Positions 1 to 64,000 of a stretch of DNA of 64,000 nucleotides are shown one piece after another. This DNA comes from Faecousia sp. Its GTDB lineage: Bacteria > Bacillota > Clostridia > Oscillospirales > Oscillospiraceae. The translations under genes and the position numbers were made by a program. The number at the start of each line of letters is the position of its first letter. Positions within the stretch are counted from its first letter, which is position 1. The stretch lies in contig JBGVON010000052.1 of assembly GCA_045126495.1 (NCBI GenBank), positions 4,516 to 68,515 of the forward strand, written 5' to 3'. The notes beneath the pieces were generated by a model. The model saw only the letters and a list, made by a program, of their open reading frames with translations. It searched no databases and was not told where the DNA came from.

Positions 1-2
1 TT

Positions 3-791
3 ATTGGGATCGACAGAGACCCGGTGGCATTGCAGGCGGCAGCAGAGCGCTTGACGCCTTATATGGATCGGGTCACATTGGTGCATTCCAATTTCTGCGA
101 AATGGCGCAGGCGGTGAAAGACCTGGGTCTTTCCGGTGTGGATGGCATCCTGCTGGATCTGGGGGTTTCTTCTCCCCAGTTAGACGATGCGGAGCGTGGC
201 TTTTCTTATATGGCAGACGCCCCTTTGGATATGCGCATGAACGGCGAGGATACTTTGACCGCCTTCGCAGTTGTGAATACTTGGTCCTATGAGGAATTGA
301 AACGGATCCTCTTTGATTATGGCGAGGAACGGTACGCCCCCCGCATTGCCGCGGCGATCTGCCGCAGGCGGGAAGAAAAATCCATCAGCACCACTTTGGA
401 ACTGGCGGATATTATCCGTTCTGCCATGCCACCTCAGGCGCTGCGGGAAAAGCAGCACCCGGCAAAGCGGAGCTTTCAGGCGATCCGCATCGCGGTCAAT
501 GATGAGCTTGGTTCCGTGGAACGGGCCATGGAGGCGGCGATCCCCCTGCTGAATCCCGGCGGTCGGCTGGCGGTCATTACTTTCCATTCTTTGGAAGACA
601 GGATTGTGAAAAATGCTATGGCAGAGGCAGCGAAGGGCTGCACCTGTCCTCCCAGCTTCCCGGTGTGTGTCTGCGGAAAGAAGCCTTTGGTGAAGCTGAT
701 CAGCCGCAAACCCATCGTGGCAAGCGATGTAGAATTAGAAGCAAATCCCCGTTCCCGCAGCGCAAAACTGCGGGTGTGTGAGAAAATATAA
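3..791 (+). CDS. rsmH: 16S rRNA m4C1402 methyltransferase, 5'-truncated by the window edge
   Basis: Frame open from base 3 (IGIDRDPVAL). Motifs DLGVSSPQLD, RGFSY..DAPLDMRM, ITFHSLEDRIVK, NPRSRSAKLR. First gene of the dcw cluster. Confidence 0.96.
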   Translation: MGIDRDPVALQAAAERLTPYMDRVTLVHSNFCEMAQAVKDLGLSGVDGILLDLGVSSPQLDDAERGFSYMADAPLDMRMNGEDTLTAFAVVNTWSYEELKRILFDYGEERYAPRIAAAICRRREEKSISTTLELADIIRSAMPPQALREKQHPAKRSFQAIRIAVNDELGSVERAMEAAIPLLNPGGRLAVITFHSLEDRIVKNAMAEAAKGCTCPPSFPVCVCGKKPLVKLISRKPIVASDVELEANPRSRSAKLRVCEKI

Positions 792-811
792 AAGTAAAGG
801 AGCAGGCGGTT

Positions 812-1276
812 ATGGCGCAGGGTGTTAACGTCCAGTATGTGCAATTTTATACACAGGGCAGCGCGGCGCGTCGTGTGCTGCCTGCGATCTCTACATATTT
901 CCGCCCGCTGCCTCAGATTCGGAAGCGGAAAGTCCGACGGATCTGCGTAGATCCGGTGGCACTTCTGGGAACAGCGGTGGCGGTGTGTATGCTGGTTATG
1001 ATGGCGGTTGGTGTGAGCCAATTGCGCACCGAGCAGCAGGAAAGCGCTGCTATGACAGAATATGTGCAGCGCTTGGAATTTGAAAACCGGCATTTGCAGG
1101 CAGAGTATGCCGCGTCCTGCGATCTGGAAGCGGTGGAAAAGACCGCGCTGGCGCTGGGCATGATCCCGCAGGAGCAAGCAACTCACACAGTGATTGCAGT
1201 AGAACCCCCGCAGGTGCAGGAATCTGTAACCCTGTGGAACCGGATCGGAATATTTTTGACGGGCTTGTTTGCATAA
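812..1276 (+). CDS. FtsL-like cell division protein
   Basis: Basic N-terminus, one TM helix, coiled coil, DLEAVEKTALALGM motif. Lies between rsmH and the PBP, with an AAGGAG RBS. Confidence 0.65.
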   Translation: MAQGVNVQYVQFYTQGSAARRVLPAISTYFRPLPQIRKRKVRRICVDPVALLGTAVAVCMLVMMAVGVSQLRTEQQESAAMTEYVQRLEFENRHLQAEYAASCDLEAVEKTALALGMIPQEQATHTVIAVEPPQVQESVTLWNRIGIFLTGLFA

Positions 1277-1312
1277 TACATGGTCCTGCCAATACACTTG
1301 AATAAGGCTGCG

Positions 1313-1347
1313 ATGGGCGGCGAGGGATTCCCTTGCTGCCCATTTTT
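1313..1347 (+). terminator. Intrinsic terminator-like hairpin between ftsL-like and PBP genes
   Basis: ATGGGCGGCGAGGGA-T-TCCCTTGCTGCCCAT (two G-U pairs), running into TTTTT. Confidence 0.55.
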
Positions 1348-1365
1348 AGGAAAGGTCGGAGTGTA

Positions 1366-3696
1366 ATGGCAAAGGAAATGAAAAAACGGGAGTATAACCG
1401 CATCCGTAAGGATACCGGTCAGCACCGGCGGATCACATGGACGGCTTTGTTTTTGGGGATTTTGGCATTTATCCCGGTCATCGTGCAGCTTTTTGGTCTT
1501 ATGGTCAGAGATTACGATTATTACGCCCGGCTGGCGCTGCGGAATCAGACCCGCACCACCCGGGTCACAGGGGACAGGGGCGTGATCTACGACCGGAATA
1601 TGAACATTCTTGCCACTTCCCAAAGTGTGGAGAATGTGTATTTAGACCCTCATGAGTTAAAACAATCCAAAGCAGATATCCAAGCCATTGCCCAAACCTT
1701 GGGGCAGATCCTGCAACTGGACGCCCAATGGATCGCCCAGCAGGCAAAGGATACCAAAATGCGGTACAAGCAGATCGCTGCGAGGGTTGATGAGGAGACC
1801 GCAGGGCAGATCCGCAGCTATATTAACCAGCAAAAGATCTCCGGCATCCATTTGGAACCCAATTCTCAGCGCTATTATCCCTATGGAAGTCTTGCTGCGC
1901 AGGTAATTGGCTTTACCAACGCCTCCAATACGGGATCTGAGGGGATAGAAGCGGCGTATAACAGTTATTTGGAAGGTTCAACGGGCAGTGTCATCACCAC
2001 CAAGGGCAATAATGAGATGGATATGCCCTTTTCTTATGAACATTACACCGCCTCAAAGCAGGGAAACAGCGTGGTGCTTACCTTAGATACTACGGTACAG
2101 GCATGCTTAGAAAAGCAGATGGAAGCGGCAATTGCCCGGTATGATGTGCAAAACGGCGCTTTTGGCATGGTGATGAATGTCAATACCGGGGAGATCCTTG
2201 CTATGGCGACCCTGGGCAGCTATGACCCCAATAACTATCTGGAAGTGCAGGACGCTGAGACTGCCTATGAGCTGGAAAAACTGCGCGCCCAGTATCTTAT
2301 GTATCCGGAGTCCTCACAGGCATTTTTAGACGGACAGACCACCTATAAACAGGCGCTGAATGCTGCCCGCTTGAAGCAATGGCGAAACCGGTGTATCTCC
2401 GATGGTTATGAGCCCGGCTCAACCTTTAAGGTAATGACCATGGCAGCGGCGCTGGATTGCGGCGCCATTGACTTGGAAACCAATTTTTCATGCAGCGGCG
2501 CTGAGCAGATCCCCGGCCGCGCCCAACGGCTGCATTGCTGGCGTTCAACCGGTCACGGCGCCCAAAAAACCCCACAGGCGTTGCAGAATTCCTGCAACCT
2601 TGCCTTTGCCCATATCGCACTGAAATTGGGCGGGCAGCGCTTTTATGAATATGTGGAACAGTTTGGCATTTTGGAAAAGACGGGACTGGATCTGGCGGGG
2701 GAGAGCAAGGGTGTGTTCTTTTCCAAAGAACTGGTCACTGATACAGATAAATGGGGCACTGCCTCGTTGACCTCCGGTTCTTTCGGTCAGACCTTTAAGC
2801 TGACCCCCTTGCAGCTGGTGCGGGGGATCGCCGCGGTGGTAAACGGCGGATACCTGCTGGAACCTTACCTGGTCAGTCAGGTAATTGATGCAGATGGAAA
2901 TACTGTCTTGCAGCAGGAGCCTACCGTTTTGCGGCAGGTGATCCGGGAGGAAACCTCCAAAACCATGTGCAGCCTTATGCAGTCGGTGGTAGAAGAGGGA
3001 ACGGCAAAAAATGCTCAGGTTGCAGGTTTTGCTATCGGCGGCAAGACCGGTACCAGCGAGAAGATCGACGTGTTTGATGATAACGGTCAGCGGGTGCAGG
3101 ATAAAATTGTATCCTTTGTAGGGGTTGCGCCTATGGATGATCCGGAGTATATTGTACTTGTAGCTTTGGACACCCCCTCCCGCAGTACCGGGATCTATAT
3201 TTCCGGCGGTGTCATGGCTGCGCCTACGGTAGGCGCGGTGATGGCGGATATCCTGCCTTATCTGGAAGTGAAACGCAACTGGACAGAGGAAGATGCGGCA
3301 GGCAGAGAAGTGACGGTGGAGGATTTCACCGGACTGACGTTGAAAGAAGCGCAGACGCAATTGAAGGCCATGGGTCTGTCCGCAGAGACTGTGGGCACAG
3401 GAGATACCGTCACCGCCCAGATCCCCATGGCGGGGAATGTGGTGCCGGGGAACAGTCAGGTGCTGTTATATCTGGGTGAAGAACCGGAAGCGCGGTATGT
3501 CACCGTCCCGGATTTTACAGGCATGACCCGTCAGCAGGCAAGTGATGCCGCAGGGCTTTTGGGTCTGTACATTTTGGTGACCGGAAATGATGCCATGGAT
3601 GCATTGGTCACCGCACAATCTTATACAAAAGATACACAGGTTCCCGTGGGAACGACAATAAAATTGGAGTTTGCCGATACCAAGGCAGCGGATTAA
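1366..3696 (+). CDS. Class B penicillin-binding protein (FtsI/SpoVD family) with two C-terminal PASTA domains
   Basis: N-terminal TM, RG.IYDRN dimerisation motif, EPGSTFK (SxxK), SCN, KTGT, two VPDF/VEDF-type PASTA repeats. Confidence 0.92.
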   Translation: MAKEMKKREYNRIRKDTGQHRRITWTALFLGILAFIPVIVQLFGLMVRDYDYYARLALRNQTRTTRVTGDRGVIYDRNMNILATSQSVENVYLDPHELKQSKADIQAIAQTLGQILQLDAQWIAQQAKDTKMRYKQIAARVDEETAGQIRSYINQQKISGIHLEPNSQRYYPYGSLAAQVIGFTNASNTGSEGIEAAYNSYLEGSTGSVITTKGNNEMDMPFSYEHYTASKQGNSVVLTLDTTVQACLEKQMEAAIARYDVQNGAFGMVMNVNTGEILAMATLGSYDPNNYLEVQDAETAYELEKLRAQYLMYPESSQAFLDGQTTYKQALNAARLKQWRNRCISDGYEPGSTFKVMTMAAALDCGAIDLETNFSCSGAEQIPGRAQRLHCWRSTGHGAQKTPQALQNSCNLAFAHIALKLGGQRFYEYVEQFGILEKTGLDLAGESKGVFFSKELVTDTDKWGTASLTSGSFGQTFKLTPLQLVRGIAAVVNGGYLLEPYLVSQVIDADGNTVLQQEPTVLRQVIREETSKTMCSLMQSVVEEGTAKNAQVAGFAIGGKTGTSEKIDVFDDNGQRVQDKIVSFVGVAPMDDPEYIVLVALDTPSRSTGIYISGGVMAAPTVGAVMADILPYLEVKRNWTEEDAAGREVTVEDFTGLTLKEAQTQLKAMGLSAETVGTGDTVTAQIPMAGNVVPGNSQVLLYLGEEPEARYVTVPDFTGMTRQQASDAAGLLGLYILVTGNDAMDALVTAQSYTKDTQVPVGTTIKLEFADTKAAD

Positions 3697-3707
3697 GGAG
3701 ATTCGTT

Positions 3708-5162
3708 ATGAAATTAAAGCAGTTGCTTGCGGATGTGAGCGTCATCAAGTCCAATGTATCCATGGATACGGATATTCCGGCGGTGGTCTATGATTCCCGT
3801 CAGGTAACTCCCGGCTGCGTGTTTGTTGCCATTACAGGCTTTGCCACCGATGGCAATAAGTATATCCCCATGGCGCTGGAAAAGGGCGCCGCGGTGGTAG
3901 TGACCGCCCAGTCCCAGCCGGACACCGTTCCCCATGTGCAGGTGACATCCGACCGCTTGGCATTGGCGCAGATCGGCAGCAATTTCTTTGACCACCCGGG
4001 TAAAGCCATGAAGCTCATCGGCATTACCGGTACCAACGGTAAAACCTCTTCCACGTTGCTGTTAAAGCACATTTTGGAACAGGTGCTGGGGGCGAAGGTT
4101 GGCTTGGTGGGCACCATGGGTAATATGATCGGCGATATGCCCATTCCTGGTGACCGTACCACTCCGGAGAGTTTTGCTTTGCAGGAATTACTGGCCCGGA
4201 TGCGAGATGCAAATTGCACCCATGTGATCATGGAGGTGTCCTCCCACGCCATTGCGCTGGACAGAGTGGCGGGACTGCACTATACTGTGGCAGCATTTAC
4301 CAATCTGACAGAGGATCATCTGGATTTTCACAAAACCATGGAAAACTATTGCGATACCAAGGCAGAACTGTTCCGGCGCTGCGATAAAGCGGTAATTAAC
4401 CGGGATGATGCCTGGTTTGAGCGGATTACCCAAAATGTATCCTGTGAAGCGATTACCACCTCCGTAAAGGGCAGGGGAAGTCTATGCGCAGAGAAGCTGG
4501 AACTGCTCTCCGATGGCGTTTCTTTTGCGGTAACCTATGGAGCGGAACAGGCGCAGGTGTACCTGCCCATTCCCGGCAAGTTTTCTGTTTATAATGCGCT
4601 GACCGCCTTGGGCTGCGCTATGGAGCTGGGCATTTCCCTCACCGATGCGGCCCAAGCTCTGAAAACCGCCAAGGGTGTTAAGGGCAGGGTGGAGGTAGTC
4701 CCCACCCCCGGCAAAGATTACACGGTGCTGATCGATTACGCCCATACCCCCGACGGCTTGGAAAATGTCCTTTCTTCTGTAAAGGGTTATTGCAAGGGAC
4801 GTTTGATCGCGGTGTTTGGCTGCGGCGGCGACCGGGATCCGGTGAAGCGGCCTATTATGGGCAGAATCGGTGTGGAGCTTGCTGACTATGCCATCATTAC
4901 CTCGGATAATCCCCGTACAGAAGAACCGGGAAAAATCATACAGGATATCCTAAAAGGGGTAGATTCGTCAAAAAATAACTATGAAGTTTTGGAAAATCGC
5001 CCAAAAGCTATCGAACATGCTATGGACATTGCCGAAAAGAATGATATAATAGTATTGGCTGGAAAAGGCCATGAAACTTATCAGGAGATTTGCGGCGTGA
5101 AGCACCATCTGGATGAGCGTGAGGTGGTGGCTGCTTATCTGGCGAAATCGAGGAACGGATAA
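3708..5162 (+). CDS. murE: UDP-MurNAc-dipeptide--meso-DAP ligase
   Basis: GITGTNGKTSS, TTPES, MEVSSH, IDYAHTPD, and DNPR (meso-DAP specificity motif). Confidence 0.96.
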   Translation: MKLKQLLADVSVIKSNVSMDTDIPAVVYDSRQVTPGCVFVAITGFATDGNKYIPMALEKGAAVVVTAQSQPDTVPHVQVTSDRLALAQIGSNFFDHPGKAMKLIGITGTNGKTSSTLLLKHILEQVLGAKVGLVGTMGNMIGDMPIPGDRTTPESFALQELLARMRDANCTHVIMEVSSHAIALDRVAGLHYTVAAFTNLTEDHLDFHKTMENYCDTKAELFRRCDKAVINRDDAWFERITQNVSCEAITTSVKGRGSLCAEKLELLSDGVSFAVTYGAEQAQVYLPIPGKFSVYNALTALGCAMELGISLTDAAQALKTAKGVKGRVEVVPTPGKDYTVLIDYAHTPDGLENVLSSVKGYCKGRLIAVFGCGGDRDPVKRPIMGRIGVELADYAIITSDNPRTEEPGKIIQDILKGVDSSKNNYEVLENRPKAIEHAMDIAEKNDIIVLAGKGHETYQEICGVKHHLDEREVVAAYLAKSRNG

Positions 5163-6523
5163 TGGGTAGAATAACATTACAGCAGGCCGCCCTTTGGTGC
5201 GGCGGTCGGGTGGATCCCAAATATCAGGATATTACTTTTTTTGGCGCTAACAACGACAGCAGGAAGTTGGAGGCCGGTCAGCTTTTTGTTGCCTTGCATG
5301 GGCAGCGGGACGGACATGACTTTATCCCGGTTGCTTTGGAAAAGGGCGCGGCGGCGGTGCTTTGTACCCATTGTGACGGGGACTATCCCGCTATCGTGGT
5401 GGAGGATACCCGTGTGGCTTTGGGTCAGATCGCCCGTGGCGAGCGGGCACGGCTGGGTATAAAGGTTGTAGGCATTACCGGCTCTGTGGGCAAAAGCACC
5501 ACCAAGGAGATGGTTGCTTCTGTCCTTGGCAGTGTCTACCGTGTGGCAAAGACCCCGGAAAATCATAATAATGATATCGGCATGCCCATGGCGATCTTGG
5601 GTATACCGGAGGACACCCAAATCGCGGTGCTGGAAATGGGCATGAACCACTTTGGCGAGATTGCCTACCTTACCAATATTGCCCGTCCGGACATTGCGGT
5701 GATCACCAATATTGGTTCGGTGCACATTGAGCATTTAGGCTCTGTGGAGGGCGTTTTGCGGGCGAAGCTGGAAATTCTGGATGGCATGCCCCAAGACGGC
5801 ACGGTGATCTTCAATGGTGATGATGCTCTGCTGTGGAATCTGCGGCAGACCTTGGATAAAAAGATGGTCTATTTTGGCGTGCGGAATCCGGAATGCGGAA
5901 TGCTGGGCAGTGGGGTCACCCCAAAAGAGGGAAGTTTGTCCTTTCACGTGCAGTGTTCTGGCCAGTCCTTTGATTTGTCGCTGCCCATAGAGGGCGAGCA
6001 CTATGTCCATGATGCGCTGGCTGCGGTGGCTGTGGGCTTTCAATTGGACGTCCCGGCAGAAAAGATCCGCAGTAGCCTGTCCCGCTTTCAGAATATGGCG
6101 GGGCGGCAGGAGATCTACGAAAAAAACGGCTTTACCATTATTCAAGACTGCTACAATGCCGGTCCTGAGTCCATGACTGCCGCGCTGACGGTGCTGGGCA
6201 GCCGTACCGGACGCCGTGTGGCGATTCTGGGGGATATGTTGGAACTGGGTGTGTGTGCCGATGCGGAGCACTATAAGATCGGTCGGGTGGCTGCAAAAAA
6301 TGCAGACATGCTTCTTGCCTATGGACCGAAAAGTGAGCGGATGCTCTACGGTGCTATTACCGGTGGTATGTCTCAGAACAGCGCAAGGGCGTTTACCGAC
6401 AGGGATAAATTATCGGAAGTGCTGAAACAGATCGCAAAACCCGGAGATATCCTGCTGTTTAAGGGAAGCGCGGGTATGCGAATGCAGTTGGTGCTGGACC
6501 GGTTTTTGGAAGATACCAAGTAA
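5162..6523 (+). CDS. murF: UDP-MurNAc-tripeptide--D-Ala-D-Ala ligase
   Basis: GITGSVGKSTTKE, NNDIGMP, LEMGMNH.GEI, DCYNA.P.SM, GDMLELG. Confidence 0.96.
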   Translation: MGRITLQQAALWCGGRVDPKYQDITFFGANNDSRKLEAGQLFVALHGQRDGHDFIPVALEKGAAAVLCTHCDGDYPAIVVEDTRVALGQIARGERARLGIKVVGITGSVGKSTTKEMVASVLGSVYRVAKTPENHNNDIGMPMAILGIPEDTQIAVLEMGMNHFGEIAYLTNIARPDIAVITNIGSVHIEHLGSVEGVLRAKLEILDGMPQDGTVIFNGDDALLWNLRQTLDKKMVYFGVRNPECGMLGSGVTPKEGSLSFHVQCSGQSFDLSLPIEGEHYVHDALAAVAVGFQLDVPAEKIRSSLSRFQNMAGRQEIYEKNGFTIIQDCYNAGPESMTAALTVLGSRTGRRVAILGDMLELGVCADAEHYKIGRVAAKNADMLLAYGPKSERMLYGAITGGMSQNSARAFTDRDKLSEVLKQIAKPGDILLFKGSAGMRMQLVLDRFLEDTK

Positions 6524-6538
6524 CACGGAGGATAAACC

Positions 6539-7516
6539 ATGACAAGAGTGTGTATAACCGCATTGGCATCGGTGGTGATGACCGGTATTATCGGTTACTT
6601 TTTGCTGCCGATTCTCCGTGCGTTGAAGGCAGGGCAGTCCATTCGGGAGATTGGACCGACTTGGCATAACAGTAAAGCGGGCACCCCCATGATGGGCGGA
6701 CTGATGTTTATTGCATCGGCGGTGCTGTGCCTTACCATCAATATTCCCTCCATGCAGGAAAAGACCGTCCTTTATCCCTTGGCGCTGGGCCTGTGCTTTG
6801 GTCTCGTGGGATTTTTGGATGACTTTTTCAAATTGAAATTTAAGCGGAATCTGGGCTTGACGGCGTTGCAGAAGGCAATGCTGCAAATGGCAGTTTCTGC
6901 CCTTTACCTGTACCTTTTGTATGTGGAAGGCAGTATGACCAGTAATATCTATGTTCCTTTCCTGGATCAGTCTTTCTACATACACCCCATGGTCTATATC
7001 TTTTTTGCCATGTTTGTGACGGTGGGTTGTGTCAATGCGGTGAACCTTACTGACGGCGTAGACGGCCTGTGCGGCTCGGTGACCATACCGGTGATGCTTT
7101 TCTTTACTGCCGCCGCGGTGTGTATGGGCAAATTCGATCTTGCACTGCTGCCGGCATCTTTGGTGGGCGGTTTGATTGCTTACCTGTTCTATAACTGGCA
7201 TCCTGCCAAAGTATTTATGGGTGATACCGGCTCTCTGTTTTTGGGAGGCATCGTCTGCGGACTGGCATTTGCGCTGGATATGCCGCTGGTGCTGATCCTT
7301 GTGGGCGTCGTGTATATTGTGGAGACCCTTTCGGTCATTTTGCAGGTAGGCTATTTTAAGCTGACACATGGCAAACGCCTTTTCAAAATGTCTCCTATCC
7401 ACCATCATTTTGAGATGTGCGGCTGGAAAGAGGAGAAGATCGTTACAGTGTTTACGCTGGTGACCGGTCTGATGTGCCTGGTTTCCTGGTTTGCGGTACG
7501 GGGACACGTTTTTTAA
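6539..7516 (+). CDS. mraY: Phospho-MurNAc-pentapeptide transferase
   Basis: KAGTPMMGG, GFLDD, NAVNLTDGVDGL, PAKVFMGDTGS, PIHHHFE. Confidence 0.97.
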   Translation: MTRVCITALASVVMTGIIGYFLLPILRALKAGQSIREIGPTWHNSKAGTPMMGGLMFIASAVLCLTINIPSMQEKTVLYPLALGLCFGLVGFLDDFFKLKFKRNLGLTALQKAMLQMAVSALYLYLLYVEGSMTSNIYVPFLDQSFYIHPMVYIFFAMFVTVGCVNAVNLTDGVDGLCGSVTIPVMLFFTAAAVCMGKFDLALLPASLVGGLIAYLFYNWHPAKVFMGDTGSLFLGGIVCGLAFALDMPLVLILVGVVYIVETLSVILQVGYFKLTHGKRLFKMSPIHHHFEMCGWKEEKIVTVFTLVTGLMCLVSWFAVRGHVF

Positions 7517-7534
7517 ACCCGGAAAGGAGCGCTT

Positions 7535-8707
7535 GTGGCATTGCAGAAATCTCTGTATGCCAAAGAGAACCGCCGTCTGATGAAAAAGCAGACGGGCGAA
7601 GGTGTGGACCTTGTATTTTTGCTGCTTTTACTGCTTGTGCTGACTGTGGGGCTCATTATGCTCTATTCGGCAAGCTATGCCCAAAGCGAATACGATACCG
7701 GCTATACCCAATCCACCCGCTACCTGCAAAAACAGGGACTGTGCGCGCTGATTGGCTTGGGCGCCATGATGATCCTCAGTCGTATTCCACCGGAGTTTTG
7801 GCTGCGATGGGCGTGGGTGCTTTACGGTGTCAGCATTGTTCTTTTGCTGTGCGTGCTGGTGTTTGGGCAGTCCGTTAACGGCGCCAGACGGTGGATCAAT
7901 ATTGCAGGCTTGCAGTTTCAACCCTCGGAGATCGCCAAGTTCACTATGATCGTCCTCTTTGCCAAGCTGACCCGGGATTTTGGGAAGCAGGCGCGGCAGT
8001 TCCGCCGGGGCGTGTTGGGGTTTGGCGCGGCGCTATTGGGCATTCTTGTGCCTCTGGCGCTGGAAAAGCACCTGTCTGCCATTATGCTGATGGGCATGGT
8101 GGCGGTGGTGATGATGTTCATTGCCGGTACCCACCCCAAATGGCTGCTGGCAGGGGCAGGGGCAGCAGTGGTGTTCGTGGCGGTGTATGTAAGCCTCATG
8201 GGCTACGCCGGTGATCGGGTGACCGCATGGCTGCACCCGGAGCAGGATCCCTCGGATACCGGCTATCAGATCCTGCAATCCCTCTATGCCATTGGTTCCG
8301 GGGGGTTGTTTGGCTTAGGCTTGGGTAAGAGCAGACAGAAATATCTGTACTTACCCTTTCAGTATAACGACTATATTTTCGCTATCATTTGCGAGGAACT
8401 TGGCCTTGTGGGCGCGGCGCTGATCATCGTACTGTTCGGCGCGTTGATCCTGCGGGGTTACCGGATTGCCCTTTATGGGGGTAGCCGGTTCCGGACGGTT
8501 CTGGGTGCGGGACTGATTACCCTGATCGCTGTCCAGACCATTTTGAATTTATGTGTTGTGACCAATCTGCTGCCCTCTACCGGCATTGCACTGCCTTTCT
8601 TTTCCTATGGAGGGACGGCGTTGGCAGTGAATCTGGGGGAGATGGGGATCGTGCTGAGCATATCCCGTTACCGGAACCAATCGGCACAACAGGAGGAAAC
8701 CTTATGA
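7535..8707 (+). CDS. ftsW: SEDS-family peptidoglycan polymerase FtsW/SpoVE
   Basis: GARRWI, QPSEIAK, GYQ..QS..AIGSGG, DYIF.II.EELG, PFFSYGG. Position upstream of murG. Confidence 0.9.
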   Translation: MALQKSLYAKENRRLMKKQTGEGVDLVFLLLLLLVLTVGLIMLYSASYAQSEYDTGYTQSTRYLQKQGLCALIGLGAMMILSRIPPEFWLRWAWVLYGVSIVLLLCVLVFGQSVNGARRWINIAGLQFQPSEIAKFTMIVLFAKLTRDFGKQARQFRRGVLGFGAALLGILVPLALEKHLSAIMLMGMVAVVMMFIAGTHPKWLLAGAGAAVVFVAVYVSLMGYAGDRVTAWLHPEQDPSDTGYQILQSLYAIGSGGLFGLGLGKSRQKYLYLPFQYNDYIFAIICEELGLVGAALIIVLFGALILRGYRIALYGGSRFRTVLGAGLITLIAVQTILNLCVVTNLLPSTGIALPFFSYGGTALAVNLGEMGIVLSISRYRNQSAQQEETL

Positions 8708-9855
8708 ATGTGATCTTTACCTGCGGTGGTACGGGGGGACATATTAACCCCGCTATTGCGGTTGCCAATTGCTGGAAAGAACGCCACCCGGACAGTAACA
8801 TCCTGTTCATCGGCGGCAAGGGCTATATGGAAGAAGAGTTAGTGCCCAAGGCGGGGTACAAGCTGGAAGTCATGGATGCCTTCGGCTTAGAGAGAAGTCT
8901 TTCTTTTTCTGCAATGCGCAATAATATCAAGGCAGTAAAAAGCGTCATTTCTGCCATCGGCAAGTGCAAAAAGATCATTCGGGATTTTCAGGCGGATGTG
9001 GTAATGGGCACCGGCGGTTATGCCAGCTTCCCTGCGTTGTATGCCGCAAAGCAGTTAAAAGTTCCCACCTGTGTCCATGAGGCTAACGCCATGCCGGGTT
9101 TGACTACCCGTATGGTTGCAGGCTGGACGGATAAGGTACTGGTGTGCTTCCCGGAGAGCGCAGGGTATTACAAGGATTCTGCCAAGGTGGAAGTGGTGGG
9201 CATGCCTGTCCGCCGGGAGTTTATTTATACGAAAAAGTCCGATGCCCGTCGGGAACTGGGATTGGACGATCGTCCTCTGGTGGTTTCTGCTTTTGGCAGT
9301 CAGGGGGCAAAAGTTATGAATGAGGTGACCGGAAAGCTGTTCCGGTTGGAGCAGGATGCAGGCTGTCCTTTCCGCCATATCCATGCAGTGGGCAGCTACG
9401 GCTGGAAGTGGATGCCGGATTATGTCCGGCAGCAGGGCGTGGATTTAGAGAAGAATCCCGCTATTACCATGCAGGAGTATATTTATAATATGCCCACGAT
9501 GATGGCAGCGGCAGATGTGTTTATCAGCCGGGCAGGGGCATCCAGTTGCAGCGAGATTGCCGCATCCGGAACGCCCTGTATCCTGATCCCGTCTCCCAAT
9601 GTGACGGATAATCATCAGGAGAAGAATGCCCGGGCACTGGAAGCCCAGGGCGCGGCGGTGGTGATCCCGGAAAAGGACTGCACCCCCCAGCGGCTGCTGG
9701 ATGAGGTAAATGGCCTGCTGCATGACCGGGCGCGTTATGATGCCATGTGCAAAGCTCTTTATAAAATGGCAGTGCCGGACAGCGCAGAACGGCTGTGTGA
9801 TGTAATGGAGCAGCTGGCAGAGAAAAAGGAGAAACGCAATGCAAATCAAGGATAG
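8704..9855 (+). CDS. murG: Lipid II GlcNAc transferase
   Basis: GGTGGHINP, GTGGYAS, HEANAMPG, SRAGASS, DNHQEKNA. Start moved from the ORF-track 8551 to ATG 8704. Confidence 0.96.
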   Translation: MNVIFTCGGTGGHINPAIAVANCWKERHPDSNILFIGGKGYMEEELVPKAGYKLEVMDAFGLERSLSFSAMRNNIKAVKSVISAIGKCKKIIRDFQADVVMGTGGYASFPALYAAKQLKVPTCVHEANAMPGLTTRMVAGWTDKVLVCFPESAGYYKDSAKVEVVGMPVRREFIYTKKSDARRELGLDDRPLVVSAFGSQGAKVMNEVTGKLFRLEQDAGCPFRHIHAVGSYGWKWMPDYVRQQGVDLEKNPAITMQEYIYNMPTMMAAADVFISRAGASSCSEIAASGTPCILIPSPNVTDNHQEKNARALEAQGAAVVIPEKDCTPQRLLDEVNGLLHDRARYDAMCKALYKMAVPDSAERLCDVMEQLAEKKEKRNANQG

Positions 9856-10783
9856 AAACAGAAGACCCCCTGCCGGAAGACCCACCCAGCGGAAAAAATC
9901 CCCCCAGGGCCGTCCCTCCCGGGAGCCGGAACTGCAAATTCAATATACCCCGGCAAAACCCTTTAACCGCAACCGTTTTCTGCTCCATTTGGCGACGGTT
10001 GCCGCGGTGGTTCTGGCGGTGCTTTTGGGTATGTCCATCTTTTTTAAGACCGGACAGGTGAATGTTTCCGGCGCGGAAAAATACACACCATGGGAAATCA
10101 AACAGGCAGCGGGGATTCAAGACGGTGATGCCCTTTTGACGTTGAGCGAAGCGAAGATCAGCGCCAGAATCCGCACGAAACTTCCTTATGTGGGGGATGT
10201 GCGGGTAGGAATAAAATTGCCGGATACGGTTAATATTGAGATTGTAGAGTTGGAAGTGGTTTATGCCGTGGAGGATAACCGCTCCGGCTGGTGGCTTATG
10301 GACGGAAACGGACGTGTTGTGGACAGTACCGATGCCATCAATGCCATGAACCATGCCCGGATTCAGGGCGTGCGGATTCAGGATGCACAGATCGGTCAGC
10401 AGGCGGTTGCAGCAGAGCCGGAAATTGCGCCGGATACCCAGACGGAAACTGGCGTTACTGTCGCCACGCTGCCGCCGATCCCTGCCTCTCAGCTTTTGAA
10501 TACAGCTGTTCAGGTGCTGCAAGCGCTGGAAAGCAACGGTGTCATGGGTACGGTGGACACTTTGGATGTGTCGGATCCGGAAAATCTTCTTTTGTGGTAT
10601 GAAGACCGGTATCAGGTTGCTTTGGGAAATGCCACCCGTTTGGATTATAAAGCAGGCGCTATGAAGGCGGCGATCCAAAAAATGGGCGAGTACCAGACCG
10701 GTTATCTGGATGTGAGCTTTACCATTTGGCCCGATGAGGTGGGTTACAGACCCTTCGATGGTGATTCCAGTGCAAAAAAATGA
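9839..10783 (+). CDS. ftsQ: Cell division protein FtsQ/DivIB
   Basis: Basic tail, single TM, POTRA-like region (VNVSG..KYT, LPYV..VRV..KLPDTVNI). Lies between murG and ftsZ. Confidence 0.85.
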   Translation: MQIKDRNRRPPAGRPTQRKKSPQGRPSREPELQIQYTPAKPFNRNRFLLHLATVAAVVLAVLLGMSIFFKTGQVNVSGAEKYTPWEIKQAAGIQDGDALLTLSEAKISARIRTKLPYVGDVRVGIKLPDTVNIEIVELEVVYAVEDNRSGWWLMDGNGRVVDSTDAINAMNHARIQGVRIQDAQIGQQAVAAEPEIAPDTQTETGVTVATLPPIPASQLLNTAVQVLQALESNGVMGTVDTLDVSDPENLLLWYEDRYQVALGNATRLDYKAGAMKAAIQKMGEYQTGYLDVSFTIWPDEVGYRPFDGDSSAKK

Positions 10784-10813
10784 AAATCTTTGACGAAAAA
10801 ATGATAATTTCTA

Positions 10814-10842
10814 TTGACCAAATCCAACTTATGCGGTAGAAT
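10814..10842 (+). promoter_or_regulatory. SigA-type promoter of ftsZ
   Basis: TTGACC-17 bp-TAGAAT. Confidence 0.65.
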
Positions 10843-10913
10843 ATATAAGTAATATTGTAGTTATAGCAGATAGAGGGTTATTCTGCGAAACCATACATAG
10901 GAGGATTAGCAAC

Positions 10914-11954
10914 ATGGCAGAAACGTTTCAGGAACGCGTCGTTAAGATCAAAGTAATCGGTGTGGGCGGTGCAGGTAACAATGTTATCAACCGCATGATC
11001 GAAGCAGGTGTGTCCGGTGTTGACTTTGTGGTTATCAATACCGACAAACAGGATCTGAATAAGTCCAATTGTAAGAATAAGGTCCAGATCGGTGAAAAGC
11101 TCACCGGCGGCATGGGCGCAGGCAGCAAGCCGGAGATCGGTCAGAAATCCGCAGAGGAAAGCCGCGCGCAAATTGCTAAGATTCTGGAAAATACCGATAT
11201 GGTATTCATCACCGCCGGTATGGGCGGTGGCACCGGCACCGGCGCAGCCCCCATCGTGGCTGACCTTGCCCGTGAGGCTGGTTGCCTGACCGTTGGTATC
11301 GTTACCAAGCCCTTTAAGTTTGAAGGCGCAAACCGTATGCGTCAGGCAGAGGCCGGTATTGCTGCGCTGCACGAGAAGGTAGACTCCCTGGTGATCATCC
11401 CCAATGATCGCTTGAAGTACGTTACCGATCAGAAGATCACCTTTGCCAACGCATTCGGCATTGCTGACGATGTGTTGAAGCAGGCAGTTACCTCCATCTC
11501 CGAACTGGTTGGTTATTCTGATCGCGTGATCATCAACCTGGACTTTGCTGACGTTTCTGCAATTATGAAGGAAGCTGGCCGCGCGCATATGGGCGTGGGC
11601 GTTGCTTCCGGTCGCGAGAAGGCTGAGCAGGCTGCCTTGGCAGCTGTGGCAAGCCCCCTGCTGGAAACTTCTATTAACGGCGCCACCGGCGTTTTGGTGA
11701 ACGTCACCGGCTCTGCCGATCTGACTTTGGATGATGTGGAGACTGCTGCGGGCATTGTGCAGGAAGCTGCCAACCCCGACGCAAACATTATCTTCGGCGC
11801 TACCGCTTCCGATGAGTTTGAGGATGAGATGCGTGTCACCGTTATTGCTACCGGTTTTGATCACAAGGAAATTGCAGAGGAAACCGGAAGCACTGTCAAG
11901 AAGTCCGGCATTGCGGACGATGATGACGATATTTTCAGCCTGTTCAACCGCTGA
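10914..11954 (+). CDS. ftsZ: Cell division GTPase FtsZ
   Basis: GVGGAGNN, AGMGGGTGTG, PFKFEG, NLDFADV, VTVIATGF. Confidence 0.98.
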   Translation: MAETFQERVVKIKVIGVGGAGNNVINRMIEAGVSGVDFVVINTDKQDLNKSNCKNKVQIGEKLTGGMGAGSKPEIGQKSAEESRAQIAKILENTDMVFITAGMGGGTGTGAAPIVADLAREAGCLTVGIVTKPFKFEGANRMRQAEAGIAALHEKVDSLVIIPNDRLKYVTDQKITFANAFGIADDVLKQAVTSISELVGYSDRVIINLDFADVSAIMKEAGRAHMGVGVASGREKAEQAALAAVASPLLETSINGATGVLVNVTGSADLTLDDVETAAGIVQEAANPDANIIFGATASDEFEDEMRVTVIATGFDHKEIAEETGSTVKKSGIADDDDDIFSLFNR

Positions 11955-11968
11955 TAAAGACGTTTATG

Positions 11969-12000
11969 GCATCCCGGACGGTTGTCCGGGATGCTTTTTT
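11969..12000 (+). terminator. Intrinsic terminator after ftsZ
   Basis: GCATCCCGGAC-GGTT-GTCCGGGATGC followed by a T tract. Confidence 0.85.
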
Positions 12001-12026
12001 GAGCAATACTTTGATTAGGGGATAAT

Positions 12027-12578
12027 ATGGCAGAGGATAAGAAAATACACCTGCATATCGGTATGCGAAAAATCAAAAGCCTGCTGGCGATCCTGATCGG
12101 GTTTTTTATCTGGCAGGGGATCCGCCTGTTCTTTCCGGATCTGGAAGTGCATCCGTTGTTTATCTATATCTACGGCTTTTTGGAAGTTCGTGACACTTCC
12201 GAGAAAACCAAGACCTTTGGCATGCAGCGGATCAAAGCAACTGCTGTGGCGATCCTCATTGGCTTGCCCCTGTTGCCCATACGGATATGGATGCATTCCG
12301 GGTTAGAGCATGAAATGCTGCTGACATTTTTGGACCTTTTGATGATCCTTTTGGGCTCCCTTGCTGCGCTGCAATTGGCAGAAAAATTCCGCTGCGGCGC
12401 TATGACGGGTCTTGCTGCGGTGATCTATATTATCTTACTGCTGTATCACGCTGACGATACCCGCTACCTTTATGCGGTGCTTCGGGCATCCCAGACAGTG
12501 ATCGGCGTTTTTGTGGCGTGGTTTGTGAATGTACTGCTGTTCCCTTATCCTGAAAAAAATACGAAAAATAAAGAGTAA
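12027..12578 (+). CDS. FUSC/aromatic-acid-exporter-like membrane protein
   Basis: HIGMRKIKS N-terminal motif, several TM helices, C-terminal R..QTVIG..VA..VN.LLFP. Confidence 0.6.
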   Translation: MAEDKKIHLHIGMRKIKSLLAILIGFFIWQGIRLFFPDLEVHPLFIYIYGFLEVRDTSEKTKTFGMQRIKATAVAILIGLPLLPIRIWMHSGLEHEMLLTFLDLLMILLGSLAALQLAEKFRCGAMTGLAAVIYIILLLYHADDTRYLYAVLRASQTVIGVFVAWFVNVLLFPYPEKNTKNKE

Positions 12579-12585
12579 ATAGATT

Positions 12586-13335
12586 ATGAATGCTTATAAT
12601 GCGTTGGCTGCCAGTTACGACCGGCTGACCAATGATGTGGATTATGATGCCATTGTGGCGTTTTACCGAACCATATTGGATCGTGAAGGTCTGACACCCC
12701 GGACTGCGGTGGACCTTGCCTGCGGCACAGGTTCTGTGGCTTTGCGGCTTGCAGCGCAGGGTTTGCAGGTAACGGGTGTGGATATGTCACCGGAGATGCT
12801 GTGTATGGCTGAACAGAAGACTGGGTGCATGAAAAATCGCCCGACATTTGCTTGCCAGAAGCTCCAAAAGCTGCACCTGCCCAAGGGCGTGGATCTGGCG
12901 GTATGCGCTCTGGATGGGTTGGACTATATTACAGAACCGGAGGATTGCCGCCTTGCCATCGCAAGGGTCTATAAGGCGCTTAACCCCGGTGGCTGCTTTA
13001 TCTTCGATGTCAACACACCGGAAAAACTGCGGGCCATGGATGGTGAGATGTTTCTGGATGAGGATGACGATGTGTACTGTGTGTGGCGCGGCGAGTTTGA
13101 TGAACAAACCAATATCTGTACCTATTGGATGGACTTGTTCCAGCGCCAGGGAAGCCTTTGGCAGAGAAGCTATGAGGAACACAAAGAATACGCCTACTCC
13201 CGGCAACAGCTGACGGAATACTTAAAGGCAGCAGGCTTCACTTCTATTGAAGTTTTCGGCGATGGTCAGATCCGCGCTCCGCAACCGGGAGAGCAGCGGA
13301 TCTATTTCAAAGCGAGAAAGGGTAAAATCAAATGA
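12586..13335 (+). CDS. Class I SAM-dependent methyltransferase
   Basis: VDLACGTG, GVDMSPEML, ALNPGGCFIFD. Confidence 0.9.
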   Translation: MNAYNALAASYDRLTNDVDYDAIVAFYRTILDREGLTPRTAVDLACGTGSVALRLAAQGLQVTGVDMSPEMLCMAEQKTGCMKNRPTFACQKLQKLHLPKGVDLAVCALDGLDYITEPEDCRLAIARVYKALNPGGCFIFDVNTPEKLRAMDGEMFLDEDDDVYCVWRGEFDEQTNICTYWMDLFQRQGSLWQRSYEEHKEYAYSRQQLTEYLKAAGFTSIEVFGDGQIRAPQPGEQRIYFKARKGKIK

Positions 13336-14219
13336 ATGACTATTTAGTACGGGGCATGAGTATGGATGGCTTTGTGAAGGTAGTTGCCATTCGCTCTACC
13401 CAGTTGGTGCGCCGGGGCGCACAGATTCATAAAACCACCCCCAATGCCACCGCAGCCTTCGGTCGGGCATTGACAGCGGCGTCCATGATGGGCAATATGC
13501 AGAAGGTGGAAAACGGTTCTATGACCTTGCAAATCAAGGGCGATGGACCTATTTGCTCTATTGTGTGTGTCTCTGATCCTGTGGGCAATGTCCGGGGTTA
13601 TGTCTATGAACCCCGGGTGCCTTTTGTGGAGAAGTACCCCGGCAAGTTGGACGTGGGCGCTACCGTGGGCACCGATGGTATGCTGACGGTGATTCGTGAC
13701 TTGCAGATGAAAGAGCCTTATGTTGGCTCTGTGCCGTTGGTTTCCGGTGAAATCGGCGATGATATCACAGCGTACTTTGTCCAGTCTGAGCAGATCCCCA
13801 CGGCCTGCGCCTTGGGTGTGCTGGTGGACCGGGACCAAAGTGTTAAGGTTGCCGGTGGCTATCTGATCCAGCTTTTGCCCGGCGCTCCGGACGAGACCAT
13901 TGACATTGTGGAAGCAGGCATCAAGCGCGCCGGCGCAGTTACGGCAATGCTGGATGCCGGTATGACCCCGGAAGATATTTTGGGACAAGTCTGCGGCGAT
14001 TTGGGCGTGGTGTTTATGGAGACCACACCGGTGGAGTATAAGTGCTACTGCACCCGCGCCCGGGTGACGGACGCGCTGATCAGCGTTGGCAAAAAGGAAC
14101 TGACGGAGATCGCCGGCGAAGGGAAGAACTTCCCGGTGGAATGCCAGTTCTGTGATGAAAAATACTTGTTTACCCCGGAGGATATCCGGAAAATACTAAC
14201 AGATATTGAGGAGGCTTGA
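13332..14219 (+). CDS. hslO: Hsp33 redox-regulated chaperone
   Basis: AFGRALT, SGEIGDD..YF.QSEQIPT, and zinc centre CYC...CQFC. Confidence 0.95.
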   Translation: MNDYLVRGMSMDGFVKVVAIRSTQLVRRGAQIHKTTPNATAAFGRALTAASMMGNMQKVENGSMTLQIKGDGPICSIVCVSDPVGNVRGYVYEPRVPFVEKYPGKLDVGATVGTDGMLTVIRDLQMKEPYVGSVPLVSGEIGDDITAYFVQSEQIPTACALGVLVDRDQSVKVAGGYLIQLLPGAPDETIDIVEAGIKRAGAVTAMLDAGMTPEDILGQVCGDLGVVFMETTPVEYKCYCTRARVTDALISVGKKELTEIAGEGKNFPVECQFCDEKYLFTPEDIRKILTDIEEA

Positions 14220-14221
14220 CT

Positions 14222-15220
14222 ATGGGCTTTGTCAGCTTTGCTTTACAGGGCAATTATAAGCGCTTTTATGGCGATCTGAAAGAACTGTCGAAAAAGGTGG
14301 GCAAGCCTGCATGGTTTATGTTTTTGGATACCGCCGTCTGTGCGTTGCGGTACGGCTCCGGTTTGCAGGATTATCTGAATTTTGGGTTTTATGAAAAAAA
14401 GCATGCCCAACGAAAGAACTATGTGAGCGTGAGCTATCTGGATAAGACCATCACCCGCCTGTCCAATATCAAGTGGTCACCTTATATCTCCAATAAGACC
14501 AATTTTCACAAGAATTACGGCCAGTACACCCGCCGGGATTTCTTTGATCCTGATGGAGGATACGAGGCATTTGAAGGATTTTTGAGCCGTAACCCCGTGT
14601 TTATTTATAAGCCGCAGATCGGTCAATGCGGTGATGGCGTTGCCAAAATCGTTACGGCTGAGATTTCGGACAAAAAGGCTTTTTATAATGAAGCCATAGA
14701 GAAGAAGGCGTGCTTGGAAGAATTGGTAGTGCAACACCCGGACTGGGAGGCGCTGTGCCCCGGTTGCGTGAACACCATGCGGATTATCACCGGCGCGGCA
14801 AAGGGTCAGTCCTGGCTGCTGTTCGCTGCTACAAGAGTCGGTTCCGGTAAGGGTGTGGCGGATAATTTCCACATGGGCGGCAGCGCGGTGCTGATCGATA
14901 TGGAGACGGGTAAGCTTACCGGTAACGGTATCGATAAGAAGCTTAATGAGCATACTCACAGCGCCACCGGCATTCTTTATGACGGCTATCAGGTTCCTTA
15001 TTGGGAGGAAATCAAGGCGTTGTGTCTGGAAGCGGCGCTGGTGAATGACCAGATCCATTTTGTGGGCTGGGATGTGGCGGTGACCCCTGATGGTCCTTTG
15101 CTCATCGAGGGTAACCGTGGTTCCGGCTTTGACCTGCCCCAGGTGCTGGCAAAGCGCGGTTTGAAGGATATGCTGGAAGAGCTGACCGAAAAAGTAGAGG
15201 CTCTGGAAAAGGAAAATTAA
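14222..15220 (+). CDS. Sugar-transfer-associated ATP-grasp domain protein
   Basis: NKTNF, YKP..G.CG.GV, LEE..VQHP, NTMRI, DNFH.GG, GWDVAVTPDGP.LIEGN. GAGGAGG RBS favours ATG 14222. Confidence 0.72.
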   Translation: MGFVSFALQGNYKRFYGDLKELSKKVGKPAWFMFLDTAVCALRYGSGLQDYLNFGFYEKKHAQRKNYVSVSYLDKTITRLSNIKWSPYISNKTNFHKNYGQYTRRDFFDPDGGYEAFEGFLSRNPVFIYKPQIGQCGDGVAKIVTAEISDKKAFYNEAIEKKACLEELVVQHPDWEALCPGCVNTMRIITGAAKGQSWLLFAATRVGSGKGVADNFHMGGSAVLIDMETGKLTGNGIDKKLNEHTHSATGILYDGYQVPYWEEIKALCLEAALVNDQIHFVGWDVAVTPDGPLLIEGNRGSGFDLPQVLAKRGLKDMLEELTEKVEALEKEN

Positions 15221-15225
15221 ATTAG

Positions 15226-15260
15226 ATTCTGCCGTCCGGAAACGTCCCGGACGGCAGAAT
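15226..15260. terminator. Hairpin after the hslO operon
   Basis: ATTCTGCCGTCCGG-AACGTC-CCGGACGGCAGAAT, a perfect 14-bp inverted repeat (end coordinates approximate). Confidence 0.7.
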
Positions 15261-15313
15261 TACACACCCATTAAAATTCCCAAAAAATCCAAAGAAAAAA
15301 ACGAAAAAAGTGC

Positions 15314-15342
15314 TTGACAAAACTGGGTTCAATGTGTATAAT
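15314..15342 (+). promoter_or_regulatory. Consensus SigA promoter of the tRNA operon
   Basis: TTGACA-17 bp-TATAAT with upstream A tracts (UP-element-like). Confidence 0.9.
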
Positions 15343-15383
15343 GAACCACGTCGCTGAGGTGCGTAGCACGGCAGCAAACGTAC

Positions 15384-15459
15384 GGGAGCATAGCTCAGCT
15401 GGGAGAGCATCTGCCTTACAAGCAGGAGGTCACAGGTTCGAGCCCTGTTGTTCCCACCA
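15384..15459 (+). tRNA. tRNA-Val(TAC)
   Basis: 76-nt cloverleaf, anticodon loop CTTACAA, T-loop TTCGAGC, encoded CCA. Confidence 0.97.
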
Positions 15460-15464
15460 TATTT

Positions 15465-15541
15465 GGCCCGGTGGTGCAGTCGGTTAGCACGCCAGCCTGT
15501 CACGCTGGAGGTCGACGGTTCGAGTCCGTTCCGGGTCGCCA
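15465..15541 (+). tRNA. tRNA-Asp(GTC)
   Basis: 77-nt cloverleaf, anticodon loop CTGTCAC, G73, encoded CCA. Confidence 0.97.
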
Positions 15542-15578
15542 CATAACTTTGAGCAGAGCACTTGCTCTGCTCATATAT

Positions 15579-15654
15579 GCCTCTGTAGCTCAGTTGGTAG
15601 AGCAGTGGACTGAAAATCCACGTGTCGTTGGTTCGATTCCGACCGGAGGCACCA
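15579..15654 (+). tRNA. tRNA-Phe(GAA)
   Basis: 76-nt cloverleaf, anticodon loop CTGAAAA, encoded CCA. Confidence 0.97.
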
Positions 15655-15768
15655 CATAATTCTTGGTTCCTGAATTGGAATCGAAAGGCGGCTCTTGGCA
15701 ATATGCCGGTGGCATATTGCAACCGCCGTGGCTTTTCCGCAGAAAAGCGATTCCGACCGGAGGCACCA
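15655..15768 (+). repeat. tRNA-Phe-linked mirror element (114-bp period)
   Basis: 15748-15768 is an exact copy of tRNA 15634-15654 (C56 to CCA). 15664-15685 is a decayed antisense copy of the tRNA 3' end. Internal hairpins at 15698-15720 and 15732-15747. Confidence 0.88.
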
Positions 15769-15807
15769 CTTTTCTAAGCATAGGTCCTTGTGTACAGGGG
15801 CCAATAT

Positions 15808-15883
15808 GCGGGTGTAGCTCATCTGGTAGAGCGCCACCTTGCCAAGGTGGAGGTAGCGAGTTCGAGCCTCGTCACCCGCTCCA
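15808..15883 (+). tRNA. tRNA-Gly(GCC)
   Basis: 76-nt cloverleaf, anticodon loop TTGCCAA, U73, encoded CCA. Confidence 0.97.
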
Positions 15884-16021
15884 ATTATTTAACCCGAGCC
15901 AATGGGCTCGAAAGATATGATCCAATAGTCCTGTGGACTGTTGATCGCGACGGCTTGACGGAGCGATTCCGTAATTTTGCGTTAGCAAAAAGCAAACGAG
16001 CCTCGTCACCCGCTCCAATTA
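15884..16021 (+). repeat. tRNA-Gly-linked mirror element (134-bp period)
   Basis: 15997-16021 is an exact 25-nt copy of 15863-15887 (C56 to CCA plus ATTA). Antisense GGCTCGAA at 15905-15912. Hairpins at 15923-15943, 15946-15965, 15975-15990. Confidence 0.88.
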
Positions 16022-16060
16022 AATAGGATAGGAACGCTTAGCGTTCCTGTTTTCATAAAT

Positions 16061-16135
16061 GGTACCGTGGCCAAGCGGTAAGGCAAGAGTCTGCAAAACT
16101 CTCATTCCCCAGTTCAAATCTGGGCGGTACCTCCA
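16061..16135 (+). tRNA. tRNA-Cys(GCA)
   Basis: 75-nt cloverleaf, anticodon loop CTGCAAA, U73, encoded CCA. Confidence 0.97.
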
Positions 16136-16172
16136 AAAATAACGGATACCCATTTGGGTGTCCGTTATTTTT
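16136..16172. terminator. Bidirectional terminator after tRNA-Cys
   Basis: AAAATAACGGATACCC-ATTT-GGGTGTCCGTTATTTT, with A and T tracts on both sides. Confidence 0.8.
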
Positions 16173-16298
16173 ATGTATGTCCAGATTTGAATAATGTAAA
16201 TGCAACGCGGACGAGCGTTGCCCGCACCGGCTGGACGGTGCGGAACCTTAATTTTTGCCTTTGGCAAAAATGCAAACAAATCTGGGCGGTACCTACCA
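16136..16298 (+). repeat. tRNA-Cys-linked mirror element (162-bp period)
   Basis: 16277-16294 is an exact copy of 16115-16132, followed by ACCA. Antisense ...CCAGATTTGAA at 16172-16191. Hairpins at 16202-16221, 16222-16243, 16252-16270. Confidence 0.88.
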
Positions 16299-16355
16299 AA
16301 ATCTCGCATGTGTTAGTGAATCACAACTTATTGGGAGAAACGTGCAGAGCTTTTT

Positions 16356-17501
16356 CTATTTTTGGTATGATACGCGGCGGTCTTCTTCTTGATAGGGTGC
16401 TTCCGGTCCGGTTTTGCAGAATAGACTGTAAAGCCGTTCTGCCCGGGATTCCAAATCCTGATATGGGTGTTCAACAGGTGCGCCTGCGTTGGGGAAACAC
16501 CCTGTTTCTCGGGCAATTTTTAAGATCTGCCGACCGGTATCGTTAAAAGCCAGAACGCGCGCATAAGGGGCAGGGGAGGTGATATCCTTTTCTGTGATTC
16601 CTAAAAACGCGCACATCACCATCCGGTCCAGCCGGGTTCGGGTGTAACGCTTGGATTTGGTAGCATTCAAGATGTTGGAAAGGGTACTCTGGGTTCTGGC
16701 GTTGCGCATCAGTTTTCGCCAAAGTCCCTCACTGCCGTAGGGCAGGGATTCAAATTCATTGTCTGTCATGGTACGCAGTCGGTATAGTATCGCCTGCTCG
16801 CCGAAGGGCAGATCGTGGAGGGGCGCACCGGAAAAAATCGATCTTGCATCTTCCGGCACATACGCAAGCCAATCTCTGTCGGAAAGCATGCTGTTTCTTA
16901 TGGCAGTGGCGGAGGGATTCTCGGAGTCAATGACCTGATCGTGATACCCTCCGTTTCGCTGAATGACCATTGGCTCCATGGGAACACCCGATTGCAGAAT
17001 CGCCTTGCAATACTCAGTTGCCAAAATATCATTGGGGTGAGTAAGGGTATCTGTATCAAGGCCCATTGCTTTCAGCGCGGCTAGCCTTGCAGCAGGAAAA
17101 GATTGCCCCTTGTCCAGTTCAACCCGCAGCATTTGGGGAAATGTGGGATCCAGTAGCGCCCTTGCGGTGTAAAGCAACGTATCTTCGTTACCACTTTCCG
17201 CGCCAAAACACAATCGTTGACAGAATCCGCCAAGAATCCGCACCCCTTCCCTGGCAAAGCCTTCGGCAGAGGAAAGCGCGGCTGTGATGGGTAATTCCAG
17301 CACCAGATCTGCACCGCATAGGATTGCAGCCCGTGCACGAAGAGATTTATCAATAATGGCGGGCATACCCCGCTGCACATAATTTCCACTCATCAGACAC
17401 ACAATACCGCCATCAGGATCAGCGGATTTTACTGCATCTAATTGCTTTTTGTGTCCCGCGTGCAGGGGATTATACTCACAAATAATGCCTGTGACCTTCA
17501 A
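16356..17501 (-). CDS. tmcAL: tRNA(Met) cytidine acetate ligase (HIGH-type nucleotidyltransferase)
   Basis: GIICEYNPLHAGH, MSGNYVQRG.P, PNDILA.EY, SATAIR, SKRYT.TR. TTG start after AGGAGG. Adjacent to ackA. Confidence 0.85.
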   Translation of the reverse strand: MKVTGIICEYNPLHAGHKKQLDAVKSADPDGGIVCLMSGNYVQRGMPAIIDKSLRARAAILCGADLVLELPITAALSSAEGFAREGVRILGGFCQRLCFGAESGNEDTLLYTARALLDPTFPQMLRVELDKGQSFPAARLAALKAMGLDTDTLTHPNDILATEYCKAILQSGVPMEPMVIQRNGGYHDQVIDSENPSATAIRNSMLSDRDWLAYVPEDARSIFSGAPLHDLPFGEQAILYRLRTMTDNEFESLPYGSEGLWRKLMRNARTQSTLSNILNATKSKRYTRTRLDRMVMCAFLGITEKDITSPAPYARVLAFNDTGRQILKIARETGCFPNAGAPVEHPYQDLESRAERLYSLFCKTGPEAPYQEEDRRVSYQK

Positions 17502-17538
17502 AATGCCCCTCCTTTGCAAAAAAAAATCATGATAGGGG

Positions 17539-17567
17539 TTGAGAAATTTGGAAAAGTATTATAAAAT
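17539..17567 (+). promoter_or_regulatory. SigA-type promoter of ackA
   Basis: TTGAGA-17 bp-TAAAAT. Confidence 0.5.
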
Positions 17568-17641
17568 AAACCTAGCTATGGTTATATTACCACATATTGC
17601 AAGAAAAGAAAATCATTTTATTTTTTAGGAGGCAATTTCCC

Positions 17642-18832
17642 ATGAATGTTCTGATTATCAACGCCGGTAGTTCTTCCCTTAAATACCAGCTGATGAACCC
17701 CGAAACCGGCGAGGTTTCTGCCAAGGGTCTGTGCGAGCGTATCGGTATCGACGGTCGTCTGAATCACAAGGTTGGCGAGGAGAAGGTCGTTAAGGATATC
17801 CCCATGCCCACCCATTCCGAGGCCATTGCCGCTACTTTGGAGATCTTGCAGGATCCTCAGGTCGGCGTTATCAAGAGTGTTGACGAGATCGATGCAGTGG
17901 GTCATCGTGTTCTGCACGGTGGTATGGAATTCTTCGCATCCTGTATTATTGATGATGAAGTTATCGCCGCTATCAAGAAGTGTATTCCTCTCGGACCTCT
18001 TCACAACCCCGCAAACCTGATGGGTATTGAGGCTTGCCAGGCAGTTATGCCCAAGACCCCCCAGGTCGCTGTGTTTGATACTGCGTTCCATATGACCATG
18101 CCCCCCAAGGCTTACCGTTACGCCATTCCCACTGAGTACTACGAGAACGATTCCATCCGCCGCTACGGTCTCCACGGCACTTCTCATAAGTATGTTGCCC
18201 GTCGTACCGCTGAACTGGTGGGCAAGAAGGAATTCAAGATGGTCAACTGCCACTTGGGCAATGGTTCTTCCATGGCTGCCATTAAGGACGGCAAGTGTCA
18301 GGATACCACTATGGGTCTGTCTCCTTTGGCTGGTGTCCCCATGGGTACCCGTTCCGGCGATATTGATGCCTGCGTGGTGCAGTTCATCTGTAATAAGTAT
18401 GGCATGAGCGTGGATGATTGCTTGAATATGCTCAACAAGAAGTCCGGTATGCTGGCGCTGTCCGGCGTTTCCTCCGACTTCCGCGATCTGGAAGATGGCG
18501 CTAAGAACGGCAATGAGAACTGCGCACTGGCACGGGACAAGTTCTGCTATGAGGTTGCCAAGTACGTTGGCGCATACGCTGCCGCTCTGAACGGTATCGA
18601 TGTGCTGACCTTCACCGCAGGTGTTGGCGAGAACGACTGCGCTGTTCGCGCTGCTGTTTGTGAGTACCTGAGCTTTATGGGCGTGAAGATTGACCCCGAG
18701 CTGAATAGCAAGCGCGGTAAGGAAATGAAGATTTCTACCCCTGACTCTTCTGTGGAAGTTTGGATCGTTCCCACCAATGAAGAACTGATGATCGCCCAGG
18801 ATACCGCTGAGCTGGTCAGCGCTGCCAAATAA
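17642..18832 (+). CDS. ackA: Acetate kinase
   Basis: INAGSSSLKYQL, GHRVLHGG, PLHNPANL, VFDTAFH, HLGNGSS, GTRSGD, PTNEE. Confidence 0.97.
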   Translation: MNVLIINAGSSSLKYQLMNPETGEVSAKGLCERIGIDGRLNHKVGEEKVVKDIPMPTHSEAIAATLEILQDPQVGVIKSVDEIDAVGHRVLHGGMEFFASCIIDDEVIAAIKKCIPLGPLHNPANLMGIEACQAVMPKTPQVAVFDTAFHMTMPPKAYRYAIPTEYYENDSIRRYGLHGTSHKYVARRTAELVGKKEFKMVNCHLGNGSSMAAIKDGKCQDTTMGLSPLAGVPMGTRSGDIDACVVQFICNKYGMSVDDCLNMLNKKSGMLALSGVSSDFRDLEDGAKNGNENCALARDKFCYEVAKYVGAYAAALNGIDVLTFTAGVGENDCAVRAAVCEYLSFMGVKIDPELNSKRGKEMKISTPDSSVEVWIVPTNEELMIAQDTAELVSAAK

Positions 18833-18846
18833 TAAAATTGCACATG

Positions 18847-18875
18847 AAAGGACTTGCTTCGGCAGGTCCTTTTTT
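18847..18875 (+). terminator. Intrinsic terminator after ackA
   Basis: AAAGGACTTGC-TTCG-GCAGGTCCTTT followed by a T tract. Confidence 0.85.
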
Positions 18876-18886
18876 GTAAATAATTC

Positions 18887-18915
18887 TTGACAGTTGAGCA
18901 ATGTATCCGTATAAT
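18887..18915 (+). promoter_or_regulatory. Consensus SigA promoter of the LDH/MDH gene
   Basis: TTGACA-17 bp-TATAAT. Confidence 0.85.
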
Positions 18916-18972
18916 AATATCGATATAAATAGAATGATTATAATCTGAATTTTATGTAAGGAGCGGATGATT

Positions 18973-19917
18973 ATGAGCAAGATCAGTGTTATTGGAGCAG
19001 GTAGTGTTGGCGCAACGATTGCCAATGATTTGATGGTACAGGGTGTTGCTTCCGAGATCGTTTTGATCGACATCAATACCAAGAAGGCTGTGGGCGAAGC
19101 ATTGGATATTTATCAGGGCGCGCCGTTCCATTCTCCTGCCATTGTTCGTTCCGGTGACTATACCGAGGCAAAAAATTCCGATATCGTGGTGATCACCTGT
19201 GGTGTTGCCAGAAAGCCCGGCATGAGCCGTCTGGATTTGGCGCAGACCAACGTGAACATCCTGAAAGACGTGACCAAGAATGTGGTACCCCATGCGCCCA
19301 AGGCGATCTATGTGATCGTGTCCAATCCTGTTGACGTGCTGACCTATGTGTTCCATAAGATCTCCGGCCTGCCGGAGAATCAGATCGTGGGATCCGGCAC
19401 CATTTTGGATACCAGCCGCTTACAGTCAGAGCTTGCCAAGCGTTTCTGCATCAGTCCCAAAAATGTCCATGCCCATGTGTACGGGGAGCACGGCGACAGT
19501 TCTTTTGTGCCTTGGTCTTTGGCGACCATTGCCAACAATCATGTGGATGTTTATAAGGAAAATTCCCCCGATAAGGACCGTATCAATTGGAACCGCGATT
19601 ATGAAGAGGTTGAGACTTTTGTCAAGAAGTCCGGTGGCAAGATCATTGAGAACAAAGGCGCAACCTTCTATGCGGTTGCTATGTCCGTGTGCCATATCTG
19701 TAAGTGCATTTATGCCGGTGCAGGCACAGCATTGACGGTGTCCACCATGATGCATGGCGAGTATGGTGTGAACGATGTGTGTCTGTCTACTTTGGCGCTG
19801 GTTGACCGCAGCGGCGTCCGGGGCAAGATCTTGAATAAGCTTACTGATGAGGAAGTGGTAAAGCTGCAAGCCAGCGCTGATAAACTGAAAGAAGTTATCG
19901 CACAGATCGAACTGTAA
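18973..19917 (+). CDS. L-lactate/malate dehydrogenase family protein (mixed specificity signature)
   Basis: GAGSVG, SNPVD, GTILDTSR, GEHGDS, KGATFYAV. Mobile loop GVARKPG carries Arg rather than the LDH Gln. Confidence 0.88.
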   Translation: MSKISVIGAGSVGATIANDLMVQGVASEIVLIDINTKKAVGEALDIYQGAPFHSPAIVRSGDYTEAKNSDIVVITCGVARKPGMSRLDLAQTNVNILKDVTKNVVPHAPKAIYVIVSNPVDVLTYVFHKISGLPENQIVGSGTILDTSRLQSELAKRFCISPKNVHAHVYGEHGDSSFVPWSLATIANNHVDVYKENSPDKDRINWNRDYEEVETFVKKSGGKIIENKGATFYAVAMSVCHICKCIYAGAGTALTVSTMMHGEYGVNDVCLSTLALVDRSGVRGKILNKLTDEEVVKLQASADKLKEVIAQIEL

Positions 19918-19939
19918 AAACAATCATAATATAGAATGA

Positions 19940-19971
19940 CCCCCTGATGTTATTATCCTACATCAGGGGGG
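19940..19971. terminator. Terminator between convergent ldh-like and yebC genes
   Basis: CCCCCTGATGT-9 nt-ACATCAGGGGG. Confidence 0.65.
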
Positions 19972-20029
19972 ATTTTGTCTATTGTCCGTTTTTACTGGTT
20001 CGGTGCAGTTAGAGGGGGGTCATTCTATG

Positions 20030-20758
20030 TTATTCTTCCCAGTTGTGCCAGACGTTCTGCACATCGTCGTCATCTTCCATGGCGTCGATGAGCTTCTGCA
20101 TCTGGGTTGCCTGCTCTTCGCTTTCCAACTTCTGATAGTTCTGGGGAACCATCTCAATCTGGGCGGAGGCGAAGGTGTATTTTTCCAGTTTAGCAACCAC
20201 ATCGTTAAAATCGTCAGGGGTGGTGTAGATGGTGAAGCAGTCATCCTCGGCCTCGAAATCGTCAGCACCGGCATCCATGGCGTCCATCATAACTTCTTCT
20301 TCGTCATAATCGCCGTCCTCGTTGTCGATGACTAGCACGCCCTTCTTATCAAAGCTCCAAGCCACGCAGCCGGAAGCGCCCAGATTGCCACCGAACTTGT
20401 CAAAGTGATGGCGCATGGAGCCTGCGGTGCGGTTACGGTTGTCGGTCATGGTTTCCACGATCACAGCAACGCCGCCGGGGCCGTAGCCTTCATAGGTGAT
20501 GGATTCGTAGCTGTCACCACCGCCTGCACCGGCAGCCTTTTCCAGACAACGCTTAATGTTATCATTGGGCATGTTGGCAGCCTTTGCCTTGGTGATGATG
20601 GTGGCAAGACGTGAGTTGTTGGCAGGGTCAGTAATGCCGCCGCCTTCCTTCACTGCAACAATCAGCTCTTTGGCGATCTTGGTAAATGCGGCAGCGCGCT
20701 TTGCGTCCTGTGCGCCCTTGGTTTTCTGAATGTTATGCCATTTGGAATGTCCGGACAT
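20030..20758 (-). CDS. YebC/PmpR family protein
   Basis: MSGHSKWHNI, NMPNDNI, YEGYGPGGVA, TDNRNRT, DDDVQNVWHN. Confidence 0.95.
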   Translation of the reverse strand: MSGHSKWHNIQKTKGAQDAKRAAAFTKIAKELIVAVKEGGGITDPANNSRLATIITKAKAANMPNDNIKRCLEKAAGAGGGDSYESITYEGYGPGGVAVIVETMTDNRNRTAGSMRHHFDKFGGNLGASGCVAWSFDKKGVLVIDNEDGDYDEEEVMMDAMDAGADDFEAEDDCFTIYTTPDDFNDVVAKLEKYTFASAQIEMVPQNYQKLESEEQATQMQKLIDAMEDDDDVQNVWHNWEE

Positions 20759-20822
20759 AAGTATCTTCCTTCCTGTTGTTCTCAAAATATCCCATATATT
20801 TTAGCAAAGCAGTGGGAGAAAA

Positions 20823-21593
20823 TCAATAGTATTTCACGCAATCGCTGTGGGTTTCCGAGATTTTTACTTCTAAATCGGGGAATGCATGAGCAATTTTTTT
20901 AGCCAAAACCGTTACCACCGGATTTTCTGTTGGAAAGTGACCGGCATCAATGAGATTCAGTCCCAGCTCTTTGGCATCGCAAAACTGGTTATATTTCACG
21001 TCAGCGGTGATAAAGGTATCGCACCCGGATTGCAGCACTGCGGCAATTTCAGAGCCGCAGGCGCCGCCGCCCACCGCAACACGGCAAGCCTGCCGACCGC
21101 CGCTGACGTACCGCAGACCTTCGCAGTTCAGGGCGCTTTTTATATGGGCAAGAAAGGTATCAAGACTTTGGGGTTCGATTTCACCTTGCCGCAGAAACCC
21201 CGCTGGATCTTGGGGGATCTTTTGAATTGCGGTTAAGCCCAAACGTTCTGCAAGCGTGTCATTGACACCGCCGTCCGCGCAGTCCAGATTGGTATGGGCG
21301 TTGACAGCGGCAATGCCGTTTTTGATCAGGGTCATCACTGCGCAACCGGTGGTCGTATCACAGGTAATGGCAGTTAAAGGCTGAAAAATCAGAGGATGGT
21401 GCGTCACCAGCAGGTCTGCACCTATTTCTGCAGCTTCCCGGCATACATGGTCAAAGGGATCAAGGGCAACCAGAATTTTGCGGACTTCCTGACCGGCGCA
21501 TCCGCAAAGCAGACCGACGTTATCCCAGTCACATTTTAAGTTCTGGGGGGCAATGGTTTCTAAAAAATGCAATATATCCTGCACTTTGGTCAT
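20823..21593 (-). CDS. Nif3-like dinuclear metal centre protein
   Basis: WDNVGLL, THHPLIF, HTNLD, GGACG, DAGHFPTE. Confidence 0.92.
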   Translation of the reverse strand: MTKVQDILHFLETIAPQNLKCDWDNVGLLCGCAGQEVRKILVALDPFDHVCREAAEIGADLLVTHHPLIFQPLTAITCDTTTGCAVMTLIKNGIAAVNAHTNLDCADGGVNDTLAERLGLTAIQKIPQDPAGFLRQGEIEPQSLDTFLAHIKSALNCEGLRYVSGGRQACRVAVGGGACGSEIAAVLQSGCDTFITADVKYNQFCDAKELGLNLIDAGHFPTENPVVTVLAKKIAHAFPDLEVKISETHSDCVKYY

Positions 21594-22273
21594 ACTGAAT
21601 CCTCCTGAAAAGGCGGCAGCTCCCGTAATTGCGCCAATGCCTGTACAGCAAAGGGGTCTGCCAGTTCTTTACGGTTTAAGACAATGTTTTCCAGTCCTTG
21701 CACCACATATCGGTAATATGCACACAGCAATTCTTGCGGATTGCCAAAAAGGGCAGGGGGGAAGTGGCATTGACCGGGCGTCAGTTTTTGGTACGGCTGC
21801 CAAGTCACAAGCATGACGGTGTATAAAAACCGTCCGTCCCGGATGATCCGTTCCTCCTCAATACACCACCCGGTTTCTGACAGATATTTCCGCAGCTGGT
21901 GCGTTCTGGATTGACATTGCAGAATCAGCCGATATGCGCTGTCTTGCAGCCAAGGAGCGGCGGATAAGATGGATACCATGGTATCCCCGCCCATACCGGC
22001 GCAGACCAGTGCATCAAACTCCCGGGGGATATTTCGCACACCGTCGGAAAGGTAAAAGCGCATCCTGTCCTGCACACCGAATCTTTCGCTGTTATGCATG
22101 GCGCTTTGCAGAGGTCCTTCGTTGATATCCCCAGCGATGACAGTGGAAGCAATGCCTTTTTTTAGCAGATAAATACCGAGATACCCATGGTCGCAGCCAA
22201 TGTCAGCCACCCGATCACCGGGCTTAACAAAATCGCAGCAGACCAACAGGCGGTCAGATAAAGGAATTTTCAT
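21590..22273 (-). CDS. trmK: tRNA (adenine-22-N1) methyltransferase
   Basis: LSDRL, ADIGCDHGYL, DINEGPL, AGMGG. Coupled to the nif3 gene as in the common Firmicutes arrangement. Confidence 0.9.
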   Translation of the reverse strand: MKIPLSDRLLVCCDFVKPGDRVADIGCDHGYLGIYLLKKGIASTVIAGDINEGPLQSAMHNSERFGVQDRMRFYLSDGVRNIPREFDALVCAGMGGDTMVSILSAAPWLQDSAYRLILQCQSRTHQLRKYLSETGWCIEEERIIRDGRFLYTVMLVTWQPYQKLTPGQCHFPPALFGNPQELLCAYYRYVVQGLENIVLNRKELADPFAVQALAQLRELPPFQEDSV

Positions 22274-22286
22274 AGTCTACCTCAAA

Positions 22287-22320
22287 AAGGAAATGCCATC
22301 CCGGCAAAACGGGATGGCAT
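22287..22320. terminator. Hairpin between the DUF1858 gene and trmK
   Basis: ATGCCATCCC-GGCAAAAC-GGGATGGCAT. Confidence 0.55.
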
Positions 22321-22326
22321 ACCGGT

Positions 22327-22554
22327 TTACTTTGTGTCCTGATTGGCTTCGTACACTTCCAGGAAGTGGTTCAGCTGAGACAGGAAGGGCTCGCAGTCAA
22401 TGCCGTGGACCTCACAGGCCTGCTCAACCGTCTCGCCCCGGGAGGAAGGGCAACCCAGACAGTGCATACCGATGGCGAGGAACAAGGGCGCAGCATGGGG
22501 CGCAATGTCCAAAACATCGCCGATAATAGTATCTTTTTCAATTTTAACAGCCAT
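22327..22554 (-). CDS. DUF1858 (hybrid-cluster-associated redox disulfide) domain protein
   Basis: 75 aa: KDTIIGDVL, GMHCLGCP...ETVEQAC.VHG.D. GGAGG RBS. Confidence 0.85.
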   Translation of the reverse strand: MAVKIEKDTIIGDVLDIAPHAAPLFLAIGMHCLGCPSSRGETVEQACEVHGIDCEPFLSQLNHFLEVYEANQDTK

Positions 22555-22692
22555 AATATGACCTCCTGTTACATTTCTTTCCGTATTATAACCGCTATGT
22601 GTCAAAAAAACAAGAGGGAAATTTACTGTTAAATGCAGGATTTGCTTTTTTAGCTGCCATGTGGTATCATAAAATGAAAAGGAGTGGTGGCA

Positions 22693-23529
22693 ATGTTGTT
22701 TTTGGGGTGCCATTTATCTGCTGCCAGAGGCAATGCTGCCATGGTGCGTACGGCATTGGAATTAGGCGCCAACACCTTTGCGTACTTTACCCGCAACCCC
22801 AGAGGCAGTCACGGCAAGGAACTGGATCTTGCTGATTGCGAAAAAGCCGTGGCAATGCTCAAAGCCCATGATTTCGGCAAGCTGGTTGCCCACGGCGCAT
22901 ATACTATGAATCTTTGCACCGCCCGGGAAAAGGATCGGGCGTTTGCCGCGGAGATTTTAAAGGATGATCTCCATCGCGTGGGCTGCCTTCCCGGAAACTT
23001 TTATAATTTCCACCCCGGCAGTCATGTGGGTCAGGGCGTGGATGTGGGTATCCGCCAGATTGCGGATGCGCTGAAATATGCTTTGGAGCCCGATGAACCG
23101 GTCACCGTATTGCTGGAAACCATGGCAGGAAAAGGTAGCGAGGTGGGCAGCCGCTTCGAGGAATTAAAAGCGATTATAGACCTGGTGGGAAGCGAAAAGC
23201 TTGGAGTCTGCATGGACACCTGCCATGTATATGATGCCGGTTATGATATTGTCAATGATTTAGACGGCGTTCTTGGGGAATTTAACCAAGTGATTGGCTT
23301 GGATAGATTATACGCCTTACACCTGAACGATTCCAAAAATCCTTTTGCAAGCCATAAAGACCGACATGCGTGTATTGGCAGCGGCACATTGGGCTTGGAG
23401 ACTTTCCGCAGAATCGTTAACCATCCCCAATTAAAGGGAAAACCTATGATTCTGGAAACGCCCAATGACCTGCCGGAATATGCAGAAGCCATTGCCCTAC
23501 TGCGGCAAATGGAGAAGGAATCATTATGA
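22693..23529 (+). CDS. nfo: Endonuclease IV
   Basis: GCHLS, HGAYTMNL, FHPGSH, LLETMAGKGSEVG, CMDTCH, HLNDSK, DRHA.IG.G, ILETP. Confidence 0.95.
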   Translation: MLFLGCHLSAARGNAAMVRTALELGANTFAYFTRNPRGSHGKELDLADCEKAVAMLKAHDFGKLVAHGAYTMNLCTAREKDRAFAAEILKDDLHRVGCLPGNFYNFHPGSHVGQGVDVGIRQIADALKYALEPDEPVTVLLETMAGKGSEVGSRFEELKAIIDLVGSEKLGVCMDTCHVYDAGYDIVNDLDGVLGEFNQVIGLDRLYALHLNDSKNPFASHKDRHACIGSGTLGLETFRRIVNHPQLKGKPMILETPNDLPEYAEAIALLRQMEKESL

Positions 23530-23554
23530 AAAATGATGAAGAGGAGGTGACGGT

Positions 23555-25276
23555 ATGGCGCAATTTTTTGCAACTCTGCAATCTGCCCGGGACACCTATG
23601 CCAATGTGCTGGTGGGGATTCTGCGGTATGGCGCGCCGATTTTGGCGTTTGTATTGCTGCTGCGGTGTCTGAAATCTCTGCTGACCTTCCGGCGTGAGCC
23701 GGAGATCTGGGCATGGCTTTGCCTGGATGATGGGACAAGATTGCCCATCACCCATTGGGAAAACGTCATTGGACGCAGTAAACGCAGCGATATCGTCATC
23801 AATGAACCCACCGTATCCCGCAGTCACGGCGTACTGACCCGGTATGATGACGGCAGCTGGACCATTACGGATTCGGACTCCTCCAACGGCATTCTGGTCA
23901 ACGGAAAAAAGAGAAATATTTATGCGCTGACCCCTAAGGATATTTTCACCATCGGCGGCGTGCAGATGCGTTTGGAGCCCATCTCCCGTCAGCAGGAGAA
24001 AAAACTGGCGCAGCTGCGGACCAAGGGTTCTTCCTTTACGTCCAGCCTTCTGAATGTGCTGCTGTTGACGGCATTTCAGGTGCTGTGCTGTCTTGCCTAT
24101 CTTATGAACGGCACAGGGGAGACGGCGCAGGCAATATGGATCGGTTTTATTGGGCTGACAGCGATGCAGTGGTTGCTTTTGCTGTTTTACGTGTGTATCC
24201 ACAGAACCTCCTTTGAGGTGGAGACCATTGCCTTCTTTTTGAGCACCATGGGTATGACGGCCATTGCGGCGGTGGTGCCCACAGAGACCATCAAGCAGCT
24301 AATCGCAAGCGGATTGGGACTTGGCATATTTTTGTTGGTGGGATGGTCTCTCCGGGATCTGGAACGGGCAAAGAAGATCCGGTATCTGGCAGGTGTCGCC
24401 GGTGTGCTGTTCCTTGTGGTTACGTTGGTTTTCGGTAAGGAATATTACGGCGCTAAAAACTGGCTGATCATCGGTTCGTTCTCTTTGCAGCCGTCGGAAT
24501 TAAGTAAGGTCTGCTTCGTGTTTGTGGGGGCATCCACCATGGACCGGCTGATGAAAAAGCGAAATATTATCCTGTTTATTGCCTATTCCATGGTCCTTTG
24601 CGGTTTCCTTGCTCTGATGAACGATTTTGGTACGGCGCTGATCTTCTTCTGCGCCTTTTTGATGATCGCCTATTTGCGCTCCGGCAGTATCGGCACGGTG
24701 GCCCTTGCCATCGCGGCGCTGGTGTTTGCCGGCGTGGTAGCGCTTCGGATCGCACCCCATGCTCTACGGCGGTTTTCTACTTGGCGGCATATCTGGGAAG
24801 TGCCGTTGGACGGCGGATACCAGCAGACAAGAGCTCTTATGTGCATGGCTTCCGGCGGATTTTTCGGTTTGGGCGCAGGCAGGGGTTGGATGAAAAATAT
24901 CTTTGCGGCGGATTCTGATGTGGTGATCGCAACCATCTGCGAGGAGTGGGGACTGGTGATGGTCATGTTCCTGCTGGCTGCCATTATTGGTCTTGCTCTG
25001 TTTGTGGTTCGTTCCGCATCGGTGGGACGCAGCAGCTTCTATACCATCAGCAGCTGCACCGCCGCGGGTATTATGTTGGTGCAGGTAGCTCTAAATGTGT
25101 TGGGGACAGTGGATGTGCTTCCGCTGACCGGCGTGACGTTCCCGTTCTTGTCCAACGGCGGATCCAGCATGATCTGCGCATGGGGACTGCTTGCTTTCAT
25201 GAAAGCCGCAGATACCCGGCAGAACGCCAGTTTTGCGGTACGTCTCCAAAAGAACGGAGGTGCGCAGGATGAATAG
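23555..25276 (+). CDS. FHA domain-RodA/FtsW (SEDS) fusion protein
   Basis: FHA motifs IGRS, SRSH, SSNG near residues 70-115. SEDS motifs GAKNW, QPSELSK, DFGTAL, GYQQ, PLTGVTFPFLSNGGSS. Confidence 0.88.
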   Translation: MAQFFATLQSARDTYANVLVGILRYGAPILAFVLLLRCLKSLLTFRREPEIWAWLCLDDGTRLPITHWENVIGRSKRSDIVINEPTVSRSHGVLTRYDDGSWTITDSDSSNGILVNGKKRNIYALTPKDIFTIGGVQMRLEPISRQQEKKLAQLRTKGSSFTSSLLNVLLLTAFQVLCCLAYLMNGTGETAQAIWIGFIGLTAMQWLLLLFYVCIHRTSFEVETIAFFLSTMGMTAIAAVVPTETIKQLIASGLGLGIFLLVGWSLRDLERAKKIRYLAGVAGVLFLVVTLVFGKEYYGAKNWLIIGSFSLQPSELSKVCFVFVGASTMDRLMKKRNIILFIAYSMVLCGFLALMNDFGTALIFFCAFLMIAYLRSGSIGTVALAIAALVFAGVVALRIAPHALRRFSTWRHIWEVPLDGGYQQTRALMCMASGGFFGLGAGRGWMKNIFAADSDVVIATICEEWGLVMVMFLLAAIIGLALFVVRSASVGRSSFYTISSCTAAGIMLVQVALNVLGTVDVLPLTGVTFPFLSNGGSSMICAWGLLAFMKAADTRQNASFAVRLQKNGGAQDE

Positions 25277-26630
25277 AATCGCATCCCGGGCAACGGCTTT
25301 GATCCTGGCAGCGCTGCTGTTGGCAGGGGGATTTGTCTTCTTTTTAGTCGAGTACCTCGCCAAGGCGGATGACTGGGTGGTCTTCGGCGGCTCTCCTCAT
25401 GTGTATAATGGCGGCAATATCGGCTGCGGCGTGGTAGTGGACCGGGACAATACCCTTTTGTTGAATTTGAACGATGGCCGCGTATATTCCAACTCACTGC
25501 CTCTGCGGCAGGCAACGGTCCATTGGTTAGGGGACAGATACGGCAGTATCAGCGCCCCGGCGCTGTCTTACTATGCCGCGGAGATGGCAGGTTTTGACCG
25601 GCTGAATGGCGTGTACAATTACGGGCAGACCGGCGGCGTGGCGGAGCTTACCCTGTCTGCTGCTATGCAGTCCGCTGCGCTGGAAGCTATGGGAGAACAG
25701 AAAGGCACTGTGGCGGTGTTCAATTATAAGACCGGCCAGCTTCTGTGCGCGGTGACCACCCCCACTTATGACCCGGACAATGTCCCCCAGTTTGCAGAGG
25801 GAGATACCCAATATGAGGGCCTGTATGTGAACCGGTTTACCCAGTCTGCCTATACTCCCGGCTCGATTTTTAAGATCGTGACCCTGGCGGCAGCGCTGGA
25901 AACAGATCCGCAGATCGTTAATCAAACCTTCACCTGTACCGGCAGTCATACCATTGGCACAGAGGAGATCACCTGCGAAGATCCCCATTGGAATCAGACC
26001 TTGAAAGAGGCGTTTCGTAACTCCTGTAACTGCGCTTTTGCCCAGATTGCTTTGCAGTTGGGGGCGGAAAAGCTGCACCATTACGTGGAAAAGTTCGGCG
26101 TTACGGATCAAATCACTTTTGATGGTATTACTACGGTGGCGGGTAATTTTCAGGTTCTGGGACAGGCGGATCTGAATGTGGCTTGGAGCAGCATCGGTCA
26201 GTATCTGGACCTTGTGAATCCCTGCGCGTTTATGACATTCATGGGGGCAGTAGCCAATGGCGGCAAGGTGGTTATGCCTTATCTCGTAGAGGAGATCTCC
26301 GTGGCAGGAAACCGTACCTATGATGCAAAGCTAACCATGGGCGATACTATCATATCCAAGGAAACCGCGGCGGTTTTGCAAGAATATCTGAAAAATAACG
26401 TGGACACCAAGTACGGGGCAGAGAACTTCCCTGGACTTACAGTGGGCGCCAAAACCGGCACCGGCGAAGTGGACGGAGGCAAAAAGCCAAACGCCATGCT
26501 GGCAGGTTATGTGGAAAATGAGGATCTGCCATTGGCATTTATCGTGTGCGTGGAGGACGCCGGTTATGGCAGATCTGTTTGCGTACCCATTATTTCTCAT
26601 GTGCTGGATGCAGCCCGCAGTTTGTCTTGA
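25269..26630 (+). CDS. Class B penicillin-binding protein (PbpA-like transpeptidase)
   Basis: N-terminal TM, PGSIFK, SCN, AKTGT. Overlaps the SEDS gene stop. Confidence 0.88.
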   Translation: MNRIASRATALILAALLLAGGFVFFLVEYLAKADDWVVFGGSPHVYNGGNIGCGVVVDRDNTLLLNLNDGRVYSNSLPLRQATVHWLGDRYGSISAPALSYYAAEMAGFDRLNGVYNYGQTGGVAELTLSAAMQSAALEAMGEQKGTVAVFNYKTGQLLCAVTTPTYDPDNVPQFAEGDTQYEGLYVNRFTQSAYTPGSIFKIVTLAAALETDPQIVNQTFTCTGSHTIGTEEITCEDPHWNQTLKEAFRNSCNCAFAQIALQLGAEKLHHYVEKFGVTDQITFDGITTVAGNFQVLGQADLNVAWSSIGQYLDLVNPCAFMTFMGAVANGGKVVMPYLVEEISVAGNRTYDAKLTMGDTIISKETAAVLQEYLKNNVDTKYGAENFPGLTVGAKTGTGEVDGGKKPNAMLAGYVENEDLPLAFIVCVEDAGYGRSVCVPIISHVLDAARSLS

Positions 26631-26690
26631 AAGTAAAATACGGATAATTTCGTGCACCCCTTGCATAGGCTTTATGCAGGGGGTGTTTTT

Positions 26691-26840
26691 ATGTGCCGAC
26701 GGAATCAGCTTTGGGGTTATTTGTTTCTTGCTTTTGGTATTGGCGTGCTGGTTGGAACTTGGCTGGAAAGCGGACTTTTTTGTCATTTGTTCGGACTTCT
26801 GGCGATATTCTCCGGTGTGGGGATATGCAGCAGAAAATAG
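26691..26840 (+). CDS. Small hydrophobic protein (49 aa)
   Basis: MCRRNQLWGYLFLAFGIGVLVGTWLESGLFCHLFGLLAIFSGVGICSRK with two TM-like stretches. AGGGGGTG RBS. Confidence 0.5.
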   Translation: MCRRNQLWGYLFLAFGIGVLVGTWLESGLFCHLFGLLAIFSGVGICSRK

Positions 26841-26843
26841 TTG

Positions 26844-26872
26844 GCATAAACTTGTCCCGGGATGAATATGAT
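26844..26872 (+). promoter_or_regulatory. Possible SigE-type promoter for the SipL-like gene
   Basis: GCATAAA-14 bp-AATATGAT resembles the mother-cell SigE consensus. Match is imperfect. Confidence 0.4.
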
Positions 26873-26905
26873 CTGGTATCAGAAGTTTCATAAGGAGTGA
26901 TTTGC

Positions 26906-28405
26906 GTGGAAATGCAATTTGACAAAATTCCCGTGGAATACATACAAAAGCTCACCGGTCAGCACTGTTGTCAGGAGGAGACGACAGAGGTGCGCCTGCC
27001 GGACGGTATGCCGGACATCGGTAGAGTCTTAGGCGCTTGGGGACAGGTGATCGTCCGGGGTAAGGAGTGGAACGGGGGTCACATGGCGGTGTCCTGTGGG
27101 GTGATGGCATGGGTGCTGTATATTCCGGAGGATGAGACAGGCGTTCAAAGTGTAGAGGCATGGCTGCCCTTTTCTGTGAAGTGGGAATTGCCGGAGACCC
27201 GGCATGATGGAAAGATCCTTACCAATTGCCTTTTGAAGGGTGTGGATGCCCGCAGCACCTCCGCAAGAAAACTAATGGTCCGCGCCACCTTGTGCGCATA
27301 TGGGGAAGCGTGGCTTCCGGATCAGGCGGAAGCGGCAGTCCCCCCGGAGCGATGGGAAGACGTGGAACTTTTGACTGCCGCATACCCGGTGATGCTGCCC
27401 AAGGAGGCTGGGGAAAAGGCTTTCTTTTTGGAGGAGCAGATCACAACCCCTGCATCGGGAAATAAGCTCCAAAAGCTGATGTATTATACCTTGCAGCCGG
27501 AGATCCTTGAAAAGAAGGTGATGGCAGGGAAGATGGTGTTCCGTGGAAATGCCGCCCTGCACGCGCTCTATCGGACAGAGGATGGAAATTTAGCAACCTT
27601 GGACTATGACTTACCATTTTCTCAGTATGCGGATCTCAATGGCGAGTATGATCAGGATGCGTGGTTGTCGGTGCAGCCTTGTATTACCAGCCTGGATCTG
27701 ATGCCGGATGAAAACGGGGTATTGCAGCTGAAAGCAGGGCTTTTGGGGCAGTATATGCTATGGGATCGCACCATGGTGCAAGTAGCAGAGGATGCATACA
27801 GTCCCCGCAGACAGGTTAAGCCCATGATGCAGCAACTGTTGTTGCCGGCAGTTCTTGACCGGTGTGAGCAAAGTGTACATGCCGAGCAGTCAGCGCAGGC
27901 AGAAGTGCAGCAGCTGGTGGATGTGACGTTCTGTCCGTGCCACGGCCAGGTAGAATATACGGATTCCGGTGTGGCGATTGCCTTGCCGGGGCAGTTCCAG
28001 ATGCTCTACTATGATATGGAGGGAAGCCTTTGCCATACAGTTGTCCCTTGGCAGGGACAATGGCAATGGAATGCCGCCCGTGAATGCCCGGTGGACACCC
28101 GGTTATATCCTGTGGGCAGAGCTCAGGCAGTGCCGGGTGGGGCAGCGGTGAATCTTCGGGGTGAGGTGCTGGTGGACGGGGTGACTGTCGCCGGGCAAGG
28201 GATTCCCATGGTAACAGGCATTGAAATGGGAGAGCCGGAAAAACCCGATCCCAACAGACCTGCCCTGATTCTGTGCAGAAAAGGGGACAGACGGCTGTGG
28301 GATGTGGCGAAACAGACCGGTACCACGGTGGATCGGATTCTGGCAGCCAATCAGCTGGATGGAGAGCCGCATGCAGATCGGATCTTGCTGATCCCGGTAT
28401 CGTAA
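26906..28405 (+). CDS. SPOCS (DUF3794) repeat plus C-terminal LysM protein, SipL-like spore coat morphogenetic protein
   Basis: LPDGMPDIGRVL SPOCS motif, KVM.GK.VFRG second repeat, C-terminal GDRRLWDVAK...TTVDRI..AN.L LysM. Confidence 0.75.
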   Translation: MEMQFDKIPVEYIQKLTGQHCCQEETTEVRLPDGMPDIGRVLGAWGQVIVRGKEWNGGHMAVSCGVMAWVLYIPEDETGVQSVEAWLPFSVKWELPETRHDGKILTNCLLKGVDARSTSARKLMVRATLCAYGEAWLPDQAEAAVPPERWEDVELLTAAYPVMLPKEAGEKAFFLEEQITTPASGNKLQKLMYYTLQPEILEKKVMAGKMVFRGNAALHALYRTEDGNLATLDYDLPFSQYADLNGEYDQDAWLSVQPCITSLDLMPDENGVLQLKAGLLGQYMLWDRTMVQVAEDAYSPRRQVKPMMQQLLLPAVLDRCEQSVHAEQSAQAEVQQLVDVTFCPCHGQVEYTDSGVAIALPGQFQMLYYDMEGSLCHTVVPWQGQWQWNAARECPVDTRLYPVGRAQAVPGGAAVNLRGEVLVDGVTVAGQGIPMVTGIEMGEPEKPDPNRPALILCRKGDRRLWDVAKQTGTTVDRILAANQLDGEPHADRILLIPVS

Positions 28406-28415
28406 GGATAGAAAA

Positions 28416-28446
28416 ACCGCCGCTGTGTGGGAGATGCACAGCGGCG
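28416..28446 (+). terminator. Hairpin after the SipL-like gene
   Basis: CCGCCGCTGTG-9 nt-CACAGCGGCGG. Confidence 0.55.
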
Positions 28447-28563
28447 GTGGCGGTTGTCGCATTCGGGGAGAATGTCCGCCACATAACAGATTAACGCAGA
28501 GCCTTTTTGGATTCAAGGGAATCCTGTCGAAGGCCTGCGTTATTTTCTGGGCGGAAAATGGTG

Positions 28564-28592
28564 TTGATTTCTGGGGGAAAGTGATGTAGAAT
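28564..28592 (+). promoter_or_regulatory. SigA-type promoter of the YesL-like gene
   Basis: TTGATT-17 bp-TAGAAT. Confidence 0.55.
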
Positions 28593-28621
28593 ACTAGAAA
28601 AAGAAAACATGGAGACAGAGT

Positions 28622-29299
28622 ATGAATAAGCTATTTGATTTGAACAGCCCAATTATGCGGCTTCTTTCCCGACTGACGGATATGGTGTTTCTCAGCATTT
28701 TGTGGGTGATTTGCTGTCTGCCGGTAATCACCATCGGACCTGCCACCACAGCCATGTACTCCGTAGCGCTGAAATGGGCAAGACAGGATGAGGTGAAGCT
28801 GGGATCTGCTTTCTTTCAATCCTTCAAGAAGAATTTCAAGCAGGGCGTGGTTCTGAATATCATCTTCATGGTGGTTGGCGTTATTTTGGTTTTGGACTAT
28901 GTTTTTATGTCAGCCATGAACACCACTGCTGGAAATATTTGCAGTGGCTGCTTCTTTGCTTTGGGGATCTGGATGTTGTGCATCATGTTCTATACCTATC
29001 CCTTGCAGGCGCAGTTTGTGAACACCATTCGGCAAACATTGCTCAATGCAGCGATTCTGTCCATGCGTAAATTGATGGATACGGTGATCGTGTTTGTGCT
29101 GAATATGTTGCCGGTGATTGTATTGTACATCTCTGTGAGAATGTTCTCCTCTTTGGAATTGTTTGTGAGACTGGCGCCTGTCTGGATTTTGGTTGCGCCC
29201 GGCGTGACTGCATTTTTGTGCGCCAAGCGTTTTGTAAAGCTTTTTGATCCGTATTTGCCTAAGGAAGAGACGGGAAATTTCCAGGAAACAGAAGAATAA
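28622..29299 (+). CDS. YesL/DUF624 family membrane protein
   Basis: NILW-like SILWVICCLPVITIGPATTAM, FFQSFKKNFKQG, four TM helices. Confidence 0.85.
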   Translation: MNKLFDLNSPIMRLLSRLTDMVFLSILWVICCLPVITIGPATTAMYSVALKWARQDEVKLGSAFFQSFKKNFKQGVVLNIIFMVVGVILVLDYVFMSAMNTTAGNICSGCFFALGIWMLCIMFYTYPLQAQFVNTIRQTLLNAAILSMRKLMDTVIVFVLNMLPVIVLYISVRMFSSLELFVRLAPVWILVAPGVTAFLCAKRFVKLFDPYLPKEETGNFQETEE

Positions 29300-29302
29300 C
29301 TT

Positions 29303-29332
29303 AAAAGGCGTGCTTCGGCACGCCTTATTTTT
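29303..29332 (+). terminator. Intrinsic terminator
   Basis: AAGGCGTGC-TTCG-GCACGCCTT followed by ATTTTTT. Confidence 0.8.
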
Positions 29333-29342
29333 TTGAAAACCC

Positions 29343-29371
29343 TTGCGCCAAGCGGTGTTGTATGGTAAAAT
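29343..29371 (+). promoter_or_regulatory. SigA-type promoter of the marR-ABC operon
   Basis: TTGCGC-17 bp-TAAAAT with an extended TG. Confidence 0.55.
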
Positions 29372-29408
29372 ATACAGGTACCTTACTAAATTACGCGGAG
29401 GTTCTGAA

Positions 29409-29858
29409 ATGGAATTGGAACATACCATTATGCGGCGGGTTATGCGAATCGCTTCCCAATCCCGCAGAAAGCTGCCCCGTGCGCAAAGGGGTGAACAACC
29501 GCACTGCCGTGGTTTTGGACATATTCTTGACTTGCTGACAGAAAATGACGGTATGAGCCAGCAGCAAGTTGCAGAGATGTTGGATATCCGTCCCCAGTCC
29601 GCATCGGAAGCCATTGCCAATATGGAGCAATTGGGTTTGGTGCGAAAAGTGGTGAGCGAGCTGGACAGACGCAGTAGCTTGATTTATATTACCCCTGAGG
29701 GAAGACAGCATCAACAAGCGCTTTTGGCAGATCGGATACAAAACGCCAAACGCGTCATGTCTCCATTGAGTGATACGGAAAAACAGGCGCTTCTGCATCT
29801 TTTGAACAAGGTGACGGATGCCTTGCAGGAAAACAAGGAGGAAACGAAATGGCTATGA
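29409..29858 (+). CDS. MarR family transcriptional regulator
   Basis: ILDLL.ENDGMSQQ.VA..LDI.P.S.S..I..ME..GLV.K.....DRRS.LIYIT.EG. Confidence 0.9.
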   Translation: MELEHTIMRRVMRIASQSRRKLPRAQRGEQPHCRGFGHILDLLTENDGMSQQQVAEMLDIRPQSASEAIANMEQLGLVRKVVSELDRRSSLIYITPEGRQHQQALLADRIQNAKRVMSPLSDTEKQALLHLLNKVTDALQENKEETKWL

Positions 29859-31834
29859 ATCCTATGGGCGGAAGAATGCCCCCTAATTATCAGCGACCTG
29901 CGCCCCCTGCGTCTTTACAGGATCTGCCCCGGTATTTGTCTCAGGTATTTGGTGGATTCTTTAAGCGGTTTTTCTATATCTTGAAGCTGGTATGGAACAC
30001 CGGCCACTGGATCCCTGTTTTGTTGACCTTTGTGGCGCTTTTCAAGGGCGTGACTCCGGTTGTCGGTTCGTTGATCTCTCAGCGCATTCTGAACGGTTTG
30101 CAGGAGGTCATTCGGCTTGGTTCTCTGCCGGAAAGCGACTTCTGGAAATCGGGGATTTTGTATCTGCTGATCGCATTCTTTGTTTATCGGTTGCTGATTT
30201 TGGTGGTCAATAACATCAGCAACGCTTTGAACCGGATCGCCGGTGAAAAGGTGGTCATGGAAGTGAAGAAGCAGATCATCCACAAGTCCAAGGAGATCGA
30301 CCTTGCCTCCTTTGACAATGCTGCCTTCTATGAAAAAATGGAAAATGCGGAACGGGAAGCCGGTCACAGACCGTTACATATCCTCACACAGACCCTGGGC
30401 ATTATCAGTTCTGTGATTGAACTTGTCAGTTTTATGGTGGTGCTGCTCTCTGTACCGGGACTTTCCTGGATTACCTTTGTGGTGATTTTGATATCTGTTC
30501 CGTCCGCAATCATCAATTTTATTTATCGCCGCAAGAATTTCCGCTATATGCGATTCAGTTCCAGGGAACGCCGGCAGATGAACTATTTTTCCCGCATTCT
30601 GGTGGATAAGGATCTGGTCAAGGAGATCCGTCTGTACGACTTGGCGGACAACTTTATCGGCCGCTATTTTACAGCATTCAAGGCCTATTACAAGGGCTTG
30701 CGGAAGCTGATTCTCACCGAGGGCGCGTGGCATATTTTCTTCTCGGTGATCACCGGCGTGTCCAATCTGATCTTCTATGTGATCATTGCCAAACGTGTGT
30801 TTACCGGCCAGTTTCAAATCGGTGACTATACCCTTTATACCGGCGCCATCGCCTCTGTGGCCAACTGCATCAGTACCCTGATCACCTCCACCGGCACCAT
30901 TTACGAGGGTACACTGTTTATTGACAATTTGATTACCTTTATGAACGAAAAGCAGACCATTACACCTGTGGTGCAGCCCGCTGAAAAGGTGCAGCATGGG
31001 GGCGCGCATACCATTGAATTTGTGGACGTGAGTTTTCGTTATCCCGGCACAAAGCGGGATGTTTTGAAAAATATCAGCTTTACCATTCATCCCGGTGAAA
31101 CCCTTGCCTTGGTAGGTCTGAACGGCGCGGGCAAGACCACCCTGATTAAATTGCTGACTCGTCTTTATGATCCCACCTCCGGACAGATTCTTCTGGACGG
31201 TAAGGATTTGAAGTGCTATGACGTAAAGAGCCTGTATCAGACCTTCGGTATTATTTTCCAGGACTTTGGTAAGTATGCGCTGACGGTAAAGGAAAATATC
31301 CAGTTGGGGGATATTCGTAAGGAATGCGATATGGATACGGTGCTGTACGCTGCCCGGCAGAGCACCGCCGGTGAGTATATTGATAAGCTGCCCGGCGGTT
31401 ATGATACGCCGCTGATGCGTATTTTTGAACAGAACGGTCTGGAACTGTCCATCGGACAGTGGCAAAAGCTTGCTATTGCCAGAGCCTTCTATGCCGACAG
31501 CGACATTATGATTCTGGACGAGCCTACTGCATCTCTGGACCCCATGGCAGAACAGGAGATATTCAATCAGTTCGATCAGCTGCGGAATAATAAGACCACC
31601 GTGTTTGTTTCTCACCGTTTGTCCAGCGCCACCATAGCGGATCAGATCTTGGTGATTGAAAACGGTTGCCTGATCGAAAAGGGAAGCCACCAGGAGTTAA
31701 TGACGCAAAAGGGGAGGTATTTTGATCTGTTCACTACCCAGTCCAAGCGGTATATAACCCAGGAAAATGCCGAGGAATTGCCCCGTCCACGGCGACCTTT
31801 CCCCGGTAGTTTTCATCAAGTCGGCAATAAATGA
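29849..31834 (+). CDS. ABC exporter, fused permease and ATPase
   Basis: TM domain, then GLNGAGKTT (Walker A), LSIGQWQK (signature), ILDEPT (Walker B), SHRLS. Confidence 0.92.
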   Translation: MAMNPMGGRMPPNYQRPAPPASLQDLPRYLSQVFGGFFKRFFYILKLVWNTGHWIPVLLTFVALFKGVTPVVGSLISQRILNGLQEVIRLGSLPESDFWKSGILYLLIAFFVYRLLILVVNNISNALNRIAGEKVVMEVKKQIIHKSKEIDLASFDNAAFYEKMENAEREAGHRPLHILTQTLGIISSVIELVSFMVVLLSVPGLSWITFVVILISVPSAIINFIYRRKNFRYMRFSSRERRQMNYFSRILVDKDLVKEIRLYDLADNFIGRYFTAFKAYYKGLRKLILTEGAWHIFFSVITGVSNLIFYVIIAKRVFTGQFQIGDYTLYTGAIASVANCISTLITSTGTIYEGTLFIDNLITFMNEKQTITPVVQPAEKVQHGGAHTIEFVDVSFRYPGTKRDVLKNISFTIHPGETLALVGLNGAGKTTLIKLLTRLYDPTSGQILLDGKDLKCYDVKSLYQTFGIIFQDFGKYALTVKENIQLGDIRKECDMDTVLYAARQSTAGEYIDKLPGGYDTPLMRIFEQNGLELSIGQWQKLAIARAFYADSDIMILDEPTASLDPMAEQEIFNQFDQLRNNKTTVFVSHRLSSATIADQILVIENGCLIEKGSHQELMTQKGRYFDLFTTQSKRYITQENAEELPRPRRPFPGSFHQVGNK

Positions 31835-31931
31835 TACAATTTGTAACCGCTTTTGTGCAAAATAACGATAAATATTGTCGGACCATTGCAAAAAAATGTT
31901 GTTAAAATAAAAAAAAGTGAAGATAGTGACC

Positions 31932-31960
31932 TTGTATTATTTGCATTTTTAAGCTATAAT
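31932..31960 (+). promoter_or_regulatory. SigA-type promoter of the two-component system
   Basis: TTGTAT-17 bp-TATAAT. Confidence 0.6.
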
Positions 31961-32064
31961 CTACATGTTAAACTGGCTTGTAATGTAGTTATTGGAAAAA
32001 TCAATAATACAAGGAGCGATTAACCCGCAGATCAACCCCCGATACACATAGATGAGGTGAAACC

Positions 32065-33624
32065 GTGTTCAAGCTTGTAATTGTCGAAGACGAGGATAAT
32101 ATCAGGCACTCTTTGGAGTGTTATATTCCTTGGGAACAGCTTGGTTTCCAGGTGGTTGGTACTTTCTGTGACGGTTCCGATGCTCTTGCATATCTGCGGG
32201 AGAATCCCTGCGATGTGGTATTGACAGATATCCTTATGAGCCGCATGAGCGGTCTGGAACTGATTCGTAATCTTCATGAGATCCACCCCCGGACCAAAGC
32301 AGTCATTCTCAGCGGTCATGGTGAGTTTACCTATGCGCAGCAGGCTATTGAATATAAAGTGGCACACTATCTGGTCAAGCCCGTGGATGAGGATGAGTTG
32401 ATCGAAGTCTTTAAGGGACTCGGCAATGAGCTTGCTTCCCAACAGGAAGAACAGTCGGCTGCGCAAACGGAGAATCAGGATTTGAAGCTGATGCTTCGGA
32501 GAACTTTCTTCCGTGATCTGCTTACCGGCAATATCACCTCTGAAAATGAATTGCGTGTATATTTGAAATTGCTGGGACTGGATAGTACGGGGAATGATTG
32601 TCAGTTCTTTGCGTTTGAAATAAAGGCTATGTATCAGCGGTCTGATGATCCGGAAGGGGATCACCCGGAACTTCCGGTGGAGGATATATTCCGGCAGCAG
32701 GTTGCCTTTGAAGTTCAGAAGTACAGAGCATTCCTGCTGGAAGGCAGGCACGATCATTGGCGTGTGGCCTTTATTGGACTACCCCAAGGGGAAAGTACAG
32801 ATCTGCGAAAGCTTTGCAGTCAGCGGATGCAGGCGTTTAGTTCAGAGCTGGGCGATCAGACCGGCAGAGAATTTACATTCCATCTGACCCACAGTGTTAT
32901 GCACCTTACAGAGCTGCTGGCGGAATCTCATGATTACAGAAGCCCGAAACAGACCCAACAGATGGATGATGCTTTGTGTGAAGCGGTTGTGTCTGATTAC
33001 AGGCTGTTGATTGTAGAACTGGATCTGGGCAGCAAGGATACACTTGTACATCTTCTCAACGGTATTCTTTACAGATTGAAGGATATCTCCTTAGAGGAAG
33101 TGCAGTTCGTTCTGAAAAATCTCTATTCCGTGGTGGAACTGGATTATAAAAAGCGAAAGTTAAATGTGTGGGACATCACAGACGGTAGGTTTAATTTTAA
33201 TCACTTGTACCGCGCCAAAGATTCGGAAGCCGTTGCTTCTTGCTTGCGGGAAGATTTCTGCATTCTCTGCGATGGACTGAAAAACAGAAAGCCTGTCAGC
33301 GAGCACGGTGTGGTAGGCCGACTCGTTCAATACTTAAACGAGCACCTGAACGAGGATATCGCCCATGATGTGATCGCTACAAAGTATCGGATCCATCCGG
33401 GTTACCTGAGCCGCCTGTTTAAACAGGAAATGGGCGAGACCCTGTCGGAGTACCTTTTGCGTATGCGGATCGAAAAGGCAGCAGGTCTGTTAAAAGAGGG
33501 CCGTCACAAGGTTGGCGAAATTGCCGGCATGGTGGGATATAGCGCTTCTTCTTATTTTTCTATCATGTTTAAAAAGTATACCGGCTATTCTCCCCGTGAG
33601 TATGTCCAGAGGGTGTCGCTGTGA
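32065..33624 (+). CDS. YesN-like response regulator (REC plus AraC HTH)
   Basis: IVEDE, LTDILM..MSGLEL, YLVKP; C-terminal YLSRLFK, GY..SSYFS..FKK.TG.SP.EY. Confidence 0.93.
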   Translation: MFKLVIVEDEDNIRHSLECYIPWEQLGFQVVGTFCDGSDALAYLRENPCDVVLTDILMSRMSGLELIRNLHEIHPRTKAVILSGHGEFTYAQQAIEYKVAHYLVKPVDEDELIEVFKGLGNELASQQEEQSAAQTENQDLKLMLRRTFFRDLLTGNITSENELRVYLKLLGLDSTGNDCQFFAFEIKAMYQRSDDPEGDHPELPVEDIFRQQVAFEVQKYRAFLLEGRHDHWRVAFIGLPQGESTDLRKLCSQRMQAFSSELGDQTGREFTFHLTHSVMHLTELLAESHDYRSPKQTQQMDDALCEAVVSDYRLLIVELDLGSKDTLVHLLNGILYRLKDISLEEVQFVLKNLYSVVELDYKKRKLNVWDITDGRFNFNHLYRAKDSEAVASCLREDFCILCDGLKNRKPVSEHGVVGRLVQYLNEHLNEDIAHDVIATKYRIHPGYLSRLFKQEMGETLSEYLLRMRIEKAAGLLKEGRHKVGEIAGMVGYSASSYFSIMFKKYTGYSPREYVQRVSL

Positions 33625-35441
33625 TGGACGGAAGAAAAACAGCGTGGCCTTATATTAAGGGGTATAAATTCAACAGCTTGCTGCTGAAAACCTTTATTTA
33701 TGTGTTTGTTCTGGTGATTATACCTCTTATGATGGTATTGAGCCTGAATTATAATAAATTCAATGGCGTGGTTAATAACCGCGTTATGGATATGAATGAA
33801 AGCCTCCTGCAAAAAAATGCGGTGGTGACAGATAATATTATGGTGGGCCTGCTGGACAGTGTTAATAAAATGTCGCAGCTTGGTTCTGTGATGGAAGTTG
33901 TACAAACTGAGGAAACGGACGAGACCTACAATGAGAAGGTCACAAAGACCGTTACGGAAGTACAGAACTATACCAAGTCCAACAGCATGATCCTTTCTAC
34001 AAGCATCTACTCTGATGTGACTGGAATGCTTATTGATGAAGCTGGCGCCAAATGGGCGAATCAGACCATCAATGCAGGAAAATGGTACGATATCCATAAA
34101 AAATTTCCCATGGTGATACCGTATATCTTGGTAAATCATTCCAACAGCATTTACATCTGCCAGCCTATCTGGTCTGCCAGAGGCGAGCGGGTAGGACTGT
34201 TTGTGCTTGAAGTGGAGTTTCAAAAGATCCGTGACGTTCTGGAAAGTCAGGATACTGCACAGCAGGGCATCTTTTTTGTGATGGATGTCAGCGGTCAGAT
34301 CATATATTCTAATGAGCGCAGAAGCGCTTCTTGGAATGAAGCTGCCATAAAAGGATATGAAGACGATATCACCAAGGTAAAAACCGGTGAATCCCGTCTG
34401 GTGACAGGTCACGGCAAGCGGGTGGTCTCCGTTATGGAATCCTCCCATAAAAGCTGGCGCTATGCGTTTGTGACAGACTTGCCGGATTATAAGGAAGAGG
34501 TCGAGGTTGTCCGAACTTTTCTGATTTCCTCTATTACTGTTGGCGTACTGACCAGCTTGATTGTCGCTTATTTGATTACATATTTTACGTATCGTCCCAT
34601 TCGGAAGATTATGAATGTGATCCAGAATCCCCAACTTCATTGGAATGAGCGGGAAGCCACCAAGGCATCCAACGAATTGCTTTTTATTACCAGCAATATC
34701 ATGGCGGACGGCGATCCGGAGTCGGACATTTCCGAAGAGTTGGGCGACAGAATACGCTCTCTGCGGCAAGCCCAGTTCCGGGCGTTGCAGTTTCAGATTG
34801 ATCCCCACTTCCTCTATAATACCTTGGAGACGATCAAGTGGAATGCAGTGGCGGAGATGGGTCTTGGAAACAAAACCAGCAAAATGCTCACCAAGGTTGC
34901 TAGACTGTACCGTTTGGGTCTTGAAAATGATGATGTGATCGTTTCACTGAAAGAGGAGCTGGATTTCCTAAAACTCTATATTGAGATTGTACAGATCCGT
35001 TTTGGCGAATCTATACAGTTTCATTGGAATATAGATGAAAACCTATACCAATGCAGTATGATAAAAATGTGCTTACAGCCTATCGTTGAAAATGCTATTC
35101 AGCATGGTCTGCGGCCGAAGAACTATATTGGTAACATTACCGTTTCAGCAAAGTTAATTGATGAACAGCTACACGTTAGCGTGGAAGATGACGGACAGAA
35201 TATGGCTCTGTCCGAAATGAAGCGGCTCAATGAAAAACTCAGAACAGGAGCAGGTTTTGAAGAGAGTAAGGTAGGCCTGCGGAATGTGAATGAACGGATT
35301 AAGTTAATATATGGAAAGAAATACGGTGTGAGCATCGAGAACGTTGTACCGCAGGATGATACCGCGGACGACAGCAGCGGTGTGCGCGTTGTGCTTACCT
35401 TTCCGTGCAGAAATTTAAATAGGAGTGAGGAAACGAAATGA
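33624..35441 (+). CDS. YesM-like sensor histidine kinase
   Basis: Two TM helices around an extracellular Cache-like region, LQFQIDPHFLYNTLE, LQPIVENAIQHG, GLRNVNERIKL.YG. Confidence 0.93.
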   Translation: MDGRKTAWPYIKGYKFNSLLLKTFIYVFVLVIIPLMMVLSLNYNKFNGVVNNRVMDMNESLLQKNAVVTDNIMVGLLDSVNKMSQLGSVMEVVQTEETDETYNEKVTKTVTEVQNYTKSNSMILSTSIYSDVTGMLIDEAGAKWANQTINAGKWYDIHKKFPMVIPYILVNHSNSIYICQPIWSARGERVGLFVLEVEFQKIRDVLESQDTAQQGIFFVMDVSGQIIYSNERRSASWNEAAIKGYEDDITKVKTGESRLVTGHGKRVVSVMESSHKSWRYAFVTDLPDYKEEVEVVRTFLISSITVGVLTSLIVAYLITYFTYRPIRKIMNVIQNPQLHWNEREATKASNELLFITSNIMADGDPESDISEELGDRIRSLRQAQFRALQFQIDPHFLYNTLETIKWNAVAEMGLGNKTSKMLTKVARLYRLGLENDDVIVSLKEELDFLKLYIEIVQIRFGESIQFHWNIDENLYQCSMIKMCLQPIVENAIQHGLRPKNYIGNITVSAKLIDEQLHVSVEDDGQNMALSEMKRLNEKLRTGAGFEESKVGLRNVNERIKLIYGKKYGVSIENVVPQDDTADDSSGVRVVLTFPCRNLNRSEETK

Positions 35442-38305
35442 TGCAGAAGATGAGAAAGTTGATTGTAGTATTTTTGGTGATCAGTCTGCTTGGCTCTTCT
35501 GTGGGCGTGATCCCTGCTATGGCAGCAGGTTCCGGCTCACTGGACGGCGACTGGACCTACAACGAGGATAACCAATCAAACCTTGGTATCTACGAAAACT
35601 ATCTCAAAGAACATGAGAATGCCGTTTATCCCAGTCAGGAGATTGCGGTAGATGTGTCTCAGTTCCAGTTGGTAGAATCGGAGTTTGCTGAGGAACCTTC
35701 CGGCACCAAGGTATACGATAAGTACGAGAACATTGAGGGCTCGGAAAACGTGACCTATATCGGCGCTAAGAGTGAGAAGCTCACTTTCACATTTGAGGTT
35801 CCGGAAACCGGTCTGTACAGCTTGGAGATGAATTACTATCCTTTGGCTGTCAGCAGCGTGCAGTATCAGTTCAGTCTGCTGATTGACGGTGAGACTCCTT
35901 TCGTTGAGTCAAACAGCTGTCGGTTGGATCGTGTTTGGCAAAATGAACCCATCGTTTCTGATGAAGAAGGCAACGATCTGCGCCCTGCTCCTGTGCAGAA
36001 GCCCGAGTGGAGAAAACAGTTCCTGTATGACCAGAATGGTGTTTACGGCAACTTGAAGTTCTATCTTGAAAAGGGCACCCGGACCATTACCTTTATCTTT
36101 GACGGCACGCCCTTGCTGCTGAAGGGTTTGACCTTTAAACAGGATTCATATCAGGTTTCCTATCAGGACTACATCACCATGTATCAGCAAATGGGAACTA
36201 AGGAAGTACAGGATGTTTTCAAGCCGATTCAGGCGGAGTCCTATTACCGGCAGTCCAGCGCTTCTCTTTGGCCGGATGCAGATAGAACCAGTCCCTTGAC
36301 TGAGCCTTACTCCTATAAGAGTGTTAAACTGAACTACGGTGGCGGCAGCCAGTGGAAAGAACCCGGCCAATGGATATCTTGGGAGATCGATGCGCCCGAG
36401 AGTGGCTTCTACCATATTGGCTGTAAGTACAAGCAGGGCTATCTGGATGGTTTGTTCAGTTCCCGTAAGATCTACATTGACGGTGAAGTTCCCTTTGAGG
36501 AACTGAATGCTGTTCGTTTTAACTATACCAGCTCCTGGAAGAACATGCTGCTGGGTGATGATAACGGCGCTTATTATATTTACTTGGAAAAGGGCACGCA
36601 TATCATCACTATGGAGAACGTGATCGGCGATCTGTCTGAGACCATTGGCGTTATGCAGACAGTTATGGGCAATCTGAACGATTTGTATTTGTCTGTCGTT
36701 ATGATTACCGGTAGCTCTCCTGACCCCTATCGTGACTACTTCCTGACCAAACAGCTGCCGGATCTGCCTGAGAAGCTCAGAGCCAATGCAGACATCCTGT
36801 TTGCAGAAGCAAAGCGTCTTGAAACCATCGTTGGTCACAAGGGCGCGGAAAATGCCTATTTTGAGGATTTGGCATATAATCTGCAAAGCTATGCAGAAAA
36901 CATTGAAGATCTGACCTATAAGAGCAGACTGACCAACCTGAAAAACGATATGAACGGTATGAGCTCCAAGCTGGCTGTATATCGTGAACAGGCGTTGGAT
37001 CTGGACTATATTGCGCTAGTTTCCGCAAATATGGAAATGCCCAAGACCAATCTGAATGCTTGGGAGTGGATCGTGTTCCAGGTAAGAAGCTTCTTTGCTT
37101 CCTTTAAGGGCAAGGCGAAAGTCGAGAACGAGACCAGATCTGTCCGTGTTTGGGTCAGCGGCGGTATTGACCAGTATGAGATTCTGAAAAACATTATCAA
37201 TGACGAGTTCACACCTAAGTATGGTATTGAGGTGGACTTGGAACTTGCTGGCGCGGCTTTGGTGAACGCCATTGCAGCCGGTACCGGACCGGATGTACTT
37301 CTGGGTCAGAACTCCTCTATGGTTGTTAACCTGGGTCTTCGTGGCGCATTGGAAGATTTGTCCCAGTATCCCGGTTACTTTGATATTTTGAAAGAGTATG
37401 TTCCGGGCAGTGAGATTCCCTTTGTTTTGGAAGGCAGATATTATGCTGTGCCCAGTACCAATACCTGTCAGGTCATGTTCGTCAGAACAGATATCTTTGA
37501 GAACATGGGCTTGGAGATCCCTCAAACCTGGGATGATATCTATGATGTGGCGCAGGTGTTGCAGCGTTATAATATGAACTTGGGCTGCGCTGGTACCTTC
37601 TCCAATTTGCTGTATCAGAAGGGTGGTTCTTACTTTAACGAGGAACTGACAGAAGTTTGCTTTGACAGTGATATTGCGGTTGAGGCACTGATTCAGCATG
37701 CTGAGTTCTACACCAAATACGGATTTCCCAAAACCTACGACTTTGCTAACCGGTTTAGAACTGGTGAAATGCCTATCGCAATTGCGGAATTTTCGGCATA
37801 TACCACATTGAAGTATACAGCGCCTGAAATCAGTGGTTTGTGGCAGATGTATCCCATTCCCGGTACCCTGAAAGAGGACGGAACCATTGACCGTACCCAA
37901 ATGGACCAGTCCGGCGTTGGCGCGATTATGTTAAGCGGCGCTAAGGATAAGGATGCTTGTTGGGAACTTATCCAGTGGTGGTCCAAGGCGGAGACTCAGG
38001 CCAGATACGGTAACGATCTGGAAGCTGCTTTGGGTATCGCTGCAAGACGTCCCACCGCAAACCTGGTGGCATTGAAAGAACTGGGTTGGACAGCACAGGA
38101 AAGAGCACTTCTGGAAGAGCAGTTCGAATGGCTGCAATTTATCCCCATCGTCCCCGGTAACTATTATGTTACCAGAGGTATGACTAACTTTACACGTGGC
38201 GTGATTGACCACGGTGAAAATGCCCGTGAGCTGCTTACTGAATGGACGATTAAGATAAACGATGAAATTACCAGAAAGAGAGAAGAGTTCTTCCTCAACA
38301 ATTAA
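35438..38305 (+). CDS. Giant extracellular solute-binding protein with N-terminal carbohydrate-binding-like domains
   Basis: Signal peptide; two jelly-roll-like segments (FEVPETGLYSL, IQAE...W...GQWISWEI.APE.G.Y.I); internal hydrophobic segment; C-terminal family-1 SBP (AGTGPDV, LEDLS, P.TWDD). Confidence 0.8.
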   Translation: MMQKMRKLIVVFLVISLLGSSVGVIPAMAAGSGSLDGDWTYNEDNQSNLGIYENYLKEHENAVYPSQEIAVDVSQFQLVESEFAEEPSGTKVYDKYENIEGSENVTYIGAKSEKLTFTFEVPETGLYSLEMNYYPLAVSSVQYQFSLLIDGETPFVESNSCRLDRVWQNEPIVSDEEGNDLRPAPVQKPEWRKQFLYDQNGVYGNLKFYLEKGTRTITFIFDGTPLLLKGLTFKQDSYQVSYQDYITMYQQMGTKEVQDVFKPIQAESYYRQSSASLWPDADRTSPLTEPYSYKSVKLNYGGGSQWKEPGQWISWEIDAPESGFYHIGCKYKQGYLDGLFSSRKIYIDGEVPFEELNAVRFNYTSSWKNMLLGDDNGAYYIYLEKGTHIITMENVIGDLSETIGVMQTVMGNLNDLYLSVVMITGSSPDPYRDYFLTKQLPDLPEKLRANADILFAEAKRLETIVGHKGAENAYFEDLAYNLQSYAENIEDLTYKSRLTNLKNDMNGMSSKLAVYREQALDLDYIALVSANMEMPKTNLNAWEWIVFQVRSFFASFKGKAKVENETRSVRVWVSGGIDQYEILKNIINDEFTPKYGIEVDLELAGAALVNAIAAGTGPDVLLGQNSSMVVNLGLRGALEDLSQYPGYFDILKEYVPGSEIPFVLEGRYYAVPSTNTCQVMFVRTDIFENMGLEIPQTWDDIYDVAQVLQRYNMNLGCAGTFSNLLYQKGGSYFNEELTEVCFDSDIAVEALIQHAEFYTKYGFPKTYDFANRFRTGEMPIAIAEFSAYTTLKYTAPEISGLWQMYPIPGTLKEDGTIDRTQMDQSGVGAIMLSGAKDKDACWELIQWWSKAETQARYGNDLEAALGIAARRPTANLVALKELGWTAQERALLEEQFEWLQFIPIVPGNYYVTRGMTNFTRGVIDHGENARELLTEWTIKINDEITRKREEFFLNN

Positions 38306-38328
38306 ACTATATTGAAGGGATGAAAAAG

Positions 38329-39243
38329 ATGCGTGATAATAAGAAGCCCACAAGGCTGAAAACATCTTTCAAACGCATATATGCAGAGCGATCCTGCTAC
38401 ATGATGATTGCTCCGTTTTTGACTGCGTTTTTTATCTTCACGGTTATTCCGGTTGTAGCAGCCATGGTTCTGAGCTTTACCGACTTTAATATGTTGCAGA
38501 CGCCTAACTGGGTCGGTTTTGATAACTATAAGACACTGTTTTTGAATGATGACATTTTCATTATTGCGATTAGAAATACGTTGATCATTGCGTTGATCAC
38601 CGGTCCTTTGGGTTACATCGCCTGCTTTATATTTGCTTGGTTTATCAACGAGCTTCCCAATAAAGTCCGTGCGGTGATGACCGTTATCTTCTACGCGCCG
38701 TCTATTTCCGGTGGTGTTTACACCATCTGGACCTACATCCTCAGCAGTGACCGTTACGGTGTGCTGAACGGCGTTTTGATGAAGCTGGGACTGCTCGATT
38801 CGCCTATTCTGTGGCTGGCTGATACGGACTATATGCTTGCCTGCTGTATCGTTGTGCAATTGTGGCTCAGCTTGGGCACCAGCTTCCTGTCCTTCCTGGC
38901 AGGCTTTAAGACGGTGGATACAACCCTTTACGAAGCTGGCGCTATCGACGGCGTTCACAACAGATTCCAGGAGATCTGGTATCTGACCCTGCCGCAGATG
39001 AAGCCGCAGCTGCTGTTCGGTGCGGTTATGCAGATTTCCAGCTCTTTTGCCTGCGGCGCTGTTATGCAGCAGTTGTGTGGTAACCCCTCGGTTGACTACG
39101 CTACCCACACCATCATCAACCATGTTTCTGACTACGGTTCGACCCGGTACGAAATGGGTTACGCCTGTGCCATCAGTACGGTTCTGTTGCTAATGATGCT
39201 GATCGTTAATAAGGTTATCAATAAACTACTTGTAGATGAATAG
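38329..39243 (+). CDS. Carbohydrate ABC transporter permease
   Basis: WVGFDNY, LYEAGAIDG EAA motif. Alternative start at 38320. Confidence 0.92.
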   Translation: MRDNKKPTRLKTSFKRIYAERSCYMMIAPFLTAFFIFTVIPVVAAMVLSFTDFNMLQTPNWVGFDNYKTLFLNDDIFIIAIRNTLIIALITGPLGYIACFIFAWFINELPNKVRAVMTVIFYAPSISGGVYTIWTYILSSDRYGVLNGVLMKLGLLDSPILWLADTDYMLACCIVVQLWLSLGTSFLSFLAGFKTVDTTLYEAGAIDGVHNRFQEIWYLTLPQMKPQLLFGAVMQISSSFACGAVMQQLCGNPSVDYATHTIINHVSDYGSTRYEMGYACAISTVLLLMMLIVNKVINKLLVDE

Positions 39244-39258
39244 GAGAGGAGAGAGATC

Positions 39259-40119
39259 ATGTTAAAAATCAAGTTACATAAACAATTGAATCGCTCTCAC
39301 TTCGGTAACTTCTCCGTTTTCTTCATGCTGGTTTGCGTCGGTGCTTTTATGGCGCTTCCCCTGTACTATACTGTTTTGCAATCCTTCAAGCCCATCGAAG
39401 AGCGTTTCATTTTCCCGCCTCGTTTTTACATAACAAACCCCACATGGAGCAACTATTCCATGCTGTTCCAGCTGGTCTCTGACCTGACGGTTCCGTTTAG
39501 CAGATACTTATTTAACAGTGTGTTTGTCAGTATTGTAAGTACCGGTGTTGGTGTTTTGATCGGTGCTATGGCGGCATACCCCTTTGCTAAGAAAAAATTC
39601 CCCGGTAGAGATGGTTTGTGGAAGCTGATCATGCTGACCCTGTTGTTTTCCGGTGGCGTTACCGCCTTGCCTGCCTATATTATCAAGGCAAAATTGGGTT
39701 TGATCAATACCTATTGGGTGCTGATCCTGCCTTCTCTGGCATCTACTCTGCATATGTTCCTTTTGCGCCAGTTTATGCTGCAAATTCCCGATTCTCTTCT
39801 GGATGCTGCGAAAATTGACGGCGCCACGGATTTGCGCATCTTCCTGAATGTTGTGTTGCCCAACGTAAAGCCCGCGTGGATGACCGTTATGGTTCTTTCC
39901 TTTACCAACGTCTGGAACAACGGTTCTACCGGTGTTATTTTCAGAGAGGAATTGAAGCTGTTGCCCACCGCGCTGACTCAGATTAGTGATGGCGGTATCG
40001 CCCGTTCCGGTGCGGCATCCGCAGCAGGTGTGCTTCTGATGATCCCGCCCATTATTTCCTTTATTCTAACCCAGAGCAAAATGTTGCAGACTATGGCGCA
40101 TTCCGGTATTAAGGATTAA
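39259..40119 (+). CDS. Carbohydrate ABC transporter permease
   Basis: QIPDSLLDAAKIDGA EAA motif, six TM helices. Confidence 0.92.
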   Translation: MLKIKLHKQLNRSHFGNFSVFFMLVCVGAFMALPLYYTVLQSFKPIEERFIFPPRFYITNPTWSNYSMLFQLVSDLTVPFSRYLFNSVFVSIVSTGVGVLIGAMAAYPFAKKKFPGRDGLWKLIMLTLLFSGGVTALPAYIIKAKLGLINTYWVLILPSLASTLHMFLLRQFMLQIPDSLLDAAKIDGATDLRIFLNVVLPNVKPAWMTVMVLSFTNVWNNGSTGVIFREELKLLPTALTQISDGGIARSGAASAAGVLLMIPPIISFILTQSKMLQTMAHSGIKD

Positions 40120-40152
40120 GCCAACGCAATGACTTTGAAGTGAGGTGTGTAC

Positions 40153-41601
40153 ATGAGAAAAACAATAGTATGTCTGTTGGCTTTGATACTCGTGCTGACT
40201 TCCTCCGGAATGGCAGTATGGGCTGCACAGCCTGACAGAACCTATACCTATGAAGACAACGTACCGGTACCCTCTACAAACGTATATCAGGCTATGGTCA
40301 TCGTGGATGAATCTGTAACAGGAACCACTCCGATCAAAAATGCCAGAGATATTTACGTAGATAATTACGACCGGACGTTTGTCCTGGATTCCGGTAATGC
40401 CAGAATTTTGGTTTTGGATACCAATTACAGGTGCATTAAGGAATTGAAAGAGTTTACATATGGGGAAGAGACCTTAACGCTCTCTGAGACCGCAGAAGGC
40501 CTGTTCTTCCGTGAAGAAAACGAACTTTTGTATATTGCTGATACCGGTAACGATCGGGTGCTGGTATCCGATCTGGATGGCAATATTAAGAAGATTTTCG
40601 AAAAACCCGTCGATGAGCTGTTGGAGGGGACATTGAACTTCCAACCTAAGAAGGTCGTCGTGGATAACATGGGAATTATGTATGTTACTTCCGGTAACAT
40701 CAACACCGGTGCATTGCTTATTGACAGCGCAGGTTCTTTCTTGGGTTTCTACGGCACCAATAAGCTGAAGGAGACCGCTGCCATGCGTATTGAGCGTGTA
40801 TGGCGGAGTATCATGTCCAAGGCGCAGCAAAAGGAAACCTTCCAGCCTGTTGAATTTAATAATATCTTCTGGTCTGAGGACAGATTTGTTTATACAGTCT
40901 CTCCGTTGGTGGAATCTGTTGCATCTTCTGTTTCCAAGTTGAATGCATTGGGCAGTAATGTATTACCCGAGTCGATCGACTTGCTCACTCTGTCCAACAG
41001 CAGAAAAATGACCGGAATGACACTCAACGACATCACTGTGGACGATGAAGGCGCCATTACCTTGCTGGAAGGCTCTACGGGTCGTTTGTTCCAGTACGAT
41101 GAAAGTTGTAACCTGCTGGCTGTCTTTGGCGGTAAAGGTTATCAGGAGGGCTTGTTTTCGCAGGCGGTTTCCCTGGAATCTGACAGCAAAAACAGACTTT
41201 TGGTTTTGGATGCCGGTAAGAATACCATCACCGTCATGGAACAGACATTCTATGGTGAAATGATTCGTTCTGCAAACCGTTTGTACAATGCGGGCTTGTA
41301 TCAGGAATCCATTGATCCTTGGATGGAAGTACTCAGAATGAACGCAAACTATACGCAGGCGTATGTTGGCCTGGGCAAGGCATATATCAGCCTGGGTGAG
41401 TATGAAAAGGCTATGGAGTACTTTGAACTGGGCAAGGATAAGGAGGGTTACTCCGAGGCCAAGGCGCTTCTGCGTGACGATATCATTCGTAAGAACTTTG
41501 CGCTGGTGGCAGCTATTGTTGTGTTGGGTATGTTCGCCATTCTTGGTTGGGACGGAATTTCCAACACATGCTCCAAGCTGTACTGGCGATTGAAGAAATA
41601 A
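40153..41601 (+). CDS. Surface NHL-repeat beta-propeller plus TPR protein
   Basis: Signal peptide, NHL motifs (LDSGNARI, YIADTGNDRV, LDAGKNTI), TPR (AYVGLGKAY..LGEYEKA), C-terminal TM. Confidence 0.8.
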   Translation: MRKTIVCLLALILVLTSSGMAVWAAQPDRTYTYEDNVPVPSTNVYQAMVIVDESVTGTTPIKNARDIYVDNYDRTFVLDSGNARILVLDTNYRCIKELKEFTYGEETLTLSETAEGLFFREENELLYIADTGNDRVLVSDLDGNIKKIFEKPVDELLEGTLNFQPKKVVVDNMGIMYVTSGNINTGALLIDSAGSFLGFYGTNKLKETAAMRIERVWRSIMSKAQQKETFQPVEFNNIFWSEDRFVYTVSPLVESVASSVSKLNALGSNVLPESIDLLTLSNSRKMTGMTLNDITVDDEGAITLLEGSTGRLFQYDESCNLLAVFGGKGYQEGLFSQAVSLESDSKNRLLVLDAGKNTITVMEQTFYGEMIRSANRLYNAGLYQESIDPWMEVLRMNANYTQAYVGLGKAYISLGEYEKAMEYFELGKDKEGYSEAKALLRDDIIRKNFALVAAIVVLGMFAILGWDGISNTCSKLYWRLKK

Positions 41602-41616
41602 GAGGGGTGAAGGGTT

Positions 41617-42258
41617 ATGAAAAAACGTACCGGTTTTGATACGATGAGCCCCTATCTGTATCCCTTTTACATTTGCAGACATCCCAGGGATGGATTTCTG
41701 GAATTAAAGGCTAACAAGAAGGGCTCCACTAATGTTGTTTTAATCACAGTGGCGCTGTGGTTGTTTGTGGAACTGTTTTACCGTACCGCAACGGGCTTTG
41801 ATATGAATGAGTTCAAGGGTGAAGATTTGAGCTTGTTGCGCACCGGTGTTGTGACGGTGGCGATGTATGTAATGGTTTGCCTGTCTAACTGGTGTATTTG
41901 CACCTTGATGGACGGTAAGGGTAAACTGAAAGATATTTGTGTTGTGGCTGCAAATGCTTTGCTACCGTATATCATTGTGCGGTTCCTGACGACCATTCTC
42001 AGTTGGTGCTTGACAGGCGACGAACAGGTGTTTTTGACCTACGCTGTCATTGTGTCTGAGATTTGGGGTGCTATGATCGCATTTAGTGGTTTGCAGGAGA
42101 TTCACGAATATTCCTTTGTCAAGACGATTGGATCAATTATTCTGACAATTGCCTGTCTGATAATCATGTTCTTCATTGTGCTGATGCTGTTGATCCTCTT
42201 CGAACAACTGTATTTCTTCTTTGTTACAGTGATCTTCGAGCTCAGATTTGAAGTGTGA
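41617..42258 (+). CDS. Yip1 family membrane protein
   Basis: HPRDGF.ELK, SNWCICTLMDG.G, five TM helices. Confidence 0.75.
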   Translation: MKKRTGFDTMSPYLYPFYICRHPRDGFLELKANKKGSTNVVLITVALWLFVELFYRTATGFDMNEFKGEDLSLLRTGVVTVAMYVMVCLSNWCICTLMDGKGKLKDICVVAANALLPYIIVRFLTTILSWCLTGDEQVFLTYAVIVSEIWGAMIAFSGLQEIHEYSFVKTIGSIILTIACLIIMFFIVLMLLILFEQLYFFFVTVIFELRFEV

Positions 42259-42280
42259 TTGAAGAGGAATGGAGGCTAAA

Positions 42281-44620
42281 ATGGACATAAAAGAACGTTA
42301 TTGGAAATGGAAGCGGGCAATTACGAAAAAGAAAGAGTTGATTAGTCGTGTTACTAGTATCACACTGATCGTCGTGTTGCTTGGCTGTGTAGCTTTTGCA
42401 GGTTATAAGATTTATCAGTCCGATGTACAAAGAGCGGCAGCCGGTGTGGTCATTGAAAACGATGATAAAATCAAGACCGTAAAAAATTACAACTATGGTG
42501 AGCCCGGCTTCAAAAAAGTTGCTGAGAACAGCAAAATGATTCTGTCTGCGGATTTTACCACCGGTGAGATCTGTGTAACAGAAAAGGCCAATGGTATGAA
42601 CTGGTATACCAATCCCCAGGATCGGGATGCGGACCAATTGGTTACCATGCGTTCCCGTATCAACTCCCAGATCCATGTTAAATTTGTTAATTTGGAACAG
42701 GGTATCACGGTGGAGTTTGACAATTACAATAACAGCATCAAGAAGGGAACCATGAAGCATGAGCTGATTGAAAATGGTGTAAAGTTCACCTTCGGTTTTA
42801 CAACAGCCAATGTTTATGTTCCTGTGCAGTATACCCTGACAGAGGACGGTTTCCAGGCAGAGATCGTTACCAATGAGATTACCGGCGTTGGCAGCAATGC
42901 CTTCATGGTGGATACGATTTCTCTGTTGCCTTATTTTGGTGCTGGCGGACTGAATGATGATGGCTACCTGTTTGTACCGGACGGTTCTGGTTCTCTCATT
43001 GCGTTTAACAATGAAAAACAGAGCATGCAGTCTTTCTCTGAATATGTATACGGTCAAAACCCTGCGTTTGTGAATGACAAGCAGAGCACGGTCAAAGAGA
43101 CTATTACTATGCCCGTGTTTGGCGCTAAGGTTAATGATCATGCATTTTTTGGCATCATCACTACCGGTGAGGTTTCCAGCAGTATTGCGGCTACTACCAG
43201 TAAAAAGGATAGCTCCTATAACCATGTGTACGCCAATGCGGCGTTGACTGAGTATACATTGAAGCGGATCGCCAATACATCTAATGTACACAACGCGTCC
43301 CACAGTATTGATTTCAGAGAGAATCAGACCGAGGGTCAGAATTACTGCGTGCGGTACTTCTTCCTGGATGGTGATCAGGCGAACTATTCTGGTATGAGTA
43401 GTCTGTATAGAGACTACCTGATTGAGACGAATCAGCTGACAAAGTCTGAACTGTCTGATGATAAGTATGTGGTCTTGGATCTGGTGGGTGCGGTTAGCAT
43501 TCAAAAGTATGTGCTTGGCGTGAAGCGTCCTGTGGTTACCGCTTTGACGACATATGATGATGTGGTTGAAATTGTCAAGGAAATGAAGTCCAAGGGTGTC
43601 GATAATCTCATTGTGAATTACATCGGCGCTATGGACAGTGGCCTAAACAATAAGATGTACGACAAGGTGTCTGTGGAATCTGTCTTGGGATCCAAGAGAG
43701 ATTTTAAGGACATGATCAGCTACCTAAAAGAAGCGGGTGTTCTGTTATTCATGGAGACCAATCCCATTGATCTGTATGAGAACGGTAACGGCTATCAGGA
43801 GAACAGGGACAGCGTTAGATCTTTCTTTGATGCTTATGCTTTCCAGTATAAGTACAATATTGATGTGAGCACTACTATTACCGCATCCCGTTGGCATTTA
43901 CTCCGTCCCGCGTTGGTATCTGAATTGACTGCGAAGTTTGTTTCTACTATGCCCAAGTGGGATTTGGAGAATCTCTCTTTGAACCGTATTGGTAACACCT
44001 TGTATTCCGACCATGTAGAGGGAACAAATGCAATTTCCAGAATGAAGGCTTTGGAACTCTGGCATGAAACTTTGAAATCCTCTGCGGAAAATGTTAAGCA
44101 ACTCATGGTTCATGGCGGTTACCTCTACACCATGCCCTATGCCGATGTAATTACCGATACACCGGATAGTCACAGTAACTTTGATATGCAGGATCAGAGT
44201 GTGCCTTTCTATCAGATGGTATTCCAAGACAGCAAACTGCTTACTGCTGCCGGTATTAATACCACTGTTGACTATGAGTATGCTTTCTTAAAGGCGTTGG
44301 AGACCGGATGCAGTTTGAAATATAACCTGATCTATGGCAATGTTTCTGATTTGGTTGGTACGGATTATAACACCATGGTTTCCTATTCCTATGACTACTG
44401 GAAGGGTCTTGCCGCTGAGCAGTACGCAGAGTTGCAGAAGGCAGCTAAGCAGCTGGCGGGCAAGAAATTCCTGTCCCATGAATCCTTAACAGAAGATGTG
44501 GTTCTGTCCCTTTATGAGTCTGCTGCTGTTGTTATCAATTACGGTAGCGAGCCTTACACTTACCAGGGCCATGAGATCGGCGCTAAGGATTACCTGATTC
44601 TTTCAGGAGGTGCAAAATGA
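42281..44620 (+). CDS. DUF5696-like membrane-anchored extracellular protein
   Basis: N-terminal TM, LPYFGA...DGYLFVPDGSGSLI, MPVFG, TTYDD, VPFYQMV. Typical member of this cluster type. Confidence 0.7.
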   Translation: MDIKERYWKWKRAITKKKELISRVTSITLIVVLLGCVAFAGYKIYQSDVQRAAAGVVIENDDKIKTVKNYNYGEPGFKKVAENSKMILSADFTTGEICVTEKANGMNWYTNPQDRDADQLVTMRSRINSQIHVKFVNLEQGITVEFDNYNNSIKKGTMKHELIENGVKFTFGFTTANVYVPVQYTLTEDGFQAEIVTNEITGVGSNAFMVDTISLLPYFGAGGLNDDGYLFVPDGSGSLIAFNNEKQSMQSFSEYVYGQNPAFVNDKQSTVKETITMPVFGAKVNDHAFFGIITTGEVSSSIAATTSKKDSSYNHVYANAALTEYTLKRIANTSNVHNASHSIDFRENQTEGQNYCVRYFFLDGDQANYSGMSSLYRDYLIETNQLTKSELSDDKYVVLDLVGAVSIQKYVLGVKRPVVTALTTYDDVVEIVKEMKSKGVDNLIVNYIGAMDSGLNNKMYDKVSVESVLGSKRDFKDMISYLKEAGVLLFMETNPIDLYENGNGYQENRDSVRSFFDAYAFQYKYNIDVSTTITASRWHLLRPALVSELTAKFVSTMPKWDLENLSLNRIGNTLYSDHVEGTNAISRMKALELWHETLKSSAENVKQLMVHGGYLYTMPYADVITDTPDSHSNFDMQDQSVPFYQMVFQDSKLLTAAGINTTVDYEYAFLKALETGCSLKYNLIYGNVSDLVGTDYNTMVSYSYDYWKGLAAEQYAELQKAAKQLAGKKFLSHESLTEDVVLSLYESAAVVINYGSEPYTYQGHEIGAKDYLILSGGAK

Positions 44621-45516
44621 TAAAGAAGAAAAGACGCACATTATTAACAGAAAACGATAAGACCGGTCTACTGTTTGTTTTGCCGTTTATTATTGGTTTT
44701 ATTTGGATGTTTTTCCTGCCGCTTCTTGAATCTTTGGAGTATACGTTTAACAGAATCTCCGTAGACTCCAACGGTTTGGCTCTGGAACCCATTGGTTTCG
44801 AAAACTGGAAATATATGGTAGAACAGGATGCTACCTTTATTAAAGCGCTTTGGAAACATACAACCACCATTGTTGTGCAGGTTTTGGTTATTATGTTTAT
44901 GAGTATCTTCCTGGCGGTGCTTTTGGTGGATAAGTTCCCTGGTCGACTGTTTTTCAGAGTTTGCCTGTTCCTGCCTATGATTTTTGGTGCGGATGCGGTA
45001 TTGAGATCTTTTGGTTTGATCGGCGGTTCTGCGGAAATGTCTCAGGATACCAATCAGTTTGTTATGATGACCGGCGAGACCACCGGTTTCATCAAAGAAA
45101 TTGTGAATAGCTTCGGTATTCTGACACCGGTTATACAGACTTTTACGGCTTATGCCGGTAAATTGTTTAATCTGTTGTGGAATATGCCTTTGCAGATCAT
45201 CATTTTTATTATTGGCTTACAGGCAATTCCTCCTTATTTGTATGAAGTGGCAAAGATGGAAGGCGCAACCGCATGGGAAACATTCTGGAAGATCACATTC
45301 CCATTGCTTACCCCCAGCATCTTGTTGTGCTTGATCTATACCATCATTGACTACTTTAATGCCAGCACCAACTCCATTGTGCAGCAGATTAATGGAAATA
45401 TGACAGCCAGATTGGACTATGCATGTACCCAGAGCTGGGCATATTCTGTATTGATTTTTGCATTGGTGTTATTAGTGAATGCCTTTGTTTCCAGAAAAGT
45501 TATTACTTTGGACTAA
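44617..45516 (+). CDS. Carbohydrate ABC transporter permease
   Basis: GLQAIPPYLYEVAKMEGAT EAA motif. Confidence 0.9.
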   Translation: MIKKKRRTLLTENDKTGLLFVLPFIIGFIWMFFLPLLESLEYTFNRISVDSNGLALEPIGFENWKYMVEQDATFIKALWKHTTTIVVQVLVIMFMSIFLAVLLVDKFPGRLFFRVCLFLPMIFGADAVLRSFGLIGGSAEMSQDTNQFVMMTGETTGFIKEIVNSFGILTPVIQTFTAYAGKLFNLLWNMPLQIIIFIIGLQAIPPYLYEVAKMEGATAWETFWKITFPLLTPSILLCLIYTIIDYFNASTNSIVQQINGNMTARLDYACTQSWAYSVLIFALVLLVNAFVSRKVITLD

Positions 45517-45534
45517 GAGGGAGGTAGTGTTCTT

Positions 45535-46503
45535 ATGAATCTTAATTTAAATGTAAAAAAAATATTCAATAAAAACACCATTTCCCCTGTATCTACTTTT
45601 TTGTACAAGGTGTTCCGTTTTGCATTGTTGCTGGGTGTTAGTTATGTTGCGATTTTCCCTGTCCTTAAAATGGTTTCTGCTTCTTTAACAGAAGCAGAAA
45701 CCTACTACAACGGCAGCGGCGGCTTTATCCCCGATCTGGCTACTTTTGAAAACTTTATCAATAGTCAGAGTTACTTCAAATACTTTAATCATGCTAAGGT
45801 TACGGCAGTCATTACCATAACTTGTACCATCTGTTCTGTATTTGTTTGTTCTTTGATCGGTTATGGCTTGGGTAGATATAAGTTTAAGGGTAGCAAACTG
45901 GTATATGCGGCTGTGCTTTTTACCATTATTATGCCTATCCAGACAGTTCAGTTGCCACTGATTTATTACTACCGTTGGTTTGATTTCTTCGGTATCGGCA
46001 AGCTGATAGGATTGTTTACCGGTGAAGCCCTTACGATTAACTTGCTTCCCAATCTGGGCAGATTTATTGTACCTGCTCTCTTTGGCGTTGGCTTGAAGGC
46101 TGGTATTTTTATCTTCCTGTTTCAGTCTTTCTTTGCCAGCATGCCCAAGGATCTGGAAGAGGCTGCAAAGATTGATGGCTGTAATCCGTTTAAGATTTAT
46201 TGGAAGGTCATGCTCCCCAATATTATCCCCGTGTTGGTTACAGTTACCCTGTTGTCTCTTATCTATTACTGGAATGATTCTCTTGTAACCGGTATGTATA
46301 AGCTGAATATGGGTACGCCCTTGATGCCAGAAGTAGAGACCTTGGTTACCTTGAAGGTGGGCGCCAGTGAACTAACAGCAATGCGTAGAGATGTGGAATA
46401 TTATTCCATCCTCTTACTGTCTGTGCTGCCGATGATTTTTGTGTTCTTGGTCTGCCAGAAGTTCTTTGTGGAATGTATGGATCGATCCGGTAGCAAGGGA
46501 TAA
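45535..46503 (+). CDS. Carbohydrate ABC transporter permease
   Basis: MPKDLEEAAKIDGC EAA motif, YYWND. Confidence 0.9.
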   Translation: MNLNLNVKKIFNKNTISPVSTFLYKVFRFALLLGVSYVAIFPVLKMVSASLTEAETYYNGSGGFIPDLATFENFINSQSYFKYFNHAKVTAVITITCTICSVFVCSLIGYGLGRYKFKGSKLVYAAVLFTIIMPIQTVQLPLIYYYRWFDFFGIGKLIGLFTGEALTINLLPNLGRFIVPALFGVGLKAGIFIFLFQSFFASMPKDLEEAAKIDGCNPFKIYWKVMLPNIIPVLVTVTLLSLIYYWNDSLVTGMYKLNMGTPLMPEVETLVTLKVGASELTAMRRDVEYYSILLLSVLPMIFVFLVCQKFFVECMDRSGSKG

Positions 46504-46604
46504 TGTACGGAATGTTAAGTTAATGGATGATAATATTGTGCAAAATGCATAAAAAATTCAATACAATAATGTCATCAAAACAAACAAAGGTTACGAAATT
46601 AATA

Positions 46605-46634
46605 TTGCGAAATGTATGGAGTGTTTGCTATAAT
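46605..46634 (+). promoter_or_regulatory. SigA-type promoter of the lipoprotein SBP gene
   Basis: TTGCGA-18 bp-TATAAT with an extended TG, followed directly by an 11-7-11 palindrome (46635-46663). Confidence 0.6.
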
Positions 46635-46702
46635 ACTTGTGTACAGAAGACTTGTACACAAGTAGCAAATTCCAAATAAAATTTAGAAAAGGAGCGAGAC
46701 TC

Positions 46703-48268
46703 ATGAAGAAAATCTTAGCATTGCTGTTGGTTCTTTGCATGGTTTTTGGCTTGGTTGCTTGTAAGAAGCCTGCCGATAAGACCGATGGAACCAACAACAC
46801 CGGCGCAGCAAACGCCGGAAACAGCGCAAACAATAACAACGATAGCGACGAAGATGAAGATTTTGTTTACACCTACGTTAAGGAAACTGCTCAGTATAAG
46901 GAAGAAGAGTTGGTTACCGGTACCGGTGCAGCTGCCGTTAATAAGGAAATTACCGACAACAATGATCTAATCAATCCTGCCTTCTCCGGTAAGAAGCTCC
47001 AGCTATACAGTTACAGCTCTGAGTTGTATGATGATATTGATAATATGGGTCAGGGCTCCTTTATTTGGATGGTCCGTGCAGCTATCGCTGACTGGGCTGC
47101 TTTGAACAACGTTGAAATTGAATATGTTGGTGACTATGACCAGAACGTTATTATGGGCGACATCAAATCTGGCAACAATCCCGATTTGATACTGCACTGT
47201 AACAAGTTCCCCCTGCCCGCAACTACCGGTTTGACCAGAGCTTTTACCGATGAAGAGTATGAGCAGCTGGCAAAAACTTGTGGATCTTACTACTTGGATA
47301 TGTGTAACTATAAGGGTAAGAGCTACGGTGTTGTCGCGCCCTGGTCTGGTGGTACGTTGTTCTATTATAACAAGACCCTGTTTGAACAGTACGGTGTTAA
47401 GTCTCCCAAGGAGTACTTTATGGAAGACAACTGGAACTGGGACACCATGGAAAAGTGCCTGACAGAGATCACCAAAGACCTTGACGGCAATGGTTCTGTC
47501 GATATCTATGGCTGCGGTTCTATGTTCCGTGTTAACAGACCGTTTACCCGTAAATTGGCTGATGACGGTAAGGCTGTATCTTTGGTTCGCAACTCTGCTG
47601 AGTATAAGAGATACTTGGAGATCCTCTACAAGGGCGTGCATGAAACCAAGTCTATGGGCGATTACAGTACGATGGTAACCTCGGCTACCAACCCCCGTCC
47701 TGCGACTGCCTGCCAGGATGCTGAGTGGTACAACTTTGCACATCTGAATCAGACCTTGGTCAATGGTGACGTTATTGAAGTCGTTCCTATGCCTAAGTTT
47801 ACCAATGACAGCGAGAGCTGGTACGAGCATACCATCGTGTACGCCTCCGTTCTTTCCTCCTGCGATGAGAACGAGGCTGCTGTGGCTTTGTTGAACTACA
47901 TTCTTCGTGTTGGTATGCGTTACATGTCCGATTTCAGCTTGGGCCTGTACAAGTGTAACTACGAGGGCATCCGCGGTGCAAGTAAGTTTAGTGCCGGTTG
48001 GAAGTCCAACTTTGCAGATGTTGTCGAAGAAAGACAGGAAAAATTTGATGAGCTGGAAGAGTGGGACCAGGAGCTGTATGAGAAGTTCCAGGCCGCTGTT
48101 CTGGGTGCTGATAATCACTTCATTTCTCTGACTTTCCCCAATGAGACTTCTACCCCTGTTTCTTTGGGTAAGGAAGAACGCGAGATGCCTCCTGCTTCCG
48201 CAATCCCTGTTATTGCGCAGCGTGAGGAAGCTTGGGTCAACGAGTACAACAACCTGTACGCTAATTAA
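46703..48268 (+). CDS. Sugar ABC transporter substrate-binding lipoprotein
   Basis: Lipobox MKKILALLLVLCMVFGLVAC, Asn/Thr-rich linker, YYNK.LFEQ.GVK.P, WNWDT. Confidence 0.88.
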   Translation: MKKILALLLVLCMVFGLVACKKPADKTDGTNNTGAANAGNSANNNNDSDEDEDFVYTYVKETAQYKEEELVTGTGAAAVNKEITDNNDLINPAFSGKKLQLYSYSSELYDDIDNMGQGSFIWMVRAAIADWAALNNVEIEYVGDYDQNVIMGDIKSGNNPDLILHCNKFPLPATTGLTRAFTDEEYEQLAKTCGSYYLDMCNYKGKSYGVVAPWSGGTLFYYNKTLFEQYGVKSPKEYFMEDNWNWDTMEKCLTEITKDLDGNGSVDIYGCGSMFRVNRPFTRKLADDGKAVSLVRNSAEYKRYLEILYKGVHETKSMGDYSTMVTSATNPRPATACQDAEWYNFAHLNQTLVNGDVIEVVPMPKFTNDSESWYEHTIVYASVLSSCDENEAAVALLNYILRVGMRYMSDFSLGLYKCNYEGIRGASKFSAGWKSNFADVVEERQEKFDELEEWDQELYEKFQAAVLGADNHFISLTFPNETSTPVSLGKEEREMPPASAIPVIAQREEAWVNEYNNLYAN

Positions 48269-48291
48269 TAGACCTGCTTTTTAGAACTTAT

Positions 48292-48319
48292 GGCGGCTGC
48301 TTCGGCAGCCGCCTTTTTT
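48292..48319 (+). terminator. Intrinsic terminator
   Basis: GGCGGCTGC-TTCG-GCAGCCGCC followed by TTTTTT. Confidence 0.88.
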
Positions 48320-48362
48320 GGCGCATATATGCCGGAATAATGAAAATATTTCGGTTTTTCTA

Positions 48363-48391
48363 TTGCATATTCCACTGCGCTTTGCTATAAT
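48363..48391 (+). promoter_or_regulatory. SigA-type promoter
   Basis: TTGCAT-17 bp-TATAAT with an extended TG. Confidence 0.7.
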
Positions 48392-48560
48392 GTGGCTGTA
48401 TGCGTAAGCGTAAATATTCTCATAAAGGGAACAAAGTATGCAAAATTTATGTGACTGTCGGACCTGTCACACCAATGGAATGTTGGGTGCAAATTTATGA
48501 TGAACAATGCTGGCAGCACAGGTGTTTCTCGTTGCTTTGGAACACCGGAAAGGAGCAGAA

Positions 48561-51221
48561 ATGGAAGAAAAACAGACAAATCAGTATGGCATCGTTCTTG
48601 ATGGCAAAATGGATGAACCGGTATGGGAAACAGCCCAGTCGTTTTCCGGATTCAGTAATATGGAGAGAAGTGGCGGCGGACCTGCTCCCGTAGATACCGA
48701 GTTTAAGGTTTTGCAGTACGAAGACAGAATCTTTGTGGGTGTTAAGTGTCTGGAACCGGATGGAATGGAGGATGTTTTGGCATCCCGCTACCTGAGAAAC
48801 GCCTTTACCGGTCATTCCGTTGAGTTGTTCTTCTCTCCCTCCGGTGACAGCTATGAATTTTATCAGTTTATTGTCACCATCAATAGTAATATCATGACAC
48901 AGTACTATTCTGAGGGCGGCAATATCCGTCCTGATCGTTATAATCCGGATTGGTCGCAGGCTGTATATATTGGTGATAACTACTGGTCCATCGAGGTAGA
49001 AATCCCCCTGACGGCATTCTATTGGACCTATCAGGAAAAGTGGAATAGCAAATGGCTTATGAATATCGGCCGTGTTCGGGTTGTTAACGGTCGACCTCAA
49101 TATAGTACATGGTCTAAGATTGGAGGGGTGGGCGGCTTCCTGTCTTCTGCATATTACAATACGGTTGACGGATTCCCCATGCGCCCTGCCCGTAATGATG
49201 TGCGTATTTTCTCCGCCGATGTGGAGCTGCGTGAGGAAGCGGCTGATGGTTACTGTGGCTTTATGACTGTGAGAACGGACAATGCCGTTGATGATACTTT
49301 TGTGTTCACTTCCGACCATGCTGATTCTGTTGAGGTGAATTTAAAAGCAGGCAGTAATGAATTTACGGTTCCATGCTTCTATCCGAAGCTAGGTCGCGCT
49401 CAGACTATGCTTGCTCTGACCCGAAAGGACGATGGTATCGTATTCAAGCGTTATTATCCCGTACTTGCCCAGTATGAGCCCATCAAACTGCATTTTACAC
49501 TGCCGGAATACCGGAACAACTTTTATCCCGGTCAGGATTATACCAAGATTACCGGTACAGTCACCGCATTTAAGCCAGCTACTATGAAGTTGGAAGGCCC
49601 CGGCATCGAGACCCAGGTAATCACACCCAATGCTGACGGTTCTTTTGCTTTTGAAACCCCGAATTTTGAGATCGGCGAGGCTTTCCTGACTGTCACCACT
49701 GCGGATGCTGAAATCAAGCCAAAAATCCGCCGTCTTGCTCCTTCTGATCACACCATGGCATGGATCTCCGGCGGTAATCTGGTAATCAACGGCAGACCGA
49801 CTCTTCGTCGAAATATGTACGCACGTTACTATAAGATCGGTGAAGCCTTCAAGAAGAGATATGATGCAGATAATCTCCACGAGACCATTGAGAACTTCCC
49901 CGAACCTGCCATTAGAATCCAACCTACGGATTTGATTAAGGGCAGCGAGGGCGCAAGCGGTGAAGCTGTTAAGGACCAAATGCCTAGTGAAGAGATGTTC
50001 CGCAAACTGGATGCAGTTATTGAAGCAAACAAGAACAGGGACTTTGTTTATTACTATCTTTCTGATGAACCTGAGTGCCGGGGACTCTCTCCTGTGTACT
50101 TGAAGCACTTCTATGAGTATGTAACAGATAAGGATCCTTACCATGTTCTTCTTGTGGGCAGTCGGAGCCCTGAATCAGTGATTGATTGCGCAGACTGGTT
50201 TGAGGTGCACCCCTACATTTGTCCTTTTAACTATAAAGACGGTCGACGTATTTACCTGCGTGCAATTAGTAGCCTGGGCGGGTTTGTGGATAAGGTGGTC
50301 AAATTGAATAGACCGGACAAATGTGTTGGCTTCCTACCCACTTGCTATTTGACCGGCGGTGGCAAGGCAGGTTGGGACTGCGTCACCTTAGATGAGTATG
50401 TGTGCCATACCTGGGCAGCTATGATTCACGGCGGAAAGACTCTGTGGCCCTATGCAGCCCATGATATGAACGACCGTCCCGTGCTTTACGAGGGCACACG
50501 GTACATCTTCTCTTCTTTCGAGGCGTTGGAGGATATCGTACTCCACGGCAAGCGCACTACACTGTATCGTTCCGACGATGCGGAATCTGTGCTTTATGAC
50601 AACGGCGACGAGAAGATGTTCGTGCTGGTGAACTTTACTCAGCAGTCCCAGACGATCACCCTTGATGGACTGACCGGCACCTGGCATGAGTTCCGTGGCA
50701 GCCGTGTGTTTACAGAGAATACCTTCCAGCTGAAACCCTTGGAAGTGGTTATCGGCACAAACGTAGTCAAGGGTGAGAACCTGCCCACTTATGCAGATAC
50801 CGTGGCGCTGATCGATAAGCTGGAATATGAGCGCACCCATCGTGGCAGTCTGCTGTTTGGTCGGCATAATGATATTACCGTGACAGCCTCTGCATCCAGA
50901 TTCACCATGAAGCATAAGCTTTTTGATGGTATGGCAGATAATCTGGCATATACAGTTTGGAGCAATCCCGATAATTTTGTGGAAGTTGATCTGACTAAGG
51001 TGAAGCCTGCGTTCAGCAAGGTAGTTGTTGGCGGCTACAATATCGAAAATATGGAACTGAAAGTTAAGATTGGCGATCAGTTGTCTGTACCTGCTGTTGA
51101 AAAGATTGAGACCGCAGAGTACTCCAAGACCTTCTATTTGAAGGAAACCATTGCTCCCGATGCATTGCGCATGGAATTCCATGGCGAGCAGGTTGAACTT
51201 TACGAATTGGAAGTTTTCTGA
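48561..51221 (+). CDS. Putative glycoside hydrolase with an N-terminal CBM9-like domain
   Basis: IVLDGKMDEPVWE...RIFVGVKC...ELF..P...YQF.V...WS.E..IP pattern of CBM9-like domains; central YYYLSDEP; no signal peptide. Catalytic family not recognised. Confidence 0.55.
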   Translation: MEEKQTNQYGIVLDGKMDEPVWETAQSFSGFSNMERSGGGPAPVDTEFKVLQYEDRIFVGVKCLEPDGMEDVLASRYLRNAFTGHSVELFFSPSGDSYEFYQFIVTINSNIMTQYYSEGGNIRPDRYNPDWSQAVYIGDNYWSIEVEIPLTAFYWTYQEKWNSKWLMNIGRVRVVNGRPQYSTWSKIGGVGGFLSSAYYNTVDGFPMRPARNDVRIFSADVELREEAADGYCGFMTVRTDNAVDDTFVFTSDHADSVEVNLKAGSNEFTVPCFYPKLGRAQTMLALTRKDDGIVFKRYYPVLAQYEPIKLHFTLPEYRNNFYPGQDYTKITGTVTAFKPATMKLEGPGIETQVITPNADGSFAFETPNFEIGEAFLTVTTADAEIKPKIRRLAPSDHTMAWISGGNLVINGRPTLRRNMYARYYKIGEAFKKRYDADNLHETIENFPEPAIRIQPTDLIKGSEGASGEAVKDQMPSEEMFRKLDAVIEANKNRDFVYYYLSDEPECRGLSPVYLKHFYEYVTDKDPYHVLLVGSRSPESVIDCADWFEVHPYICPFNYKDGRRIYLRAISSLGGFVDKVVKLNRPDKCVGFLPTCYLTGGGKAGWDCVTLDEYVCHTWAAMIHGGKTLWPYAAHDMNDRPVLYEGTRYIFSSFEALEDIVLHGKRTTLYRSDDAESVLYDNGDEKMFVLVNFTQQSQTITLDGLTGTWHEFRGSRVFTENTFQLKPLEVVIGTNVVKGENLPTYADTVALIDKLEYERTHRGSLLFGRHNDITVTASASRFTMKHKLFDGMADNLAYTVWSNPDNFVEVDLTKVKPAFSKVVVGGYNIENMELKVKIGDQLSVPAVEKIETAEYSKTFYLKETIAPDALRMEFHGEQVELYELEVF

Positions 51222-51236
51222 TTTGTAATGAAACTG

Positions 51237-51270
51237 AACCGGACTATACACTGGTATAGTCCGGTTTTTT
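51237..51270 (+). terminator. Intrinsic terminator closing the carbohydrate locus
   Basis: AACCGGACTATAC-ACTG-GTATAGTCCGGTT followed by a T tract. Confidence 0.85.
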
Positions 51271-51382
51271 ATGGAAATCTTTTGAATAATCATAGATTTT
51301 TTTTGCGGTTTGTGGTATAGTTACTACATGGAAAAATGCCTAATGGATATGAAGGCAAAATACAAAAGAAAGTGTGAATGTT

Positions 51383-52597
51383 ATGACAAAAATTGATATT
51401 TATTCCGGTTTTTTGGGCGCCGGTAAGACCACTCTTATCAAGAAAATGATCGCGGAAAGCTATGCAGGGCAGAAACTGGTGCTTATAGAGAACGAATTTG
51501 GCGAGATCGGTATTGACGGTGGCTTCTTGCAGGATTCCGGTATCAATATTACGGAGATGAATTCCGGTTGTATTTGTTGCAGTCTTGTAGGCGATTTTGG
51601 TAAGGCGTTGACCCAGGTGATCGATGAGTATCATCCGGATAGAATTGTTATCGAACCTTCCGGCGTAGGCAAATTATCGGATGTTGTCGCCGCTGTGGAA
51701 AAGGTCACCGGGGATGACGTGGTGCTGGACTGCACCGTTGCGGTTGTGGATGCAGGTAAGGTGAAGGTCTATATGAAGAATTTTGGTGAGTTCTACAACA
51801 ACCAGATTGAAACTGCTGCCACCATTATCCTGTCCCGGACGGACAGCATCCCTCAGCAGAAGTTGGATACGGCAGTGGAGCTGCTCCGGGAACATAACCC
51901 GAATGCAACCATCGTTACAACACCTTGGGATCAACTGACCGGTGCGCAACTGATGGAGGCCATGGAGGGTAAGGCTAAGGTGTCTGCGGATTTGGCGCAG
52001 CTGGAAGAGGAGCATCATCACCACCACGAGGAGCACCATTGCTGCGGCCACCATGGCGAGCATCACCATGACCACGACGGTGAACACCATTGCTGCGGCC
52101 ACCATGGCGAGCATCACCATGACCACGACGGTGAACACCACTGCTGCGGCCACCACGGCGAACATCACCATGACCACGACGGTGAACACCACTGCTGCGG
52201 CCATCACGGCGAACATCACCATGACCACGACGGTGAACACCACTGCTGCGGTCACCACGGCGAACATCATCATGACCATGGCGAACACTGCACCTGCGGT
52301 CATGATCACCATGACCACCATGCTGACGAAGTGTTCACTGCTTGGGGCGTAGAGACCCATAAGAAGTTCTCTGTTGAAGCTATCCAGTTTGCTCTGCGCG
52401 CCTTGGATAGCGGCGCTGTGGGCATGGTCCTGCGCGCCAAAGGCATCGTAGCAGGGGAGGACGGAAACTGGATCCATTTTGATTTTGTTCCCGGTGAAGT
52501 AGACCTGCGTATTGGCAGCGCCGCGGTTACCGGAAAACTGTGCGTCATCGGTTCTCAGTTGGATGAAGCCGGTGTAGCCAAACTGTTTGGAGTGTAA
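51383..52597 (+). CDS. CobW/COG0523 metallochaperone GTPase with an expanded His/Cys linker
   Basis: GFLGAGKT, ENEFG, GCICC, IEPSG, C-terminal LRAKG. Confidence 0.92.
   Translation: MTKIDIYSGFLGAGKTTLIKKMIAESYAGQKLVLIENEFGEIGIDGGFLQDSGINITEMNSGCICCSLVGDFGKALTQVIDEYHPDRIVIEPSGVGKLSDVVAAVEKVTGDDVVLDCTVAVVDAGKVKVYMKNFGEFYNNQIETAATIILSRTDSIPQQKLDTAVELLREHNPNATIVTTPWDQLTGAQLMEAMEGKAKVSADLAQLEEEHHHHHEEHHCCGHHGEHHHDHDGEHHCCGHHGEHHHDHDGEHHCCGHHGEHHHDHDGEHHCCGHHGEHHHDHDGEHHCCGHHGEHHHDHGEHCTCGHDHHDHHADEVFTAWGVETHKKFSVEAIQFALRALDSGAVGMVLRAKGIVAGEDGNWIHFDFVPGEVDLRIGSAAVTGKLCVIGSQLDEAGVAKLFGV
52034..52285 (+). repeat. In-frame 51-bp tandem repeat encoding HHCCGHHGEHHHDHDGE
   Basis: Four full units (52034-52237) differing only at synonymous sites, plus one 48-bp variant unit. 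Confidence 0.95.
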
Positions 52598-52598
52598 T

Positions 52599-53540
52599 AT
52601 GGCACAGATTCCAGTGTATGTATTTACCGGTTTTTTGGATTCCGGAAAGACGAAATTTATTCAGGAGACCTTGGAAGACCCCCGTTTCAATGCCGGCGAG
52701 CGGACGCTACTGCTGGTTTGTGAGGAAGGGGAGGAGGAATATGATTTTTCCGCTTATCCCCATCAAAACGTGTTTTTGGAAGTGGTAGATCAGCAGTCTG
52801 TTACCACCAAACAGTTGCAGACCCTTGCAAAAAAATACAAGATCCAGCGGGTCGTCGCTGAGTTAAACGGTATGCACATGGTTGGTGATTTGTACAGCCG
52901 ATTCCCCAATGATTGGGTGGTTGCACAGGAGGTTATGTTTGCTGACTCCACCACCTTTATGGCGTACAATGCCAATATGCGCAATCTGGTGATGGACAAG
53001 CTGGTGGGCGGACAGATGGTGGTATTCAACCGGCTCACACCGGGGCAGGATACCATGCCTTTCCATAAGCTGGTCCGTGCTGCCAATCGTAGAATGGACA
53101 TTCTTTACGATTATACCGACGGCACCACCGCCTTTGACGAGATTGAGGACCCCTTACCCTTTGATATCAATGCGCCAATTATTACAATCCATGATAATGA
53201 TTATGCTCTGTGGTACAGGGATGTAACGGAAGAACCCGCAAAGTATGACGGCAAAACCGTCACCTTTAAAGGACAGGTGGCAATGCTCCGCCGGGAGAAA
53301 AACGGCATGTTTGCCCCTGGCAGGTTTGTGATGACCTGCTGCGAGGATGATATCCAGTTCTGCGGCATACCCTGCCGGTATGAACAGGCAGGTCAATTGG
53401 AACCCCGGTCTTGGGTGGCAGTGACTGCTACCGTTCATGCAGAAAAACACGTCCTTTATCAAGGTGATTTGGGCCCAGTCCTGACGGCAATCAAAGTGCT
53501 GCCGGCAGAACCTGCCCAGCCGGACGTGGCAACATTTTAA
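52599..53540 (+). CDS. CobW-like GTPase-fold protein fused to a C-terminal MTCC-motif (DUF1980-like) domain
   Basis: N-terminal FTGFLDSGKT; C-terminal GRFVMTCCEDD...W..VT. Follows the CobW gene directly. Confidence 0.65.
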   Translation: MAQIPVYVFTGFLDSGKTKFIQETLEDPRFNAGERTLLLVCEEGEEEYDFSAYPHQNVFLEVVDQQSVTTKQLQTLAKKYKIQRVVAELNGMHMVGDLYSRFPNDWVVAQEVMFADSTTFMAYNANMRNLVMDKLVGGQMVVFNRLTPGQDTMPFHKLVRAANRRMDILYDYTDGTTAFDEIEDPLPFDINAPIITIHDNDYALWYRDVTEEPAKYDGKTVTFKGQVAMLRREKNGMFAPGRFVMTCCEDDIQFCGIPCRYEQAGQLEPRSWVAVTATVHAEKHVLYQGDLGPVLTAIKVLPAEPAQPDVATF

Positions 53541-53555
53541 GGAAAGGAGCGGCGT

Positions 53556-54830
53556 ATGTATCAGCCATTAGCAGATCTTATCAGACCCAATACCTTGGAT
53601 GAAGTGTATGGTCAGGCGCATATTTTAGGCAAAGGGGCGGTGCTTCGCCGCCTGATCGATTCCGGGAAGATTCCCAACATGATTTTTTACGGCCCCAGCG
53701 GCACGGGAAAGACCACGGTTGCCAACATCATTGCCAAGCAGACCAATCGCACCCTCTATCAGCTGAATGCTACCACTGCCTCTACGGCAGATATCAAGAA
53801 TATCGTGGCGCAGTTGGATACTTTTATGGCGCCCAATGGTGTACTACTGTATCTGGATGAGATCCAGTCTTTTAACAAAAAACAGCAGCAATCCCTTTTG
53901 GAGTATATTGAAAATGGCAAGATCACCTTGATCGCATCTACTACGGAAAACCCTTATTTCTATGTGTTTAATGCGATTTTGAGCCGTTCCACCGTCTTTG
54001 AGTTCAAGCAGCTTTCCCCCGATGCGGTGTTGCAGGCAGTGCATCGCGCGGTGTCCTATTTGGAGGAGCGGACAGCGTTGCAGACCGTGTGCGAGGAAGG
54101 GACGCTGGAATATATTTCTTCTGCTTGCGGTGGTGACCTGCGGAAAGCGCTGAATGCGGTGGAAGTGCTGTTCTCTGCGGGTATCCCACAGGGGGATAAA
54201 TTACCCCTCACCCTTGCCGATGCCAAGGCGGTCACCCAGAAAAGCGCCATGCGCGCCGATCGGGATGGGGACAACCATTACGATCTGCTCTCTGCTTTGC
54301 AGAAGTCTATCCGTGGTTCTGACCCGGATGCTGCCTGCCATTATCTGGCGAGGCTCTTGGAGGTAGGACAGATGCAGTCTGCCTGCCGTCGGTTAATGGT
54401 GATTGCAGCCGAAGATGTGGGTCTTGCATATCCTCAGATCCTGCCTATCGTAAAGTCCTGCGTGGATATGGCGCTGATGCTGGGTATGCCCGAGGCGCGG
54501 ATCCCTTTGGGAGATGCTGCGGTGCTGATGGCAACCAGTCCCAAATCCAACACCGGTCATGTGGCATTGGATAGTGCCTTGGCGGATATCCGTAAGGGCA
54601 AGACCGGGGATTTCCCCCGTCATTTGCAGAATATGCATGCTGATTCCTATACCATGGAGCGGGAGCAGGGGTATCTCTACCCCCATGATTATCCCCATAA
54701 CTGGGTGAAGCAGCAATACCTGCCTGATGAACTGGTGGGCACCCGTTATTATACCTACGGTGACAATAAGCTGGAACAGCTGGCAAAGCAGTATTGGGAG
54801 GCGATCAAGAATGGATATTCAGCTAAATGA
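53556..54830 (+). CDS. rarA: Replication-associated recombination protein A
   Basis: PLAD.IRP, YGPSGTGKTT, LDEI..FNK.QQ, STTENP, SALQKSIRGSDPDAA, YLYPHDYP. Confidence 0.94.
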   Translation: MYQPLADLIRPNTLDEVYGQAHILGKGAVLRRLIDSGKIPNMIFYGPSGTGKTTVANIIAKQTNRTLYQLNATTASTADIKNIVAQLDTFMAPNGVLLYLDEIQSFNKKQQQSLLEYIENGKITLIASTTENPYFYVFNAILSRSTVFEFKQLSPDAVLQAVHRAVSYLEERTALQTVCEEGTLEYISSACGGDLRKALNAVEVLFSAGIPQGDKLPLTLADAKAVTQKSAMRADRDGDNHYDLLSALQKSIRGSDPDAACHYLARLLEVGQMQSACRRLMVIAAEDVGLAYPQILPIVKSCVDMALMLGMPEARIPLGDAAVLMATSPKSNTGHVALDSALADIRKGKTGDFPRHLQNMHADSYTMEREQGYLYPHDYPHNWVKQQYLPDELVGTRYYTYGDNKLEQLAKQYWEAIKNGYSAK

Positions 54831-55002
54831 CATTCTGGAAATGAAGAAAGCCCATCCTTGCGGGGGAAAACAGTGGAAAGTGCTGCGAACCGGCGCGGAT
54901 TTCCGGTTAAAGTGTCTTATGTGTGGTCATGAGATTATGGTCCCCCGGTTTAAGGCAGAAAAAAACATTCGTAAGGTTATCAAAAACATCTCGACAGAAT
55001 GA
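54811..55002 (+). CDS. DUF951 family small protein
   Basis: MKKAHPCGGKQW.VLRTGADFRLKC..CG...M.PR. Confidence 0.88.
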   Translation: MDIQLNDILEMKKAHPCGGKQWKVLRTGADFRLKCLMCGHEIMVPRFKAEKNIRKVIKNISTE

Positions 55003-55003
55003 A

Positions 55004-55038
55004 ACGGCAGCCGATTGCATCGGCTGCCGTATTTTTTG
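55004..55038 (+). terminator. Intrinsic terminator
   Basis: ACGGCAGCCGAT-TGC-ATCGGCTGCCGT followed by ATTTTTT. Confidence 0.85.
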
Positions 55039-55167
55039 TTTTAGCCTGCGCAGGCAGTAGAAATCCACAGGGCGGTGGTAGAATCTGTAAGGAAACGCTG
55101 CACGTCAACCGACGGGATTTTTTACCGGCGTGTCCTATACTGGACGTACAGGCAAGGAGGTGCACAG

Positions 55168-55935
55168 ATGATCGACTATTTGGATGGCGTATTTCTTTTG
55201 AACTTCCTGGTGGATTTACTTTTGCTGCTGGCGGCGGGACGGTTATGCGGGTATCCGGTGAGGCTGGTCAGAGCGGCGGCAGCAGCGGCGTTGGGTGGGA
55301 TATATGCAGGCGCTTGCCTGTTGCCGGGATTTCATTTCCTGGGAAATATCCTGTGGCGCATTGTCAGTCTTGCAGGCATGTCTGTGATTGCCTACGGATT
55401 CAGTATCAGCGCGTTTCGCAGAGGTTTGGTGTTTGCGTTCTTGTTTTTTGCGTTGGGCGGCGTGGCCATGGGAATGGGCAGAGGGGGCGTTGTCGGGATA
55501 TTATCGGTTGCGCTGATTCTGTGTCTGCTATGCAGTTTCGGCTTTCGGGGGCGCATCGGCAGCAATACCTATATTCCTGTGGAGCTAACCTATGGAAAGA
55601 AACGGCTGCAAATCACCGCTTTGCAGGACACGGGAAATACCCTCCGTGACCCCATCACAGGTCAGCAGGTGCTGGTGCTGGAAGCCCGCGTGGCAGGGGA
55701 TCTCACTGGTTTGACACCGGAACAACTTCGCTCGCCGGTGGAATCGTTAAGTGTTCTGCCGGGTCTGCGGTTGATACCCTATCACAGTGTGGGAAGCAGC
55801 GGTGGATTTCTGCTGGCAATGCGGTTGCAGAATGTGAAGATCGGAAAATGGAAGGGGAGTTCGGTGGTGGCGTTTGCTCCTAATGGATTCAGCTCGGATG
55901 GTGCATATCAGGCGTTGACAGGAGGGTTATCATGA
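55168..55935 (+). CDS. spoIIGA: Pro-SigE processing aspartic protease
   Basis: [14 protein letters not shown]-terminus, five TM helices, catalytic DTGN.L.DP, IPYHSVG. AAGGAGGT RBS. Confidence 0.9.
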
Positions 55936-56642
55936 AGAATAAGTTCTTGGCTTTTTTGATGAAGTTGGGCGTTGTACAGTCACGGGGTATTTATTACATC
56001 GGCGGCGCCGATGTGCTGCCGCCGCCGCTGAAAGGGGAGGACGAGCAGGTGGCATTGGCAGGGTTGGAGCAGGGAGACGATGCAGCCAAGCAGCTGCTTA
56101 TTGAACGAAATTTGCGTTTGGTGGTGTTTATCGCCCGTCGGTTTGAAAATACCGGTGTCAATCTGGAAGATCTCATCTCCATCGGTACCATCGGACTGAT
56201 CAAAGCCATCAATACCTATCGTCGGGACAAGAACATTAAACTGGCAACCTATGCTTCCAGGTGTATTGAAAACGAAATTTTGATGCACATACGAAAAATA
56301 TCCTCTCAAAAGACGGAGGTTTCTTTGGATGAGCCTATCAATATGGACTATGACGGTAATGAATTGCTGCTTTCGGATATTTTGGGCACGGATGAGGATT
56401 TGATCTTTCGCCCGCTGGAAGAGGATGTGGACCTGTGTGTGCTGCGACAAGCAGTCAAGGATCTGCCGGAACGGGAGCGGGAAATCGTGGTGATGCGCTT
56501 TGGACTTTACGGACACAAGGAGTTGACCCAAAAGGAGGTGGCCCAATATATGGGCATTTCACAGTCCTATATTTCCCGTTTGGAAAAGCGGATTATGCTG
56601 AAATTGCGAAAAGAACTGCTGCGTCAGACCACCTGCGCATAA
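55932..56642 (+). CDS. sigE: Sporulation sigma factor E (pro-form)
   Basis: Pro-peptide, [51 protein letters not shown]. Downstream of spoIIGA. Confidence 0.95.
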
Positions 56643-56647
56643 AAATC

Positions 56648-56676
56648 TTGAATTATAGAATACGGTATGCTATAAT
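56648..56676 (+). promoter_or_regulatory. SigA-type promoter of rex
   Basis: TTGAAT-17 bp-TATAAT with an extended TG. Confidence 0.7.
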
Positions 56677-56720
56677 TAAAAAGATATATGTAAAAATATA
56701 GATATCTAAGGATGATATTT

Positions 56721-57395
56721 ATGGAATGTAAAGAGATTTCCAAGTCTGTATTAAAGCGCTTGCCGGTATATTTGTCTTATTTAAAGAGCCTTCCCCAGAA
56801 TAGTGCGGCTTATATCTCCGCAACTACATTGGCAGGCGCATTGGGCATGGGGGAGGTGCAGGTCCGAAAGGATCTTGCTATGGTTTCCGATGGCGGACGC
56901 CCCAAGCTGGGTTACCTCCGGGAAAGCCTTATAGAGGATATCAGTCAATTCCTTGGCTATGATAATACAACTGATGCAATTTTGGTGGGCGCCGGTAAGC
57001 TTGGTCAGGCACTGCTGGGTTATAGCGGATTCGAGGCTTACGGACTAAATATTTTGGCGGCATTTGACGTTGCCCCCATATCGGACAAGACTGAGGACGG
57101 CAAGCCCATTCTGCCTATGGATATGCTGGAAGGTTTTTGCCGTGAGAATAAAATACTGATGGGCATTATAACTGTGCCGGCAGCTTATGCTCAGCAGGTT
57201 TGCGATCAGCTGATCGCTTGTGGCATTAAGGCCATCTGGACTTTTGCGCCTGTCCATCTGGATGTGCCGGAAAATATTTTGGTTCAAAATGAGAATATGG
57301 CAACCTCTCTTGCGGTGCTGAGTATGCACTTGCAGGCGCAAATTAAAGAGAAAAATAAAGATGATCCCAGTGATATGCACCCCAGAAGTGTTTAA
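56721..57395 (+). CDS. rex: Redox-sensing repressor Rex
   Basis: KRLPVYL.YL, QVRKDLA, GRPKLGY, VGAGKLG.AL, GIKAIWTFAP. Confidence 0.93.
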   Translation: MECKEISKSVLKRLPVYLSYLKSLPQNSAAYISATTLAGALGMGEVQVRKDLAMVSDGGRPKLGYLRESLIEDISQFLGYDNTTDAILVGAGKLGQALLGYSGFEAYGLNILAAFDVAPISDKTEDGKPILPMDMLEGFCRENKILMGIITVPAAYAQQVCDQLIACGIKAIWTFAPVHLDVPENILVQNENMATSLAVLSMHLQAQIKEKNKDDPSDMHPRSV

Positions 57396-57413
57396 CTTTT
57401 GGGGTGCATATCA
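57371..57413. terminator. Long hairpin overlapping the rex 3' end
   Basis: TGATATGCACCCCAGAAGT-GTTTA-ACTTTTGGGGTGCATATCA. Confidence 0.6.
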
Positions 57414-57462
57414 CATCGTAGCAAAATTCTACAATATGGCAAGTGTTTTTTGTAGATATCTC

Positions 57463-57490
57463 TTGACAAAATTTTTATATAGTGTATACT
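57463..57490 (+). promoter_or_regulatory. SigA-type promoter of the glyA leader
   Basis: TTGACA-16 bp-TATACT. Confidence 0.6.
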
Positions 57491-57552
57491 ATTTTTAACA
57501 GCCAAATAACCGGTGAAACCTTCGGATATGATAATGCAGAACCGGAGGCGGA

Positions 57553-57631
57553 GGACTCTCTGGAGAACACATTTAGTTGTGTGCCGAAGGTGCAAGGCTA
57601 AGGCCGAATCTCTCAGGCAAATGGACGGAGA
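57553..57631 (+). ncRNA. Glycine riboswitch, single aptamer
   Basis: CTCTGGAGA...GCCGAAGGTGCAA...AATCTCTCAGGCAAATGGAC matches the glycine aptamer core. Sits upstream of glyA. Confidence 0.85.
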
Positions 57632-57665
57632 TACCGCAAGTGTTTTGTCCTTGTGGTGCATGTTG

Positions 57666-57695
57666 CAGACAGTCTTCTTAGATTGTCTGTTTTTT
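57666..57695 (+). terminator. Leader terminator (riboswitch expression platform)
   Basis: CAGACAGTC-TTCTTA-GATTGTCTG followed by TTTTTT, lying between the aptamer and the glyA RBS. Confidence 0.75.
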
Positions 57696-57727
57696 GTTTG
57701 TATTTTTTTAGAAAGAAGGATATGATT

Positions 57728-58981
57728 ATGCTCTCGAAAACCTTAGATTCTATTGGCTTTGTTGCCCAGTATGATGCGGAAGTTGCTGCGATGATGAATA
57801 AGGAATTTGTCCGTCAGCAGGATGGTTTGGAATTGATCGCATCGGAGAATTTTGCGTCTCCCGCGGTGATTGCCGCTATGGGCTCTGTGCTGACCAACAA
57901 ATATGCGGAGGGCTTGCCCGGTAAGCGGTACTACGGCGGTTGTCAGCATGTGGACGAGCTGGAAAGTCTGTGTATTCAAAGAGCCAAGGACTTGTTTGGT
58001 GCGGAGTTTGCCAATGTGCAGCCCCACTCCGGCGCGCAGGCCAATATGGCAGTGGAGCTGGCTTTCCTGAACCCCGGTGATACCATGATGGGTATGAGCC
58101 TTGCAAACGGCGGTCACTTGTCTCACGGCAGTCCCGCTAATATTTCCGGTAAGTATTATAATGTGGTTTCCTATGATGTAAACCATGAAACCGGTCTTAT
58201 CGATTATGACCAAATTCGGGATATGGCGAAATCTTGCCGTCCCAAGCTGTTGATCGCCGGCGCATCTGCTTACCCCAGAGCCATTGATTTTAAGATCTTT
58301 GCCGATATTGCCCACGAGGTTGGCGCAGTATTTATGGTGGATATGGCGCACATCGCAGGTCTTGTTGCCGGTGGTGCCCATATGAATCCTGTGCCCTATG
58401 CCGATGTGGTTACCACCACCACCCATAAGACCCTCCGTGGCCCCCGTGGCGGCTTGATTCTGGCAAAGGAAGAGTATGCTAAGAAGCTGAATTCTGCTGT
58501 GTTCCCCGGCACCCAGGGCGGTCCTCTGGAACATATCATTGCCGCTAAGGCTATCTGCTTCAAGGAAGCGATGGCTTCTGATTTCAAGACCTATGCTGCC
58601 AATATTGTAAGCAATGCAAAGGTAATGGCCGATGCATTGTTGGATGAGGGTTTTGATTTGGTTACCGGTGGCACCGATAACCACTTGATGCTGGCAGACC
58701 TGCGTCCTATGAATATTACCGGCGCAGAGTTGCAGATTCGCTGTGATGAGAACCACATCACTCTGAATAAGAATGCAATCCCCAACGACCCCCAGAAGCC
58801 CTCTGTTACAAGCGGTGTCCGTATCGGTACTGCTGCCGTTACCACCCGCGGCTTGGGTGCTCCGGAAATGGAGAAAATTGCCCACTGTATCGCTTTGACC
58901 GCTCGTGACTTTGAGGGTACGAAAAAAGAGGTCAAAGAGACGGTTGCATCCATCTGCGAAGAATTCCCCCTGTATAAATAA
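57728..58981 (+). CDS. glyA: Serine hydroxymethyltransferase
   Basis: [57 protein letters not shown]. Confidence 0.98.
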
Positions 58982-58995
58982 TCGCAATTTAAGTG

Positions 58996-59033
58996 AAAGA
59001 CCGCATTTGTCCAGATAGACAAATGCGGTCTTT
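58996..59033. terminator. Bidirectional terminator between glyA and the tRNA-Ala locus
   Basis: AAAGACCGCATTTGTC-CAGATA-GACAAATGCGGTCTTT, a perfect 16-bp stem. Confidence 0.88.
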
Positions 59034-59034
59034 T

Positions 59035-59183
59035 TGGTGGACCTGATCGGATTCGTTTAATCAATGTTCGCCTCCGTCAAGCCGTCGGCGGTAACGCTCG
59101 TCCGCATTACATTTGTACTTTCGAATCCGCTCGGCACAAATATCGTACCAATAAAAGACCACCCTAAAAGGGTGGTCTTTTAT
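59035..59183 (-). repeat. tRNA-Ala-linked mirror element (149-bp period)
   Basis: 59035-59055 is an exact copy of 59184-59204 (C56 to CCA on the minus strand). Inverted T-loop copy at 59120-59129. Core 59059-59114 is 43/56 identical to 16198-16253. Confidence 0.9.
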
Positions 59184-59259
59184 TGGTGGACCTGATCGGA
59201 TTCGAACCGACGACCCCCACAATGCGAATGTGATGCGCTCCCAACTGCGCTACAGGCCC
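59184..59259 (-). tRNA. tRNA-Ala(CGC)
   Basis: 76-nt cloverleaf on the minus strand, anticodon loop TTCGCAT, G3:U70 alanine determinant, encoded CCA. Confidence 0.96.
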
Positions 59260-59273
59260 GTGACTCCAAGGAA

Positions 59274-59302
59274 ATTATAGTCATAAAAGTACTGTTTGTC
59301 AA
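59274..59302 (-). promoter_or_regulatory. Consensus SigA promoter of tRNA-Ala
   Basis: TTGACA-17 bp-TATAAT with an extended TG on the minus strand. Confidence 0.88.
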
Positions 59303-59319
59303 ATGCTTTCTTAAAAAGT

Positions 59320-59350
59320 TTACCACGGGCAGAAAATCTGCCCGTGGTAA
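59320..59350 (-). terminator. Terminator of the beta-propeller gene
   Basis: TTACCACGGGCAGA-AAA-TCTGCCCGTGGTAA, a perfect 14-bp stem. Confidence 0.8.
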
Positions 59351-59358
59351 AGTGGTTA

Positions 59359-61524
59359 TTATAGTTTCATTACGTGGACTTCTGCGATTCGATCACTGCT
59401 GCCGATGGCTAAATATTGCTCATCAGGGGACAGGGTAATGCTGGACAAAATGTTTGCAACAGTAGGACCGTCAAAGTAGCCATGGACATTGTAGTTGATA
59501 ATACCCATCTGACGCAGACCGTTCTTATCATCATATTGGAAGAGATAGCCCAGATCTTCGTCATCACCGGCAACGCCCCACAGGTGGGTTTTGTCCTTGT
59601 TGGTGCACATGGAACGGATCGGCCCGTAGGCAGCGGCATTGCCCAGATTGAATACCTTGCCGTCGGGGGATACGATAGCAGCCAGAGCATCCAATGTTCC
59701 TACAAACTTTTTGCCGTCCTTCCAGTCCACAACACAGGATGCCTTTGCACGATATCGACGACCGGTGGCTTCGGGCAGTTTGATGTTGTCGTCGAAGTTA
59801 ACGGGTTGGGGCAGAATGTTCTCCCTGAGCCAAGTCTTATAGCTTTCATCGATCTCATCAAAACGTTTGACAGAGGTAACAGTACCGTCTACAAGCTCCA
59901 TAACAAAGGCAGCGCTGTCGAAACAACCGCTTTTGCCGGAGACCACATGGAGCTTCCAGCGGTAGTCCTTGGATACCTTGTCAAATGCCATGCCGATAAC
60001 CTTGGAGTCTTCAACTTCCAAGCGAGGTATGCTTCTCCAAATGCGGATTGCCTCCACCTTGGAGGGCGGGAATGCTTGGAAGGGGTTGTCTTCCGAGTTT
60101 TCTTCCATGGTTTGCTTTTCCAACGCCTGCCGATATCTTTCAATCTCTTCCGGTGTTCTGCATTGGATCTGAACACGAGGATCTTCTGTAACAGGGCCGC
60201 GTTCCCGATAGACCTTACGGAATTGGGACAAATCCACACAGCCAGCAGAGGGACGGACAGTGGAAAGGGGTTCTTTTGTAACCTCGTCTACCCAGTAAAG
60301 ACGGTCGTTTACATCATCATATTCCATCTCAGTGATGTAATGCTGTACACGTTCGGGTTTGCCAAATAAACCGCAACAGTAGGGCTCCTCGCCGTTGTCC
60401 GGATCCCAGCGGATCAAATAAGTACGGGTGGGGTGGGTGAACTCGGTGTCGTTGTGCATGGAGTTGCCGGACAGAGCAACCCACAAAACGCCCTCTTTGT
60501 CAATATCAAAGCCGTGGATCCACCAGCATCCGTCCTTGGCAGGCAGCTCATACAGACCGTCCATAGGACAGGCTTTGCCCAGAGGCGTAACCTTGCCTGT
60601 GGCAAATTCCAGTTTGTACATCTGATCAAGGGCGGCGAATGCCAGATACATATACTTGCCGGAGGGGTGGTTTCTGCCCATAACAAGATAGCGATACCAG
60701 GTATAGCTCTTGTAATTATCTTTGAAGTCGGGGACATGGAATTCCAGATTTTCAAGTTCAATGGTGTCAGTATTGACCTTAAACATCTGACCAGATTTTG
60801 TGCAGCCATAGAGGTGACCGTCAGCGCCCAGCACCAGTCGATAGCAGAAGATTTCTGCAACCTTACCAAGATCTTTGATTACACAGCGTTCGTTGAAGTC
60901 GTAACAATATACGTGACCCCGTATGAAGCCAATCATGTACAGACGGTTGTGCTTGGGATCATACTTGGCGCCGTAAATGGACTCATGAGGAACCGGTGTA
61001 CCTAAGGACATGACATGGCCATTCTTCGGGTCCCAAACAATTATCTGAGAGCCGGGGAAACCTTCCCACACATGGTTATGGTGCCCAAAAAGCATGAACT
61101 CCGGGTGATGCTTTGCACGGTCGGTGCAGTGGGTAGTAGCAAGAATCAGAAAATCCTTCTCATCGTAGGGAACCTCAGGATACAGCGCGTGCCGGGGAAT
61201 GGCGTTTAAAGAAGTGTGGAATTTGGAGTGGGGAAGTTGGCGGTCATGGTGCAGCAACACTTCTTTTGAGTTAAACAAAGTGACCACTCTGTCGTTGTCA
61301 TATTCAAATCGCGCCAGTTTGCTGGAACCGCACATACCGCTTTCGGAGGAAAGTGGGAAGTAGAAGTAGCCGTCGGGGGCCACCATGCCATCCCAACAGC
61401 AGTTAGCGTCTTCGTTGCCGTCCTTGGGTGCCATCCGTGCCCGGACTCCGGTTTGGTTGATGACACGCAGCGCCTCGTCGGAGAAGCGGTCAAAAACATA
61501 TTTCTTTCCGTCAATGTTTATCAT
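59359..61524 (-). CDS. Hypothetical 721-aa cytoplasmic beta-propeller protein
   Basis: Repeated blade-like motifs (APDGYFYF, DPKHNRLY, GADGHLYG, DKEGVLWV, SPDGKVF, SPDEQYLAIG). AGGAAGGGA RBS, no signal peptide. Confidence 0.75.
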   Translation of the reverse strand: MINIDGKKYVFDRFSDEALRVINQTGVRARMAPKDGNEDANCCWDGMVAPDGYFYFPLSSESGMCGSSKLARFEYDNDRVVTLFNSKEVLLHHDRQLPHSKFHTSLNAIPRHALYPEVPYDEKDFLILATTHCTDRAKHHPEFMLFGHHNHVWEGFPGSQIIVWDPKNGHVMSLGTPVPHESIYGAKYDPKHNRLYMIGFIRGHVYCYDFNERCVIKDLGKVAEIFCYRLVLGADGHLYGCTKSGQMFKVNTDTIELENLEFHVPDFKDNYKSYTWYRYLVMGRNHPSGKYMYLAFAALDQMYKLEFATGKVTPLGKACPMDGLYELPAKDGCWWIHGFDIDKEGVLWVALSGNSMHNDTEFTHPTRTYLIRWDPDNGEEPYCCGLFGKPERVQHYITEMEYDDVNDRLYWVDEVTKEPLSTVRPSAGCVDLSQFRKVYRERGPVTEDPRVQIQCRTPEEIERYRQALEKQTMEENSEDNPFQAFPPSKVEAIRIWRSIPRLEVEDSKVIGMAFDKVSKDYRWKLHVVSGKSGCFDSAAFVMELVDGTVTSVKRFDEIDESYKTWLRENILPQPVNFDDNIKLPEATGRRYRAKASCVVDWKDGKKFVGTLDALAAIVSPDGKVFNLGNAAAYGPIRSMCTNKDKTHLWGVAGDDEDLGYLFQYDDKNGLRQMGIINYNVHGYFDGPTVANILSSITLSPDEQYLAIGSSDRIAEVHVMKL

Positions 61525-61605
61525 AATTTTTCCCTTCCTTTACCAGTAGTCAGTGGTGGAAAATGTAGCGATACGTGGGAAAATACCCACAATTTGCTAG
61601 TATTT

Positions 61606-61634
61606 ATCATAGCCCATACAGACAGAAAAGTCAA
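61606..61634 (-). promoter_or_regulatory. SigA-type promoter of the beta-propeller gene
   Basis: TTGACT-17 bp-TATGAT on the minus strand. Confidence 0.65.
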
Positions 61635-61717
61635 ATACAATTTCCGCAGATAACACAGGTTCCATTTTGGATTTTAATGTGTTATAATAACAAATATGGG
61701 TTTAAAGGAGTGTTACT

Positions 61718-63673
61718 ATGGATTTGCTGGAAGCCCGTGAAGAATATCAGAAGGCAAGACGTCTGGCGCAGAAAGAAGTCCGTGAACTGCGTTCTCAGGG
61801 AAAGGATACCGCCCCTGCGGTTCTGGAAGATATTCTGGGAGAAACCTATACATTGACCACGCAGGATATCGGTATTGTGAATATTCCTACTCACCGGATC
61901 GTGGGCACAAAAACCGCGGGACGGATCTCGGCATTTTCCGCAGGTTTTTTGCCCCTGCTGGATACAGAGACGGAGTTTGCCCAGAAGTGGATGCATCTGT
62001 GCGCTGACCACATGTCCGATGAGGGGATTCGTAACCCCATCGTCTGCTATGAGTATCTTGGCAATTTCTATGTACAGGAGGGAAATAAGCGGGTCAGTGT
62101 GCTGCGTTATTTTGGTTCTTCCCAAATCCCCGGAACAGTGTATCGGATCTTGCCGGAGCAGAGCGAAGATCCTCATATTCAGGCGTATTTTGAATTTCTC
62201 ACCTTTTATAAAGCCACCGGCATGTATGATGTGCAGTTCCGTCAGCCGGGCGATTATGAAAAGCTTGCAGCGTATCTGGGGAAAGAACCGGAAGAAGTGT
62301 GGACAGAGCAGGAAAGACGGACCTTCCGGGCGTATTTCCGGTATTTTAAGGAAGCGTTTGATGCCCTTCACGGTGAAAAATTAGACTTACTGCCGGAGGA
62401 AGCGCTCCTTCTGTGGTTGAAGGTGTATTCTTTCCGGGATCTGGGGTCAAAATCCGCCGACGAGATTAAGCAGGCGCTGGCAGCACTGTGGGACGATGTG
62501 ATCTCCCTGTCACAGGAGACACCGGTGCAGGTGGAAACCGAGGCGGATACGGAAGGTAAGGGCGGCATTCTCAATATGCTGCTGCCTACTGGTTTCAATT
62601 CTTTGCATGTGGCTTTTGTGTATCAGCTGCATCCGGATATCAGCACTTGGGCAAAGGGACATGAGGAAGGCGCGGAATATGTGTATAAAGTCTTGTCTGA
62701 CCGGATTACCGTGAAGCATTATTATCATGCCGACTCGCCGGAGGAAGCGGAGGCACTGCTGGAACAGGCGGTGCAGGAGGGGGCCAACGTGGTATTCTCC
62801 ACCACTCCCAAGCTCAGTCGTCCTACCCTGAAAATGGCGGTGAAATACCCTCGGGTGCGGTTTCTGAATTGTTCGGTGGACGCGCCCTATTCCAGTGTCC
62901 GTACCTATTACAGCCGGGTTTACGAGGGCAAGTTTATCACCGGTGCGATTGCCGGCGCCATGGCAAACAATGATCGCATCGGTTATGTGGGCTCGTATCC
63001 TATTTTGGGTGTTCCTGCATCTATCAACGCCTTTGCTCTGGGCGCGCAGTTGACCAATCCCCGGGCGAAGATCACCCTGCGCTGGTCCTGTATGGGTGGC
63101 AATCCCGTGGAGGATTTTATCCAAAGCGGTATTAACGTCATTTCCAACCGGGATGTGCCCACGCCGGACAGAAAGTATCTGGAACACGGCACCTATGGCA
63201 CCTATCTGGTGGAGGACGGTATCTTGCAGCCGTTGGGTTCTCCTTGTTGGTTGTGGGGGCATTTCTATGAGAATGTCATTCGCTCCATACTTAACGGCAG
63301 TTGGGATAGGGACAAAGGCAACCGTCACGCGGTGAATTACTGGTGGGGCATGGACAGCGGCGTTATCGACGTGAAATTGGCCCACGGCATACCGGAGGGG
63401 ATGTTGCAGCTGACCAACATGCTTCGGGACGGTCTGCGAAACGGCACACTGGATCCTTTCCGCAGACGGCTGGTAGCCCAGGACGGACGGGTTATGAACC
63501 CTGGTGAAAACGTTCTTTCTCCTGAGGAGCTGCTGCACATGGATTGGCTGTGCGAGAATGTAGAGGGGTGTATTCCGCCCTTTGAGGAGATCGCGCCCTT
63601 TGCCCGGGATATGGTCCGGGAACTGGGTGTTTATCGGGATTCCATTCCCATGGAAAAGGAGGGAACGCTGTGA
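61718..63673 (+). CDS. ParB/Srx-like N-terminal domain fused to a BMP/PnrA-type binding domain, no signal peptide
   Basis: N-terminus IP...IVGT..AGR...F...FLP, PI..YEY.G.FYVQEGNKRVSV; C-terminus YSRVYEGKFITGAIAG, RIGYV, INAFALGA, WGMDSGVID. Confidence 0.72.
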   Translation: MDLLEAREEYQKARRLAQKEVRELRSQGKDTAPAVLEDILGETYTLTTQDIGIVNIPTHRIVGTKTAGRISAFSAGFLPLLDTETEFAQKWMHLCADHMSDEGIRNPIVCYEYLGNFYVQEGNKRVSVLRYFGSSQIPGTVYRILPEQSEDPHIQAYFEFLTFYKATGMYDVQFRQPGDYEKLAAYLGKEPEEVWTEQERRTFRAYFRYFKEAFDALHGEKLDLLPEEALLLWLKVYSFRDLGSKSADEIKQALAALWDDVISLSQETPVQVETEADTEGKGGILNMLLPTGFNSLHVAFVYQLHPDISTWAKGHEEGAEYVYKVLSDRITVKHYYHADSPEEAEALLEQAVQEGANVVFSTTPKLSRPTLKMAVKYPRVRFLNCSVDAPYSSVRTYYSRVYEGKFITGAIAGAMANNDRIGYVGSYPILGVPASINAFALGAQLTNPRAKITLRWSCMGGNPVEDFIQSGINVISNRDVPTPDRKYLEHGTYGTYLVEDGILQPLGSPCWLWGHFYENVIRSILNGSWDRDKGNRHAVNYWWGMDSGVIDVKLAHGIPEGMLQLTNMLRDGLRNGTLDPFRRRLVAQDGRVMNPGENVLSPEELLHMDWLCENVEGCIPPFEEIAPFARDMVRELGVYRDSIPMEKEGTL

Positions 63674-64000
63674 AAATTTTGACCTTGTCCGACGAAGTCT
63701 CTCCCGGTCTGTATGACTATTACGTCCCCGGCAAACTGGATGGCTATGATCTGTTGATCTCCTGCGGCGATTTAAAACCCCAGTACTTATCGTTTTTAGT
63801 AACCATGACAAGGGTGCCTCTTTTGTATGTTCACGGCAACCACGACGGTATTTACGAAAAAAGACCGCCGGAGGGGTGCGACTGCATTGAGGACAAGCTG
63901 GTGGTCTATAAAGGTCTGCGGATATTGGGACTTGGGGGCAGTCCCCGTTACAGTCCCGGTCCGCACCAATATACCGAAAGGGAAATGCGCTGGCGTATTT
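63670..64000 (+). CDS. Metallophosphoesterase (calcineurin-like), 3'-truncated; absent from the ORF track
   Basis: Translated by hand from GTG 63670: MKILTLSDE...DLLISCGDL...YVHGNHD...LGGS.RY. GTGA overlap with the upstream stop. Confidence 0.85.
   Translation, partial: MKILTLSDEVSPGLYDYYVPGKLDGYDLLISCGDLKPQYLSFLVTMTRVPLLYVHGNHDGIYEKRPPEGCDCIEDKLVVYKGLRILGLGGSPRYSPGPHQYTEREMRWRI

Follow-up and report, generated by a model that had tools for sequence, protein, structure and literature searches.

The four units of the window

Within the window, i.e. the whole 64,000-nt stretch of Faecousia sp. DNA analysed here, some tRNA genes are followed by a second copy of their own 3′ end, which raises the question of what the repeated ends enclose and how they arose. 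ARAGORN placed tRNA-Val, Asp, Phe, Gly(gcc) and Cys at 15384-16135 on the forward strand and tRNA-Ala(cgc) at 59184-59259 on the reverse strand. The last 21 tRNA nucleotides, from C56 to the CCA end, recurred 93, 113, 141 and 128 nt past Phe, Gly, Cys and Ala, with repeat periods of 114 (Phe), 134 (Gly-GCC), 162 (Cys) and 149 (Ala-CGC). These copies were exact, save for a 1-nt insertion before CCA in that of Cys. The tRNA-Val and tRNA-Asp genes of the window lacked a downstream copy of their own 3′ end.

Each unit began with the base directly after the tRNA CCA and was ~95-170 bp long. From CCA onwards came a palindromic terminator or a short hairpin, then the tRNA 3′ end in antisense, then two or three covarying hairpins and, last, a direct copy of tRNA nt 55/56-76. 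The hairpins formed a conserved, cloverleaf-like core, closed by stem P1. No ORF was found inside the units. The flanking genes encoded Hsp33, an ATP-grasp protein, a HIGH-NTase (TmcAL-like) and acetate kinase. A sequence-only reading of the window had described four such elements, their periods, their common order and their lack of ORFs, as well as their absence behind Val and Asp, and all of this was borne out.

The first unit followed tRNA-Phe(GAA) (15579-15654, +; 71 bits with the Rfam tRNA model). Its spacer X (15655-15676) contained a GGTTCC that pairs with the antisense arm into a short hairpin. The arm, GGAATCGAA (15677-15685), was the reverse complement of tRNA nt 54-62 and provided the 5′ strand of P1. 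In the core (subtype C, 15686-15747, fold z -3.7), the stem ggcgg/ccgcc enclosed the hairpin CAATATGCC-GGT-GGCATATTG and was followed by the hairpin ggcttttc-cgca-gaaaagc. A 91% identical core was present at another tRNA on contig C37. The direct copy, C56-A76, occupied 15748-15768 and, judging from the loci of relatives, was followed by the ancestral Phe-Gly spacer.

The second unit (15884-16017, +; 86 bits with the covariance model) followed tRNA-Gly(GCC) (15808-15883, +). It contained a spacer with a short sense-loop-antisense hairpin, the arm GGCTCGAA (15905-15912), a subtype A core with P2 CAATAGTCC-TGT-GGACTGTTG, P3 cgcGACGGCTTGACGGAGcg and P4 ttttgc-gtta-gcaaaa, and the direct copy at 15997-16017. 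The third unit (16136-16298, +; 109 bits, fold z -6.3) followed tRNA-Cys(GCA) (16061-16135, +). A palindromic terminator (16136-16176) preceded the arm CCAGATTTGAA (16181-16191). The core was built of P2 GCAACGC-GGACGA-GCGTTGC, P3 CCGCACCG-GCTGGA-CGGTGCGG and P4 ATTTTTGCC-TTT-GGCAAAAAT, and the direct copy with its inserted nucleotide lay at 16277-16298.

The fourth unit (59035-59183, -; 76 bits), behind tRNA-Ala(CGC) on the same strand, consisted of a terminator (59147-59183), a decayed outer antisense arm starting with TGGT, the arm CGGATTCGAA (59120-59129, -), a core folding without P4 (59056-59119) and the direct copy (59035-59055). A native bidirectional terminator lay beyond it (58996-59033).

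Conserved fold and junctions

The four-helix fold was tested on 124 additional copies taken from other genomes, where it paired 90% of cells (93% in P1, 98.8% in P2 and 99.2% in P4), compared to 36-47% in slid controls, and 26 of the 29 pairs covaried. Folded as single strands, units reached z values down to -6.6. Hence the units are supported as a single homologous family, in line with the earlier proposal of related elements sharing a structured core.

The junctions were similarly regular. Among 64 copies, the direct copy began 21 nt (40) or 22 nt (13) from the tRNA end, so the repeat started at nt 55/56 in 53 of them, and it ended at CCA in 38. Spacer X was a palindrome filling the gap from CCA to the predicted start of the full-length arm, with a median symmetry of 0.89 (control 0.36). 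Young copies had a full-length antisense arm (TGG...), while old copies kept only its inner 7-13 nt. The 5′ arm often ended in ...GAAC. At one locus (L146), one perfect palindrome with a stem of ~37 bp ran from the tRNA 3′ end through the terminator to the arm.

The stems were almost purely Watson-Crick, with G.T below 1% in P2 and P4, and strong terminators stood ahead of most units. Both features suggest that the fold acts as DNA rather than RNA. We also considered a functional structured RNA, made by tRNA read-through or from operon transcripts, whose antisense arm would pair with the T-arm/3′ end of the tRNA itself or with the downstream spare copy. Such an RNA might be a switch or decoy in tRNA 3′ processing or stability, or might carry a tRNA-like CCA tail. 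Covariation in all helices is consistent with it, as are a slight excess of G.T (G.U) over A.C mismatches on the sense strand (53 vs 30) and a tail stopping exactly at CCA, as in mature tRNA. Moreover, the units between Phe-Gly-Cys and Arg-His sit inside tRNA operons, and units between co-transcribed tRNAs must be transcribed. There is also a precedent, namely the 178-bp repeats distal to E. coli tyrT, tandem non-coding repeats behind a tRNA gene that give RtT RNA (RF00391). As in the units, the tRNA 3′ end with its CCA is duplicated in each RtT repeat. Nevertheless, RtT did not match the units in sequence or structure in the Rfam scan at E ≤ 1, and RtT is not known to include an antisense arm or to occur behind many different tRNAs. 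An RNA role seems improbable to us, given the terminators placed directly before most units, the lack of a conserved promoter and the nearly pure Watson-Crick stems. Copy number varied from 0 to 27 in closely related species, with the same locus empty, single or double, unlike what is expected of a needed RNA. The Rfam 15 cmscan of 15000-17000 at E ≤ 1 returned only the five tRNAs and chance matches overlapping them, in line with the sequence-only reading, which recognised no named family.

Distribution and alleles

The source genome (G000, 1.76 Mb) contained about 29 copies by profile and 24-27 by covariance model, located behind at least 20 tRNAs and tmRNA. An exact downstream copy of at least 15 nt was present at 10 of its 43 tRNAs, far above chance. 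Of 41 genomes sampled from the genus (Faecousia-like Oscillospiraceae), 36 contained the family; copy number ranged from 0 to 27 per genome, and among 150 other genomes of the order the family was all but absent. Across the sampled loci, at least 24 tRNA specificities were used at hundreds of loci. The four-member family of the sequence-only reading is therefore real, but its copies number dozens and tmRNA is also a host; the multiple targets it anticipated were abundant.

Orthologous loci were empty, single or tandem. The Val-Asp-Phe-Gly-Cys cluster had no unit behind Phe, Gly or Cys in eight genomes of the same genus, which provides the empty alleles sought earlier, and the Arg-His spacer contained zero, one or two units. 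Tandem arrays occurred as well, one of them (L103) with cargo between units. We must note that deletion between the 21-nt repeats can also empty a site, so we infer mobility from these alleles rather than observe it; comparison of near-identical genomes caught no insertion event. Copies at different loci of the source genome were at most 91% alike, which means that activity there was not recent.

Arms follow the target, cores do not

Of the 70 copies standing first in line behind a tRNA, at least 59 (≥84%) had arms cognate to that tRNA, which agrees with the earlier claim that the ends are tailored to the host gene. Core similarity, on the other hand, hardly depended on arm type: only 17 of 84 cores had a nearest neighbour of the same type, mean identity was 0.56 within and 0.50 between types, and cross-type pairs reached 91%. 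Because the cores are decoupled from arm type, arms templated from the target fit better than inherited arms. In the Arg-TCT units, spacer X was homologous across species while the cores differed, so an exchange of cores through gene conversion at fixed, old loci could also have decoupled cores from arms.

The same data bear on the possibility that the units are passive scars, i.e. eroded attR-side ends of ordinary integrase-borne islands that once resided in these tRNA genes. Here tRNA genes are indeed hot spots for islands and prophages, which left partial tRNA copies (C2, C91, L036, L037, L124), and cargo separates some units from their tRNA by 0.9-3 kb. Random erosion, however, would not leave the same ordered unit with a matched arm and a homologous, covarying core at more than 24 tRNA types and hundreds of loci, and in the cases that we opened, the island had a separate repeat of its own and lay upstream of an intact unit. 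Passive scars are thus largely refuted and very improbable, and the argument of the sequence-only reading that independent island remnants would not share a structured core holds.

Search for a partner enzyme

No enzyme was found in or beside the units. Integrase genes were absent from the repeat-bounded segments and the housekeeping flanks; the eight of the source genome lie elsewhere. The autonomous partner or enzyme-carrying long version foreseen in the sequence-only reading was not found either, as every apparent long version that we inspected proved to be an island or prophage without relation to the units that had entered between tRNA and unit. Two loci (L124 and L089) contained a 310-aa tyrosine integrase, a phiX-like Rep and an XRE gene, but this island has its own 47-nt anticodon-loop repeat and sits upstream of an intact unit. 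Three others (L151, and C25 and C40 of the source genome) held 0.9-1.3 kb of cargo without a recombinase. At L048, L043 and L035, and in a degraded copy on C100 of the source genome, large serine recombinase genes ended tRNA-like in ...CCA just before the unit. We interpret these as the ends of prophages that entered at the CCA|terminator junction; all IMG/VR matches lay at contig ends, and a search of the L048 MAG for a tRNA-Lys gene bounding the prophage on its other side found none.

Copy number followed neither large serine recombinases (rho 0.08; the source genome has 27 units and none of these enzymes) nor IS110 (rho 0.22, p 0.17) nor genome size (rho -0.05). An IS110-type DEDD recombinase gave only a partial match in the source genome and none in the high-copy genomes G006, G017, G174 and G189. 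RVT_1 had no match in the source genome, G017, G174 or G189, and one in the zero-copy genome G169, so that a reverse transcriptase priming on the tRNA was rejected: there is no such enzyme where the copies are, and copy number does not follow it. The best match to the integron integrase model TIGR02249 scored 82.7 bits against a cut-off of 265, and no TnpB was found. The sole Y1 gene of the source genome (C31:4634-4870) was RAYT-like and flanked by gtaggggcgaactgtgttcgccc palindromes, its own REPs. These are unrelated to the units, and an identity of the units as IS200/IS605 PATEs or REP/RAYT elements was rejected.

These searches bear on the idea that the units are non-autonomous integrative elements, moved in trans by a recombinase of the host or of some other mobile element. 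Upon excision, a unit would form a small, probably single-stranded circle in which the antisense arm pairs with the unit's own copy of nt 56-76. The folded site would mimic the duplex T-loop/T-stem of the target, much like attC or the attP of CTX phage, and one crossover at T-loop position 55/56 would insert the unit and rebuild the tRNA. The 21-22-nt repeat from T-loop to CCA is the expected footprint of a T-loop-class integrase, tmRNA is also a target, and the branched hairpin site closed by an inverted repeat, whose 5′ arm often ends in ...GAAC, recalls attC. Arrays, including that with cargo, the patchy distribution and the variable copy number point the same way. One locus (L132) had a complete Arg-type unit behind tRNA-Ser, with the junction exactly at CCA; this non-cognate unit implies that whole units can move and resembles site-specific recombination. 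On the other hand, no helper was found and no integron integrase exceeded the cut-off. The tyrosine integrases beside units use the anticodon loop and their own repeat, and the serine recombinases are part of prophages at CCA and showed no relation to copy number. At least 24 specificities with decoupled cores would need constant retargeting, and the outer arm decays until only 7-13 bp are kept. We regard such an element as unlikely, albeit the most serious rival.

Comparison with known systems

A duplicated tRNA 3′ segment starting in the T-loop is the classical footprint of T-loop-class integrases, and the T-loop sublocation of tRNA and tmRNA genes is reportedly used by P4-like tyrosine integrases. 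The direct tRNA 3′ repeat of the units likewise starts in a tRNA loop. T-loop islands and prophages, and the integrase-less CIMEs, share with the units the direct repeat from T-loop to CCA, the intact tRNA, the tmRNA target and tandem accretion. In contrast to them, the units are only 95-170 bp long, carry no integrase or other gene, add an inverted target copy and a conserved multi-hairpin core, and, as a single family, use more than 24 tRNA targets.

The units resemble the attC sites of integrons and the attP that CTX-phi and further Xer-exploiting elements fold from a single strand: structure defines the site, inverted repeats close a variable, sometimes branched hairpin, the fold persists although the sequence varies, and arrays occur, some with cargo. 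In the units, P1 closes two or three hairpins, i.e. an imperfect, attC-like inverted repeat with variable terminal structure. The differences are the lack of an integron integrase, arms copying the individual target, and tRNA genes instead of attI or dif as sites. The attC consensus RYYYAAC ... GTTRRRY was rejected, as the arms differ per tRNA (compare Phe and Cys above); the 3′ arm starts with CGA/CAA after GCAAA, not with GTT.

Gene-less hairpin elements acting as single-stranded DNA are also known from IS200/IS605, with its ORF-less PATEs, and from REP/RAYT; they find the target by base pairing with a guide that lies inside the element. The IS200/IS605 guide has 4 nt and the hairpin ends are family-specific, whereas the units carry an 8-21-nt antisense and a 21-nt sense copy. 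The primer-binding site of LTR retroelements (18 nt) resembles young antisense arms in starting with TGG and being complementary to the 3′-terminal ~21 nt of a tRNA. However, the source genome and most high-copy genomes lack a reverse transcriptase, there are no LTRs, and the units add the sense copy.

Further candidates were dismissed. A MITE of a DDE transposon does not fit arms that differ per target tRNA or a 21-22-nt repeat that is always a tRNA end. The sequence past the arm is unlike antisense tRNA, so an antisense-tRNA pseudogene was rejected, and so was a minihelix or RNase P substrate mimic, since conservation does not extend to the acceptor part of the arm. Cutting at a restriction site (TTCGAA) is incompatible with the same junction at the non-palindromic T-loops of Cys and Phe. 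A unit had no blastn match among 50,697 phage and 72,556 plasmid records, and the literature searched contained no description of such an element; PMC9897764 deals with archaeal tRNA fragments only. Within this literature, Rfam, phages and plasmids, no described element works like the units.

Proposed mechanism

The explanation that we favour, at a little under even chances, is that the units are genus-wide, protein-less, non-autonomous DNA modules homing to tRNA/tmRNA 3′ ends, with arms templated from the target. From the non-autonomous tRNA-targeting mobile family proposed earlier, it retains the family, the targeting and the empty alleles, but not the partner, with mobility inferred only. 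A tentative extension is that the units represent a class not described before: DNA parasites (or commensals) of tRNA genes that fold on themselves and encode no protein. They might copy themselves to any tRNA/tmRNA end, with the conserved T-loop and the terminator hairpin as switch points, and might gain the mirror and the spare target copy upon copying, using no dedicated enzyme or a general one of the host.

According to the favoured explanation, a module would home to the 3′ end of a tRNA or tmRNA gene, leaving the gene undamaged, and would act in the form of DNA (a cruciform or a folded single strand) and not as a dedicated RNA. The conserved core would be copied from locus to locus and both arms templated from the target, with junctions at the terminator hairpin and at the T-loop, which almost every tRNA gene conserves. 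The complementarity of the arms may then be kept or restored by intrastrand template switching (quasipalindrome correction), and recombination between the 21-22-nt direct repeats may duplicate units or remove them precisely. That template switching creates and perfects hairpins is established (PMC8794818, PMC7202029). The multi-step template-switch route between loci is hypothetical, and the T-loop microhomology of only 7-11 nt counts against it. We must also note that the sharp repeat boundary, equally expected from a T-loop-specific integrase, counts against the template-switch explanation.

tRNA genes are classical landing sites of prophages and islands, and the units, folded and gene-less at ~120 bp, with a mirror and a spare copy of the target, occupy this same site. 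If mobile, they would offer programmable, gene-sparing, site-specific insertion, with the target set by base pairing or self-templating and not by the sequence preference of a protein. The CCA|unit junctions hosted prophages and defence islands (Shedu, a methyltransferase, HNH and Abi-like ATPases), possibly as a side effect of the CCA|palindrome junction acting as a landing site, and the units appear to shape genome plasticity. The partial tRNA copies created by the units mislead the annotation of tRNAs and islands and fragment gut MAG assemblies; many units lay at contig ends.

Units in the window and in the genome

The window holds the tRNA cluster Val-Asp-Phe-Gly(GCC)-Cys (15384-16135, plus strand) and tRNA-Ala(CGC) (59184-59259, minus strand), as located by ARAGORN. 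The terminal 21 nt of tRNA-Phe, -Gly, -Cys and -Ala (C56 to CCA) reappear without a mismatch 93, 113, 141 and 128 nt 3′ of the respective gene, in agreement with the repeat periods of 114, 134, 162 and 149 reported in a sequence-only reading. Upstream of each of these direct copies lies the T-loop/T-stem of the same tRNA in antisense orientation, ending ...TCGAA or ...TTGAA. That reading had also correctly described the two or three locus-related hairpins in all four units, the lack of a downstream copy behind tRNA-Val and tRNA-Asp, and the absence of an adjoining integrase. The genes alongside encode Hsp33, an ATP-grasp protein, a HIGH-nucleotidyltransferase and acetate kinase, with no recombinase among them. 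The Rfam check that it proposed returned, at E ≤ 1, only the tRNAs and no family for the unit.

The proposed family is real, but four copies fall far short of its size. In the 1.76 Mb assembly (103 contigs, the window being on C52), 10 of the 43 ARAGORN tRNAs have an exact downstream copy, at least 15 nt long, of their own end. A profile built from these found ~29 copies, and a covariance model 24-27. Further hosts are Thr, Lys, Val, Gly-CCC, Arg, Tyr, His, Pro, Ser and Leu tRNAs, a tmRNA on contig C85, and incomplete tRNAs on contigs C2 and C91. Units are paired in tandem at Gly-CCC, Arg-TCT, C37 and C65, and some others stand apart from any tRNA. The hairpin GCAAC...CCGGTGG...GTTGC (or GCAACGC-GGAYGA-GCGTTGC) is common to three core subtypes, which differ in the second hairpin and in the presence or absence of a third, A/T-rich one. 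Non-tandem copies are at most 91% alike, so the genome shows no recent burst.

Fold and anatomy

An alignment of 22 sequences was the basis of a four-helix structure, in which P1 pairs the antisense arm with the sense copy, and P2, P3 and P4 are the core hairpins. In this alignment 86% of cells were paired, compared with 34-47% in slid controls, and none of 500 shuffles attained the observed pairing. The resulting covariance model, searched against 100 loci of other genomes, aligned 124 additional copies with P1, P2 and P4 paired at 93%, 98.8% and 99.2%, percentages that are biased towards the model to which the alignment was fitted. Despite this fitting, covariation (26 of 29 pairs altered on both sides) lay far beyond the slid controls. 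A cloverleaf-like shape was also recovered in single-strand folds of six copies (z-scores −1.2 to −6.6). The stems are almost purely Watson-Crick, with G.T below 1% in P2 and P4 and 53 G.T versus 30 A.C on the sense strand; in this they look more like DNA palindromes than typical RNA, a likeness that is not decisive.

P1 is mostly 7-10 bp long, with a maximum of 24 bp. In the young copy at locus L146, an antisense arm beginning with TGG is perfectly complementary to nt 56-76, and the tRNA end, terminator and antisense arm form a single perfect palindrome with a stem of ~37 bp. Across 70 copies, the spacer 3′ of the tRNA is a palindrome that occupies the stretch from CCA to where a full-length arm is predicted to start (median symmetry 0.89 versus 0.36 in a shifted control), and in many copies the predicted outer arm resembles the complement of nt 66-76 above chance. 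The original unit thus consists of sense (tRNA end), palindrome, antisense, hairpin core and sense, and its antisense arm can pair with either flanking sense copy. In the intra-operon units (Phe, Gly-GCC), a short sense-loop-antisense hairpin replaces the terminator.

Distribution and occupancy

A pattern scan with one genome per species gave at least 118 stretches; among those listed, nearly all were from Faecousia sp., Oscillospiraceae or Clostridia MAGs of human and ruminant guts. Within the genus, the covariance model found copies in 36 of the 41 genomes sampled (range 0-27, one zero-copy genome being 97% complete); it gave only three weak matches in 150 genomes outside the genus, over 30 families of the order. 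No match to the unit was found by blastn in phage and plasmid collections; nine IMG/VR matches were host flanks at proviral contig ends, or chance. A role as a dedicated RNA fits poorly with such a range among close relatives, with the purity of the stems, and with terminators that precede units lacking a promoter, even though intra-operon units must, judging from their position, be transcribed.

In the loci retrieved, 85 copies have a same-strand tRNA or tmRNA upstream; 62 of them begin 40-60 nt past it, and others are second in a tandem. The same ordered, matched and covarying unit recurs at more than 24 tRNA types and hundreds of loci, which rules out random island scars, as the sequence-only reading had argued for independent island remnants. 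The empty alleles that it suggested looking for do exist: eight genomes of the same genus carry an intact Val-Asp-Phe-Gly-Cys cluster that is unit-free behind Phe, Gly and Cys, and in the window the ancestral spacers stand 3′ of the direct copies. Between tRNA-Arg(TCT) and tRNA-His there are 0, 1 or 2 units depending on species; the 55-nt spacer 3′ of the tRNA is homologous between species while the core subtype differs. Such polymorphism alone does not prove insertion, since recombination between the 21-nt repeats would also leave empty sites.

A second, smaller kind of tRNA-end repeat was observed 3′ of the unit's spare tRNA-Lys end (L041:9960-10100; L037:600-700, minus; L048:4760-4830, minus). 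Its tandem repeats are 26-30 nt long, and each is made up of the 3′ strand of the acceptor with (C)CA and, behind it, a small hairpin spacer: tcgcgtaagcgaaga, taagcgaagctt or gatggcgaagccataa.

Cores, arms and possible routes of movement

If each unit were tied to one tRNA, cores would be expected to cluster by tRNA, and they barely do. The core-only tree requires 59 tRNA-label changes (shuffled ~70, minimum 24), in only 17 of 84 cases (5 expected) does a core's nearest neighbour belong to a unit of the same arm type, and mean core identity is 0.56 within and 0.50 between tRNA types, with likeness of up to 91% between units of different arm type. Either cores move among tRNAs with arms re-made from the target, or gene conversion swaps cores between old, fixed units.

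In at least 59 of 70 copies that stand first in line, the arms match the adjacent tRNA. The direct copy starts 21 nt from the tRNA end in 40 of 64 cases and 22 nt in 13, and ends exactly at CCA in 38. This sharp T-loop boundary favours the main rival reading, a trans-acting or host recombinase that would act on a folded, target-mimicking site by analogy with integron attC or CTX-phage attP. So does one clear exception to the arm match, locus L132, in which tRNA-Ser(GCT) is followed, from a junction exactly 3′ of CCA, by a complete Arg-type unit (spacer, arms and core), its core 92-95% identical to the Arg-CCG units L067 and L149. We consider this reading rather unlikely. No integron integrase or TnpB was found in the genome carrying the window, IS110 gave a partial match only, and none of eight tyrosine recombinase genes adjoins a unit. 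Copy number across the genus was not tracked by large serine recombinases (rho 0.08), IS110 (0.22) or genome size (−0.05). No RVT_1 match was found in the genome carrying the window; reverse transcriptase was absent from four high-copy genomes and present in one zero-copy genome. The sole RAYT-like gene has its own REPs: it encodes a Y1 transposase (C31:4400-5000, outside the window; 159-aa frame) flanked by palindromes gtaggggcgaactgtgttcgcccctac, a separate REP/RAYT system.

We tentatively favour a DNA-level, non-autonomous module that homes to tRNA ends. We take its arms to be templated by the target because they match their tRNA even though cores are mixed between loci, because perfect palindromes are seen in young copies, and because the units are not tracked by any enzyme. 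The arms would be copied from the target tRNA, with the conserved T-loop and the terminator hairpin as putative switch points, and their complementarity may be kept by intrastrand template switching, a documented origin and means of perfecting hairpins (PMC8794818, PMC7202029); we infer this route at every step.

Relation to known systems

We found no description of such units in Rfam or in the literature searched. With T-loop-class integrative elements they share the repeat, gene sparing and a tmRNA target, but they are not members, because they lack an integrase and carry an extra inverted arm and core. Like attC and folded attP sites they are defined by structure, yet unlike attC they have neither IntI nor a common consensus. 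IS200/IS605 PATEs show similar guide-like pairing, whereas a cognate enzyme is missing for the units. The E. coli tyrT/RtT repeats are reminiscent of them, without a model match.

Inserts between tRNA and unit

An enzyme-carrying long version, which the sequence-only reading had suggested looking for, did not materialize: every long locus opened proved to hold another element inserted between tRNA and unit. The 2.9-kb island of L124 (4700-7560) was rejected as a long unit by its tRNA-Val(GAC) anticodon-loop site and its own 47-nt repeat. Its products are a 310-aa tyrosine integrase, an XRE regulator and a phiX-like rolling-circle Rep of 353 aa (motifs FCTLTF, HLHGLV, YITKYVTK), and it looks like a very small integrative rolling-circle replicon. 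The serine-recombinase loci were likewise rejected, being read as prophages in which the recombinase gene ends in a tRNA-like ...CCA directly before the unit palindrome. These large serine recombinase genes, which share 43% identity, lie at L048:4942-6468 (minus), L043:4515-6002 (minus) and L035:11922-13742 (plus), with a remnant in the genome carrying the window (C100, about 20900-21075). Their 3′ ends, ...TCACCA, ...CCCCCACCA or ...CGCCGTACCA followed by a terminator, suggest that these prophages target tRNA genes for Lys, Tyr and Arg and insert precisely at their CCA end.

Defence-type cargo (Shedu SduA, a DNA methyltransferase, an AbiEii/AAA_15 ATPase and an HNH nuclease) sits between tRNA genes and distal units at L067:610-3703 (minus), L049:1225-3385 (minus) and L065:1468-2739 (plus), which marks tRNA-unit loci as defence-island hot spots. 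In the L103 array (tRNA-Tyr, unit, cargo, unit, cargo, unit), CCA...CCA bounds each cargo, so the CCA/palindrome junction appears to be a landing site for other elements.

Other unusual arrangements were seen in the genome carrying the window. At L019 (C88:8150-8750), the first thing behind tRNA-Thr(GGT) is a structured stretch of another kind, which closes with 28 nt copied from the complete T-arm and acceptor end; a family unit comes after it, with a nested ~60-nt insertion in P3 that has its own CCGGTGG-loop hairpin. At C40:130-1500, tRNA-Asn is separated from a spare 3′ end (catatCGAGTCC...) by a cargo gene of 1.2 kb and a structured stretch that is GC-rich and of a different kind. Between tRNA-Ser(TGA) and its unit (L008, C25:8000-9110) lie 880 bp with four AATCGTTGA repeats and a small membrane-protein ORF. 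The tRNA-less units L010 (C87:3700-4100) and L014 (C88:2762-3107) share an upstream stretch, probably the decayed end of a preceding unit, with a hairpin TGCAACGC...GCGTTGCA, then ttgtatcaa..cgtagtatatgCCA and a terminator, and a promoter-like TTGCAT-17-TATAT within it.

Follow-up and report, generated by a model that had tools for sequence, protein, structure and literature searches.

Small elements behind Faecousia tRNA genes carry antisense arms matched to the adjacent tRNA

The closest known thing to the elements described here is the RtT repeat of Escherichia coli (RF00391), which is likewise found behind tRNA genes, singly or in tandem, and whose units end in a copy of the tRNA 3' end. 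The rtT RNA is referred to as a known processed product in a mobilome sequencing preprint, which also describes, for exonuclease-treated DNA under stress, an increase in coverage at tyrT-rttR, with a mode of action that it calls unknown (10.1101/2024.07.17.603846). At tyrT-tyrV of E. coli, each RtT unit combines GGGGAAGGAT, the complement of tRNA-Tyr positions 59-68, with a remnant of TTCGA, a core that forms a GC hairpin and, at its end, a copy ATCCTTCCCCCACCACCA of the tRNA 3' end, an arrangement of arm, core and duplicate that is shared with the Faecousia elements. To our knowledge, this antisense/sense logic of the arms is absent from the published description of RtT. A location in the T-loop and a duplicated 3' end are reportedly classical for tRNA-targeting integrases, and transposons of the IS200/IS605 type, which rely on a Y1 HUH transposase, have subterminal hairpins with a guide of 4-5 nt at the hairpin foot, complementary to the flank, and cause no target duplication.

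The elements of the present locus differ from RtT in that their core is unrelated in sequence and in that the arm boundary lies at T54/C56 (A59 in RtT). Searches of all element regions against Rfam at permissive E-values returned only tRNAs and sub-threshold chance hairpin matches, and RF00391 (gathering score 45 bits) had no match at E<=10 anywhere in the analysed genome, whereas the same search finds RtT in E. coli. A literature search retrieved no description of such elements with tRNA-matched arms.

The unit behind four tRNA genes of the window

The window is the whole stretch of DNA that was analysed (64,000 nt; positions 4,516 to 68,515 of contig JBGVON010000052.1), and it belongs to a Faecousia assembly, designated G000, of 1.76 Mb in 103 contigs (43 tRNAs, 91% complete). 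It contains a Val-Asp-Phe-Gly-Cys tRNA operon with one promoter (15314-15342) and, separate from the operon and on the minus strand, a gene for tRNA-Ala(CGC). The Phe, Gly, Cys and Ala genes are each followed by the same type of unit, in which the tRNA (its 3' part, T54 to CCA, is denoted R) is succeeded by a short loop or terminator-type hairpin (x) between the tRNA 3' end and the arm, an antisense arm (R') that stops exactly at the complement of T54, a portable, hairpin-rich core with two or three hairpins (62-85 nt in the four window copies), a direct duplicate that copies the tRNA from C56 to CCA, and the native trailer. The elements measure about 100-170 bp and contain no ORF; the genes flanking those of the window are of the TmcAL type and for acetate kinase. 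Approximately 22 of the 43 tRNAs of G000 bear an element, truncated copies at contig ends included. Since many contigs here end inside elements, the elements break assemblies at tRNA genes, and they also yield partial tRNA copies that can be mistaken for the att sites of islands.

Behind tRNA-Phe(GAA), which was recognized by ARAGORN and the Rfam tRNA model (15579-15654, plus strand; T54 to A76 at 15632-15654), a loop at 15655-15663 separates the tRNA 3' end from the arm and is missing from the empty sites of sister species. The arm TGGTTCCTGAATTGGAATCGAA (15664-15685; TGGT..GGAATCGAA) ends in 9 nt that are the exact complement of T54-C62, and beyond these its TGGT and CCT also agree with the expected reverse complement. 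The core (15686-15747) consists of an outer stem, hairpin H1 with loop CCGGTGG and a hairpin gcttttc/gaaaagc, and the direct duplicate at 15748-15768 reproduces C56 to A76 in 21 of 21 positions before the native Phe-Gly spacer begins. The next gene of the operon, tRNA-Gly(GCC) (15808-15883, plus strand), is followed by the arm GGCTCGAA (15905-15912), with 8 exact nt and a mismatched ninth base, a core (15913-15996) made up of H1 (caatagtcc/ggactgttg), a hairpin cgacggcttgacggagcg and a hairpin ttttgc/gcaaaa, and a duplicate of C56 to A76 (15997-16017) that adjoins a spacer with homology to the native sequence between Gly and Cys in three other Faecousia genomes (G010, G012 and G232).

Behind tRNA-Cys(GCA) (16061-16135, plus strand), a terminator-type hairpin (16136-16172) forms the tip of a palindrome between the tRNA 3' end and the antisense arm CCAGATTTGAA (16181-16191; 11 nt exact). 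The core (16192-16276), with two GC hairpins plus tttttgcc/ggcaaaaa, is of the same type as that of Ala, and the duplicate (16277-16298), which runs from C56, is a decaying copy with a one-base insertion ahead of CCA. On the minus strand, tRNA-Ala(CGC) (59184-59259) is followed by a hairpin or terminator (terminator A, 59147-59183), whose TGGT (59147-59150) lengthens the stem across the ACCA of the tRNA, as had been suggested from the sequence alone. The arm CGGATTCGAA (59120-59129; 10 nt exact), the core (59056-59119) and a duplicate that matches C56 to A76 in 21 of 21 positions (59035-59055) come next, and 3' of this duplicate stands a terminator B (58996-59033), whose outer stem (aaaagacc/ggtcttt) is the sole part that it has in common with terminator A.

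The original prediction of four antisense segments, each ending opposite T54 of its own tRNA, is borne out at these loci with 9 (Phe), 8 (Gly), 11 (Cys) and 10 (Ala) exact bases. It had also extended the Cys arm by C-to-T changes that would keep G-U pairing, an extension that amounts to two transitions and is indistinguishable from chance, and it had given the elements TGG...CCA inverted ends, which are present in the Phe and Ala copies of the window and absent from the Gly and Cys copies.

Agreement of the arms with their own tRNA

A trailer of 100 nt or more made 39 tRNAs of G000 testable, and in 17 of these an exact antisense match of 9 nt or longer is anchored at T54. In dinucleotide-shuffled trailers the mean number of such tRNAs was 0.065 (maximum 2), and when the pairs of tRNA and trailer were permuted (2000 permutations) the mean was 3.5 and the maximum 10. 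Arms unrelated to the neighboring tRNA, which would have spoken against the match, are absent among the G000 copies that have their tRNA on the same contig. The antisense arms are thereby confirmed as more than a product of chance. Because the first cross-genome table had been selected by the 9-mer itself, the match was re-tested on a second sample chosen by core hairpin H1 only (pattern CAAYANNCCNGTGGNNTRTTG; 21 elements with a tRNA at most 400 nt upstream), where the arm agreed in 9 of 9 positions in 17 elements, with one mismatch in three and with three mismatches in the remaining one (L101, Arg-CCG).

The arm also co-varies with the adjacent tRNA as anticipated, including variants inside one isoacceptor and even single-base changes that set the versions of one tRNA apart in different species, and the core is common to different tRNAs. 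Among Lys tRNAs, variants with CCGG or CCAG are accompanied by the arms CGGAGATTCGAA and TGGAGATTCGAA, and His variants with ATTATCC or ATCACCC by GGATAATGGG and GGTGATGGG; the arm likewise tracks the tRNA variants of Ala-CGC, Pro-GGG, Ser-TGA and Tyr. The commonest arm 9-mer (the complement of TTCGAGTCC) suits 11 of the 43 tRNAs of G000, so the conserved part of the arm has little tRNA specificity, and the matching of arms to their own tRNA rests mainly on positions 57 and 59-65 and on a minority of copies with long arms. Present-day arms are poor tRNA-specific guides, and the proposal that the arm is a target-specifying guide is weakened, since only 9-14 nt are conserved and these are compatible with many tRNAs.

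Measured between T54 in the tRNA and A54' in the arm, most copies span 77-91 nt, with a self-complementarity of 60-99%. A His copy (L059) is a perfect palindrome of about 38 + 3 + 38 nt, in the order tRNA 3' part, A-tract, stem, loop, stem, T-tract and TGG..TCGAA, and the palindrome of an Ala copy (L011) is nearly perfect. Two further copies (L072 and L073) have the same palindrome and differ only in an inverted 3-nt central loop, ttt or aaa. In most copies the complement of the acceptor strand has decayed while its length, and often TGG(T), is retained, and the 9-14 nt of the arm that face the T-loop and T-stem are intact. Through these intact nucleotides the arm could also form a helix (P1) with the beginning of the duplicate; in the His copies of one core type, the duplicate is just 9 nt and the arm is long. 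The expectation that the arm could pair with either partner holds: under RNA parameters the predicted energies are about equal for the tRNA tail (-19 to -22 kcal/mol) and the duplicate (-17 to -21 kcal/mol), and DNA parameters give the same order.

Insertion, cores and distribution

Empty sites are available in four genomes of the same genus (G010, G012, G226 and G232), which have Phe-Gly-Cys with short native spacers and no element. The G000 sequences homologous to the native spacers of these sister species stand 3' of the duplicates and not of the tRNAs, so the inserted DNA comprises x, arm, core and duplicate directly after CCA, which is equivalent to the insertion of C56..CCA, x, arm and core into the T-loop. 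In 10 of 16 complete copies, the trailers that follow tRNA and duplicate bear no relation to each other; the remaining six comprise three whole-unit tandem repeats and three copies with 4-7 leading bases in common (about 15, with one mismatch, in Thr-tgt). The presence and absence of elements among species could also reflect precise loss between the two direct repeats. Absence from the orthologous sites of four sister species also means that the elements are dispensable.

Spread by template switching during replication, with no enzyme involved and with arms that would be by-products of copying with no guide role, is an improbable account of these insertions. The nascent strand would fold back at the hairpin behind the tRNA, copy the tRNA 3' part backwards to the T-loop, pass by way of microhomology in the conserved, partly palindromic TTCGA into the core of a second element, and return at the T-loop. 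Such a course would fit arms that are always local sequence and stay in register with the tRNA 3' end across the hairpin, junctions that lie within the near-palindromic T-loop, the duplication of the trailer or terminator as well in L068, L136, Thr-tgt and L104, and the similar layout with an unrelated core in E. coli RtT, and no enzyme was found for the elements. The Phe and Gly copies, however, have new sequence right after the tRNA and the native spacer only once, after the duplicate, and simple fold-back on the native trailer was rejected because it does not predict this new sequence. Template switching also sits poorly with core hairpins and loops that are conserved with covariation and with cargo-bearing copies whose arm is far from the tRNA, and about 20 multi-switch events in a single genome are many.

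The cores are shared between different tRNAs, both within G000 (a Phe-type core behind another tRNA, 94% identity) and across genomes (Phe-type cores behind tRNA-Tyr in G007 and tRNA-Asn in G008, 76-91% identity). The arms that accompany Phe-type cores differ according to the local tRNA, and homology is bounded exactly by A54' on the left and C56 on the right. Many more pairs of cores at different tRNAs have identities of 79-86%, and the same tRNA may carry different core types in different genomes (e.g., tRNA-Ala(CGC) in G000 and G232). An alignment of 25 three-hairpin copies predicts P1, H1 (loop CCGGTGG) and H3, and of the 24 pairs predicted, 16 show compensatory changes; P1 covaries by construction. 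H2 has a long stem that ends in CAAA or in other loop variants, and it covaries as well; the long stem, the CAAA tetraloop and a compensatory G-C to U-A change rule it out as a mimic of the T-arm. Conservation of hairpins and loops (CCGGTGG, CAAA) together with covariation indicates selection on the core.

These folds bear on whether the elements act as RNA. An RtT-like structured RNA, freed from tRNA precursors in the way that E. coli RtT is freed from tyrT, and built of helix P1 between arm and duplicate around two or three hairpins with a tRNA-like 3' tail, might serve in tRNA processing, as a decoy for tRNA-binding enzymes or in regulation, with the arm as a structural or conformational-switch strand. 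The compensatory changes in the predicted P1, H1 and H3 and the about equal pairing of the arm with tail and duplicate would suit such a molecule, and in 29 of 41 copies the fold of the sense strand is slightly more stable than that of the other strand, with a mean advantage of just 1.7 kcal/mol. Yet the core stems are almost wholly Watson-Crick, and their few G-U pairs are not commoner on the sense strand (32 G-U pairs versus 65 when the lowest-energy folds of both strands are compared). The core hairpins may therefore be read as acting at the DNA level and not as a classical structured RNA, a reading for which the folds are not decisive. Transcription of the Val-Asp-Phe-Gly-Cys operon from its single promoter would include the Phe and Gly copies, but a strong terminator stands ahead of most copies, with no promoter-like site found, so that the suggested switch on the precursor RNA is possible for Phe and Gly only. 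The same layout in E. coli RtT, with an rtT RNA mentioned as a processed product (10.1101/2024.07.17.603846), has to be set against four sister species that lack the elements at orthologous sites, different core types behind the same tRNA across species, and the lack of any match to an Rfam family, RF00391 included. An RNA of this kind is accordingly judged unlikely.

Beyond single copies, tandem arrays of elements occur at Gly-CCC, Arg-TCT and Thr-GGT, and some copies carry cargo, with genes between the tRNA and an arm that is 0.9-2.1 kb away. The cargo includes a small membrane ORF with four TTTGCACCCCC repeats, a Phd/RelE-like toxin-antitoxin pair, an XRE regulator with a second tRNA-Pro, and an amidohydrolase gene, and GCACCCC repeats are found near the arm in cargo-bearing copies. 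The cargo and these repeats, like the T-loop location and the 3'-end duplicate, would be understandable if the elements were leftovers of integrase islands or prophages, with tRNA and duplicate as attL and attR after a T-loop crossover, an interior that was later lost, a core left over from attP arms and an incidental antisense arm. Of the 8 tyrosine recombinases (Phage_integrase) in G000, two adjoin tRNA-Ala(GGC), but none adjoins an element, and the copies, some 20 in number, uniform at 100-170 bp and located at about 20 tRNAs with cores in common, are not what such leftovers would look like. Judged by the attributes of tyrosine-integrase att sites, a direct repeat of the tRNA 3' end from the T-loop and a restored tRNA are present, and an integrase inside the element is not. 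The sequence 5' of the duplicate is moreover unlike the T-stem 5' strand expected of a core-type site, and described attP sites have no counterpart to the tRNA-matched inverted arm, which makes an origin from islands or prophages very unlikely.

Other candidate partners were sought as well. No recombinase, transposase or reverse transcriptase that could be linked to the elements was found in G000 or, for Y1/RAYT, in the genomes of the genus. The Y1/RAYT gene of G000 (C31:4421-4891) belongs to another repeat family (GTAGGGGCG...) and does not co-occur with the elements, and it was rejected as their partner. Of 101 genomes of the genus, 53 have RAYT-like genes, 58 have H1 and 34 have the two together (a hand tally; odds ratio about 1.8), and across these incomplete metagenome-assembled genomes there is no real association between gene and hairpin. 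Pfam Y1_Tnp had no match in four element-rich but incomplete metagenome-assembled genomes (G225, G231, G222 and G007), and RVT_1, the reverse transcriptase profile, had none in G000 (91% complete), where the primer-binding-site logic of retroelements, with a tRNA 3' end copied into the element, would call for such an enzyme.

The H1 hairpin has a patchy distribution: present in 58 of the 101 sampled genomes of the genus, it was found in 8 of 201 genomes of a family sample and 6 of 401 of a class sample (G000 counted in both), and a reversed control pattern had no match in the genus, family and class samples. Two H1 matches in other families are genuine tRNA-matched elements, one of them behind a tRNA-Trp without encoded CCA, where the terminator is duplicated as well. 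Matches in IMG/VR, which fell in tRNA loci of the host or in displaced 3' halves of tRNAs at the ends of prophages, revealed no autonomous form of the element, and GenBank phages and PLSDB plasmids contained no similarity to the elements.

A possible folded target site and comparable known systems

The account toward which we lean, at somewhat less than an even chance, is that of a non-autonomous DNA element that was inserted as a block at the T-loop and 3' end of the tRNA and whose arm is one half of a folded copy of the target site. R, x and R' would act as one long palindrome, so that single-stranded or extruded DNA could fold into a duplex copy of the T-arm and 3' end. The antisense arm would then be half of a folded attachment site, in the manner of CTX phage attP or integron attC; alternatively, and equally possibly, it might be an extended guide next to a hairpin of the IS200/IS605 type. 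The element would bring a replacement tRNA 3' end and shift the original downstream as the duplicate, and the arm would be copied from, or corrected against, the local tRNA and not be carried as a fixed sequence. Selection would keep only the T-arm part of the arm (9-14 nt), which could also close the core by pairing with the duplicate. Of the three roles that had been proposed for the arm, that of an arm of a folded recombination site fits best, given a palindrome that is perfect in some copies, Watson-Crick stems and block insertion. The specific match of arms to tRNAs, the occurrence of one core with different arms, the covariation of the core hairpins, the tandem and cargo-bearing forms and the patchy distribution also speak for the account of an inserted DNA element.

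Some observations count against a folded site. The conserved 9-mer alone cannot choose the cognate tRNA, re-targeting requires a joint change of both arms, and the searches for recombinases, transposases and reverse transcriptases described above found no enzyme that could be tied to the elements. The Phe and Gly copies are also predicted to be transcribed in the tRNA operon, which counts against a reading in terms of DNA only. If the elements are mobile, DNA of about 100 nt without genes can colonize half of a genome's tRNA genes and inactivate none, since each element would carry its own substitute for the 3' end of the tRNA together with a copy of the target that is self-complementary. A wider proposal, possible but on balance doubtful, is that of a widespread class of protein-less mobile DNA in Clostridia and, as RtT, in E. 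coli, in which the hairpin core alone is portable, both arms are re-templated from the tRNA that is entered, and the element thereby makes its own folded copy of the target, which would direct or stabilize T-loop insertion; if this portable-core reading is true, site-specific mobility would have a new mode that depends on enzymes of the host alone.

Compared with known systems, the elements resemble tRNA-gene islands and prophages, as well as integrase-less CIMEs, in T-loop insertion and in the restoration of the tRNA by an element-borne 3' end, and they share with all of these a displaced duplicate, tandem arrays and occasional cargo. They differ from them in their size (about 100-170 bp), the absence of an integrase, the occurrence of one core family at about 20 tRNAs, and the tRNA-matched inverted arm. 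The inverted repeat that would fold into a duplex copy of the target is comparable to the attP of CTX phage, used with XerCD, and to integron attC, and a complementary segment beside a hairpin and tandem insertions are suggestive of IS200/IS605 ends and their non-autonomous PATE derivatives; stems that are Watson-Crick only might be seen as a further likeness to folded single-strand sites and single-strand transposons. Unlike these systems, the Faecousia elements are linked to no Xer-type, integron-integrase or Y1 enzyme, and unlike IS200/IS605 they have a 21-nt duplicate and a complementary segment of 9-23 nt. They constitute a family of the class Clostridia with cores of its own, in a layout of arm, core and duplicate that RtT shares. 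Through this connection the E. coli repeat, long left without an explanation, can be studied as part of a comparative series, in a host that is genetically tractable.

Hairpin tips and tandem units

Two near-identical viral-contig records from IMG/VR (L072 and L073) carry a palindrome composed of the 3' part of tRNA-His, a hairpin and an antisense arm, and differ in this palindrome (positions ~462-500) solely by an inverted 3-nt loop, a flip-flop (ttt versus aaa). The terminator hairpin directly 3' of tRNA-Cys was compared between the window (16136-16172) and four further sequence records (L006, L008, L124 and L125); its stem sequence is unrelated in each of these five species of the same genus, and the tRNA-Cys itself is nearly identical across all five. 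The hairpin tips seem to turn over rapidly. On another IMG/VR contig (L074:9960-10216), a tRNA-Lys element is followed by a tandem array of four or more 30-nt units (tcgcgtaagcgaaga followed by CCCAGCGGGTCACCA), and every unit ends with the 14 3'-terminal nt of the tRNA.

Cargo-bearing copies

A copy of ~970 bp with extra DNA between the tRNA and the antisense arm lies 3' of tRNA-Ser-TGA in the Faecousia assembly (L107:7920-9019, contig C25). Its cargo includes an AT-rich ORF of ~157 aa with predicted membrane helices, and the repeat TTTGCACCCCC is present in four copies plus one inverted copy. Upstream of the terminator hairpin is AGAGTTAG, which complements tRNA positions 64-71, and the hairpin is followed by GGATTCGAA, as if this hairpin lay within the antisense arm. 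In a further genome (G273; L085), 3' of tRNA-Tyr, a toxin-antitoxin pair (Phd/YefM-like and RelE/ParE-like) is located between two copies of one element, with a GCACCCC inverted repeat once more preceding the second arm.

A second class of trailer element and contig ends

The tRNA trailers also hold a second class of element with a GC-rich core (gagcgagtggcagcggtc...), found 3' of tRNA-Thr-GGT (L108:8273-8425) and tRNA-Leu-CAA, both on contig C88 of the Faecousia assembly, and 3' of tRNA-Pro (L077). The duplicate in this class is 24-28 nt long and starts at the 5' strand of the T-stem or at G53, and the antisense arm complements tRNA positions ~39-56, i.e., the sequence 5' of the junction rather than the duplicate itself.

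Numerous contigs of the Faecousia assembly (C21, C40, C37, C87, C91 and C100) terminate within or adjoining tRNA-trailer elements, and the assembly appears to be broken at tRNA genes by the element repeats.

A RAYT-like gene and its repeat

The Faecousia assembly contains a RAYT-like Y1 (HUH) transposase gene (L106:522-995; contig C31:4421-4894). Copies of a GTAGGGGCGAAC..GTTCGCCC repeat occur within this gene and immediately downstream; on contig C98, relatives of the repeat follow the His element. This repeat is a REP-like family separate from the tRNA-matched elements.

Follow-up and report, generated by a model that had tools for sequence, protein, structure and literature searches.

tRNA genes are classic landing sites of mobile DNA, and a direct repeat of the 3′ segment of a tRNA gene is the classical mark of the integration of an island or a prophage. 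Islands, prophages and CIMEs that enter at the T-loop by means of a tyrosine integrase create a direct repeat that starts in the T-loop, and they leave the tRNA intact. They also target the tmRNA gene, and repeated insertion gives rise to arrays, as is said to be the case for the ssrA islands of Dehalococcoides. Integron attC cassettes rely on an IntI-type integrase and on R''/R' core sites, with a crossover between G and TT. Furthermore, REP sequences and REPINs with their RAYT transposases, as well as the miniature relatives of IS200/IS605 elements (PATEs) with the TnpB guides, are small, protein-less and hairpin-based repeats. Another element found directly behind a tRNA gene is RtT (rttR, RF00391) of the tyrT-tyrV locus in E. 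coli, which to our knowledge is known at only one tRNA locus. RtT gives rise to a processed transcript that has been linked to stress and whose mode of action is stated as unknown (10.1101/2024.07.17.603846).

Here, we describe repeats behind the tRNA genes of Faecousia, an uncultured gut bacterium, starting from a stretch of 64,000 nucleotides (the window). Four tRNA-end repeats in the window each form the right border of a small DNA cassette that lies behind a tRNA gene, contains no gene and is rich in hairpins. Judged from their sequences, the inserts at different tRNA genes are homologous to each other and not bare att scars. Each cassette carries an antisense arm (AS) that is complementary to the T-arm of its own tRNA, and it is closed by a sense copy (S) of the 3′ end of the same tRNA. 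A literature search did not retrieve a description of such elements, and the phenomenon is apparently undescribed.

The direct repeat from the T-loop, the intact tRNA, the targeting of tmRNA and the arrays are shared with the T-loop islands. In contrast to these islands, the cassettes are only 93-190 bp long, lack an integrase, possess a target-matched antisense arm and have one hairpin core in common at different tRNA targets; moreover, the identity starts at tRNA position 55-57 and excludes the 5′ T-stem. The border between positions 55 and 56 also differs from that between G53 and T54, which an integron-like G/TT crossover would have. With the REP and PATE elements, the cassettes share the pairing between an internal segment and the region of the cleavage site, and all of these elements probably act as single-stranded DNA. 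However, the cassettes have no GTAG head, their 'guide' of 9-14 nt is target-specific and 13-66 nt of the target are duplicated. Unlike in a MITE, AS and S as the inverted arms differ from target to target, and the duplication has no fixed length.

RtT resembles the cassettes in lying directly behind the tRNA, on the same strand and in tandem units. Reading of the K-12 sequence revealed that the unit behind tyrV ends in a direct copy of tRNA-Tyr 58-76 and that it contains GGGGAAGGAT, which is antisense to tRNA-Tyr 60-69 and lies ahead of a structured, GC-rich stretch. Whereas S starts at 55-57, the first copied position in RtT is 58. The RF00391 covariance model gave no match in 15200-16400 of the window at E<=5, and there is no sequence similarity to RtT. 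Unlike RtT with its single locus, the cassettes occur at at least 20 tRNAs and the tmRNA gene, with 0-27 copies depending on the species.

Four tRNA-end repeats in the window

The assembly from which the window is derived comprises 1.76 Mb in 103 contigs and is 90.8% complete. The window carries tRNA genes for Val, Asp, Phe, Gly and Cys on the plus strand and for Ala(CGC) on the minus strand. At a distance of 93-141 nt behind the genes for Phe, Gly, Cys and Ala, positions 56-76 of the respective tRNA recur as a direct copy. In the whole assembly, 16 of the 43 tRNA genes have a downstream copy within 330 nt. An exact repeat of 21 nt inside 150 nt exceeds by far what chance would give (4^-21 per position). 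The features are as follows (all on the plus strand except for the last three):

15579..15654, +, tRNA-Phe(GAA), host of copy 1 (ARAGORN and Rfam tRNA)
15677..15685, +, AS of the Phe cassette, GGAATCGAA, complementary to tRNA-Phe 54-62
15686..15747, +, short-type core of the Phe cassette, H1 GCAATATGCC-GGT-GGCATATTGC followed by a CTTTTC/GAAAAG hairpin
15748..15768, +, S of the Phe cassette, tRNA-Phe 56-76, 21/21 identical
15808..15883, +, tRNA-Gly(GCC), host of copy 2 (ARAGORN and Rfam tRNA)
15899..16017, +, Gly element, covariance-model match of 83.6 bits; AS GGCTCGAA at 15905-15912, H1/H2/H3, GCAAA, S at 15997-16017
16061..16135, +, tRNA-Cys(GCA), host of copy 3 (ARAGORN and Rfam tRNA)
16136..16177, +, terminator hairpin between tRNA-Cys and the Cys element, read from the sequence
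16178..16297, +, Cys element, covariance-model match of 112.6 bits; AS CCAGATTTGAA at 16181-16191, H1 type B, H2 type B, H3, ATGCAAA, S at 16277-16297
59035..59133, -, Ala element lacking H3, covariance-model match of 76.4 bits; AS CGGATTCGAA at 59120-59129, H1 and H2 type B, TTAAA, S at 59035-59055
about 59147-59183, -, terminator ahead of the Ala element
59184..59259, -, tRNA-Ala(CGC), host of copy 4

A preliminary description of the window had placed the four junctions at GAAAAG/CGATTCC (15748), GCAAA/CGAGCC (15997), GCAAA/CAAATC (16277) and TTAAA/CGAATCC (59055, minus strand), and re-reading of the sequence gave the same positions. The reported lengths of the exact copies, 21, 25, 18 and 21 nt, were likewise recovered, as was the extra A before CCA in the Cys copy. 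The identity of the Gly copy continues for 4 nt beyond 16017, to 16021, and the Cys copy consists of 18 exact nucleotides followed by the one inserted A.

Anatomy of the cassettes

A cassette is composed of an optional terminator, AS, a linker, the hairpins H1 and H2, an optional hairpin H3, the sequence ATGCAAA and S. AS is complementary to positions 54-62 of its own tRNA and often to 52-65, which covers the T-loop and the 3′ T-stem; for instance, the arm behind a tRNA-Pro reads ACTGGATTCGAACC. S is the sense copy of the same tRNA from about position 56. Both H1 and H2 come in two types, and the linker in front of H1 is conserved. The inserts in the window have a size of 93-141 nt and contain no open reading frame; the family as a whole ranges from about 93 to 190 bp. 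The motif AAATGCAA occurs twice as a direct repeat in the window at 16192-16276 and in the other long-form copies, where the two repeats bracket the hairpin core, one lying in the linker just before H1 and the other just before S.

AS and the start of S can pair with each other as a helix, P1, that closes a multi-hairpin junction. In an alignment of 22 copies, 86.6% of the cells in the proposed structure were paired as compared to 72.7% in shuffled alignments, and none of 500 shuffles reached the observed value. Sliding the pairing partners against each other reduced the paired cells to 35-47%. Moreover, 24 of the 32 pairs of the structure showed changes on both sides, which is a compensatory pattern, but the copies share descent, so that the pair counts lack independence and overstate it.

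The breakpoint in the T-loop

The position of the breakpoint was tabulated for 105 elements from 12 Faecousia genomes, for 84 of which the upstream tRNA could be identified. Of these 84 elements, 51 show identity between S and the tRNA from position 56 onward, 27 from position 55 and 6 from position 57, and none has its start at position 54 or earlier or at position 58 or later. The scatter over the T-arm that had been named as evidence against a fixed breakpoint is thus not seen in the larger sample. S matches the tRNA at positions 56-69 in at least 77 of 83 copies, at position 55 in 28 of 83 and at position 54 in 2 of 83. About a third of the copies, a subfamily ending in GCAAAT or GCATAT, keep T55, and C56 is replaced by T in a few copies. 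The preliminary claim that the copy always starts at C56 and never includes T54-T55 therefore holds for the four copies in the window but not for the family, in which T55 is often kept. The same description had envisaged one cut regardless of the identity of the tRNA; of this proposal, the common breakpoint at 55-57 has stood, and it extends to at least 20 tRNAs and tmRNA.

At positions 54-61, at least 78 of 83 copies have an AS that is complementary to the tRNA, with the complementarity fading on both sides. The arm overlaps the breakpoint by two invariant A's opposite T54-T55, which are unable to pair with S because S is preceded by A's. The right end of S is variable: it diverges from position 70 onward in 14-27 of 83 copies, and in 7 of 33 tested copies S runs through the downstream terminator. 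The duplicated stretch of the target covers 13-66 nt. A simple target-site duplication that includes the terminator was considered and rejected, as it fits only 7 of the 33 copies. A BstBI-like cut between TT and CGAA was also ruled out, since many targets have TTCAAAT, TTCGAGT or TTCGATT loops.

Distribution and movement between tRNA genes

A covariance model that was built from the aligned cassette copies was used for counting the elements in genomes. The model yielded 27 matches in the window's genome, one of them behind the tmRNA gene (L024, 89-436 and 487-605; contig C85), where AS and S match the T-arm and the 3′ end of tmRNA. Tandem arrays are present in this genome behind Gly(CCC), behind Arg(TCT) and on contig C65. 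Copies were also detected in 32 of 36 congeners, with 1-26 copies each, and the copy number inside the genus ranges from 0 to 27 per genome. In other genera of the same family only 4 of 120 had copies, and the search in 24 other families of the order did not return any. A pattern scan of public genomes pointed to Faecousia and Oscillospiraceae of human and ruminant guts as the hosts. The targets comprise at least 20 different tRNAs besides tmRNA, and the cassettes are always located on the tRNA strand, downstream of the gene. Cassettes were also observed behind partial or degenerate tRNA 3′ halves that are not called by ARAGORN (L026, 520-560, corresponding to about 10020-10060 of contig C2 in the window's genome; L023 on contig C91), and one of them, a Pro-like fragment, has its start close to the anticodon stem.

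Comparison with close relatives revealed that the cassettes are insertions. In about 25 congeners, the spacer between tRNA-Phe and tRNA-Gly is 3-35 nt long as compared to 153 nt in the window, and the spacer between tRNA-Gly and tRNA-Cys measures 35-55 nt as compared to 177 nt. The sequence after S corresponds to the ancestral spacer or flank in these relatives. About 25 relatives have no cassette at the Phe and Gly sites, and both copies are therefore recent, lineage-specific insertions. At the Gly site, a related element is present at the same place in genome G029, whereas the site is empty in most congeners. For the Ala copy, no orthologous empty site was found, tRNA-Ala and glyA not being syntenic in the relatives. 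In genome G030 (L056), the spacer between tRNA-Phe and tRNA-Gly is 78 nt long and holds GGAATCGA, a Phe-type antisense arm, without a sense copy; here, the site that is occupied in the window may contain a truncated or decayed cassette.

Different tRNAs can carry cores with an identity of 85-90%, both within and between genomes, and AS and S match the local tRNA. For instance, the cores behind the Ser and Val tRNAs of genome G024 are 88% identical, as are the core behind Tyr in genome G000 and that behind Leu in genome G006, and H1 of the Phe element is identical to H1 of a Lys element in the same genome. Of the 105 cores, 78 have their nearest neighbour behind another tRNA type or behind an unidentified one. 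In those cases in which S deviates from the tRNA, AS follows the tRNA 19 times and S 4 times. Behind one tRNA-Arg, the core is 95% identical in two species, each of which has its own related pair of proximal and distal terminators; proximal and distal terminators resemble each other inside one species, whereas those of different species at the same tRNA do not. Whether the proximal terminator is part of the cassette is inconsistent between copies.

Search for a mobilising enzyme

The preliminary description had drawn on integrases that cross over in the T-loop. A classical tyrosine integrase of this kind is not supported, given that the inserts of 93-141 nt are devoid of open reading frames and that all eight tyrosine recombinase genes (PF00589) of the genome lie away from them, none being in or beside a cassette. 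Remnants of integrases were not detected inside the inserts, and neither an integrase nor TnpB was found linked to the element. A mechanism in which TnpB is guided by an omega-RNA was ruled out, as TnpB (PF07282) had no match in the window's genome, which is 90.8% complete. The only match to a Y1 transposase is a single-copy RAYT-type enzyme of 157 aa with an HUH motif (L001, 1288-1761 and 1790-1860; contig C31 of the window's genome). This gene is followed by two inverted, GTAG-headed REP hairpins that form a REPIN and are unrelated to the tRNA cassettes; as the RAYT is flanked by its own GTAG REPINs, a Y1 transposase was rejected as the mover.

Large serine recombinase genes are located directly upstream of cassettes in at least 9 genomes. 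Such an enzyme looked promising because covariance-model matches lie 50-250 nt downstream of these genes, the products of which are 34-43% identical to the query recombinase. The loci are:

L180 (genome G006, contig C135), 77-151, 14625-16148 and 16100-16560
L162 (contig C100 of the window's genome), about 20790-21290
L163, L166, L167, L168, L173 and L174, further recombinase loci

The last codons of the recombinase genes are encoded by GGTTCG, a spacer and the acceptor-CCA of the cognate tRNA, and all 8 loci that were read (8/8) have a spacer that exceeds that of the cognate tRNA by exactly 5 nt. A shift of the zinc-ribbon motif between attP and attB has been described for serine integrases (PMC3783163). 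The additional 5 nt at the recombinase ends correspond to this shift, and the conserved GGTTCG of the T-loop would be the outer (zinc-ribbon) motif of the recombinase site. Genome G006 has one complete element, consisting of tRNA-Glu, 14.5 kb of cargo, the recombinase gene, the copy with the longer spacer and an array of Glu-type cassettes. Here, tRNA-Glu is followed by DNA of the element and not by a cassette, and the array lies beyond the recombinase on the host side. It follows from this order that the recombinases split the tRNA from a pre-existing cassette array. The large serine recombinases appear to integrate at or near the CCA end and not in the T-loop. Thus, the arrangement in G006 rules them out as mobilisers of the cassettes, and the linkage reflects shared target sites. 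The products of an attP x attB reaction also look different: the tRNA and S of a cassette have the same spacing, with the additional 5 nt being confined to the recombinase-proximal copy, and the cassette borders are position 55-57 and a variable right end. It was also considered that AS could serve as the right half-site of an attB for a serine recombinase, but the arm is too far from CCA, especially when a terminator intervenes.

Possible modes of insertion and maintenance

The reading that we favour, albeit tentatively and with somewhat less than even confidence, is that of a non-autonomous, protein-less DNA cassette that is specific to Faecousia and whose antisense arm guides the insertion at a fixed break in the T-loop. 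AS spans the breakpoint, and its two A's opposite T54-T55 are invariant even though they cannot pair with S; the arm probably serves as an internal guide or splint by which the cassette is aligned to the T-loop of a target tRNA gene. A putative enzyme acting in trans would break the DNA between positions 55 and 56, and repair or strand-displacement synthesis from the fixed nick could then produce a duplication with a variable right end. AS and S would be re-templated from the new target at each move. What speaks against this model is that no mobilising protein was found among the TnpB, Y1, tyrosine and large serine recombinases that were checked. We know of no transposition chemistry that would explain how an inverted (AS) and a direct (S) copy of the new target arise in a single event.

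The model can be taken further to a nucleic-acid-guided insertion, in which a protein-less DNA module brings its own guide and is inserted by a putative, possibly host-encoded enzyme, and we put this forward as a speculative idea of rather low probability. Such a module could switch to any tRNA or tmRNA gene, since every insertion would rewrite the guide and the flanking copy from the target. If AS proves to be a guide, the cassettes would constitute a naturally retargetable insertion module and offer a way into the mechanism of the RtT repeat of E. coli, which has been unexplained for decades and would rest on the same principle if the guided-insertion reading is true. The cassettes are a second and apparently undescribed way of using tRNA landing sites that requires no resident gene. 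Their breakpoint in the T-loop varies by no more than one or two nucleotides, the target sequence is present in both orientations and the cassettes have moved between at least 20 tRNAs within one genus. As the cassettes mimic att sites and partial tRNAs, programs that search for islands and prophages as well as tRNA annotation will be misled by them in gut metagenomes.

The alternative that deserves the most attention, although we regard it as unlikely, is a functional RNA of the RtT type, i.e. a tRNA trailer that is composed of P1, three hairpins and a tRNA-like 3′ tail. The trailer would be either co-transcribed with the tRNA or made separately, and it could affect tRNA processing, enzymes recognising the T-arm or the CCA end, or stress signalling; it would have spread by duplication and selection and not by transposition. 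The invariable location on the tRNA strand downstream of the gene, the compensatory changes in the structure and the complementarity of AS to the tRNA itself (19 cases vs 4) agree with this explanation, and the RtT of E. coli, which has the same layout of AS and S, has been described as a processed, stress-linked transcript (10.1101/2024.07.17.603846). However, the composition of the helices points in the other direction. H1 and H3 contain 1290 Watson-Crick pairs, 8 G·U and 8 A·C pairs, so that G·U amounts to 0.6% and equals A·C, whereas the acceptor and T stems of the tRNAs from the same genome have 472 Watson-Crick, 41 G·U and 1 A·C pairs (8% G·U). A near-absence of G·U pairs at the level of A·C pairs is typical of strand-symmetric DNA palindromes and not of RNA helices. 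Moreover, a strong terminator is situated between the tRNA and the element in most copies, and inspection of the conserved linker by eye did not uncover a convincing promoter. The scarcity of G·U pairs and the terminators ahead of most copies thus favour a role at the DNA level, although these pair counts come from copies of shared descent and overstate their independence. We infer that the element works as DNA, folded as single strands or cruciforms, and not as RNA; in this respect it would differ from RtT, which is a processed RNA. The patchy occurrence of the cassettes also argues against a functional RNA, as close species differ in their presence and some congeners with a completeness of at least 97% carry only 0-1 copies. 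Finally, there is no Rfam match, only tRNAs reaching a family threshold in 15200-16400 at E<=5.

It is distinctly improbable that the cassettes need no dedicated enzyme and are relocated by rare ordinary recombination, with AS and S being kept matched to the tRNA by template switching during replication. This process would combine the correction of quasi-palindromes with that of direct repeats and be seeded by the universal T-loop sequence. It would account for AS and S being near-identical to the neighbouring tRNA while the cores diverge, for the variable right end of S, for helices that are pure Watson-Crick palindromes and for terminator pairs that are alike within species but not between species at the same tRNA. 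However, neither the sharp left border at 55-57 nor the arrival of the core at a new tRNA, as in the lineage-specific Phe and Gly insertions, is explained by template switching.

Even less can be said for scars, that is, attL/attR remains of tRNA-integrated islands or prophages (of the tyrosine or large serine type) that have lost their interior, which we consider very unlikely. Direct repeats of tRNA 3′ ends are the classical signature of integration, the genus does have elements with a large serine recombinase that enter at tRNA ends, and cargo of 0.8-2.1 kb is sometimes present between one tRNA-end copy and the next cassette. The cargo occurs because elements with a large serine recombinase integrate between the tRNA and its cassettes. 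Independent scars at 20 or more tRNAs would differ from each other, whereas the cassettes have one conserved, structured core together with a target-matched AS. The absence of integrase remnants from the inserts, the recombinase junction at the CCA end in G006 with the cassette array on the host side, and the same half-site spacing in the tRNA and S, unlike in the attP/attB of serine integrases, also contradict this explanation. The last explanation, which had been raised in the preliminary description, is a split tRNA in which positions 1-55 pair with the distal copy and the cassette is removed from the RNA as an intron-like insert in the T-loop; formally this could apply wherever the distal copy is complete, but it can hardly be correct, as the proximal tRNA is intact in every case, terminators intervene, the helices lack RNA-like G·U pairs and a quarter to a third of the distal copies (14-27 of 83, diverging from position 70 on) have no acceptor end.

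Variant cassettes and neighbouring motifs

Besides the long form, a short type of cassette exists that consists of AS, one nested hairpin and S from position 57. In the Glu array of genome G006, it alternates with the long type (L180, 16180-16290 and 16480-16560), and it resembles the Phe copy at 15655-15768 of the window. Two further variants are located on contig C88 of the window's genome. Behind tRNA-Leu(CAA) (L018, 4815-5187 of the contig), a different, GC-rich core of about 110 nt comes with the antisense arm CGGACTCGAACCG. Behind tRNA-Thr(GGT) (L019, 8197-8525), AS covers positions 49-56 and the direct copy starts at 49, with an ordinary cassette coming next. Moreover, two unrelated loci of this genome, Leu-CAG and Gly-CCC (contig C47, about 29890-29912, and contig C88, about 34136-34158), have the same 22-nt motif, CACARTGATTTRTCAAACTAAG, immediately after the distal tRNA-end copy.

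Follow-up and report, generated by a model that had tools for sequence, protein, structure and literature searches.

The 56 nucleotides at positions 16198-16253 of the window, the 64,000-nucleotide stretch of Faecousia sp. DNA analysed here, belong to a family of protein-less units inserted at the 3′ ends of tRNA genes. The units have a folded, structure-selected core, an address-like antisense arm, tandem stacking and cargo. With about even chances, the flagged core represents the conserved centre of a protein-less mini integrative cassette for tRNA T-loops, of which the folded single strand would be the recombination site and which would be moved in trans.

The flagged copy and its relatives in the window

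The flagged sequence lies between tRNA-Cys and a duplicate of the tRNA-Cys 3′ end. For tRNA-Phe, -Gly, -Cys and -Ala, the gene's own last 18-25 bases recur 93-141 nt downstream, exactly or nearly so, and a copy of the element is found with each duplicate (Table 1). As single-stranded DNA, the Cys element is predicted to fold into a four-way junction composed of the closing stem and three hairpins (-32.3 kcal/mol, z = -6.8), and none of 200 shuffles gave as good a fold. The Phe, Gly and Ala copies are also predicted to fold better than shuffles, and equally good folding is predicted for both strands of the element.

In the preliminary description, the Cys core had been aligned without gaps to the Ala core (59059-59114, minus strand) at 43 of 56 positions. 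This alignment was reproduced, and the next-best ungapped match of the Cys 56-mer in the whole window, on either strand, reaches 32 of 56. The compensatory changes described between the two cores are likewise present. In hairpin A, a C-G pair of the Cys copy is replaced by a T-A pair in the Ala copy (GCAACGC-GGACGA-GCGTTGC versus GTAATGC-GGACGA-GCGTTAC), and one T·G wobble is observed besides. In hairpin B, two pairs are swapped between Cys (CCGCACCG-GCTGGA-CGGTGCGG) and Ala (CGCCGACG-GCTTGA-CGGAGGCG), and a tandem G·A/A·G in Ala takes the place of two Watson-Crick pairs in Cys. Also located as described were the 16-mer common to the Gly and Ala copies (CGACGGCTTGACGGAG, at 15948 in Gly and at 59087 on the minus strand in Ala), the alternative hairpin A shared by Phe (at 15699) and Gly (at 15923), and the third hairpin of the Cys, Gly and Phe copies.

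Table 1 Positions of the four copies in the window, their parts and their host tRNA genes.
Copy	Feature	Position	Strand	Detail
	tRNA array Val-Asp-Phe-Gly-Cys	15384-16135	+	ARAGORN, Rfam tRNA
Cys	tRNA-Cys(GCA), host gene of the flagged copy	16061-16135	+	ARAGORN, Rfam tRNA
Cys	Bidirectional terminator	16135-16172	+	A-tract, 18-bp hairpin and T-tract; separates tRNA-Cys from the element core; inverted-repeat search
Cys	Antisense T-arm (rcT)	16181-16191	+	Exact reverse complement of tRNA-Cys positions 54-64; pairs with 16277-16287 to give closing stem P1
Cys	Hairpin A, type 1	16202-16221	+	7-bp stem, loop GGACGA
Cys	Hairpin B	16222-16243	+	8-bp stem, loop GCTGGA
Cys	Hairpin C	16251-16271	+	A/T-rich 9-bp stem
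Cys	Conserved right end ...AAAATGCAAA	16272-16276	+	Abuts C56 of the duplicate
Cys	Direct duplicate of the tRNA-Cys 3′ end from C56	16277-16294	+	1-base insertion after 16294, then similarity on to about 16303
Phe	Whole copy	15655-15769	+	
Phe	Antisense T-arm (rcT)	15677-15685	+	
Phe	Hairpin A	15698-15720	+	Stands on an outer stem, 15687-15691 with 15723-15727
Phe	Third hairpin	15732-15747	+	
Phe	Duplicate	15748-15769	+	
Gly	Whole copy	15884-16021	+	
Gly	Antisense T-arm (rcT)	15904-15912	+	
Gly	Hairpin A	15923-15943	+	
Gly	Hairpin B	15944-15967	+	
Gly	Hairpin C	15975-15990	+	
Gly	Duplicate	15997-16021	+	
Ala	tRNA-Ala(CGC), lone gene	59184-59259	-	
Ala	Whole copy	59034-59183	-	Behind tRNA-Ala(CGC)
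Ala	Terminator	59150-59184	-	
Ala	Antisense T-arm (rcT)	59120-59129	-	
Ala	Hairpin A	59091-59110	-	
Ala	Hairpin B	59069-59090	-	
Ala	Hairpin C			Absent
Ala	Duplicate	59034-59055	-	

Architecture of the units

Across the family, the elements measure about 95-165 nt and share one order of parts. On the left, the tRNA is followed optionally by a terminator (A-tract, hairpin and T-tract), a trailer or cargo genes, and then by the antisense T-arm, a reverse complement of the T-loop and of the 3′ strand of the T-stem of the host tRNA (positions 54 to about 63). On the right come a linker, hairpins A and B, an optional A/T-rich hairpin C, the sequence ...AAAATGCAAA, and the duplicate of the tRNA 3′ end, which starts at C56. 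The linker before hairpin A is 6-8 nt long and ends in AAAT in the copies of this genome. Hairpin A occurs in two types and hairpin B in several, one of which contains the tandem G·A/A·G. On one strand, the antisense arm and the duplicate are predicted to pair with each other and thereby to close a four-way junction that holds the three hairpins.

The antisense arm follows the variable T-loop positions of each host tRNA. Among 104 copies, at least 89% show complementarity at each of tRNA positions 54-62, a share that rises to 98% or more at most of them. Complementarity falls to 75% at position 63 and to 58-59% at positions 64-65; on the other side it is 57% at position 53 and 44% at position 52, and further out it is at the level of chance. 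The arm always holds the complement of T54 and T55, which is absent from the duplicate. One Eggerthellaceae copy has T replaced by C in the duplicate and, correspondingly, A replaced by G in the antisense arm. Where cores at different tRNAs are 90-92% identical, their similarity ends just 5′ of AAATGCAAC and exactly at the C56 junction, and each core has its own matched antisense arm and duplicate.

Every unit is flanked by direct repeats, 18-63 nt in length. All 82 copies measured have C56 as the first base of the repeat, and in 32 of them T55 is shared as well. At their right ends the repeats fall into two classes: those of 20-26 nt end at CCA or a few bases past it, while those of 53-63 nt, such as the perfect 54-nt repeat of genome G036, end exactly where the T-tract of the terminator ends. 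Since diverged but homologous terminators lie behind some pairs, as at Pro(GGG) (83% identity, with compensatory changes), the sequences suggest that long repeats decay into short ones. The existence of two right-end classes hints at either an RNA template or a variable second cut. At the right junction, the 5′ half of the T-stem is absent beside the crossover. Some copies lie inside tRNA operons and have no terminator; many others have terminators that appear functional. An origin of the antisense arm from a long palindrome by snap-back was also considered. It fits a few copies, for example locus L053, and fails for the youngest copy, Ser_cga of G036, in which the perfect repeat of 54 nt is accompanied by an antisense arm of only 12 nt.

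Covariation and strand preference

The proposal that the structure is under selection is supported by a larger sample, in which the stems are highly varied in sequence and nearly always paired. When 123 copies were aligned to a covariance model and pairs were counted per cell, hairpin A was paired in 99.2% of cells with changes on both sides in 8 of its 9 pairs, and the closing stem in 88.3% with such changes in 9 of 10; these counts overstate independence because the copies are related to one another and the structure itself guided the alignment. The observed pairing and covariation were reached by none of 500 shuffles, and sliding the partner columns by 1-3 lowers pairing to 35-40%. Decay of stems at the rate of loops, which would have spoken against selection, is clearly not what is observed: the stems change often and their pairing is kept. 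The modularity that had been proposed is supported as well, as the types of hairpin A and of hairpin B are combined in many ways, with or without hairpin C.

A second test relied on an alignment-free hairpin finder that penalized G·T and A·C equally. For hairpin A it returned 36 distinct stems with 1180 Watson-Crick and 12 non-Watson-Crick pairs; the corresponding values are 72 stems, 880 and 29 pairs for hairpin B, and 53 stems, 775 and 14 pairs for hairpin C. All three hairpins are thus 97-99% Watson-Crick, with no conserved bulges. Among about 2,900 hairpin pairs, G·T (23) is about as rare as A·C (15). Structured RNA is normally rich in G·U pairs. Because G·T is rare where many such pairs would be expected of a structured RNA, the hairpins look more like DNA than RNA, or else like the product of a strand-symmetric constraint.

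The comparison of G·T with A·C had also been put forward as a means to recognize the active strand. For the hairpins this comparison yields no choice of strand, the difference between 23 and 15 not being significant. For the closing stem, G·T outnumbers A·C by 91 to 36 on the tRNA-sense strand, a count in which the covariance model may have slightly favoured G·U during alignment, and on this basis the closing stem probably forms on that strand.

Distribution and history

In the source assembly (1.76 Mb, 103 contigs, 50.6% G+C, 91%-complete), 13 of the 43 tRNA genes are followed by a second copy of their 3′ end. A core profile search located about 27 copies in this genome, nearly all directly behind a tRNA 3′ end, with tandem doubles behind tRNA-Gly(CCC) and tRNA-Arg(TCT). 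The covariance model, which was built from 26 copies of this genome, detects 1-22 copies in 35 of 40 sampled Faecousia genomes; copy number within the genus ranges from 0 to 28. Only weak matches were obtained among 150 genomes from other genera of the order, in 9 of them. The 178 copies collected lie at a minimum of 30 tRNA species. Faecousia (Oscillospiraceae) is known from metagenome-assembled gut genomes of humans and ruminants, and the genus genomes used here are metagenome-assembled and incomplete.

A wider scan, with a degenerate hairpin A pattern and one genome per species, gave at least 120 loci and favoured one type of hairpin A. Among the matches listed, most are from Faecousia or other Oscillospiraceae, and the same architecture of hairpin and tRNA tail is seen in Eggerthellales, Atopobiaceae, Coriobacteriaceae, Acutalibacteraceae, Vescimonas and Margulisiibacteriota. 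In Negativicutes, the hairpin A motif stands behind 5S rRNA genes, accompanied by antisense and sense segments of the 3′ region of the 5S gene. The cultured Gordonibacter sp. 28C carries hairpin A, known there as the motif alone. No copy was found in phage and plasmid collections, and six matches to viral contigs look like host flanks. At the gathering thresholds of Rfam 15, only tRNAs and a glycine riboswitch pass in the window, and a permissive Rfam scan of 15640-16320, up to E = 10, gave nothing credible. A full-text literature search, which included the motif itself, retrieved no paper that describes the family.

The Phe and Gly inserts of the window are insertions, as judged by comparison with relatives. 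In seven congeners, the orthologous Val-Asp-Phe-Gly-Cys arrays are compact and the Phe and Gly sites are empty: the Phe-Gly gap is 153 nt here versus 3-35 nt in the congeners, and the Gly-Cys gap is 177 nt versus 37-55 nt. In addition, the native, conserved trailer hairpin of tRNA-Gly lies after the duplicate in this genome. The inserted block may be read either as 'C56 to core' placed into the T-loop or as 'spacer to duplicate' placed just past the tRNA, two readings that the repeat makes indistinguishable. A scan of metagenomes with the Cys flank, which sought a strain-level empty site, found nothing; the metagenome contigs on the region, among which tRNAs of other organisms dominate, contained no excised form and no strain-level pair of empty and occupied sites.

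The sequences further indicate that the family has switched tRNA targets many times, since similarity among the cores does not follow the tRNA: of 145 cores, only 23 have their closest counterpart from another genome at the same tRNA, and several of these 23 cases are the same record twice. A recent burst is not seen, as identity between copies at different tRNAs of a single genome does not exceed 88%. Because T-arms differ by just 2-4 bases, a jump followed by compensatory change in the antisense arm is possible; the alternative is that the flanks are copied from the target. The preliminary description had set the element apart from decaying island debris, and this distinction is supported by the sharp, constant boundaries of the units, by the range of tRNA species and congeners in which they occur, and by the empty sites in relatives.

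Cargo and the search for an enzyme

Some cores are separated from their tRNA by 0.9-7 kb of gene-bearing DNA, and tandem arrays occur. These distal cores have the antisense arm and the duplicate of the same tRNA. At one locus, tRNA-Arg(CCG) is followed by a core, two C5 methylases, a HaeIII-type nuclease, Shedu SduA (Pfam assignments) and a second core. At another, about seven open reading frames (ORFs) lie between two cores behind tRNA-Ser(GCT), and a third has the order Thr, core, Tyr, core, two ORFs, core, one ORF, core. In the genome studied here, the cargo includes an amidohydrolase and LarC.

No recombinase was found inside any of the roughly 180 units examined. Clustering of the ORFs near cores produced only ABC transporters, RluA-type synthases and similar housekeeping genes. 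The genome encodes eight tyrosine recombinases, of which two are Xer-like and six are of phage or ICE type, and two of these six adjoin tRNA-Ala genes; a tblastn search with all eight against all loci detected only unrelated islands. The 387-aa ORF that neighbours the Cys copy, a candidate integrase, proved to be TmcAL (HIGH_NTase1). An island with HTH, Rep(G2P) and integrase genes beside a core (L162, L124) has a 47-nt repeat of its own and represents a separate insertion into tRNA-Val, in the region of the anticodon loop.

Other enzyme classes were considered in the same manner. The genome has a single Y1 gene, which is RAYT-like and lies among different repeats of its own, and the IS200 copy found close to a core in G036 is likewise a separate element, with other hairpins. 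Within the genus, Y1 transposase genes occur in 23 of 41 sampled genomes, unlinked to cores, and are lacking from several element-rich genomes, which are incomplete metagenome-assembled genomes. The genome also holds one IS110 fragment and one small resolvase. A search for IS91-type Y2 transposases had no match in the genome, and the same search matched none of the control genomes, so that its negative result is no evidence of absence. Integron integrase (IntI, TIGR02249) scored above the curated cut-off in none of the 41 genus genomes, the matches being Xer-like C-terminal regions. The Xer-like pair is present in genus genomes with and without elements. A search for a dif-like site in the element or the genome gave nothing convincing, and the right end, ...ATGYAAAC, resembles a XerD arm too weakly to be used.

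A proposed mechanism and its alternatives

In the favoured reading, the unit would move as a circle, with its folded single strand serving as the recombination site. The closing stem would mimic the target's T-loop and T-stem in their double-stranded form, and hairpin A, the sequence of which is conserved across phyla, would be the handle for a trans-acting enzyme, which may be a tyrosine recombinase or an HUH nuclease supplied by the host or by a helper element. One strand would be exchanged between T55 and C56 and replication would fix the insertion, in the manner of CTXphi attP(+) or integron attC. Because the unit itself supplies a 3′ end, the tRNA would remain whole. A single-strand site moved in trans is favoured since the order 'inverted target copy, about 100 nt, target copy' is CTXphi-like, while the combination of cargo and site, the arrays and the trans-acting enzyme are integron-like. 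Several observations count against this reading: no circle, excision junction or enzyme was seen; copies at different tRNAs of a genome show no trace of recent movement; the repeats end on the right in two classes; the antisense arm holds the complement of T54 and T55, absent from the duplicate; no integron integrase was found in the genus; and Xer-like genes also occur in genomes without the element. The cores 90-92% identical that have matched flanks at different tRNAs likewise speak against a simple carried attP, which would need compensatory change after each jump.

In one alternative, the core acts as RNA. Its antisense arm would pair with the T-arm of a tRNA or pre-tRNA and gain the part from C56 to the 3′ end, and the chimera would be reverse-transcribed and recombined into the tRNA gene. 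Such copying would account for a left repeat edge fixed at C56, for right edges at places where RNA 3′ ends are located (at or near CCA, or the end of the T-tract), and for an antisense arm with cDNA polarity that matches variable T-loop positions; the matched flanks of 90%-identical cores at different tRNAs are also easily explained if they were copied from the target RNA. However, a search of this 91%-complete genome for reverse transcriptase (PF00078) gave no match, G·U-type pairs in the hairpins are as rare as A·C, unlike in typical structured RNAs, and terminators separate the tRNA from the core. Moreover, some units enclose kilobases of cargo, and an Rfam match is absent even at permissive thresholds. 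Copying through RNA is considered unlikely, and is placed first among the alternatives. A different possibility is that the elements are not mobile and serve the host in cis within its tRNA operons, as terminators, processing signals or antisense regulators, having been spread by duplication. This would agree with their constant location directly behind tRNA genes, with the many functional-looking terminators and with the copies in operons that lack them. Homologous cores at 30 or more unrelated tRNA species, empty sites in close relatives, a copy number that varies from 0 to 28 within one genus and the enclosure of cargo genes by some units render it very improbable.

The remaining two alternatives retain mobility and differ in the site and the enzyme. 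In classical duplex site-specific integration, the units would be CIME-like, cis-mobilisable remnants of islands with T-loop-class tyrosine integrases, and the core would merely be a conserved attP arm. Repeats from the T-loop to the 3′ end, tandem accretion and defence cargo are classic for tRNA-integrating islands, and the genome does contain phage- and ICE-type tyrosine recombinases, among them those beside tRNA-Ala. In no unit examined, however, is an integrase present, and the sole integrase island beside a core is the separate anticodon-loop insertion described above. Compensatory hairpin changes and a tRNA-matched antisense arm are not expected of duplex protein-binding arms, and the right junction lacks the 5′ half of the T-stem beside the crossover. 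This explanation is judged rather improbable and is ranked after copying through RNA. In the other, the units would be tRNA-addressed, PATE/REP-like elements moved by a Y1 HUH transposase in the 'peel and paste' manner of IS200/IS605, with the antisense arm as an extended cleavage-site guide, hairpin A marking the left end and hairpin C the right end. It overlaps with the favoured reading, from which it differs in naming the enzyme class and in implying no recombinase strand exchange. The geometry of the right end (a hairpin, 6-10 nt and then the junction), a guide 5′ of hairpin A that pairs with bases 5′ of the cut (TT|C), perfect stems like those of DNA hairpins and the occurrence of Y1 genes in more than half of the sampled genus genomes are all in its favour. 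Against it are the RAYT-like character and different repeats of the genome's sole Y1 gene, the independence of the IS200 copy near the G036 core, the element-rich but incomplete genomes without Y1 genes, and the direct repeats themselves, which IS200/IS605 elements are not known to make. Movement by a Y1 enzyme is held to be doubtful, below both RNA copying and duplex integration.

Comparison with known systems

The units agree in full with no known family. In CTXphi, a folded single-stranded attP(+) is recombined with dif by the host XerCD. Like IMEX of the CTXphi type, the integrated units carry at one end two inverted target-like sites, with about 100 nt between them, which on one strand fold so as to imitate the chromosomal site (here a predicted fold, with 88% of cells paired). 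An integrase of their own is absent, and a single strand exchange fixed by replication would yield the order seen here. In contrast to CTXphi, the target is a tRNA T-loop and not dif, a conserved three-hairpin junction lies between the arms, the units are as small as about 100 nt and lack phage genes, and the Xer-like genes are also found in genomes without the element.

The resemblance to integron attC sites lies in promoter-less cargo followed by an imperfect-hairpin site of about 60-140 nt, in which structure rather than sequence is conserved. Inverse core and core sites are split by the insertion, and there are tandem arrays of cargo and site, defence genes in the cargo and, as proposed here, a recombinase acting in trans. 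Unlike integrons, the arrays stand at many tRNA genes, there is no attI, and no integron integrase was found in the 41 genus genomes. The stems here are perfect, with no extrahelical bases. The R″/R′ core sites (RYYYAAC / GTTRRRY) are not seen, as the arms here are ...TCGAA(CC) and CGAAT... and are tRNA-specific; the crossover is TT|C whereas that of integrons is G|TT, and each site has a tRNA-specific antisense arm.

With tRNA/tmRNA islands that use T-loop-class tyrosine integrases, and with CIMEs, the units share a direct repeat from the T-loop to the 3′ end that rebuilds the tRNA, tandem accretion and accessory-gene cargo. They differ in having no integrase inside or adjoining, in a minimal size of about 100 nt, and in the presence of three covarying hairpins, one of them conserved across phyla, and an antisense T-arm. 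The IS200/IS605 derivatives (PATEs) and REP/RAYT systems are also protein-less, hairpin-based and active as single strands, and recognize their target through a base-pairing guide 5′ of a hairpin. Their guides are 4-5 nt long, whereas those here are 10-13 nt; direct repeats are found only here, and no matching Y1 enzyme is linked. A target-complementary address inside the element, beside structured loops, is also a feature of IS110/IS1111 bridge (seek) RNAs. In the present units, by contrast, the address is a plain antisense arm and not a pair of internal loops, the direct repeats are long, and a DEDD recombinase gene is absent, the genome containing only a fragment.

Implications

tRNA genes are the classic landing pads of genomic islands, for which island-borne integrases are the accepted agents. 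The units described here leave the footprints of islands, namely a rebuilt tRNA 3′ end, tandem stacking and defence cargo, yet carry no enzyme. Tentatively, and at clearly less than even chances, they may belong to a nucleic-acid-addressed cassette system without integrase that extends across phyla. In such a system, a folded module of about 100 nt, with one hairpin kept across phyla, would bear an antisense address to the T-arm. A host or helper enzyme would insert it, together with genes that ride on it, among them restriction-modification and Shedu defence genes, behind almost any tRNA or 5S rRNA gene and leave that gene undamaged, and each jump would renew both the address and the spare 3′ end from the new target. 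As Gordonibacter sp. 28C, which has the hairpin A motif, is cultured, testing at the bench is possible. If the fold is a recombination site, an integron- or CTX-like single-strand pathway would exist in Firmicutes and Actinobacteria and would help to explain the movement of small defence islets. If the address is rewritten at each jump, the family would constitute a natural programmable insertion system.

Variant layouts and the genes that adjoin them

The hairpin A found behind 5S rRNA genes is the same as that of the main family, the protein-less tRNA-tail units in which an antisense T-arm and a folded core of hairpins A, B and C precede a duplicate of the tRNA 3' end. At these 5S sites, the hairpin lies within a second, incomplete copy of the 5S 3' region; 5' of the hairpin is a 13-nt stretch antisense to 5S helix IV. 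The three tandem units behind tRNA-Cys at L012 are a minimal version of the main-family layout: each consists only of a terminator, a small antisense/sense hairpin with a TTCA loop and a diverged 3'-end duplicate, and a hairpin A, B or C core is absent from all three. The insert behind tRNA-Thr(GGT) is different. Its 32-nt duplicate begins on the 5' side of the T-stem, and the insert also carries the T-stem 5' strand in antisense; it may represent either a classical attR or another family.

A second repeat, which is G+C-rich, is observed on either side of tRNA-Leu(CAA). The downstream copy is bracketed by a sequence antisense to the tRNA-Leu 3' end and by a 10-nt acceptor-end duplicate, and the upstream copy is preceded by a duplicate of the tRNA-Leu 5' end (GCCGGTGTGATGG). 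A search of the genus located this repeat in many Faecousia genomes, and hybrid units join it with the main-family antisense arm.

An integrase was considered as the neighbor of the Cys copy (the unit behind tRNA-Cys(GCA) in the window) and rejected: the adjoining gene encodes a TmcAL-type HIGH nucleotidyltransferase. The small element in tRNA-Val(GAC) does include an integrase, a tyrosine integrase of 310 aa, together with genes for a cI-like HTH protein and a G2P-type rolling-circle Rep. Its insertion site is the anticodon-loop region of the tRNA, with a direct repeat of 47 nt, and a tRNA-tail unit, already present, lies downstream of the element. The viral contig has a gene for a 531-aa large serine recombinase; directly past its stop codon starts a unit with the order terminator, antisense arm, hairpin A core and tRNA-like duplicate, and the two may be linked. 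The RAYT-like gene of the source genome lies between REP-like repeats of its own (GGGCGAACACAGTTCGCCCCTAC); these are not related to the hairpins of the tRNA-tail units.

Other units carry cargo, that is, genes enclosed between tRNA and core or between successive cores. In the cassette at tRNA-Arg(CCG), two genes for C5 cytosine methylases are accompanied by those for a HaeIII-type restriction nuclease and a Shedu SduA protein. Immediately 5' of the terminator, cargo-bearing units frequently contain short iterated motifs (five repeats of GCACCCCC or four of TTTAACGA), after which comes a common motif, TTGTATCAAAAT. These iterations are iteron-like.

Table. Locations of variant units, repeats and adjoining genes (G000, source genome; other G numbers, sampled genomes; C, contig; L, extracted locus with its own coordinates)
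Feature	Location	Strand	Source
Hairpin A behind 5S rRNA genes	L125:~1-340; L131:~1-330; L146:~1-190		Anaerovibrio and Veillonellaceae MAGs
Three tandem minimal units behind tRNA-Cys	L012:~560-1210	minus	G028, other family of same order
Insert behind tRNA-Thr(GGT)	G000:C88:8273-8450		
G+C-rich repeat, two copies of ~115 nt	L035:3407-3522 and 3722-3836 (= G000:C88:4906-5021 and 5221-5335)		
TmcAL-type gene (tRNA-Met cytidine acetate ligase family)	window 16356-17519	minus	
Small integrated element in tRNA-Val(GAC)	L162:4698-7545; L124:~1200-4150		
Unit beside large serine recombinase gene	L210:1080-2900		30.9-kb viral contig
RAYT-like Y1 transposase gene	G000:C31:4421-4897		
4.7-kb cassette at tRNA-Arg(CCG), between two cores	L044:2114-6170		G041:C44
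Iterated motifs in cargo-bearing units	G000:C25:~8150-8330; G000:C50:~2860-3020; L210:~30-190 (minus strand); L157
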